Part shown: positions 1 through 64,000 of the stretch, piece by piece | Position numbering within the stretch: position 1 is the first letter of the stretch | Layout: each line of letters starts with the position of its first letter | From: Ministeria vibrans ATCC 50519 | Taxonomy: Eukaryota; Protista; Filasterea | DNA length: 64,000 bases | NCBI GenBank assembly: GCA_943704425.1 | Contig: CALSCP010000524.1 | Span: forward strand, 1-64,000 | Reading direction: 5' to 3' | Translations under genes and position numbers: made by a program | Notes under the pieces: generated by a model | What the model was told of the DNA's origin: nothing | The model's input: the letters and a program-made list of their open reading frames with translations, nothing else | Database searches by the model: none

Positions 1-16049: not shown

Positions 16050-18428
16050 TTATTGCTGCTCAATGTACTTTTCAATGCTCTCCATCGGAGGAGGACTCTC
16101 GGGCTGCCACAGTCGCACAAGCTCAGCGCGAATCTCCGTGTCGTCCTTGCCGTCTTTCTTCATTTTTTCACTCACGCACTGCTCGTACTTGTCGTACCAC
16201 CAGCGAAGTTGTTTCCGATCGGGCTTGTGGAAAATGTTACTGTGATGCTTGTTGAGATGCTTCTCCATATCGCGCGGGTAGCATATTTTTCGGGAACAAA
16301 CAGCGCATTGCGTGCGAAACACACTGCGCTGATGAAAGTCGGCAAAATGCTGAGCAATACTACCACGTGATGCGACATGCATTGGCCTGCCGCGACACGG
16401 CACGCCGGGCAATAATGGGTCGTCCATAAGACACTTGAGCATGGGCTCACCCGTCACAGAAGTGGCACGCTCAAATCGCCACTGGTACTCAGTCGTGTCT
16501 TCAGGGCGACGGCGGCAATGCTTCTTCTGCTGCTGCATTTGGTCGTGATCAGCGGGTGCTCCGGCGTCAGGCACAGGCTCCTGCTCAGGGCTGCTGCTGA
16601 CCACACGACGCCGCTTGGCTGGGGGCACCTCTTGATGCACGGTCCTGCTCGGACGGTACGTCGCGTCGTCTTCATTCTCCAGAGATGAAACGTCGTCGTC
16701 AGAGCGGTCTACCGGCCATTCAGACGCTTCCTCTTCATCGTCTCTCTTCCCCTCCTCCTGATCTGCACTGCGTTTCCGCTTCCCCTCGCGACCACTGCCC
16801 TCCTCGTCTTTTCGAAACACCGAGCCGCTCGTGTTGAGTCGACTTCCGTACTCCAATGCCCCCCTCGGCGGGAAGCAGACCAAATCATCATCATCATCAT
16901 CCTCATCTGCATCAGCCCCACTCGCACTCGATAGAGGATCATAATCAACGCACACCTCACCATCCTCTTCCCTCTCCTCATCTTCCTTCGTCACCACCAT
17001 CGTCACTTCATCATCACCTAACTCCTGCGTCTCATCATTCGCCCCACTTGCTCCTCCTCCTCCTCCCGACGCGTCCGCCTCCCCGTCTTCCAACTTAACT
17101 CGCTGACTCCACGCCAAAAACTCCTCCGGAATATCGCCTGAACGCCAAATCTGCGCCACCTCCTTCTCAATGTCTTCCTCACTACGATCGGAGTGCTCGC
17201 TGCGGAGTTTCTGGCGCACAATTTGCTCGTAGATGCGTTTATAGTACCCGTTGTCCAAAAACTCGTCTGCATGGCGTCGATTGAAGTGCATGTGCATTGC
17301 GCTGGTGCTGCATGACATACTGGTCGAGCACAGAGCGCACAGGTAGCGGTGGATGCTCGGCACGTGAAAAACAGCGAAGTGAATGGCGGCCCTGTGAAGC
17401 GGGAAGCCCACGCTGCGACAGCGACGGCCGTCGGTTTGGAGGTAGCGACATACACACATATTGTCTATCATCCTGAAGTCGGGCTTTGCTGTTGTGGTCG
17501 ATACTGGTGATTGCTTTGGTGGGGTTGGGGCCGTCGTTTTAGTGTCGATGGGGGTTGGGTGTTGCGAGGCTGATGGTGCTCCTCCTGCTGATGGTTGGGT
17601 GGGAGGCATCGCCGTTGGTGTTTTCATTGGCATGAGTTCGTGTTGTGAGGCTACTGATGTGGCTGCAGATCGTTGCGGCGTCGTTGAGGTTGATGTATTT
17701 CCTTCCTTTCGTGCTTGCACGGCTCCTTTTTGCGCGTCTCCTACTGCTGTGGCTGCTGCCGCTGCTGGTCGCGGCGGTGTCGTTGACATGGTTGATGTTG
17801 TAATACTCGTGGTAGGGAGTGGCTTGGAGACCTCTTTTGCAGTCTCATTCGGACTCTCAGTGCTGCGCTTCTTCTTGTTCACATCCTTGGCTTTCAACGT
17901 GGATTCGGCGCACGACCATTCGTCGAGCATCGTGGTCAATGAGGTCTTCATGACCGCACCACCATCACTGCCCTTGCTCTTGGTCGTCTCCCGAAGCGCC
18001 TCGTTGGCGTTGCGGCTGTTGTCGCTGGCGTTGCGGGCGGGGGGAGTGCCAAAAGATTGGAGCAGACAAGAGTCGGGCGCGTCGCTCTCGCCACGACGAC
18101 ACAGCTCCTGGTCCACCATGCAGTCGGCATCAGACGCATTATCTGCCATAAACTTGGCTGGGATCGCGTGTGCGATGTATTTCGCGACGGTGGCGCTGGG
18201 GTGGGACGTTTGGAGATGTTCGAGCAACGAAACACCGCGAAAATCACAGTTGCCCAGAGCACACGTGATGAGCGAGCGGCTCTTCGGGTGGTATTGACGA
18301 AAGTGGTCAACCACATCCTGTTCGGTGGCGGCGCGGAACTCACGGTTGCAGCGTTGGCCATTTGCCAGAGGTTTGCGACACAAACGCATTGTGACGGGAT
18401 ACAGCGCGTCAAGGTCCGGATTCGACAT
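16050..18428 (-). CDS. Intronless protein with three paired C2H2-like zinc-finger modules (paralogue B)
   Basis: Single ORF of about 790 aa starting MSNP. The N-terminal module aligns with paralogue A (CNR.F...E.DVV.HF.Q.HPKSR....C....C...RG.SL.EHL...HP). Two further C-C-H-H-C-C-H-H modules follow. Confidence 0.8.
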   Translation of the reverse strand: MSNPDLDALYPVTMRLCRKPLANGQRCNREFRAATEQDVVDHFRQYHPKSRSLITCALGNCDFRGVSLLEHLQTSHPSATVAKYIAHAIPAKFMADNASDADCMVDQELCRRGESDAPDSCLLQSFGTPPARNASDNSRNANEALRETTKSKGSDGGAVMKTSLTTMLDEWSCAESTLKAKDVNKKKRSTESPNETAKEVSKPLPTTSITTSTMSTTPPRPAAAAATAVGDAQKGAVQARKEGNTSTSTTPQRSAATSVASQHELMPMKTPTAMPPTQPSAGGAPSASQHPTPIDTKTTAPTPPKQSPVSTTTAKPDFRMIDNMCVCRYLQTDGRRCRSVGFPLHRAAIHFAVFHVPSIHRYLCALCSTSMSCSTSAMHMHFNRRHADEFLDNGYYKRIYEQIVRQKLRSEHSDRSEEDIEKEVAQIWRSGDIPEEFLAWSQRVKLEDGEADASGGGGGASGANDETQELGDDEVTMVVTKEDEEREEDGEVCVDYDPLSSASGADADEDDDDDDLVCFPPRGALEYGSRLNTSGSVFRKDEEGSGREGKRKRSADQEEGKRDDEEEASEWPVDRSDDDVSSLENEDDATYRPSRTVHQEVPPAKRRRVVSSSPEQEPVPDAGAPADHDQMQQQKKHCRRRPEDTTEYQWRFERATSVTGEPMLKCLMDDPLLPGVPCRGRPMHVASRGSIAQHFADFHQRSVFRTQCAVCSRKICYPRDMEKHLNKHHSNIFHKPDRKQLRWWYDKYEQCVSEKMKKDGKDDTEIRAELVRLWQPESPPPMESIEKYIEQQ

Positions 18429-18577
18429 GCTTGCGAGGTGGCGACGACAGTACACAGCTCTCGCCTCTCTGGATCCTGATCCTCACTCTCAACAATTGAA
18501 ACTTCAGAAAACACTAAAATTATTCGGTAATTCGGATATTTTCCGTTGACCGATCACAACGTCAATTTTTTTTAGTC

Positions 18578-19434
18578 ATGAGTATCAACGCCGACAACAA
18601 CGACATGTCGGACGACCTTGAGCGCGCGCCGCTCTTGGCCAAATCCAAAGTGGTCACCATCAACCCGGACGTTGAGAGTGCGCACTTTAGCGCGGCAGGC
18701 GATGTGTCAGTGGGAATCACACACTCAAATCAGGAGGTCAGTTGATCAAATTTCTAAAAAAAANNNNNNNNGAGTGAACGAGTTCGGAAAAAGCTCCCAC
18801 TCCCGTGAACGAGTTCGGAAAAAGCTCCCACTCCCTATCACTTTCTCCCTCCTCACTCCCCATCTTTTTATACCTCTTTCTTCCTTCCCCCCCTCCTTCC
18901 TAGGTTCTCTCACACACACTTTCTTTCTTTCTCTCTATCACTTTGTTTCTTTCTCCTCTCTCTCTCTATCACTTTGTTTCTTTCTCCTCTCTCTCTATTA
19001 CTTCGTTGCTTTCTCCTCTCTCTATCACTTTGTTTCTTTCTCCTCTCTCAAACCTTACTTCGTCAGCCTTGGCAAGGATACAATAGCCAAGACAGGTAAT
19101 GCGCATGGTTGTGTCCTCAACATACAGCAACAGGTTGCGACTAGCGCCCTACCACAAACAATACACACACACACACATAAGACAATAACACGCACAAAGA
19201 AATGATACACCATGCTCTCACCTGAAGGACTTCGGACGCAGGCAGAACACGTTTGGTGAGGCCATGAGAAAAGTTGAGGAAGGTAGGAGTCAGCTTGGGG
19301 TAGTAGGCGAGGACGGTACGAATGCCAATATTCTCGAGCGTGCCAATTTTGTTGATTGCCCCCATGTTGTACGGCTGGTTTGTGCGCTCCTTCTCCGGCA
19401 CAAAATCAAGTATCTACAAAACCAAGACAAAAAG

Positions 19435-19468
<34 letters not shown>

Positions 19469-20570
19469 ATAAAATGACAGTGTGACCTTAAAACTCGTGT
19501 TATCGACTCACCACGCGCTCGCCCGGCACGCAGGACATTGCTCTTGCCATCCAGCAGGTGCACAGCGCCATGGGCGAACTGCAAAGGCAGCTGCTGGTCC
19601 CCAGCATGGCGGCTTTCCGCAAGCACCGCCGCGCACGCATTTCGCCCCTCATTACCAACAATCTCCTGCTCATTTCCGTCTTCTGGCAACTCCTCACCAT
19701 TGGCGTGCTCACCCTCATCGACTCGGTCATCCTCAAGAACCAGCATGAGAAGGTATCGGGCTCCGACAGTAGCGCACCGGGAACACACACACACTCACTC
19801 ACACACACACTCACTGTGTTTCATGTTTTGTCTTCAGTCGAGTCCCTCACTGGACGCAAGCATTGGCGTCATGATCACCTTTGAGCTGGCCCATCTTGTT
19901 CTTGTTGTAGTCGTCTCCGTCAAGCTATCAAAGCAGGTAAAAACCGCCCGAGAGATCAAGCAAACATAACAATACGTTTGTGCGTAGGTTCTTCATCGCA
20001 CAGTCGGAGCAATGTTCCTCATTCAATCGTACCTCAGCACAGTCTTACTCTTTGCTGGCCTCTACACACTCATCTTCAGAATGGAACCGAGCTCATGGTC
20101 CAACGTCGCCAAAGCGGTGAGAAGTGATATTGTTTTGTCAATGAATGTTCACGTCACACTAAATTTCGTGTGTGTATTAGGGGAGCGACGTATACGATCC
20201 GGGCTACATCGCCTTTGCATTTGCCAAAATGTTCTTTTTCAGCGTCTCGACGCAGACGAGCACCGGCCTGACACCCGTTGCGCCCGTCGCTCTGTACGCA
20301 GACGGTCTTGTGTGCGTTCAAATGCTCTCGTCCGTCCTCTACAACACTACCATTCTCGCAAAGGGTCTCTCCTCGCTCGGCGGTCTCTCCATCAAACCTC
20401 CCAAGTCCAACAAATCATCCACTTCAGCAACATCCGCACAGCTAGATACGTCACTCTCTGCCACTGACGCGCTCACAGCCACCAACTACGACACTCTCAC
20501 TGCAAACACCAACAATGTCACCACAACACAGTCCCGTCGCTCTTACTCCGCGGCCAATCTTGCTTACTAA
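18578..20570 (+). CDS. Multi-pass membrane protein with a C-terminal K-channel-like TM-pore-TM module
   Basis: Exons at about 18578-18736, 19533-19752, 19838-19936, 19988-20116 and 20181-20570. LLFAGLY helix, pore helix MFFFSVSTQTSTGLTPVAP, inner helix LVCVQML. Confidence 0.72.
18774..18835. repeat. Two exact tandem copies of the 31-bp unit GTGAACGAGTTCGGAAAAAGCTCCCACTCCC next to an N-gap
   Basis: Read directly from the sequence. Confidence 0.9.
19059..19413 (-). other. Two orphan coding exons of an unidentified gene, antisense within intron 1 of the channel gene
   Basis: Exons 19413-19222 and 19148-19059 have clean AG/GT borders and splice in frame to 94 aa (ILDFVPEKERTNQPYNMGAINKIG...LLLYVEDTTMRITCLGYCILAKADE). 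No start or stop exon was found. Confidence 0.65.
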
Positions 20571-20675
20571 CCTTCCGCCCACCACCACCACCACCACACA
20601 CACACATACACACACATCATGATTGTTCTTATATAAACAAAACCCGGTCAATATTAGACTCCGGAGTTTTTTTTT

Positions 20676-21938
20676 TTACATTCCAATGGGCCCAAACGAA
20701 AACTGTTCGTCTTCTTTTGCTTTTCGAATGAGCTCTTCACGGACCCTCTTTTGTTCTTCCTTGCGCTGCAGATACCTCTCTTTGGCCGCACTCACCGCCC
20801 CACTCTCATTCCTTCGCTCAACCAATCGAGATTTCTTCTCCTGTTCCTGCTTTTGCTCTTCCTCAGCGCGCTTCCGCTTGATTTCCCGCAACGATTCTTC
20901 CTCTTCCGCTCTTCTTCGCTTCCGATCGTGCTCTCTCCGTTCCCGCCGCTCTTCTTCCTCTCTCTCCGTCCTCTCTCGCTCTTTCTTCTCCCGTTCCTCC
21001 TGCGCCTCCTTCTCTTTCTTCCGTTCCTCCGCACTCGATTCCTCCGCCGCACTTCCACCCCCATACGCAACATTGGTCCGATCCAACAGATTCCGATAGA
21101 ACCCATTCATCCCACTCCGACTCACGCCATGTCGCTGCTCATACGCCTCTCGCTTCTTTTCAGCCTCCTCATCCTTGCGCAACTCTGCCAGCTTGTCCTT
21201 ATACGCTCCCGTCATAAACTGCTCCTTGTCTGCAAACTCCCCCTCTTCCTTCTCCAGCTCGCGCTGCGCCTGTCGCTCGTACAAACGCTCCTGATCCCGC
21301 TTCCGTTCCGCCGCCATGCGCATCAACGACTCAATGTGTTTTGGCTTTGCTTTGTCTTCGCGTCGTCGTTGTTCCTAACAGACGGAAGTGGAGAGAGCGC
21401 GCGCGCATGTGTGAGTGAGACGACTACACGGGTTGTCGTGATGTTACTTGAGGATCTCGAACAAGTTTCGCTTCGGACACTTGCTCGTACACTTCGTCAT
21501 ACGAATATGCGTTAGGGTCTTCCTTAAGGATTGCCTGTTGCTCGAGTTCCGCCTGTTAAGACAGAAAAAAAAAAAAAAGAAGATTGGAATGGTCATTGTG
21601 TTGTCTCTTGGCCAGCAGCAGCAGCGCCTTACGCGTCTCTGTCGCTTCTGCGCCTCTTTCTCGATCATTTTATTGGCGTTAGCACGCTCCGACAGACTCG
21701 TGGGCATCACAGGCTTCTTGCCATACTTAGACGGGGGTCTGCGGCGACGGTCGTCGTCGTCAGAGTCCGCTTGCTGCGTCGTTTGATCGTCGTCGTTGTC
21801 GTCGTCGTCGTCGTCAAAAATACTCGCCTTTGGCAGAGCTGGGCGCGCTGTCTTTGCCGCTGCTACTGACGCACCTGTCGCCGTCTTGACGTTCGATCGA
21901 ATCACCAAGCCGTATTGTTTTGTTGGCGCGCCCGACAT
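20676..21938 (-). CDS. NSRP1: Nuclear speckle splicing regulatory protein 1 (CCDC55/DUF2040)
   Basis: N-terminal KQYGL, then EDPNAYSYDEVYE, KPKHIESL...A.ERKR.QE...ER...RE.E.E.GEFADKE.F.T.AYK.KL. Two introns. Confidence 0.88.
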
Positions 21939-22062
21939 GAGAAAGAGATGGAAATAAAAGTAGACTGTAGAATATGGATGAATGATCATTATTGAAAAAT
22001 GAAATCTTTATTCTTTCGGGATTCCGTCTCTTTTTTTTCACTCCTTCACTACTTATATCAAA

Positions 22063-22774
22063 ATGGCTCGTGGACTCGCAAAGCAGCAGTCAAAGGAAAA
22101 GGCCACGAAGAAGGTGCGTCGGAGAGAGACAGACAGACAGACTCTATTGCGAAACACTATGCCACCGTGCGCGCCTGCTCAAATGCCTACTTTCATTCAC
22201 TGCAATGCCCATTTTTGCTCATCGTGGCGCCCGCAAGCTCCGCGGACACAGTGTGCTTTTTTTTTGTGACGAGCCAGATGTCATTTCGCATCGCATACTT
22301 CACTTCGCTTTGGCCTTTGCGCCGTCTCTGGTGCGTTGTGCGCCGTGCGCAGTGGCCTTGGTGCAAGCCAGCGGGTGTCGCCTGGCACTCGTCCGTGGCA
22401 CGCCCGTCGTTTCCCGCTCTGTCCGGCTGTCCATGCCAAGTGAAACCGACCACTCTCTTTTTTTCGCGTCACTCGCACACTCACTCACTCCACACGAGCC
22501 GCGTTTAACCTCACATTCTCCTTCCCGCACCCTTCCAGGCTGCCGGCGTGAACAAGGCCCACGACCAAAAAAAGGCCAAGGAGGCGTCGCTCACCTTCAT
22601 TTGCCCCGTCTGCAAAGTAAGCATCAACACACATGCAAGCGTACGCTGCTCGCGCCCTCTCACTCCTCGCCCCCTCCCCACTTGCAGATTCAAGGTCCTA
22701 GAAAGGCTGCAATGAGGGTGCATTTCGAGTCCAAGCACGACAAGTTGCCTGTGCCCGCTGAGTTCCTCGACTGA
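22063..22774 (+). CDS. ZNF706: Zinc finger protein 706-like (4F5/SERF N-terminus plus C2H2)
   Basis: Three exons give MARGLAKQQSKEKATKK-AAGVNKAHDQKKAKEASLTFICPVCK-IQGPRKAAMRVHFESKHDKLPVPAEFLD. Confidence 0.9.
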
Positions 22775-22891
22775 ACCTCAAACCAATCAATATCTCACCT
22801 GTAGCCACGTCCTTTCCTTTTTTTTTTTTGCCCAAGTACACCTTTCTTGTTCCTTTACTACTATGATTTACGATCCGTATCCTCCTCCGCG

Positions 22892-23972
<1,081 letters not shown>

Positions 23973-24087
23973 TCCAAGACTCAAGAGAGAATCAGATGAA
24001 GCAATACGAGTCACAAAAAATTGACTTCTGATTTCTGAACTATCTTGTGAAAAAATATTCAGAACAAGGTTTATTCAACTTAATTTC

Positions 24088-26670
24088 ATGGAACAGGATC
24101 GGCTGCTACGCGACGCCAAAGCACTGCGCGAGCGCTTGTCGCTTGGATCGGCGACAACGTCGCCGTTGACGATGAAACGTTCCGCTGGACAGGCGCAGAG
24201 CTGGTCTCCGTCGCCCTTTGCGAATTCGCTTCGCAGCTCAACAACGACCGTCTCCTCCGCTCCGACGACTCCTCAGCGCACCCTCGCCTCGTCCATGTAT
24301 GCGTCGATAACCTCGCCATCGACCAGGCCTAGTGCGTCGTCGTCGACGAGTGTGGATGTCGAGCATTTGCGTGCAACGGTTCACGCGCTACGCGACGAAA
24401 ATTCCAAATTGTTGGCGCAGTCGCAGATGCTCACGGCCAACCTGCGCGCCGCCGAGGACGCCCGTCGACTTGCACATGACAAGTGCGCAGCGACTGCCGC
24501 CGACGACAGTCGTCTGGTGGAACTGAGACGTGAGCTACAGCGACGCGACGACGAACTCGCCGCGGCCACCCAGACACAGCAAGGACAGGCCATCCGCATG
24601 CGAAACCTCCAGCAGGGACTGGTGGCGGCTGCAGCGCGCGAGGAAGAGTTTGATGCACGGCAGGGGATGCTCAACAGGGAAGTGGAGGAGGCGCGACAGC
24701 GGATTGTGCAGCTGGAGCGAGAGAGACAGGCGGGGCAAGCGGATCTGCACACTGCCCATCGCGAGGTGTTGCAGCTGACGGGGTCAACACGCGAGGCACT
24801 CGACCATGCGGATGCCAGTGTACGTGAAAAAGCTCAAGTGGAGCTTGAGATGGTGGGTTTGCGCGAACAGGTGGACGCTGCGGCACGAGAGGTGGAGCAG
24901 AGTCGGGCGGACGCAGAGAGACGTGTTGAGGCTGCCGAAGAAGTTGCGCGTCAACTGCACGCGCAGCTGGAGGAGTTGGAGCGTGAAAAAGAACACAGTG
25001 AGGTGCGGATACGACGTGCAGAGAAGCGAGCAGAGACAGCGGAGGCAAAGAGCCGGCAGGATCAAGAGCAACGCGCGGCCGCGACCGCCAAGCTAGACGT
25101 GTGGGAGCGTCGAGTGCGCGAGGCTGAGAGTGGGCGTGCTGCGGCTGTTACTGCAGTTCAGCAGGCGCGGAGCGAGGCAACACGTGCTCGCGAGGAAGTC
25201 GCGGAGCGCGATGCGGAGGTGGTGTCGCTGACGCGCGAGCGCGATGAGTTGCGTCTGTCAAGTGTACACACGCGAGACGCACTTGTGGATGCACGACGCG
25301 ACACGGACACGGCACAGGCTGAAATTGGCCTGTTAACGCAGCAAGCAGATGGAATGCGACGCGAGCGAGATTCAGCTGTGGCCCGATTGCGTGAGATGAT
25401 GCAGCAACAGAGTGTGGTGGTTCAGGAGGGACGGGAGGCGACCAGTGAGCGAGTGCGGCTCGAGAGGCGTGCGGAAGCGCTCGAGAGTGCGCGCGTAAGC
25501 GCAGAGGATCGGGCGGGACGCGCTGAAGGACGACGACGCGAGGCAGAGGAGCGTGTGGAGGCACTTGAGACGCGTTTGGCAGAGGTGAGTGGGGAGCGGA
25601 GTGCCCTGGCAATGGCACACGAGAAACTGGAGCGGGAGTTGGGTGGGTTGCGCGAGCGCACTGGGGAACAGGAGGAGCGTATGCGATTGGGCGCTGAGGA
25701 AACGGCGCAGTTGCGACGCGACGGAGAGCGGCAGCGCAAGCAGTGCGCGTTGATGGAGCGCGAATTGGAGGAGTTGGGGCAGAAGCTGAAGTGTGCGGAA
25801 GAAGGGAATAGTGGCAATGAAGCGACCATGCGCGAATTTGAAGGCGCACTGGAGAGCCAAGAGAAGCGTGTTGAGGAGCTTGTACAGGAGGTGGGGCGGA
25901 TGCGGAGTGAGCGAGAGCGACTGCAACGCGCATTGAGTGCTATGGGATCGCGTGCGGAAATGGCGGAGGAGCGCGCACGGGAGCACAGTGAGTGTGCGGG
26001 CAAAGTGGCACAGCTGACGATGATGTGTGAGGCACAGAGTGAGGCACTGTGTGCCGTTGAGCCGGATGTGCTGGCACTAGCGCATCGACAGAGCGTGGAT
26101 GGGAGTGCGTCGCCTCTGCGCGCGTCGGTGTTACGTGAGTCGTTGCGTCGCGCAAGTGACGCGGCGAGTGTGCGCGGCGCACGAGAGGCCAAACTGACGG
26201 AGCGGGTGCGTGAGTTGGAGGCAGAGCTGCGCGAGTCACAGCAGACGTGTAGGGAGCTCAAGGACCGTGAACACACACTGGTGGATGCGTTGCGACGGGT
26301 GCAGGAGTCGCTTGGGGCGACACGGACAGACACGGAGCGACTGAGGGAGCACGGCGAGCGCATGGAGATGGAGCACCGGCATGAGATGGGGATGGTCGTG
26401 GAAGGACACGAGCGAGCGGCTCGCGCGGCCAGCGAGGCTTTGCGCGGCTGTCAGACCGAGTTGGGACGTATATCGGCCGAACGCGATGCACTAAGGACTG
26501 CTCTGGCGCGCGTGCGCGAGACCAGTCGAAGTAGCAACACAAGAGGAGCATCTACCGTGAGTGCAATGAGTTCGCCAGTGGATATGTTGCGGGAGTCACG
26601 AGTCGCTTCGCAGACCGCGCGCCAGCAGGCACTGTTGGTAGATCAAGAGTTGAACCAGTATCATATTTAA
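24088..26670 (+). CDS. Intronless long coiled-coil protein (860 aa), function unknown
   Basis: Single long ORF with an S/T/P-rich head followed by E/R/A/L/Q-rich heptads, flanked by AT-rich sequence. Confidence 0.82.
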   Translation: MEQDRLLRDAKALRERLSLGSATTSPLTMKRSAGQAQSWSPSPFANSLRSSTTTVSSAPTTPQRTLASSMYASITSPSTRPSASSSTSVDVEHLRATVHALRDENSKLLAQSQMLTANLRAAEDARRLAHDKCAATAADDSRLVELRRELQRRDDELAAATQTQQGQAIRMRNLQQGLVAAAAREEEFDARQGMLNREVEEARQRIVQLERERQAGQADLHTAHREVLQLTGSTREALDHADASVREKAQVELEMVGLREQVDAAAREVEQSRADAERRVEAAEEVARQLHAQLEELEREKEHSEVRIRRAEKRAETAEAKSRQDQEQRAAATAKLDVWERRVREAESGRAAAVTAVQQARSEATRAREEVAERDAEVVSLTRERDELRLSSVHTRDALVDARRDTDTAQAEIGLLTQQADGMRRERDSAVARLREMMQQQSVVVQEGREATSERVRLERRAEALESARVSAEDRAGRAEGRRREAEERVEALETRLAEVSGERSALAMAHEKLERELGGLRERTGEQEERMRLGAEETAQLRRDGERQRKQCALMERELEELGQKLKCAEEGNSGNEATMREFEGALESQEKRVEELVQEVGRMRSERERLQRALSAMGSRAEMAEERAREHSECAGKVAQLTMMCEAQSEALCAVEPDVLALAHRQSVDGSASPLRASVLRESLRRASDAASVRGAREAKLTERVRELEAELRESQQTCRELKDREHTLVDALRRVQESLGATRTDTERLREHGERMEMEHRHEMGMVVEGHERAARAASEALRGCQTELGRISAERDALRTALARVRETSRSSNTRGASTVSAMSSPVDMLRESRVASQTARQQALLVDQELNQYHI

Positions 26671-26827
26671 AAGCAAAAAACGCGGGTGAGTAAGAGACGG
26701 CGAAACAAACTGTATTTTTATTAAGTTTATTGATTTACAACACAAAAAAAAGGAGGGAGAAAGCAAAGTGATCGAGAAAGATAGGGGACAAAGTGATAGG
26801 GTGTGTGTGCATGCGTAAAGTGAGTCA

Positions 26828-29483
26828 TCATTCGACATCCGATTTCCTTCGAAGTGAGCAGAAGTTGAAAAGACGGATTTGGGTCTGGTCTGGGGCAACA
26901 TCATCAATGGATCTGTTCAAAGGAACAGAGCTACGGACGGCAGCAGCAAGCTAAGGATTGTCATTAAGGGTAGAATTAGAATTCGGCGTTGGGGATAGAC
27001 AGACTACACTTGTCTAGTCGCTACCAATCTGAGTTGTATTACCTGTAGTTTGTTGAACGTGAGCCTCCAAATGACTCCTGAGCGATTCACACTGAGAAGG
27101 TCATGGAGAAAATGACCCGTTGCAATGTCCCACACTTTGATAGTGCCATCATCAGACCCACTCACAATCTACAAAGAAGGTATGTCAGACAAAAGTACGC
27201 CAGAACACACCATATAACACACACATCATAACACGAAAGAAAAATAACGACATATCACAGTCATAAAATGTCACAAACACATTTTTTAAAAGCAACTGAC
27301 TCTGTGGTCGTCACTGTAAATGCACGTCACCGCCGCACGATGACCCTGGAAAGTGTGCACAAGCGCACCCGTCTCAATGTTCCACAGCTGATTCGCACCA
27401 TGGGAAAAAGAGTGAAACAAAGACAAATCAGTACTGGTTTTCGAATCGATGCCAAAGATGAAAATTTTTTGCACTCGCACACACATAAGTATACCTTAAT
27501 CGTGGAATCAGCATTCCCCGACACCAGCAGATTCCCATGTAACCGCAGCACCCCCACCAGAGAGTGATGGCCGCGCAGCACGAACTTGGCCCGCCCCTTC
27601 ACCACATCCCATACCCATATTTCAGTGTCCAGTGAGCCACTCACTGCTGTTTCTCCGTCAAATTGCATTGAGTAGATCTGGCAAAAAAAAAAAAAAACAC
27701 AATTTCAATCACTCAATCAATCCCTTACTGTGAATGTCTTACTCTCTTTGAGTGTCCCTCTAAGGAATGGTTCACTTTTCCTGTGTTTACATCCCAAACC
27801 TAAACAGATGCGACAAGTAAGTGGAAAACAATGTGACAGAGAGAGAGAGAAAAGAAAGAAACAAAGTGATAGAGATGTTATATAAAAGAAAGAAACAAAG
27901 TGATAGAGAGAGGAGAAAGAAACAAAGTGATAGAGAGAGAGAAAAAAAGAAGAAACAGTGATAGAGAGAAAGAAGAAAGAACAAAGTGATAGAGAGAGAA
28001 AGAAGAAGGAAACAAAGTGATAGAGAGAGAGAAGAACATACCTTAAGAGTGGTATCGTATGAAGCACTGACAACAAGTGAGTTGCGGAGACAGACACAGC
28101 GCACGGCAGCCTGGTGGCCACGAAGGACGTGCAGGCACTAAACCATAACAACATTATTAGTTTGGGTTAGAGTTAGAATAATTAATTAGAATGGGGGGTT
28201 TCTTTTCTTACAGCACCCGTTTGCATGTTCCAAACCCTCAACGTGGAGTCGCGCGAGCCCGACACAATGGTGTTGCCTTCAACGTGCACGCAGCGCACTG
28301 TGCTCGAGTGGCCCTTGAGCTCATGCAGACACAGTCCTTGGTCAATGTCCCACACTCGCAATGTCCGGTCCGTTGCGCCCGTCACAATCTTGTTTCCAGC
28401 ACGCTCACAGCTCCACACACCTCCGGTGTGGCCGCGCAATCGGTGTTTCAACTCGCCTGTTGAATCAAAACACCCCCCGAATTGAGAGACGCAGCAACAT
28501 GGATCATCAATCTGCTCATTGTACCTGTTCTGGCGTCCCACACAGACACAGTGTTGTCATCACTACCGCTGATGATGTAATCAGAATACAGTTCCAAGCA
28601 TGTAATTACACTGCCGGTGTCGTGAGCCGCAATTGTTTGCTTTTCCGTCACTCTATCGAGCGGAATTGAAAAAAAAAATTATTGTGTCTCTGTTTGCTTT
28701 TGCAACACTCTCCTTGTACCTTCCAGCTTCCCAGTTGAGTTCGAGTTCGCGGTTGGCTATGTAGACGTCTCTCCAGTGAAACAGATCGCGCGGATACGGT
28801 GGCTCGGGGACCTTGGTGGAGCGAATGCGGAGGAATGTTTCGGGAGTGTAGTTGTGCCGCTTACACAACACACGCCACAGACTGCACAAATCAAGCACAG
28901 GAGTCAGTAGACGTCGCAACCACATCCATACAACACATCCGCATATGCCACTGCACGCAACGCCACGCGCACACGCGCACAGACGGAGCGACACACAGCC
29001 ATTTTTTCTACTGTGATTTGGCTCACCTTCCGTCAAACGCGAGTTGTCTCCAGTTCCGGCACACCTGCGATGCGCGTGCAAGCGACGGCCCGTCCAGAAA
29101 GCCCAGGATGTGGATGGCAATCTCGTGGGGCAGGCCGGACACAAAGTCGCGCTGTAGCAAAGGCGTCACTTTCGCATTAAGAGATCTGGACGAACAGAGA
29201 GAGAGAGAGAGAGGAGAAAAAAAAAAGATTTAAGGTTTGTTGGCAGAGCGGAAACGCCTCGTCTGGCGTGCGGGGTGCTCGCGACAACGTCCCCGTCCAT
29301 GTCGGCATGCACTATGGAGGCTCGAGGGTGCGCGGGGACTCACCTGAGTTGAAAGTGAGAGCAAGAGAGCACAAATTGGTTCATCGCCTCCTCTTGTCTG
29401 GCTTTGTCCCACTCGTGAAAGCACGTGATCCATTGATCTACGTGATCCTCGTCCATTGGCACCGTCTCCATCGGAGAAGACAT
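26828..29483 (-). CDS. FBXW7: F-box/WD40 protein, FBXW7/Cdc4-like
   Basis: Dimerisation region, F-box LLQRDFVSGLPHEIAIHILGFLD...QVCRNWR, and WD40s GHTGGVW, GHSSTVRC, GHQAAVRC, SGSLDT, SGNADSTIK, SGSDDGTIKVWD. About 11 exons. Confidence 0.88.
27835..28035. repeat. Intronic minisatellite, unit of about 25-27 bp (AGAAAGAAACAAAGTGATAGAGAG); the same unit occurs inverted at 18925-19050
   Basis: About 7 degenerate copies here and about 4 reverse-complement copies at 18.9-19.0 kb. Confidence 0.85.
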
Positions 29484-29588
29484 GCTATTTATAAAAAGTG
29501 TGACAAAACTCACAAAAGTCAAAAACTCAAAAGTATCCAAAATAATCACAGACCACAGAGTGAGTCATTTCTTTTGATCTTTTTCGCA

Positions 29589-29703
29589 ATGGCTCGCACT
29601 AACGGCGTGACTGCTCGCTCGAGCCACAACCCAAAGTCGTCTTTGGATGATCAGTCTACGAGTCCCGGACCCGATGGAGCGGTAAGATAATCTTTATCAT
29701 CCC

Positions 29704-29749
<46 letters not shown>

Positions 29750-32324
29750 GAAAAAAAAAAAACTCTCTCTCTCTTTGAATATTTGAACTGTTGACTATGC
29801 GCGTGCACTCAGTCGTGCCCTGGACGTGGTGTTGTGGTGTAATGGCGTCCGGCGGCCTCCCAGGGGGCGCAACAGCCTTAAAAATGGCTCTTTGGCTTCC
29901 ACGTGAATTTCACGCAACCGATTCGCACAGTCGCAATTCCCGCCACGTTTCTCGCTCGCACGCGTCCTTCACGCGGCGCCACAAGCAGTGTATGTCGACG
30001 CGCGTCGTGGTGGGTGGAGCAGAGGGCCGGCGGGGGCGTGAGCGTGGCGCGGCGGTGGAAGGTTGATGTTCTCCGTTGTGGTTGGTCGTCCCGTCAGCCC
30101 TGACTGCCCCCAAAATCACACTCAGCGCCATCTGTTCACTCTCTGCTTCCCGCTCCTTGCTGCTGTTAGCCCCTATGCGTGTGTGTGTGTCTTCTGTGGG
30201 TGTTATCGCATTCCAACTCAAAATCAGACTCACTTTTTTTTTTTTTTTTTTTTTTTTTTTTGTGTACACTTTCAGGTCAACTCAATTCTGGGCAAGCTCA
30301 ACACTCTCTTCAACGACATCTTTGAGAAGGTCCTCACCGACTACCGTCCCCTCTTTGCCGTCTTCTTCTTGCTGCCTCTGACTGTGATCTATGAGGTAAA
30401 ACCCATTGAGGACCGTAACGTCTACTCACTCACTGACTGACTTGTGTGTGACTGTGTGTGTATTTCTGTGTTTCAAAACTCTAGATTTTCTTCTACGTTC
30501 GCAACTGGATTGTGTTCAAGCTGTCGTCTGCGCCTCAGGAGCACGATCGCCGTGTGCGTCACGTTCAGAAGCAGGTGCGCAAGTGGAAGGACGATGGCTC
30601 CAAGACGCGCATGTGCACGGCTCGTCCCGGCTGGCTCACTGTCAGCCTGCGTGTCGGCCGCTACAAGAAGACCATGACCAACATTGAAGTGAACCTGCGC
30701 GACGTCCTTGAAGTCTGCGAAAAGACCATGACCGTCCGTGTCGAGCCCCTTGTCACCATGGGCCAGCTCACGGCAACACTCCTCCCCCTCGGCTGGACCA
30801 TCCCGGTCGTGCCTGAGCTTGACGATCTCACCGTCGGCGGTCTTATCAACGGATTTGGTGTCGAGACGTCCTCGCACAAGTACGGTCTCTTCCAGCACAC
30901 GTGCACTGAGTTTGAGGTGAGTGTTGCACTATACAATAACAAAGTATGTTGGTGATGTATATAGAGCTCACACATTTTGTACGTGTGCGTCACATAGCTT
31001 GTGATGGCCAATGGCAGTGTGGAGGTGTGCAACAAGGACAACAACCCCGACCTGTTCTACGCCGTGCCTTGGTCCTACGGCACTCTTGGCTTCCTCGTGT
31101 CCGCCAAGATCAAGATTATTCCCGCAAGCAAGTTTGTCCGTGTCCAGTACGAGCCGCTCTTCACTCGCGCAGACTGCTCGCGTCGTTTTGAGGAGGAGAG
31201 CCGCAAGAACACCAATGAGTTTGTCGAGGAACTCATGTACTCTCGTGATGAGGTGAACATTTTTTGCAGTGATGTATTTGCATGATGATGCGTATCTCAA
31301 CATCACTCACACACAACATAATTTATGTTCTATTCTTCATTTTTTTTAGGCTGTCCTGATGACATCCACGATGGTCAACGAAATCCCCCAGGGTGTCCCT
31401 GTCAACTCCATTGGGCGCTGGTACAAACCGTGGTTCTTCAAGCACGTCGAGACGCTTCTCAACAACGCGCGCAAGGATAAAAAGGGCATCACCGTCGAGT
31501 GCATTCCCATCCGTGATTACTACCACCGCCACACTCGCTCCATCTTCTGGGAGTTGGGTGACATTATCCCCTTTGGAAACAACCCCATCTTCCGTCTTCT
31601 TGCTGGCTGGATGGTTAGTACTCTACCGCACTCATATACACTTAATGACTGTGTACTTTGCCGGTTTAGGTTCCTCCTAAGATTTCGCTGCTGAAACTGA
31701 CCGAGACCAAGGCAACCAAGAAGCTGTACGAGCTGCACCACGTCGTGCAGGACATGCTCATTCCCGTGCGTGACCTCGACAAGGGCCTCGACTGCTTCCA
31801 CACCGAGTTTGATCTCTACCCTCTCTGGGTAAACCACGCGACTGTAAATCAATACTTTTCTCAAAAGGTGTGTCTGTGTTCCGTAGATTTGCCCGATGCG
31901 CATCAAGACGGAAGGCAGTGAGCGCAACCCTATGTTGCGCCCGCTCGACGAAGACGAGATGTTTGTTGACCTGGGAGCGTACGGTACGCCCAAGGTCGGT
32001 AACTTTGTTGCCAAGGAGACTATGCGTCGCGTCGAGGAGTTTGTGCGCGACCACAATGGCTTCCAGGCTCTCTATGCCGACTGCTACATGTCCCGCGAGG
32101 AGTTCTATGAAATGTTTGACCATCGTCTCTATGAGAAGATGCGTGCGAAGTATGGCTGTGAGAACGCCTTCCCCGTCGTCTACGACAAGGTACCTAGTCT
32201 CTCTCTGTATCACTTGTTTTTATCCCTGTGTGTGATGTGTGAGTTCCTTTGATTGTGTTTGAATGTCACTTGTCTTTGACTCTTTTGTATCTTGTTTTAG
32301 ATCTCGCGTGCTGCTCGTCTTTGA
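29589..32324 (+). CDS. DHCR24: Delta(24)-sterol reductase (DHCR24/DWF1)
   Basis: [88 protein letters not shown]. Eight exons. Confidence 0.96.
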
Positions 32325-32423
32325 TTGCTTTTACTTTGAGTACACTCAATACAAAGGTGTTTTACTTTGCTTCGATTTTTGACAACAATTCAAACAAAAT
32401 TCAAAGATCGATATCATGTGTAT

Positions 32424-35400
32424 TTACAAAAACTCTCTCAGTACTCTCTCACACTCGTCGTGGCCTTTCTCTTGTGCAATTGAGAGTGCTGTCTTGTTCG
32501 TGGTGGTGGCAAGACGCAAGTCTGCCTTGCGACCACAAAGCAGTCGCAATGCCTCTGGCTGGTTGGAAAGACATGCGACCATTGTCGCAGTGTAGCCAAA
32601 TCCGTTGCGCGCGTTCAACTGTGCTGAAGACACAAACTCACATAAGACCGAAAGCACATTGGTGTGCCCGTTCTTGGCAGCAATCATGAGAAGTGTAGCG
32701 CCACTCTGATAGGTCGTGCTGGCGAGTTGTTGGTCGAGCGTGCAGAGCGTCCGTGTCACAACTTCTTCACCTCTCCGCACTGCTTCGCGCAGGACGGGGC
32801 GCAAGGAATCCGCAGAGTATTGACCCTGTGGCATCACAGCAAGTACAAAGGCAGTAGGAAAGTGTGTATTCGCAACCGCGACCCTGAGAGCGCTCTGCAA
32901 CTCGCGAGATTTTGAATTCGAGACAGAACAAAGATATTCCACGCAGCCAGTGTGCCCGAAGTGAGCAGAAATAGTCAGAACAGAGTGTAGTTGTCTAGGC
33001 TCAGAGTTATCTGGATTCTCAAAAAGGTATTTCAAGCAATCACGATGCCCTTTTGCTGCTGCATACAGCAACGCAGTCCACCCATCCTTGTCCTGTCGTG
33101 GTTCATTGCCACCTGGCTGTGTAAACAGGTACTCCACACAGCCAAGATGACNNNNNNNNNNNNNNNNNNNNNNNNNNNNNNNNNNNNNNNNNNNNNNNNN
33201 NNNNNNNNNNNNNNNNNNNNNNNNNNNNNNNNNNNNNNNNNNNNNNNNNNNNNNNNNNNNNNNNNNNNNNNNNNNNNNNNNNNNNNNNNNNNNNNNNNNN
33301 NNNNNNNNNNNNNNNNNNNNNNNNNNNNNNNNNNNNNNNNNNNNNNNNNNNNNNNNNNNNNNNNNNNNNNNNNNNNNNNNNNNNNNNNNNNNNNNNNNNN
33401 NNNNNNNNNNNNNNNNNNNNNNNNNNNNNNNNNNNNNNNNNNNNNNNNNNNNNNNNNNNNNNNNNNNNNNNNNNNNNNNNNNNNNNNNNNNNNNNNNNNN
33501 NNNNNNNNNNNNNNNNNNNNNNNNNNNNNNNNNNNNNNNNNNNNNNNNNNNNNNNNNNNNNNNNNNNNNNNNNNNNNNNNNNNNNNNNNNNNNNNNNNNN
33601 NNNNNNNNNNNNNNNNNNNNNNNNNNNNNNNNNNNNNNNNNNNNNNNNNNNNNNNNNNNNNNNNNNNNNNNNNNNNNNNNNNNNNNNNNNNNNNNNNNNN
33701 NNNNNNNNNNNNNNNNNNNNNNNNNNNNNNNNNNNNNNNNNNNNNNNNNNNNNNNNNNNNNNNNNNNNNNNNNNNNNNNNNNNNNNNNNNNNNNNNNNNN
33801 NNNNNNNNNNNNNNNNNNNNNNNNNNNNNNNNNNNNNNNNNNNNNNTGACTCATTCCATACCATTCAACATCAGCAATGTACAAGTCAGACTGGACAAAG
33901 TGTCGCACTGCACCACAAATGTGAAAGTCTGAAGACACATCAACATTCACAAAACTGTCGCACCCTTCAACGCCAAACACTCTCAAGGCAATCATCTCAT
34001 GCCCCTTTGCAACACAGGCATAAAAATCGCCTGCACTCTGACTCGTCAACCAGTCGCGCACCGACAAATGGAAGAAGCTCAGACCACCTTCCGCATCCTC
34101 ACTCAGATACTGAGACAAGCGTCCGAGACACCGATAAAAGAAGATGGGATCGCGTTGCTTCGGGTCAATTCCACCAGCGTGTGACACAACAGCAAACAGC
34201 TGCTGGGGAGTGAGCGGTTCGCAAGCTGCCAACAGCACGTTGACAATGGGCAGCACATGAATGCAATAATAGTCGGCGTCAAACTCAGTACGAAAGCACA
34301 AGAGATAGAAGGCGTCCATGTCATCACCAGCAGCGCCAGTTTCCCAATCTAGCTCACGGCCAATCACCAAATAGTCAAGGGCCACCGTGGCCCACTGGAA
34401 GTTCCCATGCGCACGCTTAACAAAAAGATCAAAGTCGATCGTCACACCAATGGGACCCAGCCGTGTTTGAGCATACAGCTTCATGTCCTCCTTCCCTGCA
34501 ACATCGTCGACAAGGTCCACACGCTGCCATAGATTGACGTGAGATAGAACGGACGTGACTCTCGGAAGACGACGGCTCGTCACCAGAACGCGCAGCCAGC
34601 GCGGACAATCCCGAGCCAGTTTGTGCACCAGCTCTGTCACGGTTGTCGTCTCGCCACTCTCGAGAGCCTCATCAAGACCGTCCACAACGATCACGTATGT
34701 CACAGCATCTTTTGTCACCTCAACAGGCTTGGGAATGCGACATAGGGTTCGAGCAAGAGCGCCCACCATCTGCGACGGTGTCAAACGCAGCTGCCCGCCA
34801 CCGAGCTCCTCCTTGATAACCACCTTGTATGTCTCGCTAAAGTGCGGAAGGCCCTCATTGCAACGCGACAATAGAGTCGTAGCAAATGTCTCGGCCTTGC
34901 GTGTCGATTCCACGTCGCGACGACACACGTAGTGGGCAGCAAGCATAATACAATCGACACGCTGATAGGACAGTTCAGGCGGACACACAATTTGCGCGGC
35001 AATCGCACTCTTGCCGAAACCTGGATCGCCAATGAGATGCACGCACGCCCCGCTCGCAAGCTTCGCTGCAATACTCTTCAGTAGCTCGTCGCGTCCGACA
35101 AACGCGGAAGTGCGCCGAGGCACAAATGATGGGTGCGACTCGTCGTACTCATGCAATTGATCTTTGGGAAGGGCCAACCGAGACGTTTTCATATGACTCA
35201 TTTTCAGGGCAATCTGACGAGAGACGGCAAGAGCGTCAAGCAGAGTCCTAAGTGACTTGACACACGAATCAAGCTGCCACGTCGTCTCCAGATCTTTGTC
35301 ATGGCGCATCTCCCCAATGAGCACCGTCAGCAGGTTGGCCGCCTCAAGTGCCGCTGAGCGCTTCTCTGGCGTCAATGCAGCACCAATTTCGCTTTTCTCA

Positions 35401-37096
35401 ATGAGGCAGCGCACCTGCGTCACGAGCACGTCGATGCTCCATTGGCAATCATGGTGGTAGTAGCTCTGCTCGGTCTTGTTGTCTCGCTTAAACGCGACAT
35501 AGGCCCACGGATCGAGCCCAGTGGCAGCAGCATCGGTTAGTTGTGTGTCACTAACGGGCAGGGTCTGCAGGGATTTCTTGACCAGCTGGTGTGCTTCTGT
35601 GGTAAACAGCGCAAAACATCCGTGCACACGCATGAACACCTCATCAATGTCGGTGTAAGGAACATGTGCAGACTGCAGCTGCTCATTTGCACCGACAAGG
35701 CGCGCTCCCCAGAGTTGCCGCAGAGAACCAGCGACACCAAGAGCATCGTCACGGGTATCGTCGCTAACATCAATGTCGCACTCGCTGAGTAGAAGAAGAA
35801 GGTCGGCCACGCACGCAATGCCACGAGCAATGCGCGTCGGGGCGACATAACTGTGACCGTTGTCGTTGCGCAGTGGGAAAATGACGGCAATGTAAGCGAG
35901 AAGGCGCTTCTCCAGGTCAGCAATGGCACCGGAGAAGTGAGCAGTGAGCAGCTCGGTCGCGTGGTGTCGCAATAAGAGACACACCGAGTACACATCCCAT
36001 GTGTCTGTGTCGTCCAAGTCGGTCGGACGAGTGGCGTCACTGAGATCGCAGTGGGGTTTGTCGAAGCGCGCCTTGAAGTCGTCGTCGTCGGGGTACAGTT
36101 TGCGCAGCCATGAGTGCACCAGTGGAGCAACGATGCGCTTGACTTCGCGGAATGCCATGCGCAACTTGAGTGCTGCTTCGGTGTGCACGGTGATGTCATA
36201 CGGTGTGCGCACGTTGGTTGTTGTTGGGCTCTTGAGCAAACGGGAGTTGTCGATCAACGTTGTCATGTCGGCAACACTAGGATGGCTCCAGTCGAGTGAG
36301 GGTTGAACAAGACCGCTTTGAAGGTAGCCCAAGAGAAGCTTGATGTCTCGTGGGGTGGAAAACTTTGCAGACAGGTCGAGGAAGAGGCGTGCTGCTTGTT
36401 CGACAACGGTTGGTGTGATGGAAATGGCGGTGGTCACCTGCCAAACGAGATCGCGGAGCAGTGGTCTGGCCGAAGCTGAAAGGGCCGAGAGTGCAGTGAG
36501 CGAGTTATAGAGTGTGTTGAGAAGCGCTGCGACGGCGGGATTGTGTGCGTAGTGATCGAAGACGGTGTTGTTCTTCAGGACAGCAAGAAGAAGACCCAAC
36601 TTGCGAAGTTTGGCGTCGGAAGGCACTGGCGACAACTTGACAATGTCGCGGTACACTGTGCAAACGGTTCGAGAGACGACCGACTTCGGCGGCACACCTG
36701 CGTCATCCAGGCCGTCGAAAAGCGCGCGGAGGCGCGGAAAGAAGGGGAGAAGCGCGTCGTCAGCATTCACCCCCCAAAACACATGCTTTCTCTTAGAAAA
36801 AGCGAAGCGTAAGAACTTGTATATGCAATAGTGTTTTACGGAGTTACCTCTGGAGTGTTCACAATCTTGAAGCAGGCGATGGCGATGTCGGAATAAACGT
36901 CGTGAAAATCGACGTCGGCGGATTTGCAATCGTCTTCGAGCAATCGCAGCTCGGCAGCGCCACGATCCTTAACGAGGTGCTCGCAAGAGCAACGGCATGT
37001 TGTGGGTGACCGAGGAGTGTTGCATCTGCCAGACTTGGTGCACGCAGCTCGTGCGGGGAGACCTGAGAGTGAAAGAGATAACTGTCAGCTCCAACA

Positions 37097-37128
<32 letters not shown>

Positions 37129-37162
37129 GAACGAACGAGCGCGCATATCCCGACGTACTCAT
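32424..37162 (-). CDS. NLR-like STAND protein: Cys-rich/helical N-terminus, tandem Swt1-like HEPN domains, NACHT (TANC-like), winged helix, ankyrin repeats (695-N gap in the repeat array)
   Basis: Micro-exon ATGA at 37162-37159, exon at about 37062-36848, then a long exon from about 36792. LRNDNGH at 35853-35870, Walker A GDPGFGKS at about 35007-35030, Walker B IVVDGLDE at about 34668-34691, LVTSR, GNFQW, FFHLSVRDWL. Ankyrin repeats GWTALLYAA, GATLLMIAA, GYTATMVA. Confidence 0.88.
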
Positions 37163-37294
37163 GAGCAAAGGTATCACTGTGTTCGCAAAGAAAAATGGGG
37201 TCGGAAAGTCGCGAGTTGAGACAGTGGGAAAAAAAAAATGAAATGAATATAATAAAATTAATTGATCACACATTTGTGCCCTTTCTCACACTTC

Positions 37295-38899
37295 ATGTCG
37301 CGAAGGCCACTTGCCGAGAAGATAGCGGGAGCCTTTCCTGTAATATTTGTTACGCGTAGGAAGAAAACATGACACAACGATCAAAACGAAAAGTTCACCA
37401 CTTCTCTCCTTCGCTCCACAGTGCTCTTTGGCTGGTCCTGGTACACTGTGGTGTTTGTGCTTAGCCCAACACTTCCCGTGGGCGGTCAGGTGTCTGTTAT
37501 TCTCGCTGAACATTTGGTACAATACCAATAGAAAACGAAATGTCGACATCCCATAACCTTTTTGTCGTTTTGCCGCTTCCCGACCAGCTTCTGGCCTTAG
37601 CGGTGTGGTCATGGGTGAAAACAATGGCGCAGACACCCTCTGAGCCGCCGGCGTTCTTCTCGGCGACGCGCGATCAGCTTGAATTCGACGAGTACGACGA
37701 TGTCATTGGCGTCGACGCACATCCCGAGAAGGACCGCCTTGCGTGCATCCGCCAGCGCACCAAGAACGGCAAGGTACCGCCGCCTTAGGCGAGTGCTTGG
37801 AGTGGCATGCGGCTGTGCAGCTCACGTCGGTTTGTTTGTGTAGTTTCGCTACTGCCATCCCTGTCAGGCACTCAAACCCGATCGCGCACATCACTGTTCC
37901 TTCTGCCACCAATGCGTCCTCAAGTTTGACCACCACTGTCCCTGGGTCAACAACTGTGTTTGCTTTGCAAACTACAGATATTTCTACCAGTTTGTCTGTA
38001 AGACTTAGAAAATAGTTCAAAGTGAAAGAAACTCATACTTTTGTACGTCTAGGTTATGCCTCACTCTACACAGTCTTCATCTTCTGCGTCACACTTCCCG
38101 TAGCAATCAGTTTCTTTACAGTAATCAACCGCCTAAATACTCCTCAACGCCCTCACCCTAAAGGCAACCCTAATTTTTCTGTCTCTACTTAGGGCTCCAA
38201 CACCCAACACAGTGACACTGCCATTCGCATCCAACTTCTTATGCTCTGTTTCATCTCTCTCCCTTTTTCCCTCGCCGTCATTTCTCTCTCGTCCTACCAT
38301 TCTTTTCTCATCCACTCAAACTCGACCACAAATGGTAAATACTCCATGTTAATACGATGATATTGGATATTGTCTCACTTTTCTTTTCTTTCCAGAGGCA
38401 CTTTCTGCTCCTCGATTCGATGTCAAGCTGGTGAAAAAGAATGGTTATGATTTGGGCAGAAAAGCTAATTGGGAACAAGTCAGATTAAAACAAAAGAAAG
38501 CTGTGTCTGTGTTTGAGTCTCATTCTTTATTTTTAATAGGCTTTGGGTCCGTTTGGTCTCTCTCGATTTTTCCCCATCAACTTACCGGTGCAATCAGGCC
38601 CTGAAAACCAGTAAGACCTTAAAGTCCTCTCCTAGCAATCTCTCATGGGCTTCCTTTTCAGACTTTGCAATGGTTTTTCGTATCCATTGTGTGCGACTGC
38701 AGAGCCCGTCGATTTGGACGGTCCCGTTTCCGTTGACGTGGGCGCACCCGCCTTGGCCTCCACAACGCCACCAGCCGCCAGCCATAGCAATACGAGTAAC
38801 AGTAGTAGTATTAATAGTAGTAGTAAGGCAAAAGGGAAGGGAGGTGTTCCGGAACTCGCGACACTCTTGGGCGGTGCGGATGGCGATGAAAGCGAATAA
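37295..38899 (+). CDS. DHHC palmitoyltransferase (ZDHHC2/15/20-like)
   Basis: [39 protein letters not shown], TTxE motif (NSTTNE), [11 protein letters not shown]. About 8 exons. Confidence 0.92.
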
Positions 38900-39033
38900 T
38901 ACAATGTTATAATTATTATGAATATTATTATTATTATAATATTTATCACGAGTCGACTGTCGAATGACAAATCAAAAAATCAATTATTATTGTTTGCTTT
39001 ATTACTCTTGTGCGTACACCCTGTGTGATATAC

Positions 39034-40340
39034 ATGTCCGCTTCACGCCACTCGGGGCGGCGGGAGAGCGTGCTGACGACGGCTGCGCTGCGTCGCAATG
39101 AACTCTTCCAGCGCCAAGACTCACTTGTTGGCACACCCACCAACCCGTTTGTGTCGCCCCGCAAGCTGCCATGGCACCACTGGCTCAAAGTGGGCGTCGT
39201 CGGCGTCGTGCTGGTGCCCGTGCGGCTGCTTGGGCTCACGGCGGTCCTGCTCGCCATTGCTCTCCTCTGCGCCCTCTCGCAAGTCGGCCAGTCGCTCACG
39301 GAGCGGAACAAGCCTCGTAAAGGATGGAGAAAGTAAGCTGCTGCGGCGGAGACGCCTCCCACGACTGTCATGTCGTTGTTGGTCGAGTTTATTATGATGA
39401 TTATTATGATTTTGAAATCGCTCTTTGTGTGTGTCTCTGCTTCAGACAGATTATGGAAGTGATGCCACGCCTGTGTCGCATTGCCCTCTTCTTCCTGGGC
39501 TTCCACCACGTGCCGGTGAGCGGGGCCATTGCGCCCGCCATGGAGGCCCCCATCCTTGTGGTTGCGCCGCACTCCTCCTTTGTGGACTTCCTGCTCGTCG
39601 TCTCGCGCGTGTGGGCGTCTGGTGTCAGCCGCATTGAGAATGCCCGCATCCCCGTCTTCGGGCCCATCATCTCCTCCACCCAGCCCATCTACGTCGACCG
39701 CCGTGACAAGGAGAGCCGCAAGAACACCTTCAAGGCGATCAAAGAGCGCGCCAAGTCTGCACACTACCGCACCATGATTTTCCCCGAAGGCACCACGACC
39801 AACCGAAAGGTGGGTGAGAAACCACCCCACACAGGCGCATACTAAGTTCTTGCCAACCCGCTATGGGCTCTCTTCTCTTCAGGCACTAATCACATTCAAG
39901 AGCGGCGCCTTCTCAGCGGGCGCTCCCGTCCAACCTGTCCTTCTGCGCTACCACAATCGCGAACTCGACCCTTCATGGACCCACACAGGACTCCCTCAGC
40001 TGCGGCTCTTCTTTCTCATGCTTGCCCAGCTTAACAACTATGCGTCCATTGAGTTCCTTCCTGTCTATCACCCATCTGCGGCAGAACAGTTCGACGCGAC
40101 CCTCTTCTCCAAGTAAGTTCGTTCTACGCTCGTTCTACATCTCTTAGACGAGAAAAGTCTGATAAGTCGTAACTTTTTTTTTCTCCGCATCTCAGTGGTG
40201 TTCGTCGGACAATGGCTGATGCACTGGGTGTCCCCGTCACCGAGCATACATATGAAGACTCGCGGCTAATGCTCGAGGCACACGCAAGTCATCTGCCGAA
40301 AGAGACGGGCGTCGTCGAGTTTGGACATCTCAAGTATACG
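39034..40340 (+). CDS. LPCAT2: Lysophosphatidylcholine acyltransferase (LPCAT1/2-like), 3' truncated at the (CA)n tract
   Basis: VAPHSSFVD, FPEGTTTNR, LITFKSGAF..GAPVQPV, MADALGVPVTEHTYED.RLM. Last donor at about 40341, with no downstream exon. Confidence 0.88.
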
Positions 40341-40389
40341 GTTTGTATTCACGTCGACACACTCACTCACTCGCTCGCTCACCCACTCA

Positions 40390-40391
<2 letters not shown>

Positions 40392-40484
<93 letters not shown>
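40392..40484. repeat. (CA)n microsatellite at the junction of two truncated convergent genes
   Basis: Read directly from the sequence. Confidence 0.97.
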
Positions 40485-40486
<2 letters not shown>

Positions 40487-42126
40487 GGTGCTGAGCGTCA
40501 ATGCGGGCGGCAAGGGCAATTTTTCCAGCAAGCATGCGACCAGCCTTGACACGCAGCTCAGAGGGCACTGACTGGACCACATCACACCCAAACACAATAC
40601 CCTCGTGCAAATGCGACGAGGCACTTGAGAATCCCGCAAGAACCTTCTTGGCTTTCCCTGTACATCCAGAGAGACAGACAGAAGGAATGAGAGAATAACG
40701 ATACAACTGCAAATGGGTACCGAGCAAGTGAATGTTGCAGGCAGGAATGAGACTGAGCTTCTCGACACTGCCCGCAAGACCAACCAACTTAGCCGCAATG
40801 CTGTACGCAGAGGGAAGTATAAGAGAGAAAGAAGGATTGGGATAGCAGAGAGGCACAACAAAAGAATCAAACGTACACAAAGAGAACACATACAAAGGGA
40901 CACACAAAAAGACACAGACACAAACACACAAAAACACACACAAAGAGAAAAAAAATACAAAAATGCACACAAAGTGCATACAAAGAGACGCACGCAAAAG
41001 ACACACGCACAAGGAGAAGCTCATCAAAAAAGAGACACAGAAAAGATCACAGATGCTTGAGAGAGACATGAATCACCATATAACAAAACAATTTTGTAAC
41101 GTACGGTGGACCAACAATAGCAGCAACATTGGGAGCCATAAGATTAATGCGGGAGGCGACATAGGCATCCATCTTGGTGCGGTCGGCGTCCAGTTGCAGT
41201 GCCATGTCGCACGCCTCCTTCACCAACTACACACACACACACACACACACACACAAATACATGCACAGTAAGAAAGCGCCCTTCTCTGTCGTGCTCATTG
41301 TATCACACACCTCCATCTTGTCCGCGGACAAGGGTCGTGCTTTGGTTGTGGATGCGGTAACGTTGATTGCCATCAGCAGCGAACCGGGCAAGATGGTCTC
41401 CAGCTCCTTCGAGGTCACATTCAGCTCGTTTCCTACACACCCACACTTCAATACCCACACTCGCGGGGACGCCATGGCAAAGCGCATACCAAGGCAGCGC
41501 ACAGTTCGCATGTAGTCAAGCGGATTCACCACGACCGACTCAAGTTCGGGAAAGCGGTCGGTGTAGAGATCGCGAGCGAAGCGGTGGATTGTAAACAGCT
41601 CATTCTCAACCTCCGACGCAATGTTATTGGCTCGCACCATCACCTGATACTCAGGATCAACCTCAACGGGTCCTGAGATTTCTTGGCGCTATCACATTCA
41701 AAAAAACGAAAACGATCATCAAACGAAACACAAAAAAGATTGACACATCTCATCTCTTCTCACACGCAAAAAACACACACCCACACACCCACACACACCC
41801 ACCACTGGATCCATCCCGACCCACGCACCTCTTCCTGCAGCAGCAGTTGGTCTATGTCGCGCACAATGTTTCGGTATTTAGTGGACGACGTGAGCTTTGC
41901 AATGCGGCCGATGCTCCCCTCGCGCGCGGCCGTGTGGTCGGCACTCGCCCCGCCGCTGTCGCCATCTACACCAAGACAAGCGCCAGCGTCATCGCCCTGG
42001 ACCCCTTGGGCGTTCTTTACCTCCTGTACCACTCACAGCCTCCTCCTCGTCCCCTTCGTCCACCTCCTCATCTTCGTCTCCCTCAAGATCATCAAGATCG
42101 TTCAAAAGTTCGTCAGCAAGCGACAT
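40485..42126 (-). CDS. PRPF31: U4/U6 snRNP protein Prp31, 3' truncated at the (CA)n tract
   Basis: MSLADELLNDL, GPVEVDPEYQVMVRANN, RFPELESVVVNPLDY, SPPALIL antisense of APNVAAIVG, IPACNIHLLG, RMLAGKIALAARID. The donor at 40484 runs into (GT)n. Confidence 0.93.
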
Positions 42127-42428
42127 CTACAACGATCCTAAAAGATAAATCCAATTAATTCTAATGATTGAATTATCTGTTATTATACGCTCGTTCGATC
42201 TCCAGCGATGCTCACTCTCCAGCACCTCTCCAGTCTGCACGTTCGAGTCTTGACTCTTAAGTCTTCACTTTTTTACATCTAGTTGCTCTAACAAGCCGAC
42301 ACGAATCAAAAGGGCACTCGAATTGTCCTTGAATTGTCCTTTGATCGAATGCAGATAATGAGTCGTAATTATGTAGTGATAATAATTATTGTGATTAATT
42401 TTTTCATTGCCTTTCTTCTTATCTTGCC

Positions 42429-45400
42429 ATGTCCGGCAACACAGAAGGTTCACCCGCCACTGAATGTGAAAGTGAAAAGGAACGCCCAGCGGACGACGTG
42501 CGTGAATGCGAAGGGGCCCCGTCGCGCGACGCTGGCGGATCGTCCGCCACAGCAGAGACAGCGTCGAGCCATCTGGCCCACTTTGTTGATGCTCTCGTTG
42601 CGTTCCAGCAGAAACACGGCCACGCCAATGTGCCGCGTCGCTACCACGCCGACGTGTCGCTCGGCATCTTTGTCCACGCCTTGCGCAACGGGCGCGTGTC
42701 GCTGTCGGCGGCGGACGCAGCCCGGCTGCGCAAGGGCGGCGTCGGCGTGCTTGGCGCCGCCTCCTCACCCACCACCTTCGTCTCCTTCAGCGAACGCCTC
42801 GCCGAAGCCCGTCGCGGCACCCCCAACGTCGAGTGGCTTGCCACCCAGCGCAGCCTCCACAAGTACGAGATGCTGTCGCTTCCGCGCATCCGTCAACTTG
42901 CAGATGCCAAAATCGAAGGGTTCGTCAAGGGAAAGCGTCGCGCTGGTCCCCTCGCCAGTGCATCGCCCGCAAAGAAGGCAGCGCTCACCTCCACCGACAC
43001 CTCATCTAACACACCCACTCCTGTTCCCGTCGCCCCCGTCGCCCCCGCCACTACACAGGAGGAGGCAGCCACCACCTCCACGACTGGTCCATCAGCTGTC
43101 AACAACACGACCGACCCCGCCGATCCCGCTACGCCCAATCCTGTGACGGCCGACTTCGCCGATCTTGACACTGCTGCTGCCAACACCACCAACCCCGACA
43201 CTGCTTCTATTGCCGTCGTTGCATCTACAGCGGCGACCACCGCAAACGAGACGGTTGCAACAACGAACAATGCTACCGTGGCAGGCGTCACGGAAATTGA
43301 AACAACACAGGTCAACGCGACCACCATGGCCCTAAATGCGACGAAGACCAGCGTGAATGGTGACACAGAAGCCTGTGACATCAAGTCATTTTTTCCACCA
43401 CCATCTGCACCTGTTTCCTCAGCACCACCAGCAGCCGCCGCACGTACGACCACCTCGGAGACCCTTGGTCGTCCGCGCAAGACTTCCGCAACACACAATC
43501 ATTGGGAAGATCAATTTGCGGCCCTCATTTCCTTTCGTGACAAATACGGTCACACACGCGTGCCTACCAAAGCAGGACAGGTCCACTCGTCGCTTGGACG
43601 CTGGGTAGCTCGCCAACGCACCATTCACAGCAGCGGAAAAATGCAAGCGACTCGTCTCGCAGCACTCCAAAGCATCAATTTTGAGTGGACGCGTCGTCTC
43701 ACGGGCACCAAGACACCCACCTCGACAGCTGCTGCTGCTGCTGCCACCGTAGCCGCCTCGGCCACTCCGGCATTTACACCATCCTCCACAATTGCCTCCC
43801 CATCAACGCCCTCCACCTTTTCTCTCGCCACCACCACCACCACCACCACTGCCGCTTCCGAGTCTGCTGCGACGTCAGCTCTGTCGGTGAGGCGCACACG
43901 AAAAGCACCACGTCGTATCGACTCCGCTTACGTCTACAACGACGATCCCGACTTTGTCCTCGACTACAGCGGCGCGCCTCTCCTCCTCCCGCCCGCCCCG
44001 CCTCGCAGCGCTAGTTCCACATCAAGTCCTCTCATGACCACATCCTCCGCTGTGTTTTCCACCACGGCACCCCCAACACCCACTGCCACAGCGGCCACGG
44101 CATCTACCTCGCCTGCGCTTGCCCTTAATCCATCACCGGCAGCCGACCTCAGTTGGGCCGATCGCCTGGCTGAGTTGCGTGTCTACGTTGAGGTGTTTGG
44201 CCATTGCAATGTACCCCCCGAGGTGGACGCGTCCCTCTCCGAGTGGAACATCAGCCAATTACGGCGCAATGCCTACCGCCAGCTCTCGAGCGCTCAATTC
44301 AACGATCTCATGGTTGTCACACGTTGCCTGTGGCTCTCTCCCGGACCCGCCGTCTTCACCCACGAGCTTCTCGAAGCGTACGTCTTGAAGCGCGAAGAAC
44401 TCGCAGCCGGTCACGTCAACCCGCTGCTCAGTTGGTCGCGAGGCATCCACGACCTTGGACTCTTTCACAAGCTTGTTGGAAACTGCGCAGTGCCGCTCAG
44501 TCGACTGCGTCTTGCTCGCTGGGTCGCACACGTTCGTGTTCAGAGCGATGGTCATCATCTCAACGATGACTGCCGACAGCAACTCGCTCAACTCGACTTT
44601 CCCTTTGTCCACCCACTTGTTCGCAAACAAAGCAACAAACCATCTGCATCGCCCACTACTGCATCCGCCACACGCGCTCTTTGCAGCTTCGAAGAGGGCA
44701 TTGCTCTACTCTCCAACTTTCGCGCCCGCTACGACCATGCTAACGTACCACTCGATTGCGACACCCATCTCGGCCTGTCTGACTGGGCTGCCCACATCCG
44801 CTACGAGTTCGCCTTGGGCCGTCTTCCCGCTCTACAGATCGGCCAGCTCACTCAATTCGGCTTTCATTTTACTTCCGAAGAGGACACTTCGCCCCGTCAA
44901 GCAGCTTCCTCATCCTCCTCCTCCAACACGACCCATGGTCAATCTGGCACCAAGCGGCGGCCTCGTCAGTCCTCCAAGTCCAACGCCTCTGCCGTCGCCG
45001 CCGCCACCACTTATGGTGCTGCTGCTGCTGCTGCTGCTGCTGCCACTACTACTACTACTACTACTACTTCTACAACTTCTACCACCACTACCGCTGTCGG
45101 TACCGTTTCCACTGATGCACCGGTACCCACATCAGCTGCGCTTATTTCCAGTCAACCATCTACCTCCACCATCCCCACCACCACCGCCACGGGAGAGACT
45201 TCACTACCAAAGACGAACATCTCGCCTGACCAACTCAACGAACTGCAACGACAACAACAAATCATCCGGCAGGCGCAGGCAGCAGTGCTGGACCATCAGT
45301 CGCATGGCGACTCACGCACCGCCGAAGGGCGCACATCCACTGCTGCACGCGAGGCCGCTCACGCCGCCGCAGAGAAGGCCCGTCTGGAGCGGGAACATGA

Positions 45401-46760
45401 AGAAGCTGTGTGGACGGAAAGCTATGCGTGCCTCGCCGACTTTGAGCGCTTCTTTGGTCATCCCAATGTGCCCATCGAATGGCCCATGCTTGGCCGCTGG
45501 GTTGCCAAGCAGCGCCACGACTACCGCACTTTGGTGCTTCCTCGCGAACGAACAGACGTATCATAACTTAATATTATTCACACATTGCAAAAAATGCGCT
45601 TTCTGATAAAATTCCTTTTTGTAGGCCCTGAATCGCATTGGATTCCAATGGACTATTCCCAAACCGATCGACGACGATTTTGAATCAATCAAAGTACGCA
45701 CATAACTTGCAGGAGCGACAAACAAGCAAGCAAGACTCACACAATTATCAAAACGAATATAGTTGGAGGTGGGCGAAGGACGGGCTGAGGGCACAGACGC
45801 AGAGCACAGACACACGCTGCACATGCTGCTGTGGCAGTGGGGCACCCTTGCCTCTCTCACCGCTCCTCAGTCCGACACTTTGACTCATTCCCTTCGGCTT
45901 CAGAGTGTTATTGAGCGACTCAGACTTAGTCCCGTCTGCCAGAGTGCTTTTGACTCGCTCAGTGCGATTGCCACGCAGAGTATCAATAGTGCGCGCTTTC
46001 AAGAGTCATTTGAGCACAGACGCAATTTGGATTCCCACTCACTCACAACCAGACTCAAAGTTAGCACACACACCACACCACAAAGACAAACCACACCACA
46101 AAGACACACACACACACACACACAACACCACAAAGACACACATGCACACACACACAACACACCACAAAGACGCACACACGCACACAGATGCACACACACA
46201 CATGCACACACACACATGCACACACACACACATCACATTACAAAGACATATACGCATGCGCACACACACACTTACACAACACAGCGAACAAACAGATGAA
46301 ACTAACAATGTGTGCATGTGTGTAGGAGCGCATTGACAAGGGAGAGACACTGGAAGCCATTGAGAGGGACTCTGACCAGACGTTATTTGTGTGGCTCACA
46401 ATTGTCCGACGAAACAACTCACTCGGGCTCTTGAGCGACTCTCTTGTACCACACTTGAAAGAAAGACGAAGAAACAAAAAGAAAAACAAACAACTCATTT
46501 TTTTGTTTTCTTTGTTTTAGCGTCAGAAACTGGGAGAGCTCGGAGTTCAATTTGAAGAGACAAAGGAATCAAAGGAGGAAGACCCTACGGCACTGGAGGA
46601 GTACTCTATCAATTTGCACTCGGTACGGGCACGCACACACTACTACAGATCGATAGCACACGACACACATGCCTTTACACACGATTCCCTTTTACTTCAG
46701 TTTTGGATGGGTGCTGTGACGGACGAGCGACTGCACGAACTGAGTTTGGAAATGCAATGA
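42429..46760 (+). CDS. Protein with multiple helicase-associated (HA) domain repeats separated by T/A/S-rich linkers; no helicase domain
   Basis: Repeated motif W...F..L..F...yGH..VP......LG.WV..QR......L...R...L..I.F.W, with at least 6 clear copies and 2-3 degenerate ones. A long first exon (42429-45557) is followed by 5 small exons. Confidence 0.85.
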
Positions 46761-46787
46761 ACAGTTAGTGTGTTTTTATATAATGTC

Positions 46788-47816
46788 TCAATTATCATCA
46801 TGTACAATCTCGAGGATCTCTCGCTTGACACCCGAGTGGGTCTGCCACACACTGGCAATGCGGAGGGGCGTCAGAGCGCGCACCCGCTGCTCAAACAGGC
46901 GGGTGCCGCCTCCGAGTCCAAAGTAGTGAGTTTTGGCTGCAACCAGAGCGCGTCCTGTCGCGGGCTGCAGCATTGCCTCGGTGAGACGTGCCAGAGTTGC
47001 GTGGTGTGCAGTCGAGTAGATGGTCTCCGACATGAGAATGTAGTCAAAGGGCCCTCCTCCTTGCAACAGCGTCTCCTACACTCTCACACACACACAGAGA
47101 CACATACAATTGCCGTTGAGCTCCATTGAGTGGTCATGATTGCGTTGTACTTTTAACGTGGACCAGTCACCAGCGACGAATCGGTGTGCTGAAGGATCGA
47201 CATTGTTCGCACGACAGTTGGGGACTGTGACGGAGCGTAATACTTCAACATTGAAGTCCTGGAACGTCACCAGAGCGCCCTGTTGCGCCATGTACACACC
47301 AGGAAGACCCGCACCACAGCCCAGCTCGAGAACTCGTTTGCCTGGTCGAATACAGCGGATGAGAGCAAAAAAGAGAGAGAGGAAAAAAAGTCGTACCGTC
47401 ATAATCTGACAGCTTTGTGGCAATGTACTCGACAAGATCAAAAGTACACTCCCATACCTTGAGACCACCTTCATACACCCCAGGCACAACATCCGACTCG
47501 ATCCCAAGCGACTCGTCCATCTCTACAAGCGCCTGTGGCGACGGATTGCACTTGACCAGCGTCACTGCAAGTGAACAGAGAAGGCCTCTTGTTCAGACGA
47601 GCACGACACGAGTCTCCCACCCTCCCACGTACCATGATCCAACTCAATGGTAGTGGTATCATCTTCGCCGGCATCAACACTGGACGGGTCAACAACAACG
47701 GGCTCCTTTGGTGGCGTGAGGTCGTCATGAGCGTCCGTCGCCGACGAATCATTCTCAACGGCACCCACCGCCGCCTGATCACCGCCTTCATCGATCTGAA
47801 AGTCAAACTTGAACAT
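46788..47816 (-). CDS. METTL18: Histidine protein methyltransferase 1 homolog (METTL18/Hpm1)
   Basis: MFKFDF, SDVVPGVYEGGLKVWECTFDL, GKRVLELGCGAGLPG, FQDFN.EVL, FDYILMSETIY, AAKTHYFGLGGG. Two introns. Confidence 0.93.
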
Positions 47817-47962
47817 TTCAGGCGGGAGGGGTTTGTTGGTAGGAGAGTTTGAAAGAAGATTGATGAATTTATCAGATGAAATAAATAATTAATAATGTCA
47901 AAATAGCATTTACTGACAGTCTCAAGACACGAAAAAATCGACACAACCCCTCTTCAATACAT

Positions 47963-48695
47963 TTACATTCCTTTAGTAAGCTTCATCCTGACATTGTTCG
48001 CCTTGATTCGCATCTTGCGCTCGGCGCGCATCTTCTGACGGCCCATTGGAAGCTCCTCAAAGGGTGGCTTGGGGTCGGTGAGCGACCACAGCCACTCGGG
48101 GTATTCTTCGTCCGGTCGTGTCATCACATCGCTCGTCTGCTCCGCCAGTGTCGTAATGTTACGCACCGGTCGAGGGACGTGGTCACCACTCTCCAAAATG
48201 GGTGAGACCCACGCTGCAAGAGTGGACACACTCAATCAGACGATTCCTTTCATTCACTCCCGTACCCAACACACACACACACACATATATATACAATATA
48301 TATATACACCCCTCCACAACCACACATACACACATACCCCTCCACAGTCACAGTCACACACGCAGACACACAGACATACACTATTCTTCACTCTCTCATT
48401 CCACTAAAACAGAACCAATAGTACACCTCAAAAATTAATCCACACATACGCACACACATACACACATACACACAGCCACGGCCCACGTGCACTCGCGTAC
48501 ACCCACACGCACACAGACAGCGAGACAGACAGGCAGACAGTCACACATCCTCACTGTACCTTTCTTCTCCTCCTCCGCTCCCTCACTGCCCGCAGCGGCC
48601 GGCTTTGCCGCTGCCTTTGCAGCAAAACCCTGCCATCTTGCCATCACAGGGTGCTGCGCCAGCACCGCTAACCTCCTTGTCACCATCGACGACAT
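47963..48695 (-). CDS. MRPL54: Mitochondrial ribosomal protein mL54
   Basis: Basic transit-peptide exon (48695-48559) plus an exon with RPDEEYPEWLWSL...RAERKMRIKANN. Confidence 0.82.
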
Positions 48696-48916
48696 CAGTT
48701 TTTTTTTTCGCCACTCCAAAAGGAAAAATTCGTCAAATCAAGCCAGTAGTGCTCGCTCACACCCAAACGGATCAATCAAGCGCAGCTCAAAAGTCAAATG
48801 GGGTAAGTAGCGGAAAACAAAAGAAAGAATAATGAATAAAAAAGTTTGATCTTTTTCTTCAATGATCAATCACATTCATTCATTGTTCTCCCTCCCCGAT
48901 CTCTCTCCTCCGATTG

Positions 48917-51900
48917 ATGAATTGGGTCAAGTCGCTTGTGAAGCAAGCGCGAGGCGAGGAGGGAAACGATGAGCGATCTGACGACACCAAAAATATTCCC
49001 ACGCCAAATGTCGCACCAGTCGACAGCCTCAACCCATTTGTCGCCCCACCAGGCTCCGGCCAGCAGCAGCCGGCCCAAGCGTCCCAGGGCGCGTCCGAGT
49101 CGGCCGCTATCCAGCGCATGAGCGACGCGCGAGCCATTCTTCAACTCAAAACAACCGCCGCCGAGCTCCCGCACCTGTCGGACAGTGACCGCGCGCGCAG
49201 ACTCGCCACCATTGCGCCCATGTTTGCGCGTGTCTTTGCCACCACCCCTGTCAACATTGTAGGCCCAGTCGGTTTCCTTTAGACTCCTCTCACAATTTTT
49301 TTTTTCTTCGTCTCTTTCGCTTCCATTGCAGGTCGAATCAAAGTTTGGTGACACGCGTACGCTCGCCTACTACATTGCAAGAAGGCTCGGTGCCGAAGTG
49401 ACGCGTCGGGCCAAGAACCAGTCGCGTGCAGACGCCGCCAGGGCCATCTTGATGTTTCTGGCTCAGGACACTTTTGGTCATAACCTCGTCGCTTGTCTGA
49501 GCATCCTGTGTCCTGCTGGCCAGGCCGCAAGTAGCTCCACCCTCGAGGTATGTGTTTTCTCAAGCTACCCTCTTCATCTTCTTATCGCTATTCTGTTGTT
49601 GTTATTGTTTTGTTGTTGCTCCTCTTTTTGACTGCGTCCACAGGCCATTGCTCAGGCCTCCTTGCCCTCCACTCTCGTCAAGACTCTCTACCTCTTTGTC
49701 GACTTGCCTTCCTCCAGCGAACTTGAGCCACTTGTCGCGAGCGTGGGCAACTCACTGCGCATCATTGCCCTACACCTGTGCGATACGTCCGCGACCGTCA
49801 CCGACCTTGTCAAGACCGACACGCTCTGGCGTCTCTTCTGGACACTCGGACTCGCCTGTCCCGCGCACAACCACATCTGGCTTATAATCACACGCGACAC
49901 AATGGTTGCACTCGGTCGCAGCGGCACCGCCAGTGCCATGCTCGTGCGCTACATCCACGAGAAGTCTGTTCCTCCCGCCGGCACCCGTGGCTGCATTCCT
50001 TCGTGCATTCGGGCCATTCGCAAATTGCACAAATCCGACTCACAAGGCGCCGCTCAGACATTTGCTTCGCTTGCTACATTTGTCGCCGAAAGTAGTCGCC
50101 AAAGTGACATTCTCTTGCACGACTTTGAACACGAAGGGGGCTACACCCTTCTGACCGAGCTTATCGTGGAGTTTGGTGCCGAGCACACTCCCACCGCAAC
50201 GCCCGTGCTCATTGACCTGCTCCGCGCGGTGGCATGCATGAGTTTGCGTGGTCCTCGTCCCATTGTGCCCACTCTCGATGGCATCAACCTCGAGTTTCAA
50301 TCGCGTGGCTTTGGTGTCCCTCTGCCCGCGCGCGACGCTGAGTCCTTGCGCAACACCACCGCGTTCAATTGCCTTCACACAGCCATTCTCAGCGGCTCCC
50401 TCTCCCCCACCGCCTGCAACGTTGCCCTTGACACCATGTTTCAAACTTACACCGCAGACGCTTCAAACTACTTTGTCCTCGAGCGCTCGCACACCCTCGC
50501 CATTCTCCTGCAGCGCCTCGACTCGCTCGCGGTCGAGGCACGCCGGCGTGTCTGCAAAATGCTCGAGTACGTCGTCTGCTCACTCGACTTTGTACCCTTC
50601 CCCGAGTTCATGACCCTTTCGAGCATGCTCTCCAGCCAAGACACCAGCCTTGCCACGCGCTCCCTCGCCCTCCACACCATGGGCAAGTTTGTCAACTTTG
50701 ACTCAAAGTTTAAAAATGTCTGTCGCGAAGTGGGTCTTCTCGACGTACTCAGCAACGGCATTCAGACGTATGCCACGTCGTCTCAGTGCAGCGCACCCGA
50801 TTTAGCTTCCTTGCATCAGCGACAGTTGCAACTACAGCAGCAGCTGTCTCGCGACATTGATGAGTGTGAAAGCGACGAGCACGGCACTGTGTCCGCACGC
50901 GACTATTTTGAACAGCAGGTCGACTGTCTGGCCATGTTGCTCCGTGGCAATCTCGCCAATGTCGAGGTGTTTCTCAAGAGCGGTGGTGCGCTGGCCGTCT
51001 ATAACATGCTGCCCATCGACGCCGCACGTCCCGCTGTCTTGCGCATTGTACGTCGTCTCGTCGCCGAAGACTCCACCATGAGTCGCGGCGACATGGGCCG
51101 TCTGCTCGAAGTAATGCAGTCGGCGCCCCAAGACAAGGTTGCAATGCGCCAGGATATTCTTCAGTGTCTCTGTGGCATGCTCAAGGACAACGTGCATGCC
51201 GCCGACGCTTTTCGCGACGCCGGTGGCTTCGTCTACGTCGTCAGCATCCTGGTGGCCATGGAGAATGCTGTGGCGCCCCCCACCACCGACGAAACTCAGA
51301 CGAGCACAACACCAACAGCACCCACTCCCACCGCTACTGACTCTCTCGTGTCCATCATTGACGATGGTCTTCATCTTGCCCAAATCCGCGACGCAAAAAT
51401 GGATCTGGTGTGCACGGCACTCAAGACAGTGACGCTTGCTATGCGCGGCAACCTTGCTAACCAAATTTACTTTCGCGAAGTCATTGGCTACAGTTCGTTG
51501 CAGGACGCTCTCAGACTCTTGGGAGCACTTCGTGAGGACTCCAAGGCGATCCTCTTGCTTGAGGCGCTCTTGGACTTCGCATCGGACACCATCACACCCT
51601 TTGATCGAGGCACCACCACACTACCCTGGGCCACCAACGCACCCAACACCGCCACAACCACACCCACCAAGGAGCAGACCCATTCACCCGTCTCCCCAAC
51701 CGCACCTTCCATCCCCCCTCCTCCTTCATCGTCCAGTGACGACACCCCCTTCGATGCGTCTCTAGAATCCGATCGAAGTCCCGATACCACCGCCACAGCA
51801 ACTTCGGCAGCAGTACCTTCACCGTTGCCTTCCGGTCGACGTGCTTCCAATGCGCATGGGTCATCGTCGCTTTCCCTAACCATTTTTGAGACACCTAATA

Positions 51901-54900
51901 TGCTTCCCGTGCCCGCGCGTCTTGCCGGATCCTCCTCTACACGCACTCCAATTTCGCCACTCACTGCCGCCTCTAGTCTCACCGACAAGAATCCCTTTGT
52001 CATCGTCGACAGTCCCAGCACCAATGCTGCCAAGGTACCAACCTACCTGTCGTCGTCACCAGCCGTGGCGTCAGCCCCAGTGACAACTGCGTCTACCGCC
52101 ACTACCACCTCCGAGACTGCCAATCCCTTTTTGCTTGCCACACCTACTGCCAAGACTCCGCTTGTGTTTGCCTCAGGAAAGTCAACGACTACCATCACTC
52201 CCACTGGCACTTCCACTCCTGCTAAAACATTGGCCACGCGTTCCTCCTCCTCCTTGTCGGTCGTGTCTGCGTCCAATAAGAAGATCTCACCCATTGTCAA
52301 CAGCGATCCCTTTTGCGTCCTCATTCGCCTTCTGAGTGAGTCGAGCGTCGCCGTTCAGAGCACCCTTCTCGACAACATACTGGCGTATCTGGAGAACCGC
52401 GTGTCGCAAGAGGTTCTTGCCGGCTCACCCCTGTGTCAGCTCATCACGAGCATTTTTGGTCAGGTGCTGCTGGACAGTGCGGACCCTCGAAGTGCCAAAC
52501 TTATGGCGATCATTGAACGCGTTGCGTCGCTACATTTCTCGCCGGGTTGCTCACGTAGTCTCTTTCGTCTGCACCTCGGCGATACGCTCGTCGACTGTGA
52601 TGTTGTGCCCAGTCGCACGGCGGCTCTACAGTTGCGCACCATCGAAGCCATGGAGCGCATGGCGCTCTCACAGGAACACGTCGCCTCGGTGACCTTTGAC
52701 ATGTCGGGCGATGGCTACGCGTGTGTGCAGGTACCGTCGCTTGGCGATCGTTCGTGGCCTCCGAGCAGCGGCCTTACCTTTGTGGCGCATGTGCGCATCA
52801 TCAAAGCGTCCGCTGAAGACCATCCCATTCGTCTGCTCACCTTCATCGAAGACAGCAAGGTGGGCGCCAGTGTTTTCATTCACAACCGCGATCGTCATTT
52901 GCATGTGCGCACCGATCCGAGTCAGGCTGCTGTCGTCTTTTCAGGCTGCACCTTTGACACGGACCGCTGGTACCACATTGGCGTGGTTCTATCGCGACAC
53001 CGACTCAAAGGCAGCACTGCAACACTCTATGTGGACGGCTACTCTGTCGAGATGCACAAGGTTCCCTATCTGAGCAGCTCGAGCGCCGACACGGTGGGCG
53101 TTGTCATTGGCACGAATCAGCGTGATCGACGGGTCTCGTCGCTTTGTTGGCAAATGGGCGCCGCTTACATTCTCGACGAGTCCCTGCCGCCTGCTTCCAT
53201 TGCGGTCATGAATCACGTTGGTCATGGTTACGCCGCCAATTTTCAGTCGTCCCTTCGGGGCTTCCAAACCAACGAACTCTACTGCGCTACCAATCTCACT
53301 AGTGCTCTCAAGGCAGTTGCCACAGGCGATGTCGTTGCCGTTGCCACACACACGCGTAGCGGTAGTGGCGGCGGTGGTGCGGCCGCCGGCGGCAGTCGCA
53401 GCGGGGCTGGCGGTGGGGCTCGTGGCCCTGGTGGCAGTGGTGCAGGTGGCAACACGGGCTCGAGCGGCGCACACACTCCCGTGCTTTTTGGTGTTGAAGC
53501 ATCCGATGTGGTTGCTGCGAGCACCACACTCTCGCTGGCGCATTATTCGGCGCCACTCCTTTCCGAAGACCACATTGTGTTTGCGTTTGCGCCACACAAC
53601 GTGCGCCACCTGACCGTTTCGAAACTGTTGCAGCAGTACGGCACGTCGCTGAACAAGGCGACCGTCGACTACCTGACCTTCCTCGACATGGGGCATGTGG
53701 GCTCCGAGCCTGCAGTGCCCCTGATGCTCAACTCATCGTCTCTTGCATCCACCACCACGGCCTCACATTCACTAGTGGCCCTTGTCCATGGCGCTGCTCG
53801 CCCTTTTCTCCCATGCAGCATTGCCGACAGTATCGCCAGCATTGGTGGTGTCAGCGTTCTCTTGGCCCTCGTGCGCGATGCCGAGACGGCTTCCGCGCTG
53901 CGTGCCAGCATGGGCATTCTGGTCCACTGTCTGCGGCACCACCCACGTAACACCGTTGACATGGAGCGCACAAATGGGTTCATCACCCTCGCGTCGATGT
54001 TGCGCGAGAAACGCAAGCTCCTCACGCTCGACGTGCTTCAGCTCATTATGTTGCTCGTGGGCCACGTGCCCGGCGACCGCTCAGCCTCGGTCATTGCCAA
54101 TCCCATTGCCTTTTACCACCTGCTGCTCGATTACGACGTGTGGCGCGGCACCGACGTTGCCATGCAGCGTCATCTTTTTCATTTTGTGTACGATCTTGTG
54201 CGCCACTCGCGCCACGCCGTCTTCAACGTGGCCAAAATGGTCCGCATGCGCATCATCCAGCGTCTGTTGTTCATGCTACGCGATGAGAGCATGCCCGACA
54301 AGGTCACCCAGTCGCTTGTGTCCGTCATTGAGATGCTCCTTGAAATCGACTTGCGTCCCGAGTGGCTGCGCGCCGTCGGCAACTTTTTGCTTACCACACT
54401 CAATCCAGACGTGGGCAGTGGTGACAGCATGCTTGCGGCTGCTCCCGTTGCTTGGGGTTCGCGTGCCACCACCGCTGTGTTCATTCCGGCGCTCACAGCA
54501 CGCAAGATTGCCATTCGCGAACTCATGTTGGGCTCGCTCTTCAATCTGGTACAGCTGGCGCCGCCCGAGGCCAACGCTGCGGAGCGCATGTGTGCATCTC
54601 TCAGCCTTGACTGGGTACTTATGTTTGTCAACCAGTGTGTGTGCACCACGACTGTTGTCTTTGCAATGCGACTGTTGGCCGTTCTTCTGCCGCACGCCTC
54701 AAAGCAGATGCTCACCAAGTTTAATCGTGGCGCCTACACGCTGCTGGCGCACTCTCTTGTTGCCCATGCCGGCTGTCATCAACTGTATTACACTCTACTG
54801 GCCATGCTCTTTGGCGTACCCATTGCGGACGTGCCCTACGGTGCCTCCTTTGAGTACAACACGCTTACGGCCATCTTTGAAGGATCACCGCTGGCGTCGC

Positions 54901-57900
54901 CGGCCGCGCACGCCATTCACGTGGCCGCAAAGCGTGGCGAAGTATCCGATGCGCTCTCTAGCAAAGTGTATGCCCAGCCCACGGGTGGCATGAATGTCTC
55001 TCATCCCGAATTCCTCAGTGTTCTCATGGCCATGTCGGCGGCCGTGGTGCAAGCGAATGCAGACGCAAGCGACACGCGCCTTATTGTCGAAGCGGGTGTT
55101 CCTCTCATTGTCGAGACCACGGCCTCCACGACTCGCTCCAGTCGTTCCAGTTCGTTCCTCAGTGCTTCCGGAGGAACGATCACGACCGTGGCGACAACCA
55201 CGGGGGCCGCCGCGCGACCGCCACCCGCTTCGCCATTGGAGCAAAAGGGATATCACACACCTCCATCGACGCCGGATCGAAGCAGCATCAACAGCGCAGG
55301 CAGTGCGACCACGTTGTCATCGTTGCGTCCCGCCAGTGCCATCAGCGTGAGCGTCTCGAGCGACGACCGTGATCGCATGCCGGCCACGCTTGTGCGATTT
55401 CTTGCTTTTGTGCACGGTCGCTCTGCAGCCTGTGCCGAGCTTATGGGCCGCGTTGAGTCGGTGCAGACCATTGCCAGCGTGCTCTTCTCGCGCATTGGCA
55501 CCGTCGCATCGGCGTCGTCCAATGCGACTGGGAGCGACGCGCACACCACCGAAGCTGCCGTCGAGCTGTGCTTTCACGGCGGCCATGTTGCCGCGGAGGC
55601 TGTCATTGCGTTCCTTGTGCAGATCGTCCTCGACAATTTCCGTCTGCCCGCCCCCAAGTTTGTCCTGCTACTCGAGGCGGTGCTTGAGTCGGGACCTGGC
55701 TGTCGCGGCACCGATCTTGCTGCGTACCAGACGGCCGTGTTGCGTGCACTTCTTGATGTGGTGTGTCATCGTCAGGCGCTGTGGATTATACTCCGAAGCA
55801 ACACGAAGGCAGTTGCGTCGGTGCCGCTATGCCTTCAGGCCATGGTCGAGGCGGCCGTGTTGGGCACCTTTTTGGAGGGTTCCATTGGCGCCATTGGCTA
55901 TGCATCGCGTCTTGTCGACCGTGCACTCAGCGAGCGCGAGTTTGTCAAGCCTCTTGGGTCGATTTTTGATGCGCTCTGTCGCCAACTCAACCACTGTGCG
56001 TTGCTCGTGTGCGGCGACTCGGGCCCGGCGATTCGCGATGACGCACTCTCGACGCTGTTGGTGCACTCGCGTACACTCTTTAGCAAGGACAACGTCGTTG
56101 ATGGCAGTGATTTGTTGTCGTTTCTCTGCGTGCGTCTCAAAGAGGCACTCTGGTCCTTTTCCGTCGACGACATTGGCAAGGAGCGTGTTAAGCTCATTTG
56201 CAAAGTGTGGCAAGTGATGTTGCAGCGACAGGGACCGCGTGTGCGCGATTTGCTGCGCTACCGTGCTCAGAAGCAGGCAAATCTTCTGGATGTGTACACG
56301 CGTGGCTACGATTTGCTGGTGAGCGGTGATCTGAAGGGGTTTTTTGCGTTCCAACGAGCGCGCCGTCAAGAGATTGCTGTTGTCTTTGACGCGTCGCTTG
56401 TGCCGCGTGTGTCGACACGCGCTCAGGCTGATGCGCGTGGTGTCGGGGAACTCTCGGCGGCGACTCAGGCGCGTCTTGTGAGTCGTGAACAGCGTCGGGT
56501 GCGACGCGCGTACGCCGAAGCGGAGCAGGTGCGAGGGCAAGAGCAGCGCCACATTAGCTATTGCGTTGGCGTGGCACGCCAAGAGTATCTGTCGTACACA
56601 CGCACGGGCAACAGCATTGCCGATGTACGTCAGTATGTGCGCGGGGTGTGGGGCAAGCTGCAGCGATCGCTCACGCGAGAGCGCGCCCTCTTTGGACCCG
56701 ACCATGCTTCACCCATTGCCAAGTACGAACGTGACTCCACCGAAGGACCTAATCGTGTAATGCTCAAGTTTATTGGCAACGAACGCTTCTACGACGACTA
56801 CCCCGATTTTAATCTGGGCGACTTGGGACTCGACGCGCCCTCCATCTCTGTGGATATCTCCGTCGACACCATTGACATTCAAGATGCGCAACGGCAGCAG
56901 CTAGAGCAGGAGCAGGAGCAGCAGCAGCAGCAACAACAACAACAGCAACAGCAGCAGTTGGGTTTAAGTGCGGCGGAGATTGAACATCGACGATCGCGTC
57001 CTCGCTCGCGACACTCTCAGGCATTTCGCCGTCGCTCCTCCATGTTGGAGCAGATGCGTGTCTCGCAAGAAGAGTCATTGACAGATGCGCAGACGACAGG
57101 AGCAACATCGACATCGAATAGTGCAACGACGGGTACTGCGGCGACAGCGACAGCGGCTGCTGCTGCTGCAGTGCCTGGCGTGGCGACGCTCACTTCTCTC
57201 GACGAACTCGAAGAACTCATCGGTCAGGAGGGTGCGGAGGAAGATGCACATGAAGAAGGGGGTGACGGAGAAGAGGCGGACGAAGGGAAAGCCGATGATG
57301 GCAAAGTGGGTGACGAAGATGAAGAGGACGACGACGAAGAGGCGGAGTATGTGAATGCCGATTTGGCCGATGGAGGTGGGTTTGATGGACTTGCGAGCAA
57401 CGACGATTCGGAGTCCAAGGTGAGTCGATTGCTCGAGCCAGGGGATCGTATTAAGCGCAGCTACAACAGTGCACGTGTGGCCGGCCTGGACGTGTTCAAT
57501 GCGCTTTTGCTGTTCTGCACGCACGCCGTGTACCTCATTGACGACTACTGTGTGGCGCCCAATGGGGACATTGTCGAGGTGTCTACCCTGGGCGACTCGT
57601 TTGTGCCGGTGGTGCCGCCACAGGACGACCAGACGTCGCTGCCGTCGTCGTCGTTATCGTCGTCGTCGGCGGCGACCGCGAAGAAGCGTGGTGCGGGTGC
57701 GACGCCCCGTGTGATACGATGGCAACATGAGGACATTTGCGAGGTGCACAAGCGACGCTATCTGTTGCAGAAGCGCGCACTTGAGGTGTTCTCGGCGGAC
57801 GGACGCAACACACTGCTGTCGCTGCGCTACGAGGACTACAACGAGTGTCTTCAGCGCTTCGTACAGGTGATTGCGCTGCATCCGCACTTGGACAGTTCCC

Positions 57901-60164
57901 TTGTGAGTGGCATGCGTGCTGACGTGGACGTCGAGAGTGGCGGTGGTTTGTTGGGTCTGCAGTCGTTGATTACGGGCGAACGGTCGGTGACGCAACGCTG
58001 GCTCAAGGGCGAGATTTCCAACTTCCAGTACCTCATGTGCCTCAACACGCTTGCCGGGCGCACGTACAACGACCTGACACAGTACCCGGTCTTTCCGTGG
58101 ATTCTACGCGACTATGAGAGCGACACGATTGACCTGGAGGACCCCAATGTGTATCGAGACCTGTCGCGGCCCATTGGCGCACAGACACCGGCGCGCGCTG
58201 CGGAGTTTGAGTCGCGCTACGAGAATTGGGAAGACCCGACGGGAGAGACGCCGGCGTTTCACTACGGCACGCATTACAGCTCGGCGATGATTGTTGCCAC
58301 GTATCTGATCCGCATGGAGCCGTTTACGCGGCACTTTTTGGTGCTGCAAGGAGGGCACTTTGACCATCCAGACCGGATGTTCCACTCGGTGTCGGAGGCG
58401 TGGCAGAGTGCGTCGGAGACGAACATGGCTGACGTGAAGGAGCTCGTGCCCGAGTTTTTTTACCAGCCGCAGTTTTTGCGCAACGACAATCGGTTTGAGC
58501 TCGGCGTCAAGGCGAACGGCGAGCAACTGGACGATGTGCTGCTACCGCCATGGGCCAAGGGCAGCGCTGAGATGTTTATTCGCGTGCACCGTGCAGCGCT
58601 TGAGTCGGACTATGTGAGTGCGCATCTGCACGAGTGGATTGATCTCATCTTTGGGTTCAAGCAGAGCGGACCGGAGGCCGCCGAGGCACTCAACGTGTTT
58701 CATCATCTGAGCTATGAGGGATCCGTTGACATTGACACCATTGAGGATCCAGTGCAGCGTAAGGCGACCATTGGCATCATCAACAACTTTGGCCAGACGC
58801 CGCGCCAGCTGTTCCGGCGCCCCCATCCGCGACGCGACATGAAGAAGCGCGACGCGTCGACCTTTGCCCTGTTTAATGTGCCCGAGGCGCTGTTGCAGAG
58901 CCCTTACCCGGTGAGGCAGCTGGCGGATCCCGTGGGCGACCTGGGCGTTGACGAGAGTGGGCGTCTGGTAGCGGTGGGGGCGCGTCGAGCGTTGCACCCG
59001 CCGCAAATGCAGCGGTGTGTGAGCTGGGGTCATTTGGACCGGTCATTGCGCATTACGGGGGTGGATGCGGAGCATCGCGTGCACAGTGTTCACGAAGGGC
59101 TGCATGGCGCGGCGGCCATTCGGGCGGTGGTCTTTCCCACCGCCTTCCTGATGGTGTCGGGTGGCGAGGACGCGACAGTTGCCGTCTGGCGCATTGGGCG
59201 GCACGGCAAAACCAAGCAGACGCAGTTCACGGCGGTGCAAACGCTGTACGGACACACAGGCGCAATTACATGCCTGGCGGCGTCGCGTCCCTTTTCGATT
59301 GTGGTGAGTGGCAGCGAGGACGGGACCTGCATTGTGTGGGACCTGAACCGCCTCGAGTTCTTCCGGCAGCTGGCGGGCCATGCGGGTGTCGTGTCGTGTG
59401 TGCACGTGAACCAGTCGACGGGTGACATTTTGACGAGTGCCGGTGCACAGATTCGCGTGTGGAGCATCAATGGGGATTTAGTGGTGCAACACGACGTGGG
59501 AATTCTTGGGGCGGCGGCGATTACATCACTGTGTGCGTCGGAGGGCAATGCGTGGGACGAAGAGAATGTGCTTGTGACGGGCCATCAGGATGGCGCTGTG
59601 AAGCTGTGGAACGTGTGTATTGACGCAGCGGACAAGGACAAGGAGAAGGAGAAGGAAAAGGGCGAGGAGGGTGAGGGGGCGCAGGGCAGTACGTCGCGGC
59701 AGTGGCGGTGGTCGTTGCGGCAGCGGTGCCAGTTAACGTTGCAGGCGCCACCAGACGACATGACATGCACCAAGCCGGCAGCGGCGGCCGTGACAGCGCT
59801 GCTGATCACGCGCGACCAGAAGAAGCTTGTGCTGGGTGACCAGATGGGGCGTGTATGGACGTGGTCGCTGCCGGACACGTCAGGCAATGTTGCAGATCAC
59901 TGGATGCGCGACGACATGGTCAGCAACTGCCAGAACTGCGTTGTGCGCTTCTCGTTTAGCGAGCGCCGTCACCACTGTCGCAAGTGCGGGCGCATTTTTT
60001 GCAGCAAGTGCAGTCGCTATGAGGTAACCATGATGTCGTGCGGGTGAGTGTCTTTTTGTGTGTGACTTATGTTTTTTTAGGCGACTCTTCCGAGTTTTGG
60101 GATTCACAAGGCCGTACGAATGTGTCAAAGTTGTTATGTGCAGCGGCTCTCTGAGACGACCTGA
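48917..60164 (+). CDS. WDFY3: BEACH-domain protein WDFY3/Alfy/LvsA-like (ConA-like, PH, BEACH, WD40, FYVE)
   Basis: HKRRYLLQKRALEVF, TQRWLKGEISNFQYLMCLNTLAGRTYNDLTQYPVFPW, HYGTHYSS, DVKELVPEFFY, FGQTP, WD40s, and FYVE WMRD...RRHHCRKCGRIFCSKCS...VRMCQSC. Four exons. Confidence 0.96.
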
Positions 60165-60588
60165 AGATTGCATTGAGATTGGCCATGAATGACTAATGTA
60201 CATTGTATTTTAAAATTATTATTATTATTAATTTTTATTATAATATTTTTATCGTAACGCCAGATATTTAAGTGAGAAGGAAGATTGACTTATATTAATT
60301 TATCTTAAAAATGATTCTGAGATATGAACAGACCGACACTCGCTCAGCTGTTTGTGTTGTCGCTGTGTTTATGATTGAGATTTGTTTTTTCAACGTAGAA
60401 ATAAATGAAGTGAAAAGTTTTATGAGAATAAACTATTGTCAGAAAAGAAATAGAAGAAGAAGAAGAATACAACCCATTTATTAATGAAATAGATAATCGA
60501 GATTATTCCTGTACTCAAGGTCAAAACAAGACATTATTGTCGTAATAATTAATCATAATATAATTGAGTTCAGTATATTTGCGAAATA

Positions 60589-61304
60589 ATGTTGAAGGCT
60601 ACGATCCTTTGTGTTGTCGCTGTGGCGATGGTTGCGTATGCGCTTCCCACTGCGCTGGGACCGCTCCATGCAGAGTGTCGCATGAGTCTGTATGATCGTT
60701 TCTGTTTTTGTGGTTTGAAGAGACTCACTCTCTCCCGATTGCACTCTCTTTCTTTAGCACTTTTGGCATCCCCTGCTCGCAAGTGAGTGCTAAGCTTGTT
60801 TCGCAAATCAAGGCGTGGAACGGACCGGCCGGCTGTGCAAATGGCGGTGAAAAGTGTCTCTACTCGGTAAGCGAATTCGCCAACGCCTCTCCTGCTGCGC
60901 TGACTGGGTGGACCCTTGTCCCGTGTCGCACTCTAGCTCACATCGGTGTCGCCGAACAAGCTGGAGGCGACGCACGAGACGCCCACGCACCACTACGTCG
61001 ATGCGCTCACCCTGACGTTTACGTCGCCCACCTCCGTCGCCTGCAACGTCGACGCCTTCTCCTCGTCCAAAGTCGTCTACGCCGTGCTTGACGACGGCAC
61101 AAACTACTGCAACATCTTCAACCTCCTTGAGGCCTCTGGGTTGACTACCGTAAGGCACTTTGCATTCCTCTCTCTCTCGTTGTGTTGTGTGTGAGCGTAG
61201 TTCCATTGGGCATTGTTTGTTTCTTGTAGGTTCCGGGCTTCACGCTGACCACATCAGACAAGATTTGCACTCAGTACTCGACGGCCAATTGCACTATCTA
61301 TTGA
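60589..61304 (+). CDS. Small secreted Cys-rich protein of unknown function
   Basis: Signal peptide MLKATILCVVAVAMVAYA. Four exons give LHAECRMSLTFGIPC...GGEKCLY...HETPTHHYVD...LDDGTNYCNIFNL...CTQYSTANCTIY. Confidence 0.82.
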
Positions 61305-62056
61305 ATAAAGAACAATAAGTATTGATGTTTGATGCGACAAGTGACACTGCAAAGTGCGAGACGGGAATGGCTGTCAGTCCACACTCCACACTGCCACAGC
61401 GGTATGCAAGGTTATTGAACGTCCAACGAGCGTCTTTGTTGCTTCCCTTGCCGATGTGATCTCAAGAGAGAAACGACGGGACTTTGACAAAATGAGAGAT
61501 AGAACGCGCCTCATCCAAAATGAGTTAAATACGAGGAGTCGTAAATGACCAGTCACGAGAGAGTGGAGAGACAAAAAATTAATCAATATTATTTTGATTT
61601 TTATCAAAGAATCGCTGTCTAGGGTGCAGCAGGTGAGAACAACGCTCGTCAAGTGTGAAGTGGGTTGTTTGTGAGACTCAAATGGTCCAACGAAAAAAAA
61701 AAGAATTGTCCAACTTGATATCCTGCTTGGACGGGGGGTTGGAAAGGGCTGAAACTGTTGTGGAGACGGGAGGGGAGTGCGCCCGAGCGTAAAGGAGTTG
61801 TGGTGAGGTGGTTAGTGGTTATTTTTTTTTTTGGTTGTTGTGATTTCCAAGAAGCGGCAGGGAGATCCGCTGTGCGGGCCAGGCACACCCGTAGGGGTTG
61901 CGAGTGTGTTGAGAAGGGCTCTCGGCCAAGGCTTAGGGCCCGGGTCTTATTTGGGTGTGACAGTTTTGAAGTTGACGGTTTTTTTTTTGTGCGTTTGCTT
62001 TCGACCTTTGTAGGGCAAAAAGGGCAGGGCCTTGTGTGTGGAGCGAGACGGCAGCG

Positions 62057-62638
62057 ATGGAAACGCCATCTATGAAAGCGGTATCCGTGGAGAAACTGTT
62101 GCTAGAGCGTGTGTGGAGGGTGTCTTGGTGCTTTAAAGTGTATTGTTGTTTTGATTTCACCCATTTTTTTTTGTCGGACCCTCACAACTCATCCCTCCCG
62201 CGTCCTCCGGCCACCACGCAGGTTGAAACCACACCAAATGGGTCTGGGGACGACACAGACGGCGACGCGACGGCACCGATGGGCGTTGGCGGCGCAGGGC
62301 TGTCCACCGAGGACACCCTGCCTGTGCCGCCTGTGCCGTCGTCCCCGACGGAGGACGACAGCAGCAGTGCGTCTGCTGCGACCGACGCGCCACCCGCTGC
62401 GTCTGCGGCCACTGTCACACCAGCTCCCGAGCAACTTTCCAACCGTGTCTTTGTTGGTGGCATCAGTTGGAAGGTAAGAAGATAATTTTGCGCTCTGAGA
62501 CCCTCAAACGAACGCATCGAATGGTTTATGTTGTTTTCAACAGGCGGATGAAATTGGACTGCGTGACTTTTTTTCTGCGTTTGGCACTGTAACAGACTGC
62601 AAGATTATTATGGACCGAGAAACTTTTCAATCAAAAGG
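62057..62638 (+). CDS. RRM RNA-binding protein (Boule/DAZ- or Musashi-like RRM), truncated inside RNP1
   Basis: NRVFVGGISWK-ADEIGLRDFFSAFGTVTDCKIIMDRETFQSKG. The expected (Y/F)GFV continuation exon is absent. Confidence 0.8.
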
Positions 62639-62772
62639 GTAAGAGGAGAGAGGATGCAAAACAAGTGGCTGAGTTGTAACGTGTATTGTGTGTGTGTTTT
62701 TTTTTTTTTTTTTTTTTTTTGCCAAGATCTTTCTTGCTCAACTTCACAACGAAAATGACTTTGTTTGATTAA

Positions 62773-64000
<1,228 letters not shown>

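Follow-up and report, generated by a model that had tools for sequence, protein, structure and literature searches.

A tandem pair of HEPN-like units on an NLR-like NACHT-ankyrin protein: gene model, motif conservation and a possible RNase role

Locus and gene model

The window (the whole stretch of DNA analysed, 64,000 nt) carries a long ORF on its minus strand (36929..32424); the predicted protein has a helical extension, two HEPN-like units, a NACHT-type NTPase, a winged helix and ankyrin repeats, in that order (Table 1). The genome is eukaryotic, ~29.7 Mb in size, and has GT-AG introns of 56-96 nt. Within the long ORF an in-frame ATG first appears at aa 222; comparison with contig L005 of a related species indicates that the gene is probably intact and made of three exons that run from 37162 to 32424 (-), with the ATG at 37162 as its start. 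The three-exon model is in frame, and L005 preserves its splice sites, its phase and the 215-nt length of the exon; there, as in the window, exon 1 (4 nt) and exon 2 (215 nt) are in frame. The L005 counterpart of intron 1 is 94 nt, and at the position of intron 2 L005 has a 59-nt intron (GTATCA...CTGCAG). Of the 18 nucleotide differences in exon 2 between the two species, 12 fall on the third position of a codon and 9 leave the amino acid unchanged. The exons were searched one by one, and neither the exon 2 peptide nor the N-terminal helical extension matched a Pfam family.

Table 1. Features of the minus-strand gene and the assembly gap within it (window coordinates)
Feature	Position	Strand	Basis
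Exon 1, predicted coding part (ATG plus one base, then GT donor; 4 nt)	37159..37162	-	TCATGAGT kept in L005
Intron 1, predicted (96 nt; GTACGT...poly-T...CTCTCAG)	37063..37158	-	Acceptor CTCTCAG/G (slash marks the splice site) invariant between window and L005
Exon 2, predicted (215 nt; Cys-rich 71-aa peptide)	36848..37062	-	~90% nucleotide identity to L005
Intron 2, predicted (56 nt; GTAACT...CTAAG; phase 0)	36792..36847	-	Conservation dip between two conserved coding blocks
N-terminal helical extension, start of exon 3	36198..36791	-	Kept in P0001, P0003 and two paralogues
HEPN-like unit 1, canonical motif	35745..36197	-	AF2 pLDDT 82; VIA structural matches; homologue conservation
R-N-D-N-G-H (R354...H359), predicted RNase active-site motif	35853..35870	-	Arg and His invariant
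HEPN-like unit 2, non-canonical motif	35226..35660	-	hhalign to unit 1, E 2e-7
Invariant Arg-His (R542-H543) of unit 2	35301..35306	-	Invariant in all sequences with unit 2
NACHT-type STAND NTPase	34572..35048	-	Pfam NPHP3_N, 51.7 bits (cut-off 24.8)
TANC1-like winged helix-turn-helix of the STAND module	33978..34259	-	Pfam HTH_TANC1, 52.2 bits (cut-off 27), 7.5e-14
Assembly gap (695 N, estimated length) at the winged helix/ankyrin boundary	33152..33846	.	
C-terminal ankyrin repeats (241 codons, then the stop)	32424..33149	-	Pfam Ank_2, 5.9e-30, above its cut-off; sole open frame adjoining the gap

Several other accounts of the N-terminus were discarded. An intronless gene of trypanosomatid style, an idea raised by the poly-T tract, was dropped because the paralogues and the window gene have short GT-AG introns; a start codon gained through a frameshift in the G run at ~36775 was dropped because P0001, a relative, keeps the FWGV frame; and the N-terminus of P0001 (MHSLVY...) was dropped as the true start because it is a translated intron. 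The N-terminal extension was also ruled out as a third HEPN unit, as it has no similarity to the HEPN units.

The ratio dN/dS is 0.20-0.28 in the first HEPN unit, the second HEPN unit and the NACHT domain for the paralogue pair, and in the comparison with L005 it is about 0.28; these ratios point to purifying selection on the gene. The late in-frame ATG of the long ORF and the 695-N gap, of estimated length, that parts NACHT from ankyrin would suit a pseudogene or an assembly chimera, yet such an origin is highly improbable when set against the in-frame three-exon model kept in L005, the run of about 1270 codons without a stop, the dN/dS value, and the same domain order in a single ORF in the paralogues and in the homologue P0003.

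NACHT module and ankyrin repeats

The NTPase region bears a Walker A motif (GDPGFGKS, 35030-35007), a Walker B motif (IVVDGLDE, 34691-34668) and LVTSR (34586-34572), all on the minus strand, and is followed by the winged helix, as in NACHT and other STAND NTPases; the intact NACHT named in the original prediction was thus recovered with every motif in its place and with Pfam support. The best Pfam match of this region is NPHP3_N/NACHT (1.5e-13), with weaker matches to NACHT, AAA_16 and nSTAND1; the Pfam NACHT model itself is under its cut-off (21 vs 26.7 bits).

The HEPN pair and the NTPase are contiguous in the window, and the ankyrin repeats lie beyond the 695-N gap. On each flank a single frame stays open as far as the N run, so that the apparent continuity of frame across an estimated 695 N is uninformative. 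Both flanks align in order to the C1656 paralogue and to P0003, with at least ~88 aa missing relative to C1656; in the C1656 paralogue, the C656 paralogue and P0003, the NACHT, winged helix and ankyrin repeats form one uninterrupted ORF. By analogy with these three proteins, the ankyrin repeats may be taken as part of the same polypeptide. The effector-NACHT-ankyrin architecture first read from the window stands in its domains and their order; its ankyrin join across the gap rests on analogy, and the architecture is not new (PMC3710099).

Two homologous HEPN-like units

Upstream of the NTPase are two consecutive helical units of ~145 aa each. In a profile-profile comparison with hhalign, unit 1 aligns to unit 2 at a probability of 90% (E 2e-7) and a score of 43.5, while 150 block shuffles reached a maximum of 26.2; this supports the two units, originally noted as consecutive, as genuine homologous repeats.

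The predicted active-site motif of unit 1, RNDNGH, was found where it had been reported and corresponds to aa 354-359 of the long ORF as listed; it contains the Rx4-6H motif by which the HEPN superfamily is defined (PMC3710099). A pattern of the form R-[NDH]-x3-H arises once in 32% of shuffled proteins, so the motif by itself could be a chance occurrence; its weight derives from conservation and not from occurrence. When homologues were checked for this conservation, the Arg and His were the sole invariant columns of unit 1 and were kept in all eight (23-63% identity). A W-D pair (aa 311-312), at the start of the helix at residues 69-87 of the unit 1 model, is invariant in six homologues with unit 1 and is a candidate for the acidic residue that HEPN domains conserve in helix 2, close to the motif.

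The AF2 model of unit 1 has helices at residues 4-34, 69-87, 93-111 and 120-139, and residues 38-68 form a further helix and loop; the motif Arg (residue 110) closes helix 93-111, and the His (residue 115) sits in a loop. The model is consistent with a HEPN fold, as 10 of its 15 best VIA matches contain HEPN domains (Cas13-type, Swt1, AbiA, a HEPN toxin, 2hsb, 1wwp, Roquin, 1ufb, sacsin and 1jog), at Z values modest for helical bundles and with nothing significant from Foldseek. Yeast Swt1 HEPN matches the unit 1 model at Z 7.4 and the two-unit model at Z 9.3 over 135 of 136 residues, the single match at Z>=8; VIA scores of Z 6-9 fall within the range that helical bundles attain by chance arrangement. 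A language-model search with unit 1 gave a lead to HEPN_Swt1 (score 0.88).

Profile searches gave no HEPN match at the level of sequence. At E<=1 and at E<=10 no Pfam HEPN family matched the N-terminal module or four family members, and none of the four members reached the family cut-off of HEPN_Swt1 (PF18731), DUF4559/CXorf38 (PF15112) or HEPN_DZIP3 (PF18738). Genome-wide scans with PF18731 and PF18738 matched neither the window locus nor its paralogues, and HEPN_DZIP3 had zero matches in the whole genome at E<=10. Neither unit matched PADLOC models; a unit 1 profile run by hmmsearch against PDB sequences gave nothing at E<=10; and Foldseek against the PDB gave nothing significant with the two-unit model or the unit 1 model. 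When unit 1 was aligned by hhalign to the three Swt1/CXorf38-like HEPNs of the genome, the motifs lined up with each other, but the alignment did not reach significance (P 0.047, probability 1%). To obtain a deeper Swt1 profile, a word search was started from the genuine HEPN_Swt1 domain of C1090; it scored no matches. Membership in HEPN_Swt1 or HEPN_DZIP3 at the sequence level is accordingly not supported, and the proposed structural check divides, with VIA returning HEPN domains for unit 1 and Foldseek returning nothing significant. A HEPN domain is nevertheless the best reading of unit 1, with a HEPN-like fold predicted by the model and a canonical R-N-x3-H motif; since no Pfam HEPN profile matches, unit 1 is assigned to HEPN at the fold level only, as part of a new and rare family.

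The two units differ in their motifs. In the profile alignment R542-H543 of unit 2 falls on R354-N355 of unit 1, and unit 2 has a deletion where the catalytic His would stand, and therefore lacks the Rx4-6H motif; unit 2 had been described as keeping the His and losing the Arg, and the alignment points to the reverse. Unit 2 has thus kept the Arg, lost the catalytic His and retained an invariant Arg-His. The broader picture of a HEPN-like pair, one canonical and one degenerate, ahead of an intact NACHT and ankyrin repeats gains support from motif conservation, structure prediction and the internal homology. The structural matches of unit 2 in VIA, from a model of ~pLDDT 70, include the 2hsb HEPN (Z 6.9), 1jog (Z 6.3) and the sacsin HEPN (Z 6.1); a language-model search with unit 2 alone gave nothing usable. 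HEPNs with the Arg only are described, namely AbiV and AF0298/2hsb (PMC3710099). The best structural match of unit 2 is this same 2hsb.

The tandem units could have the HEPN fold without catalysis, serving in RNA binding or homotypic contacts, as would the inactive Swt1 dyad or the HEPNs of sacsin and Roquin, in a protein that is a sensor or scaffold with its output elsewhere. The canonical His missing from unit 2, the HEPN nuclease profiles that match neither unit and the best structural match, the Swt1 HEPN, which is a HEPN dyad and probably inactive (PMC3710099), would all agree with this; however, inactive HEPNs typically lack Rx4-6H (PMC3710099), while in unit 1 only these two residues, Arg and His, are fully invariant across eight diverged homologues and the Arg is followed by the typical polar Asn, the pattern of active families. 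The loss of catalysis in both units is thus considered unlikely.

A rare family on exchangeable STAND chassis

The HEPN family of the window protein comprises 8 known sequences in all, with 5 proteins found among 1.84 billion and three copies in the genome. In the relative P0001 the tandem module is fused to a different STAND NTPase; a relative of that NTPase in the window genome bears a CXorf38-type HEPN instead. The module is therefore a swappable, effector-like unit, portable between two STAND chassis, and the proposed count of paralogues and effector swaps returned both. The same genome has further HEPN-STAND genes, one of which, C312, joins a genuine DUF4559 HEPN to a STAND NTPase, and at least 15 NPHP3_N-type NACHT loci.

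The family could also belong to housekeeping or signalling, as an RNase-bearing STAND protein that acts, for instance, in RNA quality control or in the stress response, or be a TANC/NPHP3-like scaffold, and be no immune receptor. Its NTPase belongs to the NPHP3/TANC type, and animal proteins of that type are not known to be immune receptors; the genome holds just three family copies, and selection is purifying, not diversifying, in all domains. Against this stand the exchange of the tandem module and the CXorf38-type HEPN between STAND chassis, the number of NACHT loci, and the patchy and extremely rare occurrence of the family; module exchange, many NACHT loci and patchy, rare families are usual in conflict systems rather than in core functions. 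A role outside immunity is considered distinctly unlikely.

Proposed mechanism and known systems

The preferred reading, given a probability of roughly 60%, is that of an NLR-like STAND protein with a helical extension, a HEPN-fold pair, an NPHP3/TANC-type NACHT, a winged helix and ankyrin repeats, which would act as a trigger-gated RNase in defence. The ankyrin repeats would keep the protein off until a trigger is bound, and nucleotide-dependent oligomerisation of the NACHT would then assemble the HEPN modules. HEPN RNases build their site from two facing motifs, so bringing the modules together would complete a metal-independent RNase site; two subunits could form it with R354/H359 from each, or unit 1 could form it with the R542/H543 face of unit 2. 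Cleavage of RNA would then lead to cell arrest or death as a defence response. It is also possible, if doubtful, that the asymmetric cassette (R-N-x3-H and R-H) is a self-contained, Cas13-like bipartite RNase site in one polypeptide, switched by NACHT oligomerisation; the cassette would then represent an unrecognised HEPN family, a portable RNase effector for several STAND chassis in a eukaryotic lineage that is poorly sampled, and a case of NLR-with-RNase immunity in what is probably a unicellular relative of animals.

In Cas13 two HEPNs form one composite RNase site, and in RNase L and the KEN domain of Ire1 dimerisation or oligomerisation activates the HEPN. The window protein would resemble these in principle through two juxtaposed, sensor-gated HEPN faces, and a Cas13-type HEPN domain (9fcv) is the joint top structural match of unit 1 (Z 7.4); in contrast to the window protein, they sense through crRNA, or through 2-5A and a kinase domain, and have no STAND NTPase. 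Cas13 also has Arg and His in both HEPNs, whereas unit 2 has an adjacent Arg-His without the canonical His.

The C-terminal HEPN of yeast Swt1 (PDB 4pqz) is the best structural match of unit 1, and a HEPN dyad arrangement is common to both. In Swt1 proteins the HEPNs are joined to a PIN nuclease and Rx4-6H is for the most part gone, and the HEPN of yeast Swt1 is probably catalytically inactive (PMC3710099); unit 1, however, keeps Rx4-6H invariantly, is partnered with a NACHT NTPase and has a sequence identity of about 10%. CXorf38 (DUF4559) and other Swt1-clade HEPNs of animals are fused to NACHT, ankyrin, CARD or DEATH (PMC3710099). These proteins and the window protein share an N-terminal R-N-x3-H HEPN ahead of a NACHT NTPase and ankyrin repeats, with a predicted RNase effector tied to STAND oligomerisation; the window protein differs in matching neither PF15112 nor PF18731, in lacking the Zn-ribbon insert, and in the tandem duplication of its HEPN with an asymmetric motif pair (RNxxH-type and RH). 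DZIP3-type HEPN-NACHT proteins have lineage-specific expansions in Nematostella, oyster and Capsaspora (PMC3710099). Bacterial HEPN-STAND and DZIP3-type proteins have the same effector-NTPase-repeat logic with the HEPN as a swappable N-terminal effector, but PF18738 has no match in the genome and the PADLOC models do not match.

Significance

Cas13, Csm6, RNase L and many abortive-infection systems have HEPN RNases as their effectors. In animals, plants, fungi and bacteria alike, NLRs are the central intracellular immune switches. Comparative genomics brought HEPN-NACHT-ankyrin proteins to light in 2013 (Anantharaman et al., PMC3710099), and the picture is therefore extended rather than changed: the architecture is known from animals and bacteria, while the HEPN family of the window protein is new and very rare, adding one that current profile libraries miss. 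The swap of the cassette between two NTPase chassis documents effector shuffling outside animals, and a HEPN pair with one canonical and one Arg-His-only member on an NLR-like protein would be a compact natural model of how STAND oligomerisation gates an RNase.

Gene structure and assembly gap

The NLR-like gene of Ministeria vibrans probably joins an N-terminal extension and two HEPN-like units (unit 1, 35745-36197; unit 2, 35226-35660; together the tandem module) to a NACHT NTPase, a winged helix and ankyrin repeats. The RNDNGH, Walker A, Walker B and LVTSR motifs of the original prediction all lie in the translated ORF where it had placed them. Pfam assigns aa 602-786 to NPHP3_N (51.7 bits; NACHT, AAA_16 and nSTAND1 match there less strongly), aa 891-984 to a TANC1-type winged helix (52.2 bits), and the 241 codons after the gap to ankyrin repeats (Ank_2, 5.9e-30); no Pfam family matches the ~370 aa that precede the NTPase.

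Features of the NLR-like gene in the window and of other HEPN loci in the same genome
Feature	Position	Strand	Description
Inferred start	37162-37160 + next base	minus	ATG + one base; in-frame model
Inferred intron 1	37158-37063	minus	in-frame model
Inferred exon 2	37062-36848	minus	215 nt; same 215-nt exon in L005
Inferred intron 2	36847-36792	minus	GT-AG stretch, 56-59 nt across window and L005
Inferred exon 3	from 36791	minus	conserved FWGV frame
Long ORF	36929 to stop 32424-32426	minus	open frame, broken by 695 N at 33152-33846
RNDNGH motif	35870-35853	minus	in translated ORF
Walker A GDPGFGKS	35030-35007	minus	in translated ORF
Walker B IVVDGLDE	34691-34668	minus	in translated ORF
LVTSR	34586-34572	minus	in translated ORF
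C2290	L016 2304-4820	minus	838-aa ORF: weak HEPN_Swt1 match (RNRWAH), then directly strong NPHP3_N/NACHT
C312	L017 515-4378	minus	1287-aa ORF: DUF4559 HEPN (RNNWAH), TDTVA-type repeats, membrane segment, nSTAND5/NB-ARC-like NTPase
C1090	L018 2275-3309	minus	344-aa ORF: helical MIT-like N-terminus, solid C-terminal HEPN_Swt1 (58.9 bits, RNAWAH)

The first in-frame ATG of the long ORF is codon 222; conservation with the homologous database protein P0001 begins already at codon 51. DNA alignment of the window with L005, the contig encoding P0001 in a related species, features an upstream block of ~90% identity, a poorly conserved 56-59-nt stretch with GT...AG ends, and then the conserved FWGV frame; of the 18 differences within the block, 12 affect third codon positions and 9 are synonymous, which marks it as coding. 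We infer a three-exon gene beginning at ATG 37162; the model is in frame, and L005 has a matching 215-nt exon with identical phases. Exons were used as queries one at a time. The assembly (29.7 Mb, 2860 contigs) is that of a eukaryote with short introns, and the paralogues carry a 72-nt GT-AG intron within unit 1.

The called N-terminus of P0001 (MHSLVYTRLTQHYVCLQK, L005 661-711) is a translated intron; a 59-nt GT-AG intron precedes the true coding sequence, which continues from L005 712, and the upstream 215-nt exon was missed. A ~33-nt poly-T run (37098-37130, minus) lies within inferred intron 1, shortly before its acceptor; a role as a kinetoplastid-type trans-splicing signal is ruled out by the GT-AG introns. 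The NLR-like gene is flanked by a divergent plus-strand gene with its ATG at ~37610, ~450 bp from the inferred ATG (37162-37610), and on the 3' side by a plus-strand gene ending near 32250, ~170 bp from the stop, the motifs of which we take to be DHCR24/sterol-reductase-like.

A single open frame abuts the N run on either side; the gap length is estimated, so apparent frame continuity across it is uninformative. The one-gene reading is independently supported by homologues, as the paralogues on contigs C1656 and C656 and the database protein P0003 (1770 aa) each contain the N-module, NACHT, winged helix and ankyrin repeats within one ORF. The pre-gap and post-gap pieces align, in order, to C1656 residues 371-790 and 878-1134; at least ~88 residues (linker and first repeats) are therefore absent at the gap. 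The ankyrin arrays of both paralogues (C1656, L009 ~6500-7452; C656, L010 ~5400-6056) are built of near-identical ~33-40-aa units (VAGEYSALT.AVR.GH.EIVELLL) and extend into assembly gaps; the window gap was probably likewise caused by repeat collapse.

Evidence for a HEPN fold

An R-[NDH]-x3-H-type motif is present in 32% of shuffled proteins and is unremarkable by itself; the case for unit 1 is thus made from conservation, motif position and fold. Conservation of RNDNGH among homologues, on which the original prediction depended, was found: in the 8-sequence alignment, the sole invariant columns of unit 1 are Arg and His in the pattern R-[NH]-[DT]-x-x-H. In the AlphaFold model of unit 1 (8 sequences, pLDDT 82, pTM 0.77) the Arg ends the third core helix and the His lies in the loop leading to the fourth; this is exactly the location of the HEPN motif, in which a polar residue (N, D or H) follows the Arg (PMC3710099), and it counts for a HEPN domain.

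When the two-unit model was compared exhaustively with known structures, the HEPN domain of yeast Swt1 came first (Z 9.3, rmsd 3.8, 135/136 residues, over unit 1) and was the sole match at Z>=8. The best matches of unit 2 are HEPN proteins (2hsb, Z 6.9; 1jog, Z 6.3; sacsin, Z 6.1), and 10 of the 15 top matches of the better unit 1 model have HEPN domains in them (Z 5.6-7.4). A language-model feature search provides a lead only, to HEPN_Swt1 clusters (0.88). Other results speak against a HEPN identity: none of the HEPN profiles of Pfam and PADLOC matches, the unit 1 profile has no match among PDB sequences, Foldseek gives nothing significant, hhalign of unit 1 with the Swt1/CXorf38-like HEPNs of the genome falls short of significance, though the motifs are in register, and Z values of 6-9 are not decisive for helical bundles. 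A HEPN fold for unit 1 is considered about 80% probable; the two units are treated as a new, divergent HEPN family rather than members of HEPN_Swt1 or HEPN_DZIP3.

Tandem duplication and selection

Aligned profile to profile, units 1 and 2 (probability 90%, E 2e-7) score 43.5 against a maximum of 26.2 over 150 block shuffles and 13.2 for the reversed control, so the units are a tandem duplication. R542-H543 of unit 2 falls on R354-N355 of unit 1 and the segment with the catalytic His is deleted; unit 2, originally described as keeping the His and losing the Arg, has done the reverse. With this residue detail corrected, the original prediction describes a real finding largely accurately, and its interpretation is a plausible hypothesis.

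Arg-His is invariant in every sequence having unit 2, and this strict conservation argues that unit 2 is a functional partner, not a decayed copy. Units 1 and 2 and the NTPase are under purifying selection: dN/dS between paralogues is 0.20, 0.28 and 0.26, respectively, and relative to L005 dN is 0.32 against dS of 1.11. The N-module has three copies in the M. vibrans genome; its profile retrieves only five proteins at E<=0.001 among 1.84 billion cluster representatives, and their sources are three metagenomes and two Logan run assemblies.

Module swapping

At least 15 loci in the genome pass the NPHP3_N cut-off. Contig C2290 holds a second NLR-like gene, with a single HEPN. The HEPN part of C1090, used as query in a word search, found no relatives. 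The DUF4559 HEPN of C312 is the CXorf38 domain (PMC4554924), and the C312 NTPase has a homologue in P0001, where it makes up the C-terminal half (E 1e-34). The tandem module of P0001 is 56% identical to that of the window and is followed by a membrane segment and the C312-type NTPase in place of NACHT-ankyrin. Together, P0001, the window and C312 place the tandem module on two STAND chassis, one of which takes two kinds of HEPN head; the module behaves as would be expected of a swappable effector.

Proposed mechanism and novelty

HEPN RNases require two motif faces to come together; the paired HEPNs of Cas13 and the dimers formed by RNase L and Ire1 are examples. In the likely working model, the ankyrin repeats would keep the NACHT switched off as long as no trigger is bound. 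Oligomerisation, dependent on nucleotide, would then cluster the N-termini, and a composite RNase site could form from unit 1 of neighbouring subunits, or where unit 1 meets the Arg-His face of unit 2; by cutting RNA it would arrest or kill the cell. Some HEPNs that have only the Arg, AF0298 (2hsb) among them, may rely on a different His (PMC3710099).

The architecture of the gene is already known from related ones listed by Anantharaman et al. 2013 (PMC3710099): CXorf38-type (Swt1-clade) HEPNs, which cnidarians and cephalochordates have fused with NACHT, ankyrin, CARD and DEATH domains; DZIP3-type HEPNs linked to NACHT or ankyrin, expanded in Capsaspora among others; HEPN-STAND proteins of bacteria; and the HEPN domain dyad of Swt1. 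What is new is a HEPN family that is extremely rare and invisible to current profiles, its constant tandem arrangement, in which the two motifs are asymmetric, and the exchange of this tandem module among STAND chassis in a eukaryote outside the animals.
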